The position numbers and the translations under genes are program-made. The notes below the pieces were generated by a model, which had not been told where the DNA came from, searched no databases, and worked only from the letters and a program-made list of their open reading frames with translations. Shown piece after piece: positions 1 through 64,000 of a stretch of DNA of 64,000 nt; the first letter of the stretch is position 1; every line of letters starts with the position of its first letter. The stretch comes from Trichosphaerium sp. ATCC 40318. Lineage: Eukaryota; Protista; Tubulinea. The stretch lies in contig JALMLS010000424.1 of assembly GCA_038496445.1 (NCBI GenBank), positions 65,851 through 129,850 of the forward strand, given 5' to 3'.

Positions 1-3000
1 TCTGGCTAAACGGGTTTCTTCGTTTATCATCGTATTCATCCGTCTCCACTCTTCTAATCGTTCTATCTACGCATTAGGTTTAAAACAAGACAGTCTACAA
101 TCTATAGGAGGAGATACTTGGGCCATTGCTGGCGTACGTTCTGTTGCAATACATAGATACACAAAGGCATCTTGCATTGAAGTGAAATACGAGATGCTAA
201 CACGTATAATCGATATGTCATGGACTCCAGGATTTTTAGTGATTAGCACTGAGTTTAAAGGAGTTCGTAAAATAGACGTGTTCTCAACGTCTTTTACAGA
301 TGGTGATATCACTGATACTACAATTGTATTCATGCGTACACTTGAGCCACCTGTTGGAAGTATTGCAGATAGTTATGGTGATATTGTTCATGGTGTTGAT
401 AACCATGTTGTTACAACTTTACAAGGAAGTGAAGTTGTTTTTTATAAAATTGATAATGTTACATCAACTGTGACTGAAGAGACTATCTCTGTTGAAAGGG
501 CTGGTGATAAACTGCCTTATTTTATACGTATTACTGACATTAAAGCTGTCAAGTTTGCTGAATCTCCACTGCAACGATTTATTGTTGCTGGAATACCAGA
601 TCCACTTTATATAAGTGACTTTAACACTGTGACGTGGTCTGTAGCATGGTTTGAAGGAAATACACTTATCGAAATGATTATACAAAGGTATACTAAATTC
701 CCTCCTAAGGATGCATCTATACGTACGTAAGAATCCACGATCTTGAAGATTCGAAGAAAGTCTTGAAAGTTTTACCAGTTTTTTTTTGTTTACTTTTTGT
801 TTAGTTCTTTATCCTGGAGACCATAAAGTCGCTATCCGCTCATCTACTAGTGATCCAAATGACGAAGTTCTGGTGTTTACTGGATGTGGATTTCAGGACG
901 CTATTGGGTATATTGGCTCTTCTGCAATAATGTCAGTTTTCACTGCAGAATGTGAAGCTTACGGGTAATGCTTCGTTTTTTTTTGGGAAAGCTCCTACCT
1001 TCTAATTTTTTTTTCTAGGTTCCCTGAAGGTGTATGCGTTTACGGACTATTCATAAACCCTGAGGATGGCATGTATAGTATAACAGGGTTTCATGGGGAA
1101 GTAAATAACTGTACTCAACGTTCACTTATACCAAGATTGTGGCCTGTAGGTAATATGCTTGCAGCACAGCCTGGTTTTATTATTTTAACAAGTGTTGTAC
1201 ATATACATATTGTTAAGCATGTTTCTTTGGGTGGTAGAGAAATATGTGGCGCTGGTCATGAGTACTCACCTATTGGGTGCGTACTGTGCCCTGTTGGCAA
1301 GTATTTAGGATACACAAAAGCGCAGCATGACTCATGTTTAGCCAACTTTAGCTCACCTGAGTGCCGCTTAGATTGCAAGGACTGCCCTGAAGGATCTTAT
1401 TGTCCTGGCGGTGCTCTTCTACCTCTATACCCCGATGGATTGGTTGATTCTCTACAGTCTTATTATGGCTTTGAAGCATTGGATCCTCCTGATATAGATA
1501 CAGTATTTATATCGCTTATCTTTACACTAAGATCATTACCTTTCTTCATAACGTCGATTACTTTTCTTACAACTGCTGTATTGCTTATTGCTTGCGTTTG
1601 TATTCTACGTCATTGTGTTAAAGTTGCACGTGACTCAAGTTTTATAGATATGCTGAAGTATATTGATTTGGACAAGTCGTCACAAATCAAACAAAACAAA
1701 CTAGTGTCACGTGGTACAAGCCGTGGTGGTATCATAACCGTTATTATGCTATTGTTTCTTACTGTTGGTATCGCTGCTATAGTATACATGTATGATAACT
1801 ACGAACCTGTTGAGTATGAGTTTGATGCAGTATCTAAAGATACATTAAACACAAAACGTACAAAGCAACTAAGTTCTGCTTTACTTCTTGATGCTGATAG
1901 CAAGGAGCTGAAGTTCATGCTTGAGAATGAAGAGTACGTTGGCATTAATGTAGTGTTAATACTTCTTGCTTACACGTGTCTGCTTGTAGGAAAACGACTA
2001 TCAACATAACAGTTACTTGGCTGCATTTTAACGGACAGTACGTCTTATGATGCTTTTATTTTATTCTAAGTAGTTCTAATCGTTTTGCACAGATATTGTC
2101 AATGTAGCCCTAAGGTATATCGAGATAACAACTTGGTAGCAAAGCATCAAGTCGAAGGTTATAGGGATGATCTTAACGTTAGGTAAAGTACTGATCATGT
2201 TACGGAGTAGTACTTACTTTGTTTTTTAGTATGTCTGTAGTATTAAAAGGAAACTTCAATGAAGGACTTAATTATAGTTTCGCTTCTGGTAGTAGAAGTA
2301 TAATAGATGGAACCTTAGATATTAGAAGCGGTCCTGCATCATTTGCTGGAATACGAGTTGACTTGGTAACTCAAGGAAACCACCGTAAGTGCATTCATTT
2401 TATTTGTTTCCAAACCTTTTTTTTGTGTCTAAAAAGTTATTACAGCAACTTACGCAACGCACTACATACTCGCAGGTGACAATGTGTTCCTTCCCTCCCA
2501 AGTTGTTGAACTCACTATCACAACTACTTCTGTTATACGTACATCAGACCGCAAGCTTGGAAGCCAGGTAATTGATGGTACGTGCTTGCTGTTTTCATAA
2601 AAAAACCCGGTTCAGATCCGGATGAAACTTCGCTCTAATGACTTTGTTGACAACAGGTTACACTGCACTTAGTTTTGGTGATGAACGTATACTTGGTGAT
2701 GTATCTCTTCAAGTATCAGATGAAAAACTCTATACTGTAGAAGGTTATTCATCAAGACTTGATATTTTATTCAAACACTCACAATCGATAATACTTGAAA
2801 CAGAGTCTGTACAATTTACAGAAAAGACAGCATTGTTTTCATGTTTTATTGTTCTTACACTTATTGTTAACTTCTCTATATTATTGAACCAGCTATTAAG
2901 CTTTCTTTTATCATTGTACCATGATGTTGCAAAGAAATGTTGTGGAGTAAAACAAAAGGAAAAAAATGAACCATTATCTCTAATGATGAATGATGTTTCT

Positions 3001-3090
3001 GGGGTTGCGGATTCAAGAAATTCTTCTCAATCATATAAAAAATTATCTGATCCTTCATCTTATTCGCCACCTACACAAGTTGAACAATAA
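1..3090 (+). CDS. 5'-truncated multi-exon membrane protein: Cys-rich (GCC2/GCC3, ephrin-receptor-like) repeat followed by about 3 TM helices
   Basis: ORFs 182-730, 786-968, 1071-2009, 2219-2479 and 2638-3090 are separated by short GT..AG introns. Cys motif C..G..S..GC.LCPVGKY...C.DCPEGSYCPGG; hydrophobic stretches FFITSITFLTTAVLLIACVCIL, GGIITVIMLLFLTVGIAAIVYMY and ALFSCFIVLTLIVNFSILL; TAA ends at 3090. Confidence 0.65.
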
Positions 3091-3223
3091 AACTAATGAA
3101 CACCTCGTCATATTCTTTTTTATTTTTTTAATTTTAAACACGTGATCAATGAAAGTCACTAAAACAAACGTTCAAATCCCAACTTTCTTTTTTTCCCCCA
3201 CACCCACAGTATGAACTTTATCA

Positions 3224-6200
3224 ATGTGTTCCGGAAAAAAGCGGACGCTATCAGAATCGTAACGTCATTTGTCCAAAAGCGTTAACAATTGTCTGTAACA
3301 ACTGCAAGTGGTGCTTACTGGTTCTATCACTAAACAAATGATAGTGTGAACCAATATGAATCAAAATACAGTTGTACAATGCAAAGTCTAAAAACTGTTC
3401 ACTGTACAAACGTCTACGCGCAACCATGCCAAAAAAGATTGATTTGGCAGTTTTTGAGGAACCGTCGACTTAACTTAACTACAACGGTCTTTTTGGCCGG
3501 TTTCTTCACTCAATATGTCGTAGCAAGGATGTATGTACGTACTGTAAACTGTTTGACATCCCAATTTGTAATTAACAGTAATAGCTTCCCAAAGACTTCA
3601 CTTTTTCAGCCTGTGAGCTTATTGAGAGCGATGCGGCAAAGGCTAGTGTCACTGCCAATGCACGGCAACAACCAGAGACACTAGACCTAATTGTTGCGAT
3701 AAACGACAATGCTGTGAGGCTTTCGTACGTTTTTTAACGCGGTACGTACTTCCTAAAGCCAACAAACGGTTAGGGAAACTGCCAAACAAACTGCAATGCT
3801 TTCAATAAGGGCGTTTAATACCGCCGCCAGGGCCATGGTGAAAGAAGGAGGCAAAAAACAACAAACTTGTACGCCGCACTTGACATACTGTTTCGACGCC
3901 GCTGATAAACGCTGTAGTATTGGCGACTGCCCTAAGAGATTTGAACGAAACACTTGAGAGAGTAAAAATACAAACTCTTGAGGCAAACGGAAACAATGAA
4001 CAAAAAGACGAAGACGACGTAATACAGACACTATCAGAGGTCAGAAGATCGTACGACGCTCAAAAAAACCACCCAATCAATTATTTTCATTTTGTTCGAA
4101 TGCACCTCAACTGATTTTTTGAAAGAGGTACTATTTGGCACAGGCACCAACGTGTTTACATATATACGGATAGAACAGTACGATTAATGAACATAAAAAG
4201 AAGAATTAATCGCCAAAAAACCTGAAAAATAGCCCAAAAACTGATCTTTCTCTAGATGCTGAATAGCGCTGATATTAAATTCTTCATCGCGAATACGCGT
4301 GGAATGACAGAAGATCCGTTAGGTACGTTTTTATGTAAAGACAACTACCGACAAAGACAAGTCGGAAAAGGAAGAGGAAAAAAAAGAAATTTTTGAATTT
4401 TTTTTGCTGACTAGTACTGTTGTAGGCTACATATTTTATGTTGTAGACATAGGATGTTATGTCCTTGAGTTACCCAAAGAGTTTGTAAGTATTATACTTG
4501 GAGACTGGACATGTATGACTATTCCTGTACACATATACGCGGAGCCACTTCCAAAAGAATACAAAGTAACTTTGCCATAAATTAATCTCGCTGCTTACGC
4601 TATTTAGCCAGAGAGGCCAGCTATAACACCTGTATCAAAGGACGCTAATATTTTAGAACTGCCCATTGAAGTTATTATTACTATTTGCGGTACGTCAATG
4701 GCACATCATTGAACAAACTTTTTTTTCCTATTTTTTTCTGACAAGTTGCCAATTAGATAACTTTAGTTTCTTGACGCTTGTGAAACTCGCCCAAGTTTCA
4801 AAACAGTGTAAGAAGATTGCTTATACACCTTACTTATGGAAAGTATTGTGTGATAAGATATTTCCAACAATACAAAACGGTAAAGTACGCACCAACAAAA
4901 ACTTGCTTATTTAGTTGTCCTAAGACGTTTATAGGATATAGTCAACTGGAGAGACGAATTCACTCACCAAAGGCGTGTTTATGCTATCATGAGACATAAA
5001 TTCACATTAATGCATACAGAACGTATGCGTCAAAGACACTGGATGGTAAATTTTTTTTGTTCCTTCCTTGGTTGTTCCTCACCTTATTATCAGCGGTGTG
5101 GAGTTCATATGTTCCATCCTGTTAATGGTCGCCGTGGATTTGATCTTGTAAAGCCTAGTAAAGAGCTTATTGATAGTAAACCATCTCTAGATAAAATGGT
5201 TGCTATGTTAAAGAGAGAGGAGGAGTTACGTCTTTCTGATTCTGTTCAAGCAAAATTCTCCAATCCAGATAATGATGCCATACACGTTGCTGCACATGTT
5301 CAAGGTACGCTCCCACGTTTGTTTAAGTTACTTTGTGTCCATGTTTGTAACCTGTTTAATGTGTTCTGTAGAGCAAGTTATTGAAGAGTTTGGTTACAAA
5401 GATAAGAAGGCAGTGGACTATATTCGTTGTGCTCCTGGATTGTATCCAAAAAATGAGCTCATAACAAGAATACCACATTACCAGAAGTTTAACAGAGCAC
5501 GACAGGGAGATCTAACACCTGGAAAACCGGCACCTCAAGCAAAACTTGCCTACCTCAATGGCACAAACGTACTTTTTTTTTGCTATTTTTCTTGATTTAT
5601 GGCTCATCTTTGTAGGTAATGTTGCATGATTATATGACGACTCACTTTAGTAATGGTAAACCGACAGTCATTATTTCTGGTTCTTATACGTGACTACCGT
5701 TTTGTTCCTATGTGGTAAGAACTGACAGCATTAATTTCTCTGAAAGAGTTTTCTAGTCTGTAGTTTTTATTTTTATCTTCGTTCAACATACTTGCCTCTG
5801 ATTATTTATTTTATAGTCTGACATGCATGAATTGCTTGTCAAGCACGGTAGGAACGTTAATTTTCTGACAGGTACATAGATATTCCTTAGAATATTGTGT
5901 TGTGCTAATGTTTTCGTTTAGTGTACATTGTCGAGGCACACGCCTCTGATGAGTGGCCTGTCGGAGACCCATTGAAAATTACGCAACCTAGAACAACAAT
6001 AGAAAGATGTGGGGTCGCTAGGTCTTTCGTAAAAGAATACCAGTATCAGGTACTACTCATACCGTAATCACGTGCATGTTGCTTATTAAAAAACACTTTT
6101 TAGTTGCCTATGCTTGTGGACACGATTGAGAATAGCTTTGAGCAGGCCTATGCTGCATGGCCTATTAGATTCTATGTTATTGAAGATGATATCGTTACAT

Positions 6201-6335
6201 TTGTTGCCCAGCCCGATGAGATGAATACATACGACTCCATACCAGCTGTACGTATTTTTCAAATTACAAAGTTGTTTTCTCATTCTTTAACTCTAGCGTT
6301 TGGATAAAGTCCTTACAGCAAAGTTTAGCGCTTAA
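3224..6335 (+). CDS. Multi-exon selenoprotein: unknown N-terminal region + F-box + iodothyronine deiodinase-like (thioredoxin-fold) domain, UGA-Sec at 5691-5693
   Basis: Manual splicing gives one frame from MCSGKKRT (ATG 3224) through the F-box ILELPIEVIITICDNFSFLTLVKLAQVSKQCKKIAYTPYLWKVLC, then GKPTVIISGSYT-TGA-LPF, NFLTVYIVEAHASDEWP and LVDTIENSFEQAYAAWPIRFYVI, to TAA 6333-6335. These match the deiodinase motifs FGS(C/A)TUPPF, VYIxEAHxxDGW and VDxxxN...YxAxPxR. The N-terminal exons are less certain than the F-box/deiodinase part. Confidence 0.85.
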
Positions 6336-6378
6336 ATAACAAAGCGTTGTAAGTTTATTTTCTATACATCTTTGACAC

Positions 6379-6432
6379 GTGACTGTTTACTTTCAAATCG
6401 CCTTTAAAACTCAGCGAAAAAGTACACAAGAG
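6379..6432 (+). promoter_or_regulatory. SECIS element (type II, GUGA/GA core) in the 3' UTR of the F-box-deiodinase gene
   Basis: GUGAC-UGUUUACUUU-CAAA-UCGC-(12-nt loop)-GCGA-A-AAAGUACACA-AGAG. It has a UGA/GA core, a 10-bp helix II with one mismatch, unpaired AAA 12 nt after GUGA and an apical mini-stem UCGC/GCGA. It starts about 45 nt after the stop and precedes AATAAA at about 6454. Confidence 0.8.
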
Positions 6433-6808
6433 AAACAAAGTAAGTTGTAAGAGAATAAATAATATGTTAGTTAGAACTAAAAATTGGTCAACCAAAGAAA
6501 CTACGTTATAAAGTTAAATCTAGATGCTTCAAGCAACGGCAAACCAAAATTCGAAAGTTGTATGGTTGTTTATTGTGTAAATTTTAAATTAGTTACCAAG
6601 TGGTAACGCCAAGACGTAGGTTCTCCATTCAGTGTTTTGTTTGTAGGAGCCAGTAGATGAAAGGCTCTAACGTTTACTTTTGAAAAGTAGCGAAATTTCG
6701 TAAAAAACGAAATTTAGTCAAATTTCCCGCAAATTAAAATAATCCGAAGCAAGTTTTTTATGTCCGGAAGCAGGAAACCTATATCTCAAACATACGAAAA
6801 CACATCTC

Positions 6809-7906
6809 ATGTTCATGAAAGCAGTATACCAATCATCATACGGTAACCCTAAGGACGTTTTAAGCTTAAGAAATGATATTCCGAAGCCTGTGCCCGAAGA
6901 TGATCAAATAATCGTTAAAGTATGCTATGCATCAGTTCACCCAGATGTATGGCATGTCGTATGGGGTTTACCGTACTTTTTAAGATTGATGGGAGCCGGT
7001 TTTTTGTCACCTATTAAGAAAATACCTGGGACGGATATGTCGGGCGTAGTAGATAGCGTTGGTAAGAACGTTTCAAAATTTAAAGAGGGACAGTACGTTT
7101 TTGGTGAAACATGCAGTAATTTCCAATGGGCAAACGCTGGTGCGTTTGCAGAGTATGTAGCAGTTAAAGAAAAAGATGTAGAGTTGAAACCGAAGAACTT
7201 GACATTCGCACAAGCATGTGGTTTACCAACATCAGGATTTATAGCGTACTACAACCTCATGAACGAAGGCAAGTTCAAAAAAGGCCAATCAGTATTAATA
7301 AACGGCGCTGGCGGAGGTGTCGGACTTTTGACTATACAACTCGTAAAAGCACTTGGAGGAACAGTCACAGCTGTTGACAGTAAGGAAAAGCTTGATTTAA
7401 TGAAGTCTTTGGGCGCTGATGATGTCGTTGATTATGCTGAGAAGAATTTCACTGAAAGTGATAAAAAATATGACTTGGTTTTTGATGTTCCGGGAAACTA
7501 CCCAATAGATGATTGTAGAAGAGTTTTAAAAGGTTCTGAGTCTAAATACATTTTGGTTGGACATGATAACTACGACAGAACAAGTCATCGTTGGCTTGGA
7601 AGTACGATACCGAAGATGCTTGGAGATGTTGCAAAGTACATGGTTTTTGGACAAAAAGCAGTTGCAAAACCTATTGATGACAAGCCTGTTGCGACCACAG
7701 ATAATGTTGATGTTGATTTCAATGATTATGTCTTTGGTAAAGAAAGCTCTTTGAAGGTCTTGTGTAGATTAGCAGAAGAAGGAAAGATGACCCAACCTAT
7801 TGATTCTGTGTTCAGTCTAGATAAAGTTCCTGATGCTATTGAACATTTACAAAATGGTAAAACTATTGGTAAAGTTGTTATTCAAATATGCAAAGACTAC
7901 GACTAA
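6809..7906 (+). CDS. Medium-chain dehydrogenase/reductase (NAD(P)H quinone oxidoreductase-like, zinc-independent), intronless
   Basis: 365-aa ORF with MKAVY..YG, PGTDMSGVV..VG, GAFAEY, Rossmann motif VLINGAGGGVG and C-terminal GKVVI. Confidence 0.9.
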   Translation: MFMKAVYQSSYGNPKDVLSLRNDIPKPVPEDDQIIVKVCYASVHPDVWHVVWGLPYFLRLMGAGFLSPIKKIPGTDMSGVVDSVGKNVSKFKEGQYVFGETCSNFQWANAGAFAEYVAVKEKDVELKPKNLTFAQACGLPTSGFIAYYNLMNEGKFKKGQSVLINGAGGGVGLLTIQLVKALGGTVTAVDSKEKLDLMKSLGADDVVDYAEKNFTESDKKYDLVFDVPGNYPIDDCRRVLKGSESKYILVGHDNYDRTSHRWLGSTIPKMLGDVAKYMVFGQKAVAKPIDDKPVATTDNVDVDFNDYVFGKESSLKVLCRLAEEGKMTQPIDSVFSLDKVPDAIEHLQNGKTIGKVVIQICKDYD

Positions 7907-7991
7907 GTAAGTACTTGAGATTTGATTATTGTATGGAGTATTAGACAATAAATAAAAAAAAAACATGTTTCTAGTATAACAGCTGTCCTGT

Positions 7992-8687
7992 TTACTGCTT
8001 GCGGTTGTTATCAAGCCAATCCTTCACTTGCTGTTGAGAGAAGTCTTTCATTTCCAGTGCTAGCTTGTTTGTTCTCTCAGCGTCTCTGCCACACTTGAAC
8101 TCTCGTAAAACGTACCTATGCGATCCAAGAGTCACCACTGCTACTTTATCCATTACTATCAGTGGAATTTGTTTGTCAAACATCATGATACATGATGGAG
8201 CATTCATCTTGGTCCGACCATCCACCCATCTCCTGAAACCAACAGTTTTGAGATTGAACGCCTTTGCAATCTGTTCTTGTAAGGCCATCATACATTCATT
8301 TGAAGTTGTGAAAGGAAATCCTGTTACATACACCTGTTTCGCACCAGCAGCATGGAAGCTGGTAACGATCTTGTTGCCAAAATATTCCACCATACCCTCA
8401 TGAAGTGCGTTGTCAATGGTTTCATCCTTACTGTACGTGATAGTAACACGTGATCCTCTCGTTTTAATTGCACGTGGGGATTTATTGAGCATGCGGAAAG
8501 TGTCGTTGACCAGTCTTTTTACCTGTGAAAGGATATCGCGTTCTGTACTGGACATTTTGTAGCCCTTCAGGCCAATAATCGCAATGTTGGCAACTGTGGT
8601 ATTTAGATCCAATTTTGATTTCTGCTTGATGTTTGGTTTATGTAGCGTTGATTTTTTACTGTACACAGTTGCGTTAGGCTTAGACAC
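7992..8687 (-). CDS. Hypothetical protein, possibly tandem RRM-like domains (LINE ORF1-like); start uncertain
   Basis: 231-aa uninterrupted ORF; the frame stays open upstream to a possible acceptor near 8740. Beta-alpha pattern KQVYVTGFPF...LQEQIAKAF...GFRRW...CIMMF. Confidence 0.45.
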   Translation of the reverse strand: MSKPNATVYSKKSTLHKPNIKQKSKLDLNTTVANIAIIGLKGYKMSSTERDILSQVKRLVNDTFRMLNKSPRAIKTRGSRVTITYSKDETIDNALHEGMVEYFGNKIVTSFHAAGAKQVYVTGFPFTTSNECMMALQEQIAKAFNLKTVGFRRWVDGRTKMNAPSCIMMFDKQIPLIVMDKVAVVTLGSHRYVLREFKCGRDAERTNKLALEMKDFSQQQVKDWLDNNRKQ

Positions 8688-9235
8688 GCGATCAGAGTGT
8701 TTGGTATCCAGATGATGATTCTGTGACCTCTTATTGACCCTACGTCTCTTCTTTATGCGAGAATCGCGTCCGTGCGCTAAACAAACGGTTTAAGAATAAA
8801 TAAAACGAATCCTCAAACGAAAAACTACGTATGAAGGCGCACCAGACATTTAAACCAGCTAATCGTTCTATTGGTGCTCGAGATACAATTGTTTTGAGGC
8901 TAGAAGTGGTTACCATGTAATATTTCTGGTTTTTGATAGCCAAATCTGGTATGTCTTGTCGTAGACTGACACTTCAAATTTCCGAGCTGTACATGTCGTT
9001 GTAGAAGTGTCGAATAACTATACAAGGCTGACAGCAAACATGAACGCACAACTAGAGTAACAAGGAGTACAAAGCCATTGCATTTATATTGGTTCCCTTG
9101 GTATTCATTAGACGGTAGGTATTCCACGCAAGCAACGCTTACACAACATGGAGAGTATGTTCGAAAAAAAACAGTCTTTTTTTGGATAATTTGACACTTT
9201 AGGTTCAGCAGGTGATTTAGGCCTTAAAACAAATT

Positions 9236-9301
9236 GTGAAATGAATTGAGATCTGACATTTTTTACACTGACTTGCCATTGCGTAACACGGACAAGAGAC
9301 A
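9236..9301 (-). pseudogene. Short decayed fragment of the CR-kinase family found at 20.6-25.6 kb
   Basis: GTGAAATGAATTGAGATCTGACATTTT...CATTGC...ACACGGACAAGAGACA matches 20777-20847 and 23407-23477. Confidence 0.7.
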
Positions 9302-9481
9302 ACACGCTTACGTTTTGCCTGTTTAGCCACTTTATGGCTTTTGGTTATTGCCAATACAGTACAGCCCTTCAATGATCACAGGAAGTAAACTATGTAACTA
9401 ACTATTTATTTTGAAATCATTAACTTGTAGCTCTTGCAAACAGAGTTTTCACAGTATGGAGCTACTTATGCTACGCTATAT

Positions 9482-11708
9482 TTAGTAATCAGGTTCTGTT
9501 GCTTGTATTGAACGAGTTTTTGTCATAATCTTGGATACGGAAATGCCGTGAAGTTGTTTCCACCTGAAGAAAAAATTGTTAGAGCGCACTTAATGAATAA
9601 GAACACATGCCTGTATAGATAAATTCCAAGACCCACCAATACTGCAGCAATAACTACCAGCACAGATACAACTGGTATGACGATAACCAAGTCATTTGAT
9701 GACGATGATGATTCTGTATCGCAGTTGCTGTGATCAACGGTTATTGTAAGTAAAATACCACGAGATGTGGCTTTTGAGTTTGCCCTGAGTATATCACATG
9801 GTTGCTACATATATGTTACTTCAAGTAAGCTATAAGCGCATTACTAACCTCAGTATTACCACCATCAAGCATAAAGGTATTATCCTAAGCACGTGTCACA
9901 AAAAGGATAGCGATAAAAAAATTATGTACATCAGTTGCGCATTGAGTGAAGATTTCGATGATTTCTTGACCATCAGTGTAAGTCTCATTCTTTAATTGTA
10001 TATTCACTCCATCTGTTGCAGTCATACACCCTTCAACATTCAGAATCGTATCATTTGATGCTATAGTGATGCCACCTTAAGTACATCAAACTTAGATACA
10101 AGGAAAAAAACAGCTCAGTTTGTTACCTTCAACGTTAAAATTACCGTTTATTGTAACATCGCTTCTAATTGTTACTGTATCACCTCTTAAAATATCTCCA
10201 GAAATAGAGCCATTGATAACGACTGTGGTATTCTCACAATCGAAATTCTGACACCCTAAAAACAATAAGACCAAAATCACTACTAAAAAAAAAACTACAA
10301 CTACCAATATTATCAGGAAGTTTCGTAGTGTATCCGACTGAATCCATGGCCACGCTCACTGCTTTAGCAGCACTTAAAATTTCCATTAATATTGCTTTAT
10401 ATGATACACGTACTCAGCAACAATCTCCAACTGGGTAATATTCAAGTTGGGTGGAATATTTATGCAAAAGCCAACTTAGAAAAAAAAGCCATGTTAGTAC
10501 TATGTTTGCACAGTGAGAACGTAGTTAAATTTATCGTACTATCTGTTCCTTGTATTGGTTCCGTATTTCTAGTGAATACAGGTTTACCATTAACAAATAC
10601 AAAGCCATCACTCCTATCTGCCAAATTCTTTACGAAATCACCGAACCCTGCTGGCGCAGCACAGAACATACAAACACGTGTATAAGCAATAAAGGGTTCT
10701 GGATATAAAACCTCGCCAACTAAATAACAAAAACAAAGTAAGCTAGTGACTACTTTACCGGAAACTGCAGCGAAGTAAATGTAGGAAAAAAAATAGCACG
10801 TGCGTGGGTCTTCGTATGTTGTGCACATGAAATCAAGAGGTAACGGTGTATATGCTACTTGAATTATAGGTGGGTAAGGTGAATCACATGAAAAGAATTC
10901 GTGAGGGTTGGCAGCGTCTGGATAGTTAGTTAAAATGCGTTGGAGGACGTTATCTTGAACTTCATTTGACACAAACTTGGTAATGCGTGTACCTTGTTTA
11001 ATCAACCAACCTAAATTTTTTACAGTACCAAATGGATTTGCCCATTTCCTTACTGTTTCTGTGACGGATATATTGGCGTATTGGTCCTGAATAATGCTAT
11101 CGTATGTTCCAGATAATTCAGCGTTATAGTTTGTACCAGGCACTAGAATAGCATGTCACGTGAGTAAACGCTTTGAGCTCAAATTGTGTAAAATCGAAAA
11201 AAAAGTCCGAAAATATCTCACCAGGACCGTTATTTGAAGGAAAAGATTGCCAAGTCGTAGCCACTGACCAAGGCGTTATCATCTCATATGCATAACCAGA
11301 TGCTTCATTTTGTATCACATTCGACACACGTACAAATAGATTGGCAGAGTCAATCGTAAAACCGACAGGAACAATACCATTTGGACCTATTTGTAGTTTT
11401 TTAGCGTTAAATAAAATGTCCAAAAAATTAATAGTTCAAAAAGTGTACCGTCGTGGAGGAATATTTCAAAGTATAGGAGCGTTTGGCTGTTAGTAGTATT
11501 ACCCGGATCATATATGTCGACATTAGCGCATAAATTAATCGAGCCAACGCCAGGAAGAATACGGGCATTAAAAGTTTGAGCACAAACTATCACGTGTTTT
11601 AAATTAGGGAGTACGCTAGACAACTTTCTTAATAAGAACTTTTCTAATACCTTGAGAAACCGCTAAAAAGAGGAAATAAATGACACATATATGTAGTATA
11701 TAATGCAT
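9482..11708 (-). CDS. Single-pass surface protein: signal peptide, DNRLRE-like domain, beta-rich stalk, C-terminal TM
   Basis: Signal MHYILHICVIYFLFLAVSQ. DNRLRE-like segments IDSANLFVRV...ITPWSVATTWQSFP and ISVTETVRKWA...NLGWLIK...FVSNE...PPIIQVAY. TM LVIVIPVVSVLVVIAAVLVGLGIYLY; stop TAA at 9482-9484. Confidence 0.65.
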
Positions 11709-12175
11709 ATGATTTGTGCTGTAAGTATGGATGTTTGTGGGGAATGATCTCAGATTTTAATGTAGGCCTAAAAAAGAAAGTGAGGGAAACTTAACTGTGT
11801 CAAGTCATGACACGCGGGCATTGGCACGTGACACTTTTTTGTGAATAGTAACCGATAAAAACAGTCTTTACATACATGCGTTGTATGGGAGATATGGTAC
11901 GGTTTGATAGAGTGGCAGTACAAAGTGATTCGCAAATGTCTTTACTCTGACTGATAATTCAACAAGATTTCGACAAAGGTATGTTTTTTTGGTACCGTAG
12001 AAGAGTTACAAGGAAAAATAGAACAAGTCCGGTTTCACCTAATATATCTTCGTTCGTTTTACCGGTATGTGAACTTCATATCTTTGGAACGAAATACATT
12101 TCTCCGCTTTTTTTTTCGTTTTTTTTTTTTTACCTTTCTAGTGGTTAAAACAGACCCTTATTATTGGCTTGGATT

Positions 12176-12745
12176 TTATTTTGATACAGAGAAAGACTCT
12201 TCACAAGCACAGAGACTCTTAGCGTTTGGATTTTGAAATTTAAACTGGGACATTTCAGGTTTTTTAATGTAGTCAAGTTCTGTCCCTACTATGTACAATT
12301 CGGCTTTACGGTCAACTAGAACCGTTAAATCTATAAACAAGTAAGCCATATAATAGATTAATACTGTCATTTGAGCTTCATACCATCTTCTTTTACGATA
12401 TTATCTGTTTCTTTAACATCGGTGGCGTATTCCATCCAGTATTTGAACTGTGCACAGCCACCTAGTTTATCGTTAGTGTTTTAGGCGTTTGATCGTATTT
12501 TATTTTAATTCTTAACCGTACCAGGTTTTACGCCTACACGTATACCTTTCATATCAGGTTTTTTAGATATAATACTCCTTAGCTTTGAGCGAGCATTGTC
12601 TGTCTGGTAAAAATATTAAAACTTATTTATTTTGCGATTTTACGCGCTATTAACGCTAATAAATGCGTAACAGCATTTTTTTACGTACAACAGTGAAAAG
12701 TGCCCTTTGGGGTCTCTTCAACCGAGTTGCTAGTCTTGTAGCCAT
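12176..12745 (-). CDS. ISCA1: A-type iron-sulfur cluster assembly protein (IscA/Isa family)
   Basis: Spliced exons give GIRVGVKPGGCAQFKY, VLVDRKAELYIVGTELDY and FKFQNPNAKSLCACEESF, with all three Cys ligands present. Confidence 0.88.
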
Positions 12746-12932
12746 AAACAGCCCTCAACTGCAATGTATTTTAAGCTTGTTGAGCTCAGTACAGAATATA
12801 GAAATATTTCTCGCGTGAAAATAATTACGTTGACTTTGAATTTTTTGACTGTTTTTATTCCACAAGTTTTTTCATCGATGTGCGCTCAAGGTCAAACAAG
12901 CATGCTATTGTGTAGCTAAAAAGCGAATGCGT

Positions 12933-15799
12933 TTACAACCACTCGGTTGTACCAGGTGGTTTTCCTGTCAAATCATATACAACACGTGATATACCCTCAA
13001 TAGCCATTATTTCTTTTGCCATCTCTTCAACTGTTTCTTGCGTGATATGCTTTCCAGGCACAGCAGGAGACCCGGTCATAAAGTCCTAAACAAGCGTAAG
13101 TAACACGAGCCTATAATATCTTTAAACACAACATGCCTGGGTCCTAAAGGTTCTAATAGCGATAGAGTGACCATCACCGCCTTCAAAGTCTACTGGGAAC
13201 AGAACAACAGGCATTTGAGAAAGGCGTGGTACTTGCTTATGCTTGAGTAAAATCTAAACGGCATGAGCCTGCGCACGTGGTTGCAAAATGTCGTTTCTCA
13301 AAATACCTCAAACGCTTTGGCGTCTGCGCGCTGGAGTAGTGCTATCTCCTTCGGCAGTAAGTACGTTGGCGTGATCTTTTTGATAGGCGCATCAAAAGGA
13401 GCACCAAAAGTATACACAACACGGTTGATGTTATGGCAGACCTAAAAGTTTGGTAAGCGCCTTTGTCATCAAGCACAAAGCTTGAATACCTTTGGAATTG
13501 CAGAAGCAAAGAAAAAGTAAGGATCCCACGCATCACCAGTTGGTATTGATTTACATGATAAAGCAGCAACATAGCTATAGGTCCTACAATCACCTTGAAC
13601 TCCAACAGATTGGATAGGCAACAAAGTTGATGAGATAGATTTATCAGCTATTACTTTTTTCCTCATTTCTGTTGCCTCTGGTGCCATTTTACCAAGCCAT
13701 ACCTTTCAGAGAAACAGTAAGCATATAGTTCTAAAACCAAAGTCTTAAACGCACGTCTAGTTCTTGTTTCTTTTCTTTGGTGATAAACTTATCATCATTG
13801 CTTACAAGGTAAGATACAATACCAAAAGTTTCGTCATAGTTATCTGAAACAAGAAGTTACAAAAACAACTTGTGCATGATTTTCTAAGTACCAAGGAATG
13901 GTTCAGAAGCGCAAATAATACGAATAGCTAGTCCTGGACCAGGGAATGGATGTCTTGAAACGAGCTCATCAGGGAGACCCAAACTGCGACCAAGCTCACG
14001 TACTTCGTCCTGTTCGTTAAAGTTATACAGTCGGTTTTCGAAAACAGGCTTACCTTGTGGTACTCTTGTAGAGGCTCAACGATTCTTCCAATATCACGCA
14101 ATTTACGTACTAAATTAGTATCGTTGTGATGTGTTTTGATAACATTTGCTGAAGCAGAAGCGATTTTTGAAGCAGATTCAATCAAGTCAGGACGTAATGT
14201 TCCTTGAGCAAGAACAATATTTTCTGGATCAAGTTTAAGTTCTTGAATTTTAGCTTGTGCGACCTGTATAGTTTAGTAGTAATTATGAAATAGGTATCAG
14301 AATATTAACAAGTCACATGAACATACTGTCATGAAAGTATCACCAATTATTTTTCTTCTCTCTTCTGGAGAAATAGTATCTTTTAGTTTTTTCGTTTGCT
14401 TTCCATTAACCTCTGTTGTAGCATTAAAGAATGTCTCTCCTGCATTTAGAACTATTCAAATATTAAACAATAACAATATAAAAGACTGTACATACCTTGT
14501 AGTGATATACCAACACCCTCAAGCGCAACTTTTACTTTAGCACTTTCCTTTAAAAATGGTTAATGGAATATTTAAACGAAAATTGTGTACTTCGTGTCTC
14601 ATGAATCCGTTATCTACATGAATAGCATATACATTTTCGGATCCAATAGCTTCTTTACATAAAGCAGCACAAACTGTTGAATCTACACCACCAGAAACAA
14701 GAACAAGGATTTGTTTTTTGCCAACTTTGCTCTAAACAACTTAATGTTAATTTAAAGGTTTTTTCTTGTTTTTACCCACGTACCCTAATGTAATCTTTTG
14801 CTAACTGCATCCTATCAGCTGGAGTAAACGATCCAGAGAAACCACAAACAGAAAAGAGGAAGTTCTTAAACATCATCTTGCCATTCTCTGTAAGATCTAC
14901 CTAAAGACAATTAAATGTCAGCGTATTATCACTTAAACCAAAAAAGAAGACGCACTTCTGGATGAAACTGAATACCGTATATCTTCGCCTTGTCTTATTG
15001 AAATCATTGTCATTAGCATGTAAAATACCTTAAATAGTATTTAAGTGTACCATTTGCAATACCAGAAATAATCTCTCCTGAACGTGCGATGACATTATAG
15101 CCCTTAAATGAAAAAAATTAATACAAATAAAAATGCACTAACAAACAAAATAACACTTACCTCTCCTGGATTGGTTACAGTATCACCATGTGTCAAAAGA
15201 ACTTTTTGTTTCTCATCCATATTTTCAAACAAAGCCGATGTTGTAGTCACCTATTAGCACATGTTAAACGTCATTCGCGAAATCTAACTTTTTTTCTGAA
15301 TTTATGTGTATTTCTTCTATTACTAACTCACTTTGATCTCAAATTGACCGTCTTCTCGCTCATTCTCTTGAGATACTTTACCTTTGGCGTGATGGGCAAT
15401 CATTTGCATGCCATAACAAATACCAAGGATTGGAAGACCCAATTCGAATATTTTTTCGTCGTACCTATACCTCACGCGTTTAACACTAGTTTAAAGCTAC
15501 CAGACGCACTTTGGGGCAGTTGAAGAATAAACAGAGCCAGGGCCACCAGATATTATAATAGCTATACCACGATTAACTCATTGATAGAGGGAACACTGTA
15601 AAGAACCTTTGAAGCCGCTTTTTTTTAATTCTTCAGCAGGCGTATTAAGAGGCAGTAATTCGGTGTTGACATTCAATTCTCTAACTCTCCTGTCAATCAC
15701 CTTGCCATACTGAGCTCCTGCGTCAAGAATCGCTAAAACCTCTCTGAACGAGTCAATAATAACTCATGAATAATCGCCTACGCACCCAGTTTGAGCCAT
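12933..15799 (-). CDS. GMPS: GMP synthase (glutamine-hydrolysing), multi-exon
   Basis: [109 protein letters not shown]. Confidence 0.96.
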
Positions 15800-15935
15800 G
15801 CTACGTTGTTCGTCTACAAAATACCGAAAGGAAATTTTTTTCAACTTTTTTCTTTTGTACAAGTCGCCAAGTTACTGTTACTGTAAAACACCAAACGCGC
15901 AATACAATAATGTCTACAGCGTAACAGGTTATGAA

Positions 15936-18900
15936 ATGAGTGTCACAGTGGATTTACCCCGCGATGAGTACGTGGTTGGAGAATACGTCGAAGGAGCTGT
16001 ACGTTATTAACACGCGTTAACAAATGTAACGTTTGTTAATGGTGCCATCATATTAGGTTACATATACGCCAGACAAAGAGAGAAAGACAAGGGGAGTGTA
16101 TATAACCTTTTTTGGCTTTCAGGAAGTTAAAGATGGCCCTAATATCCTTGGTACACTTCAGAACGCGTTACTAACTTACCAATATCGCCTAGACGCGAAA
16201 AAAGTCGACTTCTTCTCCACTACCAAGACACTATGGGGTGTCAAACACGACAGACAAGATGGAGGTATGAAGCGCAAGTACGTCATATGGTAGGCCACTA
16301 TAAGCGTAAAATAACTCAAAAAGGTTACCTGCGAATCGAGCTCACACTTGGCCGTTCTCTTTCGAACTACCTGACCATGTACCGCCTTCTATTGTATACA
16401 AAAACGGAAAAGTACGTGTCAAATGTTTGTAAACGCTAAAACGAGTATTTCGTTGTAAACGGTCCGGATTATGTATCTAATAAGCGTAGGTACGCACGAT
16501 ATATGGTTTTGAAGTCGTAGTACAAATTCCAGCCACGATAGGGAACAAAAACATTAAAATCAAGCATTACATACGTGTTGGCATTCTTTATGGTCATATA
16601 CCTGGAAAGGCAGCATCGTTACGTCAAAAATCACCAAAGCTATTTTGGGATAGCAAAAAGAAGAATACGTGTAGATACAAGTAAGTAAAAAGACTAAAGA
16701 AAAATTTGATAGTTTTTTTTTTCGCATTTTTTGCTGATAGTACTTGCAGCGCTCAGGCAAATAAAAAGTTGACATGGCCAGGTGATAATGTTAGAGTAAC
16801 TCTTGAAGTACAAAATGACAGTAAAAGACACGTGAAAGGTTTTTTTTTAAAGGTACATAAAATTGTCTTTTTTTAAACGTTTTCTCAATGTGTCACTTTT
16901 TTTGACATTTTTTCTTATTTTTTTCTTAGCTTCAACAAAATTGGGTTTTAGCAGAAAAAGAAGAATCCATCTCTCTTTTAAAATACACTATCACTGAAGG
17001 ATTTCCTTTGGCTCCTGGTTTTCAAAAAAAGGTACAATCCAATAAAACAACTCGAAATAATTGTCTTTTTTCTGAAGGTGCATTATGGATTACCTATTCC
17101 TGAAAATGTGCCTTGCACTGTACCTCATTCAGCGCTTATATCGCTTCAATATATAATCAAATTTGTGTTTTATATGGGTTTTGGTACTAAGCTTACTGCA
17201 CTAAGTATGCCTATTGTAGTCGCTTCTTTTCCAGAGCTGCAACCAAGGTTTGTGTTTCGACTTTAGATTTTCCACATTTTTCACAATTGATTTTGTTTAG
17301 GTTGAATAACGGAGAACCAGCAGAGACTCACTTTGTTACACCTCCTAAACTAGTTCTATCAGATGATCAACTTGATAAATTGGTGGAGGAAGCATTAAGT
17401 GACAGTGAAGACGAGAAAGAATGGCAACAAGAAGAAGAGCAAAATGAAATAGAGGAAGAAGCTCCAAAACTAAGTACAATCGTTCTCCTCTTAATAGTAG
17501 AAGTAACTTTATCATAGATACGCCCTCCGTACGAGCGAAACTCCCCTCAGGCCCTCCAGCCCGCCGACGCCCAGTACCTCTTCCTCCAAAGGTTACAACT
17601 AAACAACCAGCGCCAAGAAAAGCAGCGCCAAAAAAGTCTGCACCAAAAAAAATGGGTGGTAAATATGCACCTAAGAAATCAGCGTATCAACGCCCTAAAT
17701 ATCGACCAAACGTACCACCTGCAAAGAAAGGCAAGCGTGTAAAGTTAAGACTAAAAAAGAGACCTTTGAAGAAGGGTAAACGTTCATTTGTGGGAAGACC
17801 TAAAAAACCACTTCCAGAGGTACTCTAACCTTCTCAGTATTATCCTAATTTTGTATAAGGTTCAACCTAACAAGAAAGAAAAAACTGAAGCAATACCTGA
17901 ATTTATGAGCCATCGAGATCCACGTGTATGGATTTGTGATAAAAATGTACTTGTTGTTAATTTTTGTTCCTCTTTAGGGAAGAATCTGGGCGCTTCCTGC
18001 TGCTACAGCTACAAGTTTAGTTCCTACAAGTAAAAGAGACGTAACAGATAGACCTGTAGGATATGCAACGGTACATAAACATCAAAACATTTTACACATG
18101 AAAAAAATTAACTACAGCTCTTTTTTTGTTTGATGCATCTCCGCTTTACCAATGTTAGCCAAAAAAACATGAAGAAAACAATTGAAGAAAGAAAAAATAA
18201 CCTTTTTGTAGGCATTGTCTCGTTTTACAGCCGAAAACGAAACAGAAATTAGTTTTTTGATAAATGATAGAATTGAAATATTACAGTACGTTGTGCTAGA
18301 GCACCTTTTTTTGGGTTGTAATTCCGACATTTATTGATTTTATCTTTTCAGAGATGATAGAGGCGATGGGTGGCTTGTTGGTAAGTTACGTGATAAAGTA
18401 GGGTTGGTTCCAGAAAGCTATGTATCGTATGAACCTCTGTTACCAGAAACGATATCACCTCCAGATTCCGATCGAAGTCATGAAGAACTGCCCTCACCTA
18501 CGCCAATACAGGCGGTCCCAGAGCCATCAGTGCCCCCTATCAAACCTCACCCGTTTGTCAAACAAAATACAGCGCCTGTTGTGAACTCTGAACAGATTGT
18601 ACAACCTGTAGTGCATGTGCAATCATCAAGACTTCCAGAAACAGCTGATTTTACGGAATGGTGGGAAGATGAACCAAAACCTCAACAACCTCCACCAACC
18701 CAATATCATCAACCTCATGCTGTATCTTCTCCTGGACCTCCAAAGATTAATAGGCGTAGTCAACCAGCATTTCAAGGATCCAGTATGCCCCCAAAGATCA
18801 ACAGAGGCACTAGGAATGCGTAAGCTTTGCTATTTTGATTTGTTGCTTTTTTTTTTAACTATTTTTTCAGCAACGCCTCAGCGCCACCACCTGTAAATAG

Positions 18901-18976
18901 AATTGTAAAACCAAACGTACCACCCATAAATAGAGGTTCTAAACCAAAAATAAATAGAGGGACTAAACCCTTTTGA
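15936..18976 (+). CDS. Arrestin-domain protein with acidic, Lys/Pro-rich linker, SH3 domain and Pro-rich tail
   Basis: Arrestin-like VTVDLPRDEYVVGEYVEG, HTWPFSFELPDHVPPS and LPIPENVPCTV...ISLQYIIKF. SH3 ALSRFTAENETEISF..NDRIEIL...GDGWLVGKLRDKVGLVPESYV. Tail carries repeated PPKINR motifs; TGA ends at 18976. Confidence 0.78.
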
Positions 18977-19053
18977 AAAGAAAGAGAAGACAGATAAGTG
19001 TAAGGAACTTTTTATTAACTTTATCAAGAAAGGTTTGATTTTTAGTAAGTTGG

Positions 19054-20145
19054 CTACTCTTTGACATATCGTGGGTACGTAGACCTAGCGTCTTTTGTTT
19101 CTTGTAGGTTTAATTCGACTGTCTTTATATACGACGTTATGTTAGTCTGTGCAACTGTAGTACCATTTGGAGTGGTAACCCTTGAAAAAAAAAGTAAGCG
19201 TATCTCATTCCTATCCATTTTCTTACCATCCTCTACCTCCCAGATCGGGAGACCCTGACTCACAGAATCTATTTGAAGACAAACAAAACGCACCAGAAGT
19301 AATAGCAGCACATTTACCTAAAAGTAACTTAGAACTCTTTCTATACGATAGTGTTTTTTTCTTCTTTTTTTCTTACCTCCTGCTACCCAGTTTTCCAAAG
19401 ACCCACGTTCTGTAGAACGTGGTACGACCAAAATATCCATACCATCTTTACCCATCTTTCTAGCATGTTCAAAAAACCACATATCAGAACAAATCTACAC
19501 GACATATAAGACAAGCAACTAAACCTCCTTGATTTACCTGCATGCCAATTGTGACATTATTTCCTCCTACTTCAACATCTATTGTCTCAAACTTTGCTTC
19601 AGGGCTCATGTCATACCATGTAGCTTCCCAGAATCCTTCTTCATCCGGTAGGTAGTGCTTGGTATGAAAAAAAGATACCTTATTGTCTTTCCAAACGAAT
19701 CCTAACAAATTCTCAAGTTAATAAGCTGATCGCCATGCAAGTGGTAGTACCTTCGTTAAATCGTTTACCATCCCTTTCAACGGCAACAGTACTAATTATA
19801 ACAGGGTAACCAAGCGTTGAAAGTATGCCAGATTCACTGATAGAAGTTTGATGAGCTTTCTTTTGAATGAAGCTGATTAGTTGCTAAACAGCTTAATGTG
19901 GTTCGTACAACCGATGATGCCCATTTCTTATCGTCTACCTCTTTATTGGCGTAGATCCATTCAAAAAAAGGCATTTCTACGCGTGGAATAAGCGAAACAA
20001 GGCTCTAAAAGTCATTTGTACGCTTACCTGGCAACAACAGTAAATCGGGATTATTTAGCTTTGCATGAGCTCGTAGAGCCTTCCAGGACGCTTCACGATC
20101 TTTTTCAGACTCAAGGGGCAATTGACACACTGTAGCACGTATCAT
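19054..20145 (-). CDS. Carbon-nitrogen hydrolase (nitrilase/amidase superfamily), multi-exon
   Basis: Spliced product contains the E-K-C triad motifs PDLLLLPEM, FHTKHYLPDEEGFWE and IGMQICSDMWF, plus LVVPRST and AFCLSSNR. Confidence 0.85.
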
Positions 20146-20563
20146 GTTTATGTTAATTTAACTACAGATTGTTACAAGGAAATTTCGTATTGACTTAACA
20201 TAGTTTTATTAGGCACACTTGCTACTCTTTTCGGCGAAACTATAGCCTAATAATGAACTTCACTTGTACGTTATTATAGAAGAGTTTATCTCTACAAAGC
20301 CCAAATAACATGTGGGGTGGTACTTTGGCAAAGCACTTTGATCGGTTTTAAGACACCGTTTTCTACTCACTTTTTTGGTAAATTATTTATTGGGTTTACT
20401 TGGCTGGTACACTCATACAACCGCATCATAGTTTACACGATCTAGAGGTTCTTGATGCTATAAATTTAGTTTGATTGTGATTGGTAGCTTTGTGGGAACT
20501 TATCGCCAACTGGTTGTACTTAAACACCACTACATAGTAAGGTGGATAAAAATAGATATACTT

Positions 20564-22849
20564 CTAGATTGAAGATATTGGTTTGAAAGGTAGTAGAGCA
20601 ACAAGGCATTGAGTGTTGGTAAACAGGGCTCTCAAACCTTCATAATCAAGTGCCTTTGCCAATTTATAAGCTTTGTTTAAAACTGGCACTGTATTGAGAA
20701 TCGTGTCCCAGTGCCTTGTGAAATCAATGAACGGTTGTTGATTTACCAAGTATTCATCTCCCCATTCCGCTTGAGAGTGAAATGAATTGAGTTCTGACAT
20801 TTTATGTTTGTGTTGTCCTGTCATTGCAAATACACGGACAAGAGACATGAGATCGTAGGAAGGTAAATAAACAAATTTTTTGTGAATGTTGAAGTGTACT
20901 TCCTTACAACCAAAGAATGTACTACCTTCAAACTCTGTCATTGTATTTTTCTTGATTGCTGTTCCCCAGTCTATAAGTACACATTTCCCGTTGTGTACAA
21001 CAATGTTATCAATACTTATATCCCTATTAACCAATAAGATGACTAAGTCAAAACGTAACACTTGCCTGTGAACAAATCCGTTTGCATGTAACTGTTCTAA
21101 CGTGTTCACCAAATCAACAAAACTTGGTGTTTTTTCTTGTTTCTCTAGGCTTAAGCCTGTAGGTGTTGTCAAAATGTATTCGAGATTGTTGGTTGTCCGA
21201 CCTGTTGTGATCTGAACAGTGGTAAGAGACAATATTCACAAAAAAAGAAGAGAGTACCAAAGTGGGGACGTTTGGAATGTTGGCTTCATTGATGGTTTTG
21301 AGCATATTTATCTCATGTCTTATAACGTATTTTTTAACCCCTTTGTTAAATACCTTTAGAGCCATTTGAATATCGTTGCTGCTGTTGACAGGTTTGCTTG
21401 ATTTGCAAAAGTCATGTGCAATATCTATACAGTACACATTTGCTGTACCACCGTGACCAAGTAGTTTATGTGGCATAAAATTGGTGTCACGTTTTTTTAG
21501 AACAATTGGATGCCAACCCAAGTGCTCAGGTGAAGAGCTAAGAAGGTGGCTCAGCATTTGAGAGCCTGATGCGTCTTCTGTGGTGTAATCATAGACACCA
21601 GATATGTGGTAGTAGTGAGAAGCCTCTTTGTCATTCCACACCACTTTAATAAACATGATGTATTTATGGTTCGACAACACGCCCCACATAAATTTGCGAT
21701 CTGGTAATGCTCTCATGTACAACGACAGATAGTGCCTATAATAAAGTGAGACAAAAGGTCTCCCTTTCAACAAAAAGATAAAACTCTGCTCGCTAAATTC
21801 TTGTCGTACATGACTTGTCCTATTTCTTCTGATGTGAAATACTTTCTATGGCCAGCTTTGAGTTCCCATACAGCCACAGCTTGCATTTCAGATTTATATT
21901 GAATGTTCTTTGCTGTCAGGATGATATCAGGCTCTTTAGGGTTAACTACACTAGCTGGTTTATCATCTACAAGGTGTGTATCATGGTACATCAAGTGCGG
22001 CAAGTCAGAGTTTTTTAGTATACTCACTAAAAACTCTTGTAGTGCTGACTTTGTGTATGATCCTATTTTACCATTTACCTTTAGCACCTCTATGTCATTA
22101 GCGACAGGTTCTTGATTTGGATTTATAACAAACAGGGTATTATCAGGGTCATAAATACCACAGAAGTTTAAAAGACACTTGTGTAGGTTTCCCTCACAGA
22201 AGTCAAGAAGTTCCAAATGTTTTAGTCTTTTCATTAACTTATTGTATTCATAAATACTGTCATAATCTAACAAACAGAGATTGAACTGAGCAAAGTATCG
22301 TTTAAAGTCAAGTCATTACCAACACCCATTAGCCTTAATGTTCTCAAACTCCCTTTAAGTCGTTTTAATTCTCGAAGTTCTGCAACAACACCAGCATATT
22401 GCTTTTCATGGTTTTTTTCTATTCTCGCCATGTTATTTTTCATTTGTTGCATTTGTTCTTTCGTCTCATCTTTCAGTTGTTGTACTAAAGCTAGTACAGC
22501 TGGGTTTATTGAGTCTACATTCCTGAAAGTGTTTGTTACTTTGTTGAGTAGCCCATTACGTACTGTTCGCGCTTTGTTGGTACGTCAGGAGGCTTGACAG
22601 GTTTTTGATTGGGTTTTCGTCTCTTTTTTGCTACCTTGCGTTTTTTCGTGACCGTAGTGCCTGATTCAGTTAGAGAAGCACGGAAATAAGAGGTTTAAGT
22701 AAAAAAGCTCCAAAACGTACTCTCTGCATCGTTTGTGCGATTACGCGTCGTGCCTAAGCGTAACGTTAGAAAAAGAAAGTACCGAATACAGTTTCATAAG
22801 GCTGTGTTGTCGTACTCCGTGTTAGTCGTTTGCGTTTACGGTCAGCCAT
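20564..22849 (-). CDS. Crinkler/RHS (CR)-type protein copy 1: basic N-terminus, coiled coil, PD-(D/E)xK REase-like domain, protein kinase
   Basis: Starts MADRKRKR. REase-like EPDIILT...AVAVWELK...GQV. Kinase LLGHGGTANVY, ALKVF, HEINML, HANGFVHR|DISIDNIV and LIDWG. Confidence 0.8.
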
Positions 22850-22921
22850 GTCTCTGGCTTATCAATGCAGGTGGAGCTGGTCAAACGTTGCTACAGCTAT
22901 TTTGAGGCAAGTCCCGAAAAT

Positions 22922-23005
22922 TATGACTGATGTAACAGTTTCTGTGAACAATCTGTTTGCACGCAACTGTTCTAATGTGTCCACCAAAACTTGGTGTTTT
23001 TTCTT
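22922..23005 (-). pseudogene. Decayed fragment of a third CR-kinase copy lying between the two intact paralogs
   Basis: TGTGAACAATCTGTTTGCACGCAACTGTTCTAATGTGTCCACC-AAAACTTGGTGTTTTTTCTT aligns to about 21068-21139 with small deletions; it encodes a DTLEQLRAN remnant. Confidence 0.7.
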
Positions 23006-23212
23006 AACCTGCCAGATTTTTCCCCACAGGCTACGTGTATGGAGCCCTTTGGTCTTACAATATTGATACAATAAACGAATCAACCTGCCGTTTATTTTTG
23101 TGTCTAATAAGCATAGCCTACAGACAAAGCAAGGAGTTCCGTGACCAACATGACCTTGCGTACTTTTATTATTCTGTGCATTACATGTTATTGTTGCTAG
23201 TCACATGTACTA

Positions 23213-25562
23213 TCATAGCCGCTTGAAAGGAACAAGTGCTAGGCATTGGGTATGAGTAAAAAACTGCCTCAAGCCTTGGTAGTCAAGTGCTGATGCAAGT
23301 TTATAGGCATCAATAAAGTTAGCATCAAGAACTGTATCCCAATGTCTTGTGAAATCTATGAATGGCTGTTGACTTGCCAAATGTCCAGATCTCCAGTTCA
23401 CTTGAGAGTGAAATGAATTGAGTTCTGACATTTTATGTTTGTGTTGTCCTGTCATTGCAAAAACACGGACAAGAGACATGAGATCGTAGGAAGGTAAATA
23501 AACAAATTTTTTGTGAATATTGAAGTGTACTTCCTTACAACCAAAGAATGTACTACCTTCAAACTCTGTCATTGTGTTTGTCTTGATTGCTGTTCCCCAG
23601 TCTATAAGTACACATTTCCCGTTGTGTACAACAATGTTATCAATACTTATATCCCTATTAACCAATAAGATGACTAAGTCAAAACGTAACACATGCCTGT
23701 GAACAAATCCATTTGCATGTAACTGTTCTAACGTGTTCACCAAATCAACAAAACTTGGTGTTATTCGCTGTTTTTCTAGACTTTTCCCAGCAGGTGCTGT
23801 TATACTGTAGTAGAGTCCTTTTGTGGTCTTACCACTTGTAACCTGAGATAAAATATTGTTAGCTTATGAACTAAAACAAAAAGGAGTACCAAGGTAGGGA
23901 CATTGGGAATGTTGACTTCATTGATGGCTTTGAGCATTTTTATTTCGTGTTTGACAACATGATCAGCTAACCTGCTTTTGAAAACTTTGAGAGCCATGCA
24001 AACATTGTCATTTTCATCAGCAATGTATTTCGAGGTTGATTCAAACAATGTCGCAGAGACATCTATGGAGTACACGTTTGCTGTGCCACCCTCACCAAGA
24101 AGTGTATGTGGTATCAAACTTATATCCTTGTGTTGTAAAACAACTGGACTCCAACCCAAGTGCTTAGGTGAAGAGCTAAGAAAGTGGCTCAGCATTTGAG
24201 AGCCTGGTGCGTCTTCTGTGGTGTAATCATAGACACCAGATACAGTATAATAGTGAGAAGCCTCATTGTCATTCCACACCACTTTAATAAACATGATGTA
24301 TTTATGGTTCGACAACACGCCCCACATAAATTTGCGATCTGGTAGTGCTATCATGTACAATGAAAGAACGTGCCTATAAATAAAGTGAGAAGACTTTTAA
24401 ACCTATTTTGTTCGCCAAATTCTTGTCGTACATGACTTGTCCTATTTCTTCTGAACCGAAATACTTGCTGTGGCCCGCTTTGAGTTCCCATACAGCCACA
24501 GCTTGCATTTCAGATTTATAACGAATGTTCTTTGCTGTTAATGCAATATCAGGTTGCTTGGAGTCAAGCATACTAGGCTTTCTTGGTCCATTCACCAAAT
24601 CCACATTGTGGTATGCCAAGAAAGGTATTTCCAAGTCTTTTAGTATATTCACTACCAACTCTCGTAGCTTGGCCTTTGAGTATATGTTCTCTGTGACATC
24701 TTCCGGGTTTGGATCTGCTAACATGTCGCTTTGAGGTTCGGTAATACCACAAAATTTAATGAGACAGTTGTCTTTGGCGTTTATGTAAAAGTCTGGTATC
24801 TTCATTATCTTCATTTTGAACATCTTATTGCATTCGTAAACACTTTCATAATCTAAATACAAATTAGATTACTTCACAGAAATAATGAGAGAGTGTACCA
24901 AGACCCAGTAGCTTTGAGAATGGTCTGATACTGCCAAAAAGCCTTTTCAATTTTCGAGCTTCCTCAAGTACAATAGCATATTTTTCTTTGTATTTGTTTT
25001 CTAGTGCTTGACACTGTTCTTTCTGTTCAGCAAGAGTCTTGTTATATTCTTCATATTGTAAATCGCTTTCTGCTTCGTTTCTTTCAATTCTCTCATTCAT
25101 TGCTCGCAATACTGCCATCAACTCTGGGTCTATAGTGCTGGGCATCGTAAATGGGTTTACATTGTCTGTAGACGGTTGAGGGTCGCTTCTTTTGACCGGT
25201 TTTTCAGGTGAAGGGTCAACAACATCTGCAACTGTTTGTTAAAAAGTAATGAGTTCAGTTTATGTACCTGACACATGTTGTTTGCGTTTTTTTGAAACAC
25301 GAGTACTATTCGTTGTTTTGCGCTTGCGTTTCGTTTGTTTTGTTTGTTTTTTCACAACTGTACGTTTCTTCGTTGGTGTAGAGTCTGAATCACCTGGTTG
25401 AGTGTTAAACAAGAACAATAGAAACAATATTGCTTGAGCTTACTCTCCAGAGCGCTTGTACGTTGGTTGAGGGTCATACCCAGCGTTACGTAAATTGGTG
25501 GTTCTAAACTAAACTTTAAAGCAATTGTTCGTACTCCTTGTTATTCGTTTACGTTCAGCCAT
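23213..25562 (-). CDS. Crinkler/RHS (CR)-type REase-like + kinase protein copy 2
   Basis: Same architecture and matching intron positions as copy 1: MAERKR, QPDIALT...VWELK, LLGEGGTANVY, ALKVF, HR|DISIDN, LIDWG. Confidence 0.8.
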
Positions 25563-25848
25563 ACTTGATTGACGTTGCAGGTTATTTGCAAGTCCAAATA
25601 AAGACTTTGGTAGGTCAATATTTTCCAGACTTACCTAAAATAGTCCTACGTAATTTAAATTCTTGTGTTTTGTGCATGACTTTTTTACCACCACAAAGTG
25701 TTCTGCAAGGATACATATATGGATAGCTAGCTTAACAAAGGGCTAACTTTGCCTCAACAAGCGGTAAGCTTTACAATGAAAGGGAATGGAGTTTGCACGT
25801 GTCTTAAGTAGTTAAGTCCAAACAGTTTTTTATTCGCTTCTTCAGAAC

Positions 25849-27487
25849 ATGACACTCCATTTGCTTTGTGTATTTGTTCTGCTAATAGCTCCTATAATTG
25901 CTGGCACGCCATTCTTTAGCGTCAAATTCGACATTAACGAACGTAGCGAACCCTGAAGATAGTTTTATCAAATCAGGTGTCATATGGACTGGTACGGATG
26001 GTAAACCAGTACACGCACATGGTGGTGGTATCTATGTCGAAGGTGAAACGTATTATCTGGTTGGCACCACTCAGGTACGAAATTGAACCATTTATGACCT
26101 CTAAATAGCGTAGAAAATAGGACCTGTACAATTTCTATCATCGGGTTAGAGTTAACGGCTTTTTACGGCTTGTTGTAACTATTCTGTTAGGAATCAACCT
26201 GTATTCATCTACAGACCTAGCGAACTGGCATTTTGAAGGTTTGTAGTGGTTCTCAAACGTCACTAATAACATTAGGAGTCATTTTCCAAAATACAAGGTT
26301 TCCCTAACCATAAAAACTGTTGTTTCGGCCTTTAACTTTATTATCACTTAGTATAACTAACGTTGGTGCGAGTGGACCGTACCGTATTGAACGTCCAAAA
26401 ATAATCTACAACGAAATGACTAAAAAATATGTAATGTGGCACGTGATAACACAAATATTGACACGCTTTACTGACACGTGATAACTTTGTTTCATCAACT
26501 GACACGTTTTGCTGTTTATATTAACGCAGTTGCGTGTTGTCTAACCACTACTAGGTTCCATCTTGATACTGCAGGATTTACATTGCGTAACACAGGTTGG
26601 TGATGTTTATTTTGATATTATATTTACGTATTAGGCGTTGCAACATGCGATACAATAAATGGAGACTACAAGTTTGTTGCAGGCACCTTTATTTCTTTTG
26701 TTTATCTTTCGCTTCTGATTTGTTGGTAGGATTTAAACCTGATGGACTCGACAGTTTCGATATGGGGCTATACAAGGACGAAACAGGAGCTTGTACATTT
26801 AAAGTGGGTTATACGTTCCTTAATTGCTTGTAGATTTGGTTAGGTCAGTTGAGAATAAATACGCTGGCATTAGGTAATATCACTTCCAGTCATGTACAAC
26901 TCAATAATCCAATAGTAAACTATCAGATGATTACCTAAAGACTACAGGAATTATAAGCAAAGGACCACGGATTGAGGGTCAATGTATTTTTAAATACAAC
27001 AAGAGATATTACCTTCTTGGATCTCACCTAACTGGTATCTATCAGGATGTTTTAGTACGTTCTCACTGTGTTAGGTTGGAATGCAAACCAAGCTGTTTTA
27101 TCTATATCTGATGGTGATACACTGGACGGAGCTACTTGGACAGAGATTACACCTATAACAAGTTCTAAAACAACATACAATTCTCAAAGGTAAAAAAAGA
27201 ACACCAGAATTTTAGGTTTTTTTTTTAATTCATTGCTGATGATTATATCTAGTACCTACGTTTTACCTTATGTTCACCCTGACGGGAAATTGCTATTTAT
27301 ATACATGGGTGATAGATGGGCTTATCCTCACGTTGACCAAGTACGTTATGAGTAAAGTTAAGAAGAAGATATTCGTTTATTAACTTGTTGTTAACAGGCA
27401 AGCTATGTTTGGTTACCTATGGAAATTCACAGTACTGAAAATATCACGATGCCTTTTAAGGATCAGTGGCAAATCAAAAACTACTGA
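25849..27487 (+). CDS. Secreted glycoside hydrolase family 43 (subfamily 24-like, exo-beta-1,3-galactanase type)
   Basis: Signal peptide, then WTGTDGKPVHAHGGGI, INLYSSTDLANWHFEG, IERPKIIYN..TKKYVMWFHLD, DSFDMGLYKD, TYNSQSTYVLP, IYMGDRW and SYVWLPM; TGA 27485-27487. Confidence 0.9.
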
Positions 27488-27878
27488 ATAGGTAGCCAAG
27501 CAATAATAAACGAAACTGCTGTGAGTTTTCATAAATTCATCACATTCTTAGGTTTCATTCTCAAGCCTGCAAATCAATGACTTTTAGTTGTATTTGAGTT
27601 GTACATGTGTTGCTACAAACCTGAGTTGGAAGTAATTTTGAAGTTTTAGCTCTCTTTTTTTTTTTTGATAGTATGAACTGTGTTGATCGAAATGCCAAGC
27701 ATGTAAATCGCGTTTGTGTAGATTGAGCAATGACTTCAAAATTTATACCTGTCTTAGTCAAATATTATGCTACTCCACTGTGGGCCCACTGTCTGAAACC
27801 ATCTTTGGCGCGTGTACTTTTGCAACGAGTTTTCGGCACGTGTTCTTTATCTTCAGGAGTTCAAACATTGACAACAAC

Positions 27879-28445
27879 ATGAACACCTTTTCTGTGATAT
27901 TGGCAATAGTGTTTATTTCAACAGCATCAGGGTTATTGTTTTCAACTGGTATTTTCGACGAGGGATGCACTGTGTGGCTCGCAACAGCTCCAGATGTTAC
28001 CAGTAGTGAGGGAGGCATATGGCTAGTGGACACAGACCATAAATACTGGGTTTATGACAGTGCAAACGGTTATTTTTGTTACACATACAACTGGGAAAGT
28101 ACTTCAACCCTTCTTGAACCAGAATCAAACAACGTAGAAATATTGACAGCGTTCTGGGACCATAATGCTATAGTAAAAGAATCTGGTGCTGCCATTGATG
28201 TAATCACAACATCAAAGGTCAAATATGTAAGCATTGATATACCAGGGACTGATAGCTTTGTATCAACTTTTGAAACTTTGGATAAAGGGTTCAATGCAAC
28301 TTGCTGGAACAAAGCCGTAAGCTCTGAATCATGCAGTGCAAAGTATAGTAAAATCAAAGGCCTTGTTTCTGAATATAAGCTAGACATTGACCTGTCACCA
28401 GAAAGTGTATTTTGTGGTGGGTCCAAAGACAACAATGAGCTTTAA
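27879..28445 (+). CDS. Intronless secreted protein of unknown function
   Basis: ATG 27879 gives signal peptide MNTFSVILAIVFISTASG; the rest is rich in Cys, Trp and Tyr. Confidence 0.65.
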   Translation: MNTFSVILAIVFISTASGLLFSTGIFDEGCTVWLATAPDVTSSEGGIWLVDTDHKYWVYDSANGYFCYTYNWESTSTLLEPESNNVEILTAFWDHNAIVKESGAAIDVITTSKVKYVSIDIPGTDSFVSTFETLDKGFNATCWNKAVSSESCSAKYSKIKGLVSEYKLDIDLSPESVFCGGSKDNNEL

Positions 28446-28541
28446 AATAAAACTTTTATTTGGTCCAAGTTTTTTTTTTATGACGAGCCTTGTTACATCA
28501 GCTGAGCTCTCCTGCGGTTTTATTTTTGAAAAAGAAGGAGC

Positions 28542-30207
28542 TCACTTATCTTTTTTAATTGGATTCTTGCAAGTACGTAATCTTGTGGTCGAAAAGGGAC
28601 ACTCAGGGTTTACATAAATCTAGGGAAAAAAAAAGTAAGGAAATTGGATTCTCGTTTTGTTAGAAAAACAACTTACAAATGCCCATTCTTTACCAAAAGC
28701 TGGCCAGTATTCATTCGTTTCTTTTGCTACAAGTCTGAATCCATCGTCTAATATACCATCCATCAAATTCATAAATTTTACTATATCTTGTGTTCTGTTT
28801 TTGCTGTAAAAATGCGTCTCCATCTAATTTTTAAGAAAAAACAAAGATTAGCCTTGAGAAGAACAATAAAATGAATGTACAATCATTTGCCATATAGGAA
28901 TTGATCCCTCTTGAGACGAGAATACTTGAGGAATGATACCATATTCACCACCTGTAACAAAAAGCGTTATCGTTAATTTTTTTGGTTTGCTAAGCTCTTT
29001 GCTTGCCTTCAACGTCAATCTTTAAAATGTCAATATGATCATGACCAAGCTCTTTCATTATTTGGTCCCAAGTTCTTTGTGTCTTAAGATGTTTTTGTCT
29101 TGGCTTGTGTACCCATGCATAAGGATGAAAGTGTATTCTAGGATCCAGATTTTCAGCTTTTGTTCCTTTAAACCATTAATTAACAAGATATACAGTCAAA
29201 TTACACTCATAGTACACAGAAAAAACGCAGTGTAAAGGTAAATAAACCGAAATTTTGAAGGATTGTTGCGCGAGAGATTATGTTTTTGCGTAGTAAAAAA
29301 TCAAAACCAAAAACATGTGTTAACTTAAAACATCTTCAAGACCTCTTACCTTTTGGATCGAAAGTATGAATTTCACAATCAGCGTATTTCAATAAATTAT
29401 TCTCTATTTATAGTGGTAAGTTTCATATAAACACGTGATAAATGACGGGATTAATGAAATAAAAAAAAAAGTGGTGAAAGCTTCAAACTTTTCTCAAAAA
29501 GGGTTTTTTTAGATGCGTACCAAAGTCAAAGTTATCAGCACTACCAACTGAATACACAATACATGGTAACGGGTCTTCAGAGAGCTCTAAAACATCACAT
29601 ACAAATTTTGCTCCATCGCCTACTTCACCTATTCTTGCCATATCTTTACAACTCCATTGTGGCTCGTATAAAAAGTTTGCAAGTTCAACCTTGCTATTGG
29701 TCAAAGACCCTCTGTTCCATATAGGCAATGGCCATTTCTCTTAAAGTAAATTGTAAGTAATAAATATTAATACTGAGTACACACTGGCTTCTAGAAGTGG
29801 ACGGACTTCATCTCGTAATTTAGTAAATTTCTCCTAGTTTTTTTCTTCTTGTTAGTAAAATGTTTCATCAAAATAAGACGTATGTCAAGCATTTCGTCAT
29901 ACCTCCATATCATAGTAAAATTGAAGCCTGAATTTCTCGCTCTTGGAGAAAACTTGTTTTCTAGAACAAAGTATCAACAAGATACAAATTCCTGGTCTTT
30001 GAAAAAAAATAAAGAAATCACGTGATTAGATTTTGAAAAGCTTTTTATGATCTATAGTATTACGTACTGTGGCGCGGCGTCGTATTTACCCATAGCAAAT
30101 AATGTAATCAAAATAAGGCCGCCTATTAAAACAACGCCAATGACTACTCCGCGTATTGTACTGCTACCGCTTTGCTTTTGTGGCGTTCCAGTGTTCATAT
30201 CCTTCAT
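28542..30207 (-). CDS. Type II membrane SAM-dependent methyltransferase (Methyltransf_22/METTL24-like)
   Basis: N-terminal TM GVVIGVVLIGGLILITLF, then RIGEVGDGAKFVC, CIVYSVGSADNFDFE, EIHTFDP, LGHDHIDILKIDVEGGE and METH...GFRLVAKETN. Confidence 0.85.
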
Positions 30208-30776
30208 TGTCTCTGTTTACTTCTAAAAAGTACGTAAGGTTAACTTGCTCTTGTTGTACGTATAAAGCAAACGCGTTTCTTATTCTAACCTTATTTTTTG
30301 ACAACGTTTACAAAATTATCTAGAACTGATTCTAGTAACGCTTCAACTTGATGAGCTCCAATATTTAGAACAGGTGTTAGGTTTGAACTGCGCCTGGTAA
30401 ACAAAAGTCTACCTAAGTAACATCACGAGATGAATTTTGAGCAAAATTCAAAAAACGTGCGTGCATGTGTAGTATGTTCTATACAACCCTCTTAAATGTC
30501 ATACATCGTTAACTAGATAGTAATGTACACACGGAGTATCTCTCAGCACACGCGAATAAAGAAAAACTTCAATGAATCTAATCCGAGTTTTCTCGTTTAA
30601 CAGCATCGCTAAGAACACTTTTATCAAGCACGTACGTAGTAGATAGTACAATTGGTATACCTTGTATAATACCTCGCAGGAAGGCTATGTTTAGAACAAC
30701 ACTGCATCATCCAACCAAGTAAAGTTAGCGTTTAGTGGCTTTGACATTGAAATTTATGGATTTTATTTTATTGTAC

Positions 30777-32270
30777 TTATACAACTTGCTCGTAACCTAG
30801 TCCTTTTGCTACAGCATTTTTAAGCTTTGCCTTTTCCTTTGCTCTTCTAACGAGCAATACTATTACACCAACAAGTATTATGATTATAGCAATGCATATA
30901 GCAACGCTTAGTATAATTGGAAGTAGGTGATTTTCACAGGTTTTAGTAACACTTAGTATTATAATTACGTTTGACTTCGTATATTTCTCTATACCTTGTA
31001 CAGAGGAGCAATCATCATTATGAAGAACGGTAACATTGTGAGACCCTTCATTGGAGCACTGAAATCGCGCAACTTCAATAGTGTCACCTACGAAAAATAG
31101 CGTTAGAGTTTGGTTCATAGTAATGCTATCATACCATCTCGTGGATTAGTGACATGTACATTAAGTGTTGCGTTTTCTGACACAATATAACATCCGTTTA
31201 CTGTAACAACAGTGCTATCTCCTAAATCAAGTGTCGCATCTTCAAGCGTTAAAGAGCCATTCTGAAGTGTTTTTTGATTAGCATCCTCATCTTGAGTAAA
31301 AATGTGATGACGTACTACAAATGTATCCTCGGCTACAATAATGATAACCCTCTCAGCGCTTTCAGTACATGTTACATTATCAGAAGAGCACAGAGGGCTA
31401 CTAAAGTCTTCTTCTATTTTCTCTAAACAAGGTTACTACTTACTTATAAGATATCAAACCTAGTTCCTTACCACATAGAACAAGCAAGTGAGAAGCGTTA
31501 CAATACATATCATTAAAAGCACCACTCCGCATTCCACCGCATAACTCTGGCTCTATTGGAGCACCATCAAAACCAGGGCTGACGATAAGAGAAGGATTTG
31601 AAGGGAGCCAATTTTCGCTCAAATATTGAGATAGCTCAGTGTCGCTACCAACGTGAGATTTTCTGTTTAAAGTGAAGTTGCACTTACCTATAAACTTCAT
31701 ACAGTTCTGTTGAAGTTAAGTTTACACCACTCTCCCACTGGAACAAACTAAGTGCATATCGGCATGTATCACAATGAAGGTATCCAGTCCTTTGACACTC
31801 CGAACAACTACATTCAATGGGCTTCGAGCTGTTACTAGAATAACACAATGTCAGGTGCAAGTTGCAAAAAGCACGTGCGCACTACTTACGTAATACAAGT
31901 GTACGGTGCTTCTGGATATGAGGGCATCAACCGCTTTAAATTAACCCAGTGTTGGACTGTACTGTTACCAATAGCGTTTATTGCATCGGTTAAATCTTGT
32001 CGTGTCAGTATTTCCGCAAGTCTCATGCTCCTAGTGATAATAATGATTCAAACGCGTTATGGGGTGGTATTAAGGCCGTACATATTACTGCAGCGCTCTT
32101 TCGCTTCACTTAGTGAACTTTTTACTTGTATTGCTTTGTACTTATTTTCCTAGCTGTGTTTAGAGTAACCACGCGTCAAAAAACTGAGAAGTTACCTGTT
32201 CACTGTTCGCAAGAGCTAAACAAGCAAACAATACGCCAAAAAACACCGCGGTGTGCATGTTTATGAGCAT
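30777..32270 (-). CDS. Single-pass receptor/adhesin with C-type-lectin-like domain
   Basis: Signal peptide; AKERC..MRLAEI, HWVNL, FQWESG, NWLPSNP and ELCGGMRSGAFNDMYC...VLC; TM LLPIILSVAICIAIIIILVGVIVLLV; cytoplasmic YEQV motif. Start is 32270 or 32258. Confidence 0.75.
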
Positions 32271-33099
32271 TATTTTATCTACGGTAAGATTCAGTACATA
32301 TCGCTCAGAAAGGCAAACCTTGATATAAATGGTTGTGGAAGATGTAACACACGCGGTAGTGATGTAGTGACAGTTATTTAATCAACACTTAACACACGGA
32401 ATAGGTTTTTTAAGCACAATCAAGTTATGTCGTTATTATCTCTCCGTAATAAGGCCTAGATAGCTCTCCGTAAATTACTGGTTTCCGGCCTATTTTAGCC
32501 TCACAAAACGCTGCAGTTCGGTCAAATACTGTTCAAAACTGTAAATAAAGTATAAAACGTTAAAGCGGCAACAAGCACAAGCAGCTGCATAACATTACAA
32601 TACAGACATTGGAATTCCAGCCCATACTACGTGAGGTGCGCAAGTACTAGCTAATGGCATACGGGACTACCACTAGTCCATAGCAGAGGCTCTTCGCTTT
32701 TTGTGATACTTCTCCTGTTTTTAGGCTCCCTGCGCACTATACCTCGCGGGAAGCGCGTAGTGAGCTCGGTTTAAAGCACCAACTGCAATTTGTCACTTTT
32801 TTTGATCAAAAGAACTCCTTTTTTTCATGTGATAGCGTTAGTTACGGCCCTAACCGCGCAATGGCTTGTTTTCTATTTTCATTTTAAACTCAGAGGCCAG
32901 TTGTCACTGTTCGCACATACACGGTCATAAATTGTTGTATAATTCGCGGGAACGGCATAAAATCGCAAAAAAGCCGTTATGCTGACTCCCCAAAATCAGT
33001 TAATTCACTTGCCGCAAACGTGTCACTTTCCTAAACCATACTCCGGACACACTACAAGCAACAACCAGAACTAAATACCTGTAGACAAAAAATCCAGCA

Positions 33100-34608
33100 A
33101 TGCAGATTATGGACCAAGTGTGGCTTCTTAGCGCTGGCGCAACGATACTAGTAATGTCTATTGCAGGCATAGCGCGACTACTGAAGTTCTGGACAGTATC
33201 GAGCGGGTACGCCAACTTGTATTCTCACACGCGAGCGTAGTCCCCAGCGCATTATTCACAGCTCAACTATCTTTTCTTACGTGTCACATTAGCAAGTGCT
33301 TAGTCATCGAAAGTTTCGGCAAATACAAGACAGTTCTGGGTCCTGGTTTTCATGTGACGTGCGCTTTGTTCTATGAGCCTAAAGCAGTAGATTGGAAATT
33401 TCAAGCAGATGAGTACAGTGATGGTTCCAAGTCAGTTGTAACAAGAAGGTACGGTTTTTTTTTCAGTTGGAAAATTCGAAGCTTAGTTTTCTTCTTCTAG
33501 CATCAAAGGGTTCTTGATTCCATCACATATTATAAGCCTTGACGTACCAGAGATCAACGTTATCACGAAAGATAAATGTGAGGTTTTTGTAGACTTGAAT
33601 TGTTATGTAAAGATGGTTGATCCAAAACTTGCTGTATACGCTATTGATGATCCTCTGGATTACATGGAACGCAACATTGAGACTGCTCTTCGCGATGTAC
33701 GTAAATATTTTGAAAGCGGAGCGCGTAAATTTACACAGGTTTACGCGTTGTAAGTAAACTACAAAAAAAATTGTAGTGATTAAGAACTAACGAGGCCTCA
33801 GGTTTGCTGTACATTAACACAGGAAGAGCTATTTCAGGTACGCTATTGCGGTTTGAAAACTAGAATTCACCAGGCTTGGTTATTTTATTTAAACGTTTTA
33901 CACTTGCTTTACGCGCTACTGCTTCTGTTTTGTCGCGTCTGACTATTCCTTTCTCTAAGTATTTTTAGTCTGTACCTTTAGTTAGAAATCGTTTAACACA
34001 CGCAATGGAGTCCGCAAAGGAAGATTGCGGCTTTGTAATGCATAAACTTGATGTACAACAAATCAAAGTAAGACCTCCATATTTTTTTAATTCGCCTCTT
34101 ACGTTCCCTCTAGTTCAGCGATGAGATACAAACCGCTGTGAATGATCAAATTATAGCACAGAGAAAACATAAAGCAGCTGTTACAAATATGAACATTAAA
34201 CGTCAAGAACAGGAGATGGAACAGCTACTAAAACTTAAACTTTCACAAATGCAAGCAGACTATAATATGGCTGAGTTAAAAAAGAAGTCACAACAGATTT
34301 TTGATGCTTTTTCTCAGCGCGTAGAGATGGAGAAATTGGCAAAAGACAAACTTGGATCAGAGTACGCTATGGAGTTCTTAAGGTTACGTGAGATGAAGGA
34401 GGCTTTGGTAAAGGCTCGTGTAGTTTACATGCCACATAATACAAAATTGGTACTTGGCTCTAAAGGACTTGGAAAGTATAACGAAGGTATTGGTGTCTCT
34501 TCGACACCAATGCCAGTTGATGTTAAGAGTGGTACAGGTAGTAAAGGCTTAGAAGACTTGATTGGTGATGAAATACGCGAAGAAGAGGTTGTTTTTACTG
34601 ATGTGTAA
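33100..34608 (+). CDS. SPFH/Band-7 (stomatin-like) protein
   Basis: N-terminal hydrophobic segment, LVIESFGKYKTVLGPGFH, EINVITKDKCEV.VD, VDPKLAVYAIDDP and a C-terminal coiled coil. Confidence 0.88.
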
Positions 34609-35200
34609 AGGGGTTTTTGGTCGCTTTTTTTTTTGCTTTGGGGTTCTACGTTTGTAGGTCGTTAAAGTATTGGTTCGTTGTAAAAAAAAAAAGTGTTTGT
34701 ATTCGGTTTAGTGTAAATAAAGATCAAGAAGACATTAAATTTACTCCTTCTTTTTATTGATTTATGTCGTGTCCTTAATCCAGAGTGTCTTTCCGTGGTG
34801 TCTCACACTTATCGATGGAAAACCAGACGTAAAGTTTCGTAAACGCGCTCAAAACCGCCGTGGATTTTAATATGGTGAGTAACAACAATTTTTATGACGC
34901 CTTGAGCAGTTTTGGTAATGGTTCCGATTCAAAAAACGTGATCACACTGTGAACCGATAAAAACCACCGCATACCTCTAGAACACGCGCGCCAAGCCGAT
35001 ATACTCGTAGGTTCTATAATTTGCAACTTAAACGCGCGCTTTACGCTAATTGCAAACTCACGAAAGAATCAAACACGAGTAAAGACTTTTTGGAAGTGTT
35101 ACATTTTTACTAAAAGTACAATTAAAGTTGTTTTTACAAGGTTTTTTTCTGGTGGTTTTTTTTAGCGTCTTGGCCGAAGTAGAGTTGTTCATTGGAGTTA

Positions 35201-35503
35201 TTAGTCACGCGTGGGTGGTTTGTTGCCTTTCAGCGTTTCTATTCGTTCATCCAAAAACGCAAAAAGGGAAGTTTCTACATCTTCAAAATGCTGTCTGTAG
35301 TCGCAATCGTGTGAGCACGCGGCCATCGTGTTGAGACCAAGCTGATGACCAGTTTTTTTGTCTTGTGCCTGGAAAGTAATGCCAACGCCGGCAGCCTTCT
35401 TGCCGAAAGGTCTTGTAGTTGTAAGCTTCATTGTAGGCTTCTTTGTTGCCGATTTAAATACTTGGTTGGCGAAGTTTCGGATAGATTTAATCAAGGTGGA
35501 CAT
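35201..35503 (-). CDS. Small intronless hypothetical protein (100 aa)
   Basis: Isolated ATG-initiated ORF with protein-like composition between convergent and divergent neighbours; no family recognised. Confidence 0.5.
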   Translation of the reverse strand: MSTLIKSIRNFANQVFKSATKKPTMKLTTTRPFGKKAAGVGITFQAQDKKTGHQLGLNTMAACSHDCDYRQHFEDVETSLFAFLDERIETLKGNKPPTRD

Positions 35504-36009
35504 TTAGGAAGAGGTGTTTATATAGTTGAAGAAGTAGTTGATTACGGTGTTAAGTCTCAAGATTGTCAAGAATTCTTCGTTTCCACTTCTACTCAAGAAA
35601 AAAAAAGGAATTTTGGTTAACAGCCACAAGTTTATTTTAGAGGCTATAAACGCATTCTTCAATACACCGACGCTTAATCTGGATCCTCTGCGCATGTAAA
35701 GCGTGCAAAGTCTCTTGAGAACCTAAATGAAAATTGTAGATATCTGTCTTTTTCTTCTTTTACTGCTTTCACAAGTGTTTGAAGTGCTCAGTATTGAGAA
35801 TGATTCTGTTTATGAAGCGTTGCGAGCGAGGAAAACAGTTTGCCCAAACTGGTGTTACTGACGATCGAATACTCGCGACAGTAAAGGGTGTGGTGGATAG
35901 CTACATACCTCACGATAGTAACTCACATTTGTGAAGAACGCCCCCATTTTTTTTAGCTCTCTTGTACGTGTAACACCTTATCGCTGCCACATACAACATA
36001 TAATCCAAG

Positions 36010-39000
36010 ATGGTACACGTTTATAACCTACGAACGCAAGCTAATCCTGTCTTAGACCTACTCGTCGAAAACGGGTATGGACGACATGGTTATGTTGTCC
36101 AAGGTATCCAATGACAGCATTCTGGATAATCTGCACAAGGTAAACATTTAAATCAGTTATCCTGCTTTCTAGCATTTCCAATTACCACGCAAGAAAGAAA
36201 GCGATATTATCGCTAGCGCTTGTCCTAAACCGAAAACTTCCAATTTGTTTTTTTGCCTTCTCTTTTTTTGACTGCTTTTTTGTAGCGCTATGACAAGGAC
36301 ATTATCTACACATATATCGGTCATGTGCTCATATCTATCAATCCTTTCAGAAGGCACGACGAACTCAAAATTTTACAGTTTTAGACCACCAGACATTAAT
36401 GATACTAATACCATCATGTCAATAAAACGGGTGACGTCAAGAAACGCTATCCCTCTCTTTTGAAAAAAATATTTAACGTTTTCTCGCTTTCAACTCATCT
36501 AAAACTACCCTAGAATCAAAGGATTATACGAAGACCAGGTTGTTATGGACTATCGTGGTAAATTTCGATACGAAATGCCTCCTCACGTGTACGCACTTGG
36601 TACGACAACCCAAACCATAGTAAAGCTAGAAAAAATTTTGGTTTTTTTAACACCAAAAATTATAGCGGACGATATGTTTAGAAACATGCTTGCTGATGAA
36701 CAAAATCAATGTGTGATTATATCCGGTGAGAGGTACGAAAATACAAGTAGTTTATATAAAATCAAAAAACGACCTTTCGTATCACGTGAGAGGACACAAA
36801 AAAAAAGGAAATACATTTGGTCCACTAACCAACCTTTTTTTTAGTGGTGCCGGTAAGACTGAGGCCAGTAAACTTATTCTTCAGTATATTGCTGCTCATT
36901 CTGGATCTGGTGCTGATGTACAGCGTGTAAAGAACGTTATATTGGGTACTTGAGACGAGAACTTCCTTTTTGGACTTGTCGCATTAACTTTGTTCCTATA
37001 GACTCAAATCCACTGCTTGAAGCTTTCGGAAACGCCAAGACAATCAGAAATAACAACTCCTCACGCTTTGTACGAGGAATCTACTAAAAATTCCCTCGGA
37101 ACTAATCAACGGTTAGGGTAAATACATGGAGATCCAATTCGATCGTGGTGGTGATCCAAAAGGTGGTAGAATTACGAATTGTATCCTTATACTGTTAAAT
37201 ATTTTCTGTTTCGTGAATAAGATCTTCATTTTTCATTAACATCCACATACTTGCTTGAAAAATCAAGATTGGTGTACCAACAAAAGGGAGAGAGAAACTT
37301 TCACGTATTTTACCAACTACTTGAGGGTGCTGATGGTAAACTAAAAGGTACACTTGCGCTTTTTTTTTCTCCAATTTAGCTTTCCATTATTTATTTTTTG
37401 TTAGAGGACTTCAGACTTCAAGACGCAAGTTACTATCACTACTGTAACCAAGGAGGATCACCTAAAGTAGATACAATCGATGATAAAGAGGAATTCGCTG
37501 AGATGATGGTACAACAGTTTTTGATTCAAAAAAACATTCAACGGTTTCTCAACTTATTCTTATATGCGATTAGCAAGCTATGACTACTATGGGATTATCA
37601 AGTCAAGAACAACACGAAGTATTGCGTATAGTTGCTGGTATTTTATGGCTCGGTAAGTGAACAAACAAGCTAGAAACTGGTTTTTAATGTACGTTAGGAA
37701 ACGTTACATTCCAAAACGATGCAAAAGACGCAGCTCAAATTGTGGACGCCAACGTTCTTCAAATGGCAGCCTATTTGTTCCAAATGGACCCAGAGATGAT
37801 GAAAAAAGCTCTCACTCACAGGTCCGGTTCATATTGTTCCGCTTTTTTTTTTGTTGTGATTGTGCTCATCATTCTCGTTTAGAACTATTACTACTGGTGG
37901 TGGTAGAGGTGGAAGAGAATCTACTTACGCTGTACCACTTGATGTAGAAGGTGCTGTATATGCTCGCGATGCTTTTGCCAAAGCAACATACTCTCGTATG
38001 TTCAACTACCTTGTCGCCAAGATTAATGTCGCTCTGGGATTCCAAAACGTAAGCCTCACTTCACCATTGTATATTTTGTATATTAATACATAGTTAGGCA
38101 AAATACGAAATGTTGGGTATCCTCGGTACGTCTAAGAGAGTCACATACTTAAAACAAGGGAAGTTTCTCATTTTTTTCCAACTTTAGATATTTACGGTTT
38201 CGAGATTTTCGACAATAACGGGTTTGAACAAGTACGTCTTCTTCTTCTTTTATGTCCACGTGTTGTTTAATAATTTTTCTTCGTGTTTTAGCTTTGCATC
38301 AACTACGTTAATGAGAGGTTACAACAAATTTTCATCAACTTGACGTTGAAAGAAGAGCAAGAAGAATACGGTCGTGAAGGTATTCCATGGGAAGATATCG
38401 ACTTTTTCAACAACAAAATTTGTTGTGATTTGATCGACGCTAAGAAGGTAACCTTTTCACAACTACCGTGGTATATTTATACTCTATAGAACCCTATTGG
38501 TATCTTTACTTTGCTGGATGATACGTGCAACTTCCCAAAGGGCACAGATGAGAAGTTCCTTCAAAAAATGTCTGAGCGTAAGTAAATTCCTCCGATCGCT
38601 GAGATTTTTTTAATTAATTTATAGACCACGGTTCACACGCTCATTGGAAGGGTGCTGGCGCCCAGGCTTTCACTGTTAAGCACTACGCTGGTGATGTAAG
38701 CGTTATTCATTTGTAAACGACACTTACCGTTTCTACAGGTAACCTACAACATTAATGGATTTTGCGATAAGAACAAAGATTTATTGTACAATGATCTGGT
38801 AAACTTGGCGCTTTGCACTGGTAAGTTCTTTCCTTTTGTGTTTCAATCCTTCTAACTCTTGTATTATTTTAGAGTCAAAACTTATACCTACACTCTATCC
38901 AGAGTCTCGCCAAGCTCAAGATAAGCGCAGACCAACAACATGTAGTTTTAAGATAAAAGTAAGAAAATATACTAACTCACCCAAGCACTTCGACTTATCA

Positions 39001-40962
39001 CCTGTTTAGGAATCTATCCAACAACTCGTTACAGCACTTTCTCTTTGCCATCCGCATTATATTAGATGTATTAAACCAAATGATAAGAAACAGGGTAGTT
39101 TGTTTAACTCAACACGTACTATGCATCAAGTACGTCCTAGAATTCACGGTTTCTTTGTTTTTATTATTAACTTACAAAAAGGTGAAATACCTTGGTCTGT
39201 ATGAAAACGTGCGTGTACGTCGTGCTGGATATGCTTTTAGGCAATTCTATGATAAGTTCTATTATCGGTACGCCATTAATGATATGATCTGCTTTTGTTG
39301 TTAATAAATACTCCTAGTTACGCTATTTGTTGTGATGAGACTTGGCCTGTTGACAAATATGTTGGCAAATTTAAAGCTGTTAGTGACCACATAGTGTAAG
39401 ATTTTGTTTAATCGAGTTTTAGGGCACTGAAATCATTGTCAAGTCTCTTGGACTGCCAACTGATAGCAAAAAAGCTCCTTATTCTATTGGATCCACAAAG
39501 ATTTTTATTCGCGCACCTGAGACTGTATGTTTATTCACAACCTCGTTGTAATACAGGAAGAAAAAACTCAAATATTTTAGGTCTTCTCCTTAGAGGAACT
39601 CCGTGAGAGACGTACATTTAAGTACGCCAATGCCATTCAGCAATTCTTTATGAAGTCTATGATGGCTCGCTACCACTACAACTTGCAAATGGGTGCCAAC
39701 AACAAACTTAAGGTAAGCGGCTTAACAAAAGGTGAAAAAGAGGGAAGTATGTTAATGTTTCTCCATAGGGAAATAAGGACAGGCGTCGTAACAGTCTTGA
39801 GCGTAACTTCCTTGGAGATTACATCAACTACAGGGATAACTTCAGGCTCAAGAGTGTCGTTGGTAAACAAGCGAAAGTGATCTTTGCTGATGTTATCTGG
39901 AAATATGATCGCAAAGGAAAGAAGTTGAGACGTGTTCTTATCTTGACAGAAGACTATGTTCACCTTATTGGTATTAACAAGAACAAAGTAAAGAACAAGC
40001 AAGAGAGAAGAAAGAAACCATGGCTCGTTGAACTCACAAGAAAGCTCCAATACGATAAAATCGGCTGTGCGTTTTTCTTTCACGTTTTGTTTTCTTTTCT
40101 TGTCTCACTTTTGTTGTAGCTGTTACGCTTAGTCAAATGGCCGATGATTTCATGCTTCTCAAAGTTCCTGGAGAGCATGATATGCTATTCCAGAATCGTA
40201 AAAAGACGGAAATTCTCGTACGTGCCAAAATTCAAGAAATATCCTTCAAACAAACTATTAATAATAACTAACGTAGGCCCAAATCCTTCGCGTCAAACCA
40301 GGCATGTCTGTTCAGTTCAGCAATAAGTATGTCCCTCGCCTACATGATTTTTGGTCTAACAAACTACTAGGATCAACATGAACGTCAAGCAGAAGAAGAA
40401 GCTCAAACAAGTCAACTTTCAATTCGCAAGCAACCCAAGGTTCGTTTTGGAATAAATTCATTACAATCGCACGTGATTTTTCTTTTCCTAACCACGTGCT
40501 TTCGAAAATAGTGCTCCAGAAGGTGGATTCTTTAAGAAAAAGAAGATTCAAGTACCAGCTGGTATCGGTAACACTGCAGGCACGTGATATTTCTAAATAA
40601 GGCGATTGTGTTATTAATAGAACTTTTTTTTAGTGCCTAATATTCCTGAGCCTCCTGAGCCAAAAGTACAACGTACAGTCGCTAAAATAACTACTTCAGG
40701 AGCAGCACCACCAGCTACAGGTACGTTGAAGGAAAAAGTTTGGAAGAAAAACACAGTTTTCTTTACGTCGACGTAAGTGACTTTTTTGTAACTTTTTTCA
40801 GGTCGTCCTAGTCCTGGCGGTCCTGGACCAAGAGGTGGCCCACCAAAGAGTGCAATGCCAATGCCAGGTAAGAGAGCAATGCCAAAATTCGGAGGTCCAA
40901 AAAAATTCGCGATGCCTAAGTTCGGTGGTCCTAAGAAGTTCCCAAGACCTCCAGGTCATTAA
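36010..40962 (+). CDS. MYO1: Class I myosin heavy chain (motor, IQ, TH1, Gly/Pro tail; no SH3 seen)
   Basis: [24 protein letters not shown]-loop [67 protein letters not shown] and [10 protein letters not shown]; TH1 [14 protein letters not shown]. The first coding exon is ATG only (36010-36012). Confidence 0.95.
37181..37248 (+). other. U12-type (minor spliceosome) intron with GT-AT termini in myosin I
   Basis: 5' GTATCCTT and branch-like TTTCATTAAC 8 nt before the 3' end. Only an end at ...CCACAT restores the conserved N-Y-LLEKSR frame. Confidence 0.8.
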
Positions 40963-42280
40963 AAAATATATGCGTTATTATTATTTCTGTTCATTTTAGA
41001 AAGATCAAATCTATTACGTGGCTTGTAGTGTAGACGAAAAAAAAAAAAAAAGAAAATAAAAAAAACTTCTCCACAATTTTGTTTGTTGATGATTACGATC
41101 GGTTTGAGATTCTTTTCGGAAAGACTGTTTCTTTTCCAATACTTACGAATATGAGATTGATACGAAAGTTTGTACTTACGCAGCTCAAAGTGCTTACACT
41201 CCTTCAACACCGACCAATTAGGTACGCGCGGGTCTCGTAGAGCTACTGCCTATAGCGTTAACGTCTATGCTGTACAGAGCAGTTCTTTGTTCAAGAGTCA
41301 ACCTGTCTCAGAAAGACGAATAAAACACGTGGATTCTAATCGCACTTTACGCTCACACGCTAATACATAAAGCCTGATTTGAAAACGCCAACGATCATAG
41401 GTAAGCGATATTACTCTGCAAATGTTAGACTTGGTAAACTTGTTTTAAAAAACAAACAACAATGTACTTACACCATGCAACTCCATTTCTAGAATTCACA
41501 TCATTGGTTTGCTCTTCATAAAACTCCAAATACACAAACCCAAGCTTTGAGAGAACATACATGTGCTACCCAAAGTCGTTCAGCCTCGAGTGGTACTACA
41601 CAACCTAAACAAGACTTACATATTTTTTGTTGTTGAAATGTTTATTTCGCTATTATAACACTTTCCTTTAGTTTCTAAAGGGAAAATGCGTAAGTGCAGC
41701 AACTCAATGAGGTTTTAGATTGTGTATGAACAGCAACTTCAAGCTAACTTGGCCAGCAGTACCTCAAGTTTGTTGCTATGTACTGAATATAACCCTACAC
41801 TCCGTTTCAGTTTAGAAAAGCAAACTGCGATAGTACGCCACACAAGAGTGACATAAGCCTAAAAGCAGTAGTAAAAAAAAAACATGGATAGGTGGCACGT
41901 GAAATAGCCGGCAGATTTCTCAACATTGGATTCTACATGTCGCAATATGTGAAATGTCAAAATAGAACACAGCGAAAATATACGAACCCGTTAGTCGGAT
42001 TTACCTCTGATTATCCGAATCCTATATTGTAGATATTGTTTAATAACTTTGCATACCCAGATACTAGTATCGGGTATTAGTAAAATTAAAAGAACAGTTT
42101 GCAAGTTTTGTAGTTTTTAAATGTTGTCTTCTACAAAATGGTTGGATTAACGGTTGTCAACACATCTATACACTATTTAAGAGAAGGACAACTATATACG
42201 TAGTTATCAGTACACAAGTATTCACTAAACTTCGGTTTCACGTGAATAGAAGTGGTTCTTTAAAAACCCAAACGCTAACT

Positions 42281-43136
42281 ATGCATTCACACCTCATAGT
42301 AATCTGTGCTCTTTTTGTTATCGTACGTTCTGAATGACCAAATGATACGTATGTAAACGATGGTTAAAAATAGACCATAGGTATCATCAAGTCCTTGCTG
42401 TAACTATGATCCTGTTACAGATAGTTGTAGTGACGTCACGTGCACATCACTCGGTGGTGGGCTTCCTACGACATGTAAATTGATGGATAAAAGATTGCCA
42501 AGTGCGTGATTGTTTCTTTTAGTAGTAAAAACACACTGACGTATGTTCAATAGCTGGAGCCACCGAAAGGCGTTGCGCTTGTGTTGTAACTGATTCTACA
42601 ATAGTTGGTTTTACATGTCGACATTCACCTACAGGGTGTGTTGATGCGCCTTGTCAAGCAGAAATGCACAGTTTGGGTTTCTTTGATGGTCAGTGTTGGG
42701 ATACTGCTGGAGGTTGTCAATGCATTATTTGTGACGATCGACCTTGCTGTGAGCTTCTACCAACTGGTTTTTGCCATGATAACTCTTGCGCCAGCAGAGG
42801 TTCTATTACAGGCAAATCAACAACTTGTATACGTGTCAACACAGGAACGACAACAGGTACGAGAATGCCATCAAAACCTTGATCTCTGTTCTTCTTTGCT
42901 GTTAATACCCCTCTGTAGACCCAACCCCCACTTGTATTTGCGTACCACTAGAGTCTCCTCTTAGGGAGCATACTTGTCTACCCACCCATGTAGATATGGA
43001 ACCAGCGTGTACAGATTCTAGATGCTCTTTACGATTGACTTCCCTTGGGTTCCCTGACCCACATGGTTGTACTCAGACAATTGTCAATACACCACATGGC
43101 ATAGACACTAAGTGCCTTTGCTCTGTTTGTCACTAG
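42281..43136 (+). CDS. Small secreted cysteine-rich protein, multi-exon
   Basis: Signal MHSHLIVICALFVI; dense Cys spacing (CACV, CVDAPC, CQCIIC, PCCEL, CLCSVCH); TAG ends at 43136. Confidence 0.7.
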
Positions 43137-43310
43137 TCAATAAAATCATTTGTAGCCCGAGAAATGTTGTGGTTTATTGTTAACCCCCATGTACCATTTA
43201 GTGTTAGTATCAGGTGGTCAAATGTGCGCGGGAAGTGTTGAGATTTAAAAATTTATTACAACAACAAGCCATCCACGCTTAAAGGATTATGGGGTTTTTT
43301 TTTATTGGTT

Positions 43311-46300
43311 TTACAGTATTGTGTATTGATTGTACAGTAGCTCACGTATTTTAAAGAAATCTTCATTTAGTGTACCCTCCATTTCAATCGAAACGCTTCC
43401 TTCTCCTGTTTTTCTCTTCAGTGTTACGTTATTGTTACAAGACAGAACACCACCAGCTTGGAAACGAGTCTAGAAAAAGAGAATTAATCAAAAAAGTCAC
43501 ATGGAAAAATTATTTTGTTTGCTGAACGAACCTTAATGTTCTGTGACTGCAATGTCTCTCGGAAATTAGCGAATTTGATGTCACCAACAAATATAGCTCT
43601 ATGACTATCAGCTTCATTTGCAATTGGTACGTTCTCAAGCATGTAAGTGTCATCTAAGGTAACGTTAATGATACACTAAAAAAACGGAGAACTGAACATC
43701 CAAGATTTTACTAAAACCACAGTGCGTGCCTTGGTGTTGAATGATGCCATCAAAATAACCAACTTCACAGTTACCAATCTTTTTAAATGCAATATTCTTA
43801 AGCAGAGAATCTTTCAAATGAACCTAGGCTCAACCGTCAATAAGGTGTCAAAAGAAAACAAAGATCTTCTCCGTTTTCAAAAAAAATTGAAGACAAGTTT
43901 AGTACAACACTCTACAGAATAGAACACACTCGTAAAAATGAATGATGTCTTTTTGACGTACCTTGAATATATTTGTCTCTGAAGCAACATCGATATGCTC
44001 ACCAAGTTTTGGTGCAAGTACTTTCTGGCAACTAGGAAGATTTTTTCCACAGTAATCCTTCAAATCTTGAATACCTTTTTCATTACCATGAACAATAATC
44101 TACTCCACCATTAGTCTCACTATTCATATTTCATTGACAGCGAAACGACGTACCAGTTTTCTAGGCTCAACATGCTGTAAAATTTTGCGTATTGAAGCAC
44201 CATAAGAACGACCTTCAAAGTTTATCATGTTTACTGTTGCGTTCACTTTAACGGTTACATTTGTATGTAACGGCTTTGTTGGCATCTCTTCTTCTTCATC
44301 TACATCCATTGCATCATCTTTTACAACAGGTACCATAGGTAATCGTTCTTCAGTAACCATATAATCCTCAGGTCTAAGAAAAGGTAAGCATCGAAAAAAT
44401 AAAGCAATAATTTTTTTCCACATGTGGAAATTTTGAAGTCTTGTTGTACCTAATGATTTCTCCGTAATCATCATATAGTGCTCTTCTTTCTATAGAAGGA
44501 AACATAGGGTATGGAATACCCTTACTAGGGTCAGGTTTTACCTTGTTCGATAGTATATCGAAATAAAGATCATAACTCTTCCAAAGATTGTAAAGCGATG
44601 TTGTGCTCGCAATATCCTCACCTAAAAGAACGTCAATTTAGAACAAATAATATGATACTCTTTAATTCTATGTCAAAGGGTGGACGCTTGGAAAATTATA
44701 TGGTGCAGTTTGTTGGTACCTTCATAATCGTAAAGTTTCAATACTTCTTTTGCTTTACGAATTTTCTCTTCTTCAAGACGCCTTCTCTCCATTTCTTGCT
44801 TCTGCTCCTCTCGTCTCTCTTCTTGATATGCATATAATTCATCTCCTTCCAGTGGAATTCTCCTCCATACCTTCAAAAATGATGAGTATCAAAAACAAGA
44901 GAAGAAAGCGAAGTACTGTTCTTGTTTAAACAAAAGAAGCACTACCGTTTTGGTTGTTGGTCTGTGCAAAAGTTTATCATATAAATATTAGACGTACACC
45001 TATAGAAATTTCCTTTGGCCTCTCATGTAGTAATTTATGTGCAAGCGTGTTGGGTTTTGGTGGTTGTGTGAATAATATTAAATTTCTGTTATTTTCAGCG
45101 AAATTTAAAAAGATATCTCTGGCAAAGCCGACGTTTAGATTATCCATGCTCGCCAAGACAACATGTGGTCCTTGTATTTTTTTGTAATCTTCCATTGTAT
45201 GACAACATTCAATATGCCTACAAAACAGAAAAAACAGCGTAAACACAAAGCGAACAAAGAGTTATTTCAAAAAAAAACTACGTACTTGAACTCGAAAGGA
45301 TTTTGTCGCGTGTTATCGTAGTTCGTCATAATATTCCTACTGGTCCACTCTAACATACTACTAACAAACTCCACAACTGAATAAGATACATTATTTAAAA
45401 ATACAATCTTGTACAAAGACAATCTACCGAAAAAGAAGTAAGCACAACACCATACAGAAGGAATCAATGCTACTTACTTGTGTATTTTCCAGCTTACATC
45501 TAACAATGGTAATATTTCTAAAACGCGCCCAGCAGTATCAATAGGTATGAGAACGTTTCCATCATTCCTTAATGTACCCTGTAACATTTCTAGGCGAGTT
45601 AGATTTGTTTTGTGTTGTAATTCTTGTACTTACTAATAAATTGTTCATCTCTCGATATCCTCCTTGGTAAAGGTTTTGCATTTGCATTTGTAGCACCTGT
45701 TATTAACAGAGAAGGTCTGTGTAGTGTTTCGAGCACTGTTGGATTTAAGTGAATTTCTTTGTGATGGTTGTAATCAACAGCATAAATAATATCTTCTGTT
45801 TCTTTCTGAATACGCCATACTGTACCACCTAGTATTTTTTTATTTTAGTACTTGTAGATACAGTATACAATTGTGGATAATACAGTATTTTGTAAAAAAA
45901 GCGAAAATTAAAAGTGACACATGACACTGTCATTTTGGAAAATGTCATGTGACACTTCCATTTGGTTTTTTTGAATAATAGCGTTTTGGAACTCTTTGAC
46001 AGTTGTTTTGGCGTTAACCGCTTGTGTAATATTTAAATAACGCGGTTTTACTATTGATTAAGGGTCCACGCGAAACGAGAGTGAAAGAAGGCAAAAAAAG
46101 GATAAAATAAAAAATGATAATAAAGAAAAAAAAGAAATTGAGCCGGATGAAGAAATGAGGCGTTTATTCAATTGTGGCACCACAATTCTGTATATACATC
46201 TAATATTCTTCAATAATGTACCTATGAGATGCCCTGCTGGGTACGGAGTAATAGAAATACCAACACCTTTACCTAAAGATGAAATAAACACAAAAAGCGA

Positions 46301-46878
46301 AAAACTCATTTCAAGGAATATTGAAAAAATCGCAATTACCTTCCAACGCTTTCTTTTGAGAATACTTTAGTTGTTCGAAGTTATCAAATGCGTCGTCAAT
46401 ATGATCACGTGTGAAGCCGTTAAAGTCCTAAAACAAGCGTGGGTGAAAAAAGTTTTATTGATGATTTTTCTGGTTGGGGTTGTTGTTTTAAATTAGCGCG
46501 AGCGCGTACCTCATTATTAAGGCGAGAATGATAAGCGTCATACAAAAACATTTGGCCCATCTTGAAAATAGGGATAGTACCATATATTGGTGCTGTGATT
46601 CCCTTTCTACCGTATAGAGCAGGTAATGCGCCTAAATGCGCCAAGTCAGGGTGTGAGATTAGAACGCAATCAACAAGCTCTGCAATGCTATTGTAAGAGG
46701 TAATTAGTATAATAGGAGAGTAATAAGCGTACTTGAGCAAATGTTCAATATCTTCAACGTTAAAATTGTAGTCCCAGCCGCAATCCAATAGTATTCGGTA
46801 ATTATCTATTTCCAAGAGATAGCTCAGTGGTCCTTCATCCTGAGCTCCAAGGATTGGAGAGAACTTTATCTGGGACAT
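43311..46878 (-). CDS. CPSF2: Cleavage and polyadenylation specificity factor subunit 2 (CPSF100)
   Basis: [111 protein letters not shown] and [19 protein letters not shown]. Confidence 0.95.
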
Positions 46879-47007
46879 TGCGCCAGAGTGTAGCTAGCAC
46901 ACCAAACAAGCTTCTACCCAAAACAAATTGATCAGAACGCCACAAAAGTCAAATCTTGTCAAAAGTCAAATAATTTACAATTTGTAGTTTCGGTTTTCGT
47001 GGCACCA

Positions 47008-47964
47008 ATGAATTTGCAAAGCGTTCCTATCGACGTATTGTGTTGTATACTAGAATGTGCTTCATCTTGGCGCCTGTTGAATACTTTGGCTGTAACTTCT
47101 CGCTATTTCAACAGCGTAATACTCGACGAGCACCTAGACACGACACTATGGAAAAATACCTGCGTTGACATTATTGGGCCTTCTGACATAAAGCCAAAGT
47201 CGTATAGGAGAGCTCTATGGAGAGGTGTTGCTGTAGATCGGTTATCATTCATATTTCTTTGGACTAAAACAAAGTGTGACATGGTTAACGGACGAGGAAA
47301 AATAGAGCGCGTCGATCATGAATTACATGTCATACACGTGCGTCTTCATTTTCTTTGTTAACATTTTACATTACATCGAAAAAAAAGGCCAAAACTCCAC
47401 TCTGGATTTTGTTTTATCCCTCCTCTTAGCGCTCAAAAAGCTAGAGTTAGCAGGTGCATTGCATAGTATGCATACCACGTTACATGTTGCGAACTCAGAG
47501 TAAAAACTGAAAGGGAAAACCTTATCAAACTTGAATTGATACTTGCAACCACTCTTGTCTTGTGTTTGTGCTGACGCTGGTTGAAACCAATTGTTACACC
47601 TATTTGTTAGGGTAATGAACTACTCACAATTTTACTTTAGTTATACAGGTCCAATGCGACGTTCGGTGATCTAGAACAAGCTGCAAGAGGAGTATTTAAA
47701 AAAGTAGAGCTACAGCCAATGTGGTCATACAAACGCTATCAGTCGCTACACAAAGCTGGAGCTCAACCAGGCGATATATTCTTTGTAGATGTGTCCACTC
47801 ATGGTTCCTACAAACTCAGTGGCTATTCAATTCGCAGCAATCTTGCAGCAACGAAGTATGGTTGGCTAAAGACTCCAGAACTTGTAGTATTCACTATGTT
47901 GCACAAAGATAGGCTATTTCACTTGTCCTTATTGGGAAGAGCGCAATATGATGCTACAGTATAA
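47008..47964 (+). CDS. F-box-like protein; 3' end uncertain
   Basis: MNLQSVPIDVLCCILEC....LLNTLAVTSRYFNSVI...LWKNTC fits the F-box pattern; continues into exon ORF 47719-47964. Confidence 0.6.
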
Positions 47965-48464
47965 ACCCTCCTCGATTGGGAAAGTGGGAGAGACACGAGA
48001 ATATACAAACACAATGTAAACTTCACTCAAAGTAACGTACTGGCGTTTTAAGACTGATTTGCACTTTTTTTTTTTTGTTTTTTATTTTAATCAGCAAGTC
48101 AGTCTAGCGTATGTTGTTGGCATAAAACAAAGTTGACGCCATATACACCTATTTTGGCATAGAAATATGAATAATAAAGGCACCCTTTGTTTGTGTACCT
48201 CAGGTTAACATTTTTGCAATTGTATAGTACCCCAAATGCGTCATGACGAAATCAGTTACATTTGTACGAGAAACGTGGAAGAAGAATCCGTAAAATCGTT
48301 TGTTCGAGAATTACTAATATACAATTTCTTTCAAACGTGTGAACACAACACCCGCGTTATACATTTATCACAGGCACTTGTACGTATTATCAACGGCGAG
48401 TATAATTAGCAACTAAAAAGTAAACCCTGTAGTAAAAGCTGTACAACACGAATTATCTCACACT

Positions 48465-49010
48465 ATGGCTGTTTTACTATCTTCACAACCACTATGGCGC
48501 GTTTTCTCCAGCCCATCAGACGATTTTGAGGACGGATCGTACTTGTACTCGCCCAAAGCTTGTCACACCCTCGGCAGACGAAAACTACTAGCCGTGCTCG
48601 GCTACACACAAGAGACCGAGCTCAAGGAAGCCATAGAAACACAAATAGAGGAAGAAGTAAGTTGTCGCTTTTGTTTATTATTACTGCTGTTTTCTAACTC
48701 TGTTTCGCCTAGTTTTTACATTGTGGCCCTTATAACCAGTGTGTTGGCCGCCCGAAGGTACGAAATTTTTTTAAATTGTTTTACATGTAGTGGAATGTTG
48801 TCTAAATTTTCTCACCAGATTGTTGTTCATAAACATTCTAAAGCCTGTAAACTACTGGGTTATGACCCAAGCGAAGCAAAACTGCAAGACATTCTTGGCA
48901 TAGATGACATTGAAGAGGTAAATTCGCCCTTTTGTTATTTGTTCGCCTAATAATATCACAGGCCATCAAAGAAGCCCAAAATACAAGTGAAGAGGATGAA
49001 GAGTGGTATT
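48465..49010 (+). CDS. Small acidic hypothetical protein with repeated K(A/L)xx(L/I)LG motifs; 3' end uncertain
   Basis: Four in-frame exons with GT-AG introns; motifs KACHTLG, KLLAVLG, KACKLLG and KLQDILG. Confidence 0.55.
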
Positions 49011-49690
49011 TGTTTTAACTTCTAACCAAAAAAAAAAAAAAAAAAAAAACTAAACTAAACCAATTTTTGTTCGGATTAACTTCTTACAACCGAACTAAAA
49101 ACCAACCCCTGTGAATAAGTAATATGTGTACAATAAAATAAAACCTAAACAAGATTAAAAAGTGACTGAGTTGATCAAATCCCAAACTAACACTAACAGA
49201 CATTTTCGCTTTCTTGCGTTATTTACGCGCTGTTTTAAAATTATGACGGAGAAAAAGAAGAAAACCGCAGGTGGCAGATTTTTTAGTACTTGAAATCTTG
49301 TTCACTGATTTTCGCCACTCTAGTAACAAACTTTTGGCACAGTTGGCACATATATAATAGTACATAAGGATATGTTGTACCAGACTTGGTTCCAATCAAA
49401 AATAGGATAGAGAATCCTTTTACAGGATTAATTTGGTAAAAGATCGAATGAAGGTCTAAATGGTAGTCGTGACGTGTACCAACGCGATTTGTGCAATGAC
49501 CAGAAATTAAAAGAAACGTGCGTTAGTTTATCCGCAATATCAAAAAAGTATTTTGGAGCGCGTGGAACTAACGCTTGCGTTGCGAGTGTGTACCCAAGTG
49601 GGTGGATAAACGTATTCGTGTTAAGACCGAAGTTAAGGCGCCTTTGTCCGCTTTTTATCCGCAAAGTCTTAAAACACTTCTACCTTCGCA

Positions 49691-52609
49691 ATGGGCTTCC
49701 TCACCGACGGAAAGACCCTATCTTGGGAGGAAGCAAAGAAAGTCGCTAAAAAAATACGCAAGCACGGTATAATACAGTTCCTACACATATACGAGAATTT
49801 GAAAACGCGCACAAACGATAAGCTACTATGGGGCGACGAGGTGCGCTGATATGGCTATTAACGAGTCGAACTAACGCTGTGCGAGGTTGAATACGTAATT
49901 GTTACCTTTTCAAAAGAAGGAAAAGGTGTAAAACTATCCCTGCGCGCCAGTGACATTCTAGGTGAACACTTGACGCCTGACGATCCTAAGAGGTACTAAA
50001 TTACCTCACTTCGGACACACAATATTCAAACAAACCGTGTAGTGGAGCATTGTGGCGCCCTGAGTACGGCAAATTTATGGTAGAGGGTACGAATACCATC
50101 CACTAGGCTTCGTTTTATACACATACCCCAATAGTAACAAATTGTACCAGGTACACCTGGAAAGCCTTATGGATGCTCCTACAAGTGTATCATGTGTGTA
50201 GAGGGTAGTATGAAGCAAAGGTATGCGCTCTGGATACTTACCGCCGGTTTCTCCCTTTCAATTTGTTTTTTTTTTTTTTTGAGTTGGTGAATAAAATAGT
50301 GGAAATGGATCTTTGACATATGCCGTAGGCGTAAAATCATACAGAAGTTGCTAAACCCTTCTGAGATGATTTTCTCAATTACTAACTTCCCTATGCTTGG
50401 TGTGGGACAGTTCACCAACCCACCTACACAACCAGGAGGTCCTGTGACAAAGTGCGAACACATTTTACCTCCAAAAGCTCAGTTGTTTTCACCATGATTT
50501 TCCAACAGTCTAAATCTTACTCCTTTCAAGGTCTATGTACACATCAGATAACATAATACACCCTCACGTTCGTTTCAGGTAAAATCTTTAACAATTGTAA
50601 AACATAATTAATTAACACCACGTGGAGTACAAAAAAACCAAATCCATCAACATGGCGAAAAAACTCTTCTCAACTTTGGTTTTAGTCTAAAATTTTATCG
50701 CTGATTCGTTTAGTACCTTAACTGGGAATATTCGCGAAAGACGTGGTAGCAAAGTCGCTATCAATGTGCCATTGTTCAAGGATGTTAATACAAAAGAACT
50801 GACATATCCTGCATCTGAAACTCAAGCACTTAAAGACCATATTTATATGGACTCCATGGCTTTCGGTATGGGACAATGCTGCTTGCAGGTATTGTTGTAC
50901 AACAATCTATACACTTTTGGAAATAACAATCGAAAAAACAGGTTACATTTCAGTGTCGTCACATAAATGAAGCACGTGATTTTTATGACATGTGCAATCC
51001 ACTCGCACCTATTATGGTATGATTTTCTTTTTCCACAAAAAATTGTTGGCTTACCAGTTGTATAGCTCGCTGTAACTGCTGCAACACCAATTTTAAGAGG
51101 TTTCCTTGCTGATACAGATGTAAGGTGGAAAGTAATATCTGATGCTGTAGATGATAGAACACTTGAAGAGCGTGGTTTGAAAGTAAGAAGAAAATAAGAA
51201 TTACTTTTATCAAGAGTGATACTAAATTATCTTTATTACTAGCCATTGAAAGACTCAGATTTTGTTATTCCTAAATCTCGCTATGACTCGATATCGACCT
51301 ATATTGGCACTGGCAAATACTTTAAAGACTCGTATAATGACATCGATCTTGTTATCAACAAAGAAGCGCTTAAACAACTAACGGATGCTGGTATGTTTTT
51401 TTGAAAGCCTCTGTGGTAAAACTTGAACAACCTAAAACTAACTTTGTCTCAAGGTATTGACACACGCCTTGCTCGCCATGTGGCACATCTATTTACTAGA
51501 GATCCACTTGTAATCTACGACAATCGTATAGACATTGACGACGAGCAAAACTCTGATCATTGGGAGGTAAGAACCGTGGGTTTTCCATATCTGAATTTAC
51601 TAAGTTCACTTTCAGAATATTCAATCAACCAACTGGCAAACCGTCCGTTTCAAGCCACCTCCACCAGGTACACCTATTGGATGGCGAGTAGAGTTCAGAC
51701 CAATGGAGGCACAGATGACTGACTTTGAAAACGCTGCGTTCGCTGTATTTACGCTCTTGTGCACTCGGTACGTGATAAAAAAAATTCGAAACACGTGATT
51801 TTTGACGTGGAACACCACTACACGTGTATTTTCGCTGATTGGTGGTCCTGAGCTCACTATTACTCTAGTATTATCTCCACATTCAACTTGAATTTTTACA
51901 TGCCGTTATCGAAGGTCGATGAGAATATGGCTACAGCACATAAACGCTCAGCTGTAGTTAAAAATCAATTCTGGTTCCGCAAAGTAATTATGCGTGAAAA
52001 TCCTGATGGAACTCTAAAGTCTGACGATGAGATGGAAGATGATTCTTGCATTTTGTGGACAGCTAATGAGATCTTAAATGGTTCTAAGGCACGTAGCAAT
52101 CAACGACAAACAAAAAAAAAAGACACGAGTAGATTTCCTTTCTTATCTCTTTATTCCTTCATTATCGCTGATTATGTTACAGGATAAGAAATTCATTGGT
52201 TTAATTCCACTTGTACATAAATACCTAGACAAAATTGGATTCAGCGATCAAGCCCGTGTCCAGGTTAATAAGTATTTGAAACTAATTAGCATGCGTGCAT
52301 CAGGTACATTAATGTGAATTCTTCTTTTTGAAGTTTTTTCAGTTTACCTTCTCTACGCGCTCTAAATAACTTACTAAACCTCTTGCAGGAGAACTTATTA
52401 CCCAAGCTGCCTTTACACGTAAATTTGTTATGAATCACCCAGATTACAAGCGCGATTCAGTTGTAACAGAGTCAATCACCCATGACTTATTACAGGAGTT
52501 TATTGCAATTGAGACTGGCGCAAAAGTCGCACCAGAGTTTTTGGGAGACTTATACAATGCTAACTGGGAATGGAAAGAGAAGATTGACGTGGATGCTAAT
52601 TGTATATGA
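49691..52609 (+). CDS. GCLC: Glutamate-cysteine ligase catalytic subunit (gamma-glutamylcysteine synthetase)
   Basis: [94 protein letters not shown] and [10 protein letters not shown]. Confidence 0.97.
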
Positions 52610-53125
52610 GTGCGAGCCTCCACAAGTGGCGCACATTGAAGCAATTGTTTACTTAATTAATAAAGACTATAAAATGACACTTGTGTTAGTTTTTTTGAGT
52701 TGTTTTCTCCAAGGAACCGCGCTTTGCAGTTTTATTAAACTTCGCTTTAGTATGAATCCCCGGTACGCTTAGTAGTGTATTTAAACAATATAGTGTAGTT
52801 AAACCAGTTTGAGTGAAGGCTATTGTCTACAAAAAATAACTGAATGGTACACAAACTAGAAGCGTATTGGCATAGGCGCTGCGCGTCAAGGAAATGGCTA
52901 CATAGTCTTTTAATCCAAAGCGGGGTTATAGCTTCGAAATTACTACAACACGTTTTCTTTCAAATTCCACGTGGCCTGTAAAACCCCACACGCGTACCAA
53001 CTCCGCTTTTTTTTTGTTTTCAGCACACGTGTACATTAAATAGTTAAGTATTTCAAAAACTGTGCAGCTACTACAGTCCGCTTTAAGTGCAGTCTTTAGT
53101 TATCAATCCAACACGCCACAAACAA

Positions 53126-54553
53126 ATGTTACAACTCCTCTTTGTTTTGCTAGTCACCTGTACGTTTTAAAACATAACACCACCGCTATTTACGTCCCAT
53201 GCTAACCAACACGCAGCACAAGTCGCTCTCGCCAGAGAGAATTGCTTCTGCCTTTCCGTACCGTCTTGTACCTGTACAGAGTCAACTGATGTCGATTTTC
53301 CAACCTGTGCTACATGTACAGACTGCGAAACAGCGTTTGCCTCCTGTACTAACATCGTAAATGCCGGAAACATCGCTACTTTGGGTCAGAGTGGAGGTTC
53401 GTCTTACAAAATTAGTTATTTTCAGGTTTTGTATTTTTTTTTTGTAATTTTTTTCAATCAAAAAAGCGTCACGTGTATGTTTTGTTTTGTAAACTACAAA
53501 TAATAATGTCTTGCTTACATTTTCGTACTTTAGGTCCAACTGTAGATTTGGATCAAAACACAGCGTGCCTTATCGTTGACGGCGTTACTATTAACCAAAA
53601 GATAACCGGAGGCGGAGATCATTGCATTCGTATCCAAAACGGAGCTACTGTGAATGGAGATATTGAAGCCAAGTGGGGTACTGATTGCATAGAAGTGTTA
53701 TCAGGTTCAACAGTAAACGGTCTCGTAAGCGGAGGTAAGCACAAAACAAAAAAAAAAAAAAAAACAACTCAAAAAAATTTGACGTATTTGATAATTGTCT
53801 AAAAGCGTTACTTTAGATTCTCAGGTCAACTGCTTGCGTGTAAGAGACAGTTACGTCGAGAGAACGGAGTTAGGAACTACTACGGATTGTATAGTCGCCG
53901 TAGACTCAACATTTGGAACAACTTCAACTTCTGTTGCGATTAACGGAAAGTCCGGTAATGATTGTTTGATTATCTCTAACACCGTCGTCAATGGTGACAT
54001 GACCGGATCAAGTGGAGATGATTGCGTAGAAGCTACCGGTAGCTCTGTAATCAATGGCGACTTCAAAGGAGAAAGTAATGAAGATGTCATGTACCTTAAA
54101 GATTCTACAGTTAATGGAGGCGTCTTGGCTTCAGATGGTGACGATGTTGTTGCTGTACTTGGATCAACTGTCACAGGGAATGTAGAAGGCAGCAATGGTG
54201 CGTTTTCTTTGGGCTGGTTGTCACGTATTCAAATCCTCTTTTTTTCGATTTTTTTTGTTTTCACGTCCTAGCAAAGGCCGGTGTTAGCTTTCTTGCAATC
54301 TATATTACCTTCGACAATTTTTTTACAATCTCGTATTGATGGTGATTTAGGCGACGACGAAATTACAGTCACACAATCTAACGTTTCTGGATCCGTTACT
54401 GGCCTAAACGGAAATGACGAAATGGTTGTATGTTCGAATACTGCTGTTGGTTCCGTAGATTCTGGATTTGGTACTGATGTATGTGCTTCTGACGTCACTA
54501 CCTCCGGTTGCGAAAAGGATCTCACTTGCTACACATTTGAAGATAAACCTTAA
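53126..54553 (+). CDS. Secreted protein with Cys-rich N-terminus and RTX-like Gly/Asp beta-roll repeats
   Basis: Signal MLQLLFVLLVT; about 19-aa periodic V(N/T)Gxxx(G)xxG(D/N)D(C/V) repeats such as VNGDMTGSSGDDCV, VNGGVLASDGDDVV, IDGDLGDDEI and VTGLNGNDEM. Confidence 0.72.
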
Positions 54554-54770
54554 AAGTTAGTTAACCACCCCACACCCCACAACACCCTTTGTCCATTAAT
54601 AACAATTAAAAAAAATGTTTGAATACAAAAGTTTAAGTGATGTGAGGTTATCCTACACCTACGTTATAGGTTATCAACGCGGTACAAGTATTGCTCAGGC
54701 AGCAAATTTTCTCATAATCTTAGAATTAAACTTGTAATCAAGTTCTATTTTTTTTATCGATCTTGAAAGG

Positions 54771-54781
54771 AAAAAAAAAAA
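54771..54781 (-). terminator. RNA polymerase III oligo-dT terminator
   Basis: A run of 11 on + (T11 on the transcribed strand) immediately follows the tRNA-Leu discriminator base. Confidence 0.8.
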
Positions 54782-54869
54782 TGCAGAGAGTGGGACTCGA
54801 ACCCACACGTGGTTACACACCACACTGCGTCCTTAACGCAGCCTCATTAACCAATTCGAGCACCTCTGC
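54782..54869 (-). tRNA. tRNA-Leu(AAG)
   Basis: Acceptor GCAGAGG/TCTCTGC-A, anticodon arm CTGCG-TTAAGGA-CGCAG, long variable arm GTGGT..ACCAC, T-arm GTGGG-TTCGAGT-CCCAC. Confidence 0.93.
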
Positions 54870-54877
54870 AAGGTATG

Positions 54878-54948
54878 TGGGACAACCAGGAATCGAACCT
54901 GAACTGCAGCACCTTCAATGCCATGTGCTTCCATTACACCATTATCCC
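54878..54948 (-). tRNA. tRNA with GAA anticodon (Phe), atypical 71-nt body
   Basis: Acceptor GGGATAA/TTGTCCC-A, D arm GTGT-AATGGAA-GCAC, anticodon arm TGGCA-TTGAAGG-TGCTG, 4-nt variable loop, T-arm TCAGG-TTCGATT-CCTGG. Confidence 0.85.
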
Positions 54949-56776
54949 TTTTGCTTCTATTAGATAGAAGTACCGCATGCAACCCGTCAAAACTTATGAG
55001 GCTACTAAAATGCTGTACCCAATACGTCATTCCCAGCAACAATTGCAAATAAATAAAACGATTAAAACATTACATTTTTGAAAAAGACGGGCCTACTCTG
55101 ACCACCATCGCATTCTTTATATGCGAAGCGTGTGCTAATACAATTTCTCGCCTGTTATCGCTTTTTGTATCACACGTGAAGGCATGTGTTGGTGACAAAT
55201 TTTAAAACGTACCTCCATCACTACTTCGTAAGCTCCTCGCGAAGCCAAACCCAATGCCGCGTTTCAAAACGGCAATAATATTGCACAATACTTACACCAA
55301 TCCACATGTGGGAACTGTCGTTAGCTGCACCAGTTCTAGTTTAGGCGAGAGGCGTACCTTATCTCGCACTGGCAAAACAGCACAATTTTCTTTGTTTTGT
55401 GAGGTTTGGTTTAGTTATTATCCTACAGCGTTTTGGTGGTTTCATTGGCGATTTTAGTAAGGGTCGTTGCGATTCGCGACGCACAGGAAAGGAGGAACGG
55501 AGGTAAAACGAGCGAATTCGGGACATACAAAAGCAAAAATGAAGTGTACCGAGTAGTTTTGTGGATTTTTTTTTTTTAGTGGATACGAAAAAATTTCAAA
55601 AAAAGAGCGTACAGTACGGTTTGAGTCCAAATCGAGCGTTTGAACGCGAAGAAGAGAGAATCAAGGGGCTCCAGGGGCAAAGGAAAATAAAAAAGAGCGT
55701 AACTGTTTGGCGCGGGCGGGCACAACGCTGAAAAGTTTTTTTTTGGGTCGCATTTTTCTGGAGATGAACCAAAAAACCGCGATAAAAAGTGCTGTAAGCG
55801 ATGTTTTTGGAATAAAAAGTGAAGCCAGGGACCGCGAAAACTGGATATTTTCAGGAAAGAGTCCCAGTCTTACAACCGTGTAGCCTAACGGAGGCGTAAA
55901 TGGAGAAAAGACTATGAGGCACCAACGAAAAAATAATTCCCCTAAACCGCCAGGCGATTTACCTGCGAGGAAGGGCGTTAAAAAAAAATGAGCAGTTGGG
56001 CGCGTACAGAAATCGATTCTCTTCCCTTGGCGAAATTGAGAAGACAAAAAAAAAGGATCGGTCAGTCGCGAGCGTACAATTTTTGTATGCATCTTAAAAA
56101 AAACCGCGCAGCCTTTGTTATTCCCAACGAAAGAGCCCACAGGGAGTGTACGATGACTATGGGTCCGCCCGTCGTGCAGCACATTTGCGGTGACTCTGCT
56201 ATCACACTTGAATCATACTCCTATACGTTGATCGAGTGCTGAGGGTAGAGAGCAAGGACCTAGGACGCTGTTGTCTTCTACCACATAAGCACCCTATATT
56301 GGAAGATTGTAATATTAAAAAGCTTACATCAGTACAAAGGGCAGTGGTAATCGATTTCTGGCTCCATCCACCCCTCAACATCTGAGAATATATGGTGGCA
56401 TGTCTCTCTGTAAACTACAGAAACAGGTTGCCAAGCATAGCGGAAAGGCTAGTCTGTATTCATCTATCGCGAGAACAAGAAACTTTATTGAGTTTTTGTG
56501 AGCGTTTTTGAGCATATGACTGTAAGTCCTGTTTGCTGTGCAACCTCAGTAAAAATCCCTTTCTTCTCAAGTGAAGATTGGATATCAGCGTTTTAGTTGC
56601 GCTTACGCACATGCACATACACCACAGTGATGGCTACTCTAGCTTTTCTTATGTGATAGAAAAGGACGAGTTACCACTCGCCTCTTAGTATATCCATCGA
56701 TGACGATGCCAGTTGGTTATGTGTGTATGTAATAAGCAGCTATTTTAATACTGTATCCACTTCCAATAACAGAGGG

Positions 56777-57517
56777 TTCTCTTCTAACATTATAACGCAC
56801 AGTTTTAAAAAAAAAAATTTGAAACGAGCGTAGAAATGTTAATCGAGTCCTTGGGTATGTGTATGTAACTCTCAATGAGACACATAACAACGACACCTAA
56901 TAATGGTGAACGTTGTTTAGTGACACGAAAGTAGTCCGCTTATGTATATCGTTTGAGATACAACACCATCATTGTCCCGAGTGGGCAAAATGGTATTGTT
57001 TACAAACACATAGACAATTTGTACACTCCTCCTTCATCTTATCTCTGTTATGAAAAAATAACAGATTGATAAAGAGATGTCGATCGAGTCATTTGTCATC
57101 AACATGCTGTAAATGAGTTTTGTGGCCCTCAGTGGGCAATAGCTTAGAACAGTCAATACTTTAAGCATTTAGTATGAAGCCCTCAGTGGGCAACAACTAA
57201 CATGTATACAAAACAGATATGATATCTTCTAGCATCAGAACACTTTGAAGTGTAGAAATGCTAATCGAGTCATACTGATAGACTTTCATTCTCTTCTAGC
57301 ATTAGAACACTCACTAAGAGGTGTAGAAATGCTAATCGAGTTGCAAGTCTTAAAAGTACATGTTTCCAAGTGTGTGAGTTAATCACACCAATACGGTAGT
57401 GTACAAAAGAATGGCAGATTGAAGCCCTTAGTGGGCAACAACCTACCATATGTATGAACTTGTGTTTCTCTTCTAGCATTATAACACCCATTTGGAGTGT
57501 AGAAATGCTAATCGAGT
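56777..57517 (+). repeat. Structured subrepeats in the rDNA upstream spacer (IGS/5' ETS)
   Basis: CTTCTARCAT...GTAGAAATGYTAATCGAGT hairpins at 56777-56849, 57225-57271, 57289-57341 and 57466-57517, with a variant at 57026-57090. GCCC-YNAGT-GGGCAA hairpins at about 56972, 57125, 57179 and 57424. Confidence 0.85.
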
Positions 57518-58245
57518 TCAGAGTCATACAACAATACAGCTCTAAGTATGTGCAAAGTCACATGCTTAGGTGGACGACAGGAGTCAAAGTGCTCCAATCA
57601 ATCCGCAAAAGCTGTATCACATCCAAAACAACCCAATGGAAAGACAAAGTATCAAGTACTTGGGTAATAATAGATGTGAGCCTGAAGCAGAAATGTGAAA
57701 AGGGCAAATTGACGGAAAGGCACACAAGCCAAGTACATCAACACAACAAGTGTAGCCAAGTTGCTACAACTTGAAGACTCAACAAGGAAAGGCACAGTCC
57801 AAGTACTTGAATAGTAAACAAAATCAAAACAAAAAGAGTGTATGAAAAATGATGCAGTTGCAAGCTATTACCGACGATGCCTCAAGGGCTACTCAGTAAA
57901 AAATAGGCATGACTCATCAAGAAAAGTAGTCCTTTAAAAGACACAACCCTATGCTGTTGTGGCAATGTGCTCTATGAGCATCTCTTGCCATAAAAACCAT
58001 AACCAAGACACATCAGCTTCTTCTCCAACAAGAAAGGCTGATGTTGTCCGGCACCAGGTATTTGTGATGTTCATCAAAAAGACTTTCATCTTACATCCTC
58101 CTTGAAAGAGAATAGGAATAAAGATTGAATGGTTTCTTATGAAGTTCATTCTTCAAAAAACCACCTAAAAACCTCAACCACCTTTGGTCTGATGAGAATT
58201 TATTTTAAATGCAGCTATCTGCTTTAAAAACTCTGATGCAAAAGG

Positions 58246-60894
58246 TACCTGGTTGAGCCTGCCAGGAGTGATAAGCTTTCTCGAAGGATTAAGCCATGCA
58301 AGCTCAGCAAAGAGGTATCCTCGGAGCCGCAAACGGCTCCTTAAAACGGTCGTAACCCACCCGACAAGACTAATAATGGTCACGTCATTTTGCACACAGG
58401 AACTCGTTTCCTAAACGCACTATAACCAAAACTCGTGGCCTCCCCCGCGGATAACCGGGATTAAAGGAAACCTGCGGCTAATACGTAATGCGCCTAGCGC
58501 TGCCGATGGGCCCCTCTGCTGCAAGGACCCATCGGTCGCATCCAACGCTCAGGAGCGGACGATCACCCGATCCCATCTTGGTTCGCCAAGGGAAGCAGCC
58601 TCCCCTTAGGAAGCGGCGTCCGTACTCCGTCGGGAAGAGCGGCGTTGGGGCATGCGATGGAGTTACGAGGAGTTCTCTCTGACTAGACATGTTACTAAAA
58701 AAAGGTGTTAAGTTACACAAGGTGAAACTAGGTGAAAGAAAAATGAACATTGTTCAAATCTCGATCCTTCGCCATGAATGTGCTTTTTCATAAAAAAGAT
58801 CATATCGATATAAAGTTGAGAGTTCTCCCCCTCCACGAGTCGGAAGGGCGGCCGACCTATCAGCCAGGCGGTAGGGTAACGGCCTACCGCGGCAGTGACG
58901 GGTAACGGGGAACTAGGGTTCGGTTCCCGGAGAAGGGGCATTAGATACGGCCCCTGTACTTACGGGTAACAGCAGGCGCGTAACTTGGCCATTGATTGCA
59001 AATCGAGCCAGCGACTGAGTGTAACGAGGCCGGCATTTAAACCGGTCGTCGCAATGAGGGGCAACTGAATGTCGCCCTGAGAAACTATTGGAGGACAAGT
59101 TGGGTGCCAGCACCCGCGGTAACACCCACTCCGAAAGCTTATACTTTTGCTGTTGCTGTTAAAGCGCTCGCAGTCCAAACAACGACACAGCTGAGAGGGA
59201 TAAGGTTTAGACGAGAATTTATTCTCTGACAAAACCCCCGACTCTTTTTCATCGCCCGACCAGGCATAAATGGCTTCGCTCAAACGCAAGGTCAGTTTAG
59301 GCTTCGGCCGCTATGCCACCCACCAGCATCCTGGAATTGGGCTTTAAAAAAACAAAAACAACACTTTACCAAGTGCGACGCTCGAGTCTCATTTTACTAA
59401 GTATGAACAATATCCTGAAATGCAAGTCTGAGTGAAAACTTATGTTCTTCATTAAGGGAATAAAAACATTGTGAATTATGCAAGTATTCTTGAGAAAAAC
59501 TTGAGTTAGTCTTCACACTAATAAAGAACACACGATTACTAGGTGCGTACGGGGTAGAGAGTGTGGTATCAGCGAGGAGTGAAATCTTTTGACCTGATCC
59601 AAACTACCCGAAGCGAAGGCGCTCTGCAAGGGCGTGGCCGGTGATCTAGAACGATGGTGGAGGGAGCGAAGCGGATTAGAGACCCGTGTAGTCTCCACAG
59701 TAAACGATGCCGACTGAATGGGCGCCGGGCAAACCAAGGCTCGGGGCCCGTTCCCACGGGAAACCGAAGTAATCGGGCCCAGGGGGGAAGTATGGTCGCA
59801 AGGCTGAAACTTAAAGGCATTGACGGAGCAACACCACCAGGCTCTGGAGGCTGCGGCTCAATTTGACTCAACGCGCGACAACTTACCGGGATCGGACGCT
59901 CTAAGGGGACGAACAGACTGAAGGGTCTTTTCCGAGTTAGCTAACGGTGGTGCATGGTCGTTTTAGGCTCGTGGACTTATCTGTCAGGTTTATTCCGATA
60001 ACGGGCGAGATCGCTACTGTCACATTGATTCCCCCGCCTCGTGCGGGACCCCTGTGCAGGACTGACGGCGAAAAGTCGTAAGAAGCGGCGGCTATAACAG
60101 ATCCGGGATGCCCCCAGATATTCCGGGCCGCACGCGGCCTACACTGCTTAGTTCAACGGGTTCCTGGGCCGAACAGGCATCCGGGCAAGCCCTGAAACCG
60201 CCAGAACACTTCTTCACGACAGCGAGTTAAACCTCAGATTTTATTATCTAAATACGACTACACTTAAACGCACCTTCGGAAACTACTACCTTCAAAACAA
60301 AGTCTGTCCTGAACCTAATATAAAGAGTTAACCCCCTCGTCGAGGCTTTTTAGGAAGTTAAATTCCTTTAATGTTAAGATGAGAAGCGCTGTTAGATGAA
60401 AACTTACATCTTTGGACTTGTTCCTTAGTGTAAACATTGAAAGAGCTGTGGATCGTTTCAAATTAACAAACAAGGTTTCTTCTTCACTTAAATGCTTTGA
60501 CTTGGAAGATTATATCTTTACCAAGGCAAACTTTATTATGAAGCAAGTTTCTGCAATGTTCATAAAAAAATACATGAAAGCGCACCGTGTGGTCGATTTG
60601 GATGTTAAGTGTGCTCAATGCTGCTTCTTCGAAAAGACACATGCGTGCTTAGGGACTGGTTGCTGTAACTGTAGCCACGAACGCGGAATGCCTCGTACAG
60701 GTGTGTCATCAACGCACCTGGAATCTGTCCCTGTTGCTTGTACACACCGCCCGTCGCATCGACCGATGTGGGTGCGAGTGAGACCAGGGGGGACGACCGG
60801 CTTGCCGGTTATCGAACCTGCTCGAACTTGCGCTCATAAAGGATGATGAAGTCGTAACAAGGTTTCAGTAGGTGAACCTGCTGAAGGATCAATA
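58246..60894 (+). rRNA. Eukaryotic SSU (18S-type) rRNA, highly divergent, about 2.65 kb including AT-rich insertions
   Basis: TACCTGGTTGAGCCTGCCAG, GATTAAGCCATGCA, GTGCCAGCACCCGCGGTAA, GAAACTTAAAGGCATTGACGG, TTGTACACACCGCCCGTC and AAGTCGTAACAAGG...GTAGGTGAACCTGCTGAAGGATCA. Confidence 0.96.
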
Positions 60895-61133
60895 CTATTG
60901 GTATTTAACCCTTAGAAGCAATTAAACCAACTTTTAACCAAGTTTAAAAGAAAAAAATTGGAGTATCAGCTCTGGTTTGGTAAATCTGATCTTACTTCGG
61001 TAATTGAAGATGTAATCATCCTCTGCTGTGGTGATATCTTGTATATCTGCCAGCTCCACAACCGCCATTTTGGCAAACCAAAAACACAGTCGTGGCACGA
61101 CTATAAAGAACGTCAAGATTTTCGAAAGAAACC
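60895..61133 (+). other. ITS1
   Basis: AT-rich spacer between the SSU 3' end and the 5.8S-like sequence; boundaries approximate. Confidence 0.75.
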
Positions 61134-61300
61134 AAACCTTGTCGGTGAACGGTTAGGCACCTCCCCCGAAGAAGGCCATGGATCACTATGAAACCAGCCA
61201 CCGGAATCGCTCTCATCTGAAGGTGGCATTGCCGAATGCCTCAGGCCGCGTTCTGTATTCTCACGAATCACAGGCAAAGGAGCGTGACTCAGCGACGCCA
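61134..61300 (+). rRNA. 5.8S rRNA, strongly divergent
   Basis: Position and length, plus colinear remnants of 5.8S motifs (AAACCTT...TAGG...CGAAGAAG...GAATCGC...GAATGC). Boundaries approximate. Confidence 0.7.
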
Positions 61301-61500
61301 GCAAAACAAACACTAAATTTATTTGGTGCTGCGTATGGTGTACACACTTAATCTTCTAAAAAAAGAAAGTGGTTGCCACAACTAATTAATAAATTGCCGG
61401 AAGTGATGTTCCTCCAGAACTCATGCCTAGCTTACTTAAGCGAAGCTTTAGAGGGAAGGTTGGTTTACATACTGAACTGAAAGCATTAAAAAAACACAAC
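61301..61500 (+). other. ITS2
   Basis: AT-rich spacer bounded by GCAAAACAAACACT and AAAAAAACACAAC, between 5.8S and the LSU start. Confidence 0.72.
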
Positions 61501-64000
61501 TTGCGTCCTGAGTTACACTTGGCGACCTGCCTAAGTTAAGCATATCATTGGGGCAGAGGAAAGGAAACCAAAAGGGACTCCCTGAGTAGCGGCGAGCGAA
61601 AGGGGACAAGCTCAAGCCTGAATCCGAGCCTAGCATCGGAGTTGTGGGCTAAGGCGTGGTGGCTCTTCCAGACGTTGACGGGAATTACGCACGAGTCGTA
61701 GCCGTAGAGGGTGCGAGCCCCGTACGCTGTCAACTGAGGAAATAGAGTCCCATCGTCCAGGAGTAGTATGGTTTGGCCGTGCCATACGAAGTTACCGGGA
61801 GGTTACCCGGCAAGGCTAAGTATCGGGAGGTGGCCGATAGCGCACCAGTACCGTGAGGGAAGACTGAAACAGCACTCCTCGATAGAGGGTTAAAAGACCC
61901 GAAGCCGGCAAGGGTACAAATGGCACGGAGTACGTAGGTGCCCTGCACCTAATCTGCACATGGCAGACGCTCTTGTAGCGAGGGAAAAGCGACCGGGGCC
62001 TTGTGCCCTGGAAGATTATAATGAAACAAAACGTCGAGGGGAAGGTAATAGAAGTGACTAACACAAAAAAGTCATACTGGCTAACTGTGCTGTCCACACC
62101 ATCCTACAAGCTGAAAAGCATAAAAACGTGGGTTTGGTTGAAAGGACATCAAAAAGCACTTTTAAACCTTTAAATGGCGTTGGTTCACTGAAATTACTGA
62201 AACCTCCGAATGTACGTCTTCTTCCGAAAGGAACGAAGTTCGTCATTCATCGTCCACAACCTCAATGAGGCTCTATGCCCTTATTGGGCCATGGCCTCCG
62301 TGTATCCCGTCTTGAAACACGGATCAAGGAGTTCGCCGAGCGTGCGAGGGTGAGAGATCAAACCTCCAACCCGCACAGAAATGAAGCCAAGGATAAGCTC
62401 CTAGGCCGTCAAGTTCTTTATATAAAAACAAACGTATTACATTACATGTATAAGTTTGCAAAGATCGACATAAAAAACCGACTATGCTATTATCATGTTT
62501 TATGTTACGCAAGTAATTAAAAACACGTCACACCAAAGTAGATACACTTTGCCATCTCCGGCGTTGTTCTCTTGGCAGGCGATAGTACGTTGGGCGATAC
62601 CCGAAAGGTAGCGATCTATACCCGAAAGGGGGAAGGCGGGAGAAATCCCGCTGGACGCCCGTAGCGTTGCTGACGTGCAAATCGCTCGCCGGACATTGGG
62701 TATAGGGGCGAGAGACCAAACGAGCTGCCAACGTAGCTGGTACCGTTCGAAGTATCCCTAAGGATAGAGGGGGTCCGTGACGCCGGTCTCGTCTCGTAGA
62801 GCCACTGGAAAGAGGTATCGGAGGCCAAAGTTGCCATCGACCTATTATCAAACACATAAGAGGCGACCGATCACAGGCCGAATGGCTGTGATCACCGAGA
62901 CGGTGGACCCCTATTGGGCCGGTCTTGATAAGCAGGACTGACGAGACGGTTTTAAACGCGAGCAGCAGCAAAGGCGCCCGAATAGGCAGTAACCAAGACA
63001 ACGAAGGCGGTGTTCCAGTTTAGACAGCTGGAAGGTGGACATGGAAGTCGTCATCCTCTAAGGAGTGAGTAACTTCTCACCAGCCGAATTGGGACGCGCC
63101 GAAAATGGATGGCGCTAAACTGCCTTAGCCGCCGCTGCGCGATCGCCCCGGCTCGGCCCAGGGTGCGGTAGGACGGCGTGCTGGTGGCGTAGAAGGGGGG
63201 CGGTGGCGTCCACCCGGAGCCACCAGCAGTGATGATCTTGGTGGTAGTAGCAATTGGAGCCTGGTGAAACAGTGTTTATCACAGCCAGGTCGCCAAGTGG
63301 GGAAGGGTTTCGCGGTGATGGCATTCAGCTGCGAGTTAGCCGGTCCTAAGCCAGCTCCTAATAGAGTATACTGTTTGATGCTGGCAGACGACACTTGTTC
63401 AGATGAACTTTACTGTTTCTGAAGACTGGTGGAAGTCTGCGATGCTTTCAACTCGGCGAAAGGCAACCTGGTGAGTAATCCAGGGCATGGGTAAGGAGGA
63501 TGCATTTGCTTTAGAAGTGGCAACACTGAGAGAGAGAGCGCACGCGAGCAACCACACTTCTGGGGCCTTCTCCCGCGCCTAAGCTATTCGAGGGAAACTC
63601 CCCGGAGCCACGTAAAGCGGCGAAGGGAAAGAGTCGAGGGTAGCTAATGGGAAAGCACTTTTGCTTTCTAGGGGTGTTGGTGAGCTCGTTCTCACGAGGC
63701 TGCTCCTCTCCGAAGCCGACACTTTCGGGTGTTCAGTGTCCTCCAGGCTCATACCGTACCGAAAACCGCATCAGGTCCCCTAGGTTAGTCACCTCTGGCG
63801 CTGCACGGTGTAAACGGCGTAAGGGAAGTCGGCATACGCGGCCCGTAACTTCGGGAAAAGGGCTGGCTCTGCTGACCGGGACCCGACGACGTGCGTCTGC
63901 GCTACTTCAGTGTAGCCCCTTCGGGAATGGCGCACAGTCCCTGCAAAGAGGTCCACAGCGGATCATGGCGGAACTCTCAGAAGCTTAGAGAACCCAACTG
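61501..64000 (+). rRNA. LSU (28S-type) rRNA, 5' portion, truncated by the window; AT-rich insertions in D2, D3 and D7a
   Basis: AAGTTAAGCATATC, GAGTAGCGGCGAGCGAA, GTACCGTGAGGGAAAG, CCCGTCTTGAAACACGGATCAAGGAG, GTGCAAATCGCTCG, GAAAATGGATGGCGCT, GATCTTGGTGGTAGTAGCAA and GTAAGGGAAGTCGGCA...CGTAACTTCGGGAAAAGG. Confidence 0.96.

Follow-up and report, generated by a model that had tools for sequence, protein, structure and literature searches.

A nuclear SSU rRNA gene of Trichosphaerium with probable extra internal transcribed spacers that would be cut out without ligation

The window analysed here is a stretch of 64,000 nt from Trichosphaerium sp. ATCC 40318. It holds a complete nuclear small-subunit (SSU) rRNA gene, ITS1, a divergent 5.8S rRNA gene and the start of the large-subunit (LSU) rRNA gene, which was placed by Rfam at 61503 and continues past the window edge after its first 2.5 kb (Table 1). 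The rDNA here adjoins protein genes. The SSU gene was matched over the full length of RF01960 (SSU_rRNA_eukarya; model positions 1-1831 of 1831) with a score of 1034 bits, the gathering score being 50. The 5.8S rRNA scored below its gathering score and came up only when an E-value threshold was used; its X2 bin had a depth of 512,122 (see below for the runs). The genome of Trichosphaerium sp. was described as 70.87 Mb long, with 37.69% GC and 22 dispersed SSU copies (PMC10521059). Trichosphaerium 18S genes measure ~2.43 kb and are only 70-75% alignable between species (PMC11575492), and the SSU gene had also been described as very long (PMC3145751). These three papers make no mention of rRNA pieces.

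Table 1. Features of the rDNA unit and depth of the contigs assigned to them. Each contig has a single depth figure, which does not serve to rank parts of one gene.
Feature	Positions	Strand	X2 contig depth	X4 contig depth	Remarks
5' ETS			449	155	
SSU rRNA gene, nuclear, complete	58246-60894	+			2649 nt; Rfam RF01960
Piece P1, ~120 nt	58246-58365	+			Helices 1-6 and 5' strand of the long-range helix enclosing V2; 3' limit approximate; Rfam alignment
Block 1, ~70 nt	58366-58440	+			0.386 GC; insertion before helix 8
Piece P2, ~225 nt	58441-58665	+			Helices 8-10 and GC-rich V2 expansion; approximate limits; GC 0.62
Block 2, candidate V2 spacer	58666-58817	+	No contig on 58666-58786	108.9	X15 depth 33.8; 3' limit between 58787 and 58846
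Piece P3, ~400 nt	58818-59236	+			Helices 11-20 with the 530 loop; ends after local hairpin 59204-59236 (predicted fold)
Block 3, candidate V4/ES6 spacer, ~314 nt	59237-59550	+	238.7 (59312-59566)	175	GC-rich 106 nt and AT-rich 59343-59532
Piece P4, ~655 nt	59551-60205	+	15,888 (59657-59802, clean core contig)		Helices 22-40 and 5' strand of helix 41; 3' limit between 60176 and 60237
Block 4, candidate helix 41/V8 spacer, ~370 nt	60206-60577	+	76.9 (60431-60543)	41.5 (60176-60756)	5' start between 60176 and 60237
Piece P5, ~315 nt	60578-60894	+			3' strand of helix 41, helices 42-45, decoding site; 5' limit approximate
ITS1	60895-61133	+	44.5	About 22.8-47	Spacer-depth control; GC 0.38
5.8S rRNA, divergent	61134-61297	+			RF00002, 27.8 bits (gathering score 42), E = 3.4e-5
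LSU spacer-like block D2	62010-62225	+			0.395 GC; unaligned insertion at LSU model position ~466
LSU spacer-like block D3	62381-62545	+			0.325 GC

A first-pass annotation of this DNA had described a GC-rich SSU core cut by four AT-rich blocks that resemble ITS1 and ITS2 in composition, and this description holds. The GC content was 0.386 at 58364-58433, 0.314 at 58681-58817, 0.311 at 59343-59532 and 0.366 at 60201-60643, versus 0.534-0.619 in the SSU core; the 5' ETS (0.37), ITS1 (0.379), ITS2 (0.377) and the remaining window (0.38) served for comparison. Block 1 is the mildest in composition and is short (70 nt). Removal of the four blocks leaves 1809 nt (2649 - 840), i.e. the ~1.8 kb stated at first pass. 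In the Rfam alignment, blocks 2-4 were placed in variable, surface-exposed helices (V2, V4/E23 and helix 41). Thirty-six model positions face 328 nt in V2 and 23 model positions face 456 nt in helix 41/V8; in V4/E23, no alignment was obtained for 59270-59402 and the sequence on to ~59530 was aligned at low posterior probability. V7 and the helix-44 tip (V9) were shortened in the same alignment, in agreement with the first-pass annotation. The stem said to close the V2 block is present (58669-58679/58818-58828), but as 4 + 5 bp with a UU/UU mismatch in between and not as a perfect 11-bp helix. The AT-rich blocks are real but two of their limits had to be moved: the candidate spacer in V4 starts ~106 nt earlier (~59237), and for that in helix 41 the probable end is close to 60577 instead of 60643. 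Composition alone cannot define a spacer, because the V4 stretch takes in a GC-rich part.

The blocks were searched for intron families, coding sequence and repeats. No group I or group II intron, nor any other Rfam family, was found in them at the gathering score or at E-values up to 5, which agrees with the lack of group I hallmarks noted at first pass. The blocks contained no ORF longer than 52 aa, no homing-enzyme ORF and no repeat, and no copies of them were found elsewhere within the window. A mobile element or coding insert was rejected on the basis of the missing second copy in the window and the missing ORF of more than 52 aa. Better folding of the antisense strand of the variable segments was also considered and rejected, as the sense and antisense minimum free energies were alike for block 2 (-46.4/-46.3), block 3 (-90.5/-92.6) and block 4 (-126.0/-123.2).

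RNA and DNA evidence was taken from assembled contigs of sequencing runs aligned to the window. Of ~5,000 aligned contigs, 32 were listed individually. Depth is available as one figure per contig and carries the warning that it is not for ranking parts of one gene; comparison was limited to contigs and bins lying wholly inside one part. Run X4 is a recorded RNA library from a metagenome that holds related variants, and run X15 is DNA-like. Run X2 was RNA by guess (labelled "RNA?") and was accepted as RNA because its core/ETS depth ratio is 100-1000-fold. Contig ends that abut adapter sequence were rejected as RNA termini, since one of them (61279) falls within the terminal 5.8S hairpin and not at the modelled 3' end, and since such ends also occur in the DNA-like X15. 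The end at 59551 was the only one used, because bin arithmetic backs it. The limits of contig 58636-58819 were also rejected as RNA termini, as the same limits were found in the DNA-like run and reflect a polymorphism bubble.

In both X2 and X4, the contig depth of blocks 2-4 was like that of the ETS and ITS1 and lay 100-1000-fold below that of the cores. X2 depths were 1,124 for the bin contained entirely in block 3, 567 and 309 for those contained in block 4, and 146,000-591,000 for core bins. In X4, the blocks were found at 41-175 versus 7,000-178,000 in core bins. X15 was flat (60-375), and its contigs bridge core and insert at 58795-59471, 59789-60285 and 60431-60859. Since these DNA-like contigs do so at core-like depth, the inserts must be present in most or all gene copies. 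The first-pass annotation had proposed that RNA coverage should fall over excised inserts as it does over ITS1 and ITS2, with no reads spanning the junctions. At the level of contigs in X2 and X4, depth over blocks 2-4 did fall to that of the ETS and ITS1, and no junction-closing contig was found.

It is improbable that the blocks are very large expansion segments kept in a continuous, 2.65-kb mature SSU rRNA and that their shallow depth is an assembly or library artefact. Such a gene would have its inserts in known expansion sites, where the blocks indeed lie (V2/ES3, V4/ES6 and helix 41/ES10), and Amoebozoa with long SSU genes are known (PMC3145751). Depth figures are given per contig, and RNA-library contigs cross the core-insert junctions (58332-58487, 58636-58819 and 60176-60756 in X4; 59312-59566 in X2), their source being transcript or DNA carry-over. 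However, the drop to ETS and ITS1 depth was seen in two RNA runs and the DNA-like run was flat; in X2, block contigs at 76.9-238.7 stand against a clean core contig at 15,888. The GC-rich stretch 59237-59342 (106 nt) was as shallow as the AT-rich part, so that a base composition bias is not the cause of the dips. In addition, X4 depth changed in steps, piece by piece (~1.7K, 7-9K, 23-103K, 44-178K and 0.1-0.5K), which fits separate molecules of differing size after library clean-up. For blocks 2-4, excision as spacers is therefore supported over retention as expansions.

The deep core signal could also be attributed to another abundant organism, or to an rDNA variant, with similar cores, the rRNA of this gene being rare. 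X4 is a metagenome, 18S rRNA of other eukaryotes was found in X2, X4 and X15 (loose ends at 59783), and length variants were seen in X4 (58487>58569) and X2 (59180>59253). This explanation was judged even less probable than retained expansions. An abundant relative with other inserts, or with none, is an unlikely source of the signal because the fraction of aligned contigs continuing into unlike sequence was 0 in X2 and X4 and because 2218 of the 3877 X2 contigs were at least 99% identical to the window. No block-closing joint was found, which argues against an abundant RNA with either different inserts or no inserts, and the variable helix-44 tip was the only place where the deep X2 contigs deviated from the window.

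Depletion of the blocks in RNA would equally be seen if they were introns (group I, spliceosomal or endonuclease-type) removed with ligation, or if an insert-bearing copy were silent and insert-free copies expressed. The rDNA copies of Trichosphaerium are dispersed and up to 3% divergent (PMC10521059). Nevertheless, this explanation is the least probable of the three. No ligated joint closing any block was found at the block borders in four runs, RNA and DNA included, though joints with sides of 21-42 nt were seen elsewhere. No exon-exon junction contig was found in X2 or X4 despite a core depth of 10^4 to 10^5. The intron-family and homing-enzyme searches described above were negative, and X15 contigs run from core into insert at core-like depth. 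Blocks 2-4 thus resemble additional internal transcribed spacers in their behaviour: their RNA depth is like that of the ETS and ITS1, X15 is flat, no joint closes them, and searches for intron families, ORFs and repeats in them were negative.

The limits of pieces and blocks (Table 1) were set from depth, alignment and pairing. P1 had a depth of ~1-2 thousand in X4, as estimated from the bin value. Pairing of its 3' end (58347-58365) with the beginning of P3 (58839-58854) was computed at -23.3 kcal/mol (z = -4.3, beyond all 300 shuffles). Among the contigs listed, one RNA contig, identical to the window, runs across block 1 (X4, 58332-58487). Its depth of 458.6 is 3-fold that of the ETS (155) and at least 15-fold below that of the next piece (neighbour bins 7,429-8,943). 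This one RNA run suggests that block 1 may be removed, and there may be a fourth extra spacer before helix 8. P2 was deep in X2 (bins 164,827 and 185,381) up to 58665; from 58666 to 58786, X2 had no contig and a depth of 0, and the X4 contig crossing block 2 (58636-58819) was at ETS-like depth. The flanks of block 2 pair at -32.1 kcal/mol (z = -2.0 versus shuffles).

The P3 bins in X2 (103,036, 591,143 and 270,712) dropped to 1,124 from 59236 on, i.e. high depth stops by the 3' foot of hairpin 59204-59236. The two bins of block 3 had depths of 1,124 and 4,848 in X2 and of 192 and 53.5 in X4. At 59568, X2 depth was 41,811, which, if shared by 19 of 167 positions, accounts for the bin depth of 4,848; 59551 is also where an adapter-abutted contig begins. 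The V4 spacer was therefore placed at ~59237-59550, larger than the AT-rich block alone, since X2 depth is lost by 59236 and is back at ~59551. At these limits, CCCC at 59236-59239 pairs with GGGG at 59551-59554, followed by nine more base pairs (z = -2.5, better than 295 of 300 shuffles). The X2 bins of P4 ranged from 146,107 to 242,419, and a low-depth X4 contig starts at 60176. This contig, which covers block 4, had a depth of 41.5 versus 22.8-44.5 for ITS1. The end of the helix-41 spacer was set near 60577 for two reasons: X2 depth at 60629 was already 3,080, 40-fold that of the spacer interior, and 60604-60613 pairs with 60143-60153. The latter pairing follows the pattern at the base of yeast helix 41, CAC/GUG plus six pairs. 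P5 had X2 bins of 31,968 and 67,606. Pairing of the flanks beat shuffled controls for blocks 2 and 3, and was no better than shuffles for blocks 1 and 4. On these data, four SSU pieces are supported and five are likely.

The LSU rRNA gene has two blocks of the same kind, in D2 and D3, which lie on either side of the conserved CCCGUCUUGAAACACGGA segment. X2 bins were 3,561 in D2 and 3,445 in D3 (120 in X4), with X2 flanks at 160,000-620,000. As both blocks are shallow in RNA, both subunit RNAs seem to be fragmented. Four blocks share an A-run of the form CATAAAAA; at four putative mature 5' ends (SSU start, LSU start, P5 and P3), this run or one like it is found 8-50 nt upstream. A-rich 8-mers occurred in four of nine spacer blocks, and 1 of 200 mononucleotide shuffles matched this for any 8-mer; such shuffles do not preserve A-runs, so that the recurrence is suggestive only. 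The CATAAAAA-like A-run may be a shared processing signal and is offered as a lead, not as a finding.

Taken together, it is probable that V2, V4/ES6 and helix 41/V8 of this SSU gene each contain an extra internal transcribed spacer, giving three at least, and that these spacers are cut out without ligation to leave a mature RNA in four or five pieces. A wider conclusion is favoured slightly less firmly: that the cytosolic 40S subunit is built from five or more SSU pieces and the 60S subunit from a multiply split LSU rRNA, this being the first fragmented cytosolic SSU rRNA, with an origin independent of Euglenozoa and maybe with the CATAAAAA-like A-run as a processing signal. In the proposed pathway, RNA polymerase I would read straight through the blocks to give one precursor. 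The blocks would then share the fate of ITS1 and ITS2, removal and degradation, and their flanks would stay unligated. On the model of bacterial intervening sequences and of the extra LSU spacers of euglenozoans, an endonuclease would likely cut the pre-rRNA in or near the basal stem, and exonuclease trimming would follow. Every spacer would form the outer end of a surface helix, and the base of that helix would be retained. The mature SSU rRNA would thus consist of separate molecules of ~120, 225, 400, 655 and 315 nt (~1.7 kb in total), kept together by the ordinary long-range SSU helices and by ribosomal proteins.

To our knowledge, cytosolic SSU rRNA has so far been treated as always continuous. 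Phrase searches of the literature for fragmented cytosolic 18S or SSU rRNA yielded nothing beyond papers on organelles or on unrelated subjects. No close relatives were found for a covariation or rate test: the 15 loci obtained by scanning a metagenome for the lineage-specific 530-loop variant had cores that were only 68-80% alike, and these were SSU genes of normal length (e.g. ~1.83 kb in locus L011). If the gene is expressed as proposed, the breaks would lie on either side of the platform and head domains and the decoding site would be on a ~315-nt piece of its own, which would put to the test the need for covalent continuity in 40S assembly and decoding. New pre-rRNA processing steps would be required, and a second, independent lineage would become available for asking why ribosomes fragment. 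In practice, RNA-integrity scores, rRNA depletion, long-read 18S barcoding and RT-PCR over the breaks would misbehave in Trichosphaerium.

Several known systems can be compared with this gene. Bacterial intervening sequences occur in 23S and, rarely, in 16S rRNA and are excised by RNase III. They form an extended stem-loop at a helix tip, which is cut at the basal stem and left unligated, and the ribosome is functional with the fragmented rRNA. Pairing of the flanks of blocks 2 and 3 is reminiscent of this arrangement; in contrast, the blocks here are larger, several of them lie in one SSU gene and the host is a eukaryote. The mitochondrial SSU rRNAs of Chlamydomonas, Plasmodium and Tetrahymena also consist of several non-covalently joined pieces (PMC4008552, PMC3382252, PMC8660880). 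These are organellar, however, and their gene pieces are often scrambled or separately transcribed, whereas the pieces here are collinear in one nuclear rDNA unit. With regard to retained sequence, Euglena, foraminifera and long-SSU Amoebozoa (Pelomyxa etc.) have long genes with expansions at the same sites, V2, V4 and helix 41 (PMC3145751, PMC9082867). Those expansions are retained in the mature rRNA, as documented for Euglena 18S (PMC9082867), whereas the blocks here are depleted to spacer level. Within cytosolic ribosomes, the papers searched report extra spacers for the LSU rRNA only (in euglenids, kinetoplastids, insects, some rodents, Plasmodium S-type, Amoebozoa and dinoflagellates), and the cytosolic LSU rRNA comes in 14 pieces in Euglena gracilis and in six in kinetoplastids (PMC9082867, PMC4008552). 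The spacers of Euglena gracilis and kinetoplastids offer a parallel: they lie in variable regions, are co-transcribed and are removed unligated, the pieces being held together by base pairing, and the D2 and D3 blocks of the present unit look like such spacers too. As the first-pass annotation had stated for Euglena and trypanosomatids, the extra spacers of Euglena and kinetoplastids split the LSU rRNA only and leave the SSU rRNA unsplit (PMC9082867, PMC4008552); here the SSU rRNA appears to be split as well, and the host is an amoeba and not a euglenozoan. If confirmed, a fragmented cytosolic SSU rRNA would extend the spacer fragmentation so far described for LSU and organelle rRNA.

Depth in the RNA runs was read from assembled contigs, with one figure per contig. 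In the LSU rRNA gene, the cores were 50-100 times deeper than two AT-rich blocks located in domains D2 and D3. Between these blocks lies an LSU piece of about 155 nt, spanning the conserved sequence CCCGUCUUGAAACACGGA. The LSU rRNA is thus likely to be fragmented, as the SSU rRNA also appears to be.

Positions of the features in the window
Feature	Position	Remark
AT-rich LSU block, D2	62010-62225	shallow in RNA runs
LSU piece between the blocks	62226-62380	about 155 nt
AT-rich LSU block, D3	62381-62545	shallow in RNA runs
A-runs (5-7 A)	58226-58230, 58792-58797, 60564-70, 61488-94, 62119-27, 62468-80	often CATAAAAA
V2 segment	58488-58568	81 nt, skipped
V4 segment	59181-59252	72 nt, skipped
5.8S rRNA	61134-61297	divergent
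tRNA-Leu(AAG) and tRNA-Phe(GAA)	54781-54948	- strand
rDNA unit	58246-64000	part from the SSU start to the window end
Protein-coding DNA	1-56000	ordinary

Short A-runs, frequently of the form CATAAAAA, precede four starts at distances of 8-50 nt: those of the SSU and the LSU, and the inferred ones of the SSU pieces P3 and P5. Such runs also occur within both LSU blocks. Their recurrence was only weakly above that in shuffles, and they may represent a shared processing signal.

Two segments of the SSU gene were skipped by RNA-run contigs, the one in V2 in the recorded RNA library X4 (depth 3,266) and the one in V4 in X2, a run labelled "RNA?" (depth 528.5). The probable explanation is length variation between rDNA copies or strains, not processing.

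The 5.8S rRNA was strongly divergent, scoring 27.8 bits against the Rfam model, below the gathering score of 42, and its last hairpin carries a 24-nt insertion.

The two tRNA genes lie upstream of the rDNA, at a distance of about 3.3 kb. They are arranged head to tail with a gap of only 6 nt and may form a dicistronic pair. The rDNA unit directly adjoins protein-coding DNA, with no tandem array there, which fits dispersed rDNA copies.

The unusual 530-loop variant GCACCCGCGGUAAC of the window SSU was also present in two environmental eukaryotic rDNAs, the metagenome contigs L010 and L011. Their SSU is of normal length (about 1.83 kb) and their cores are only 73-89% like those of the window.
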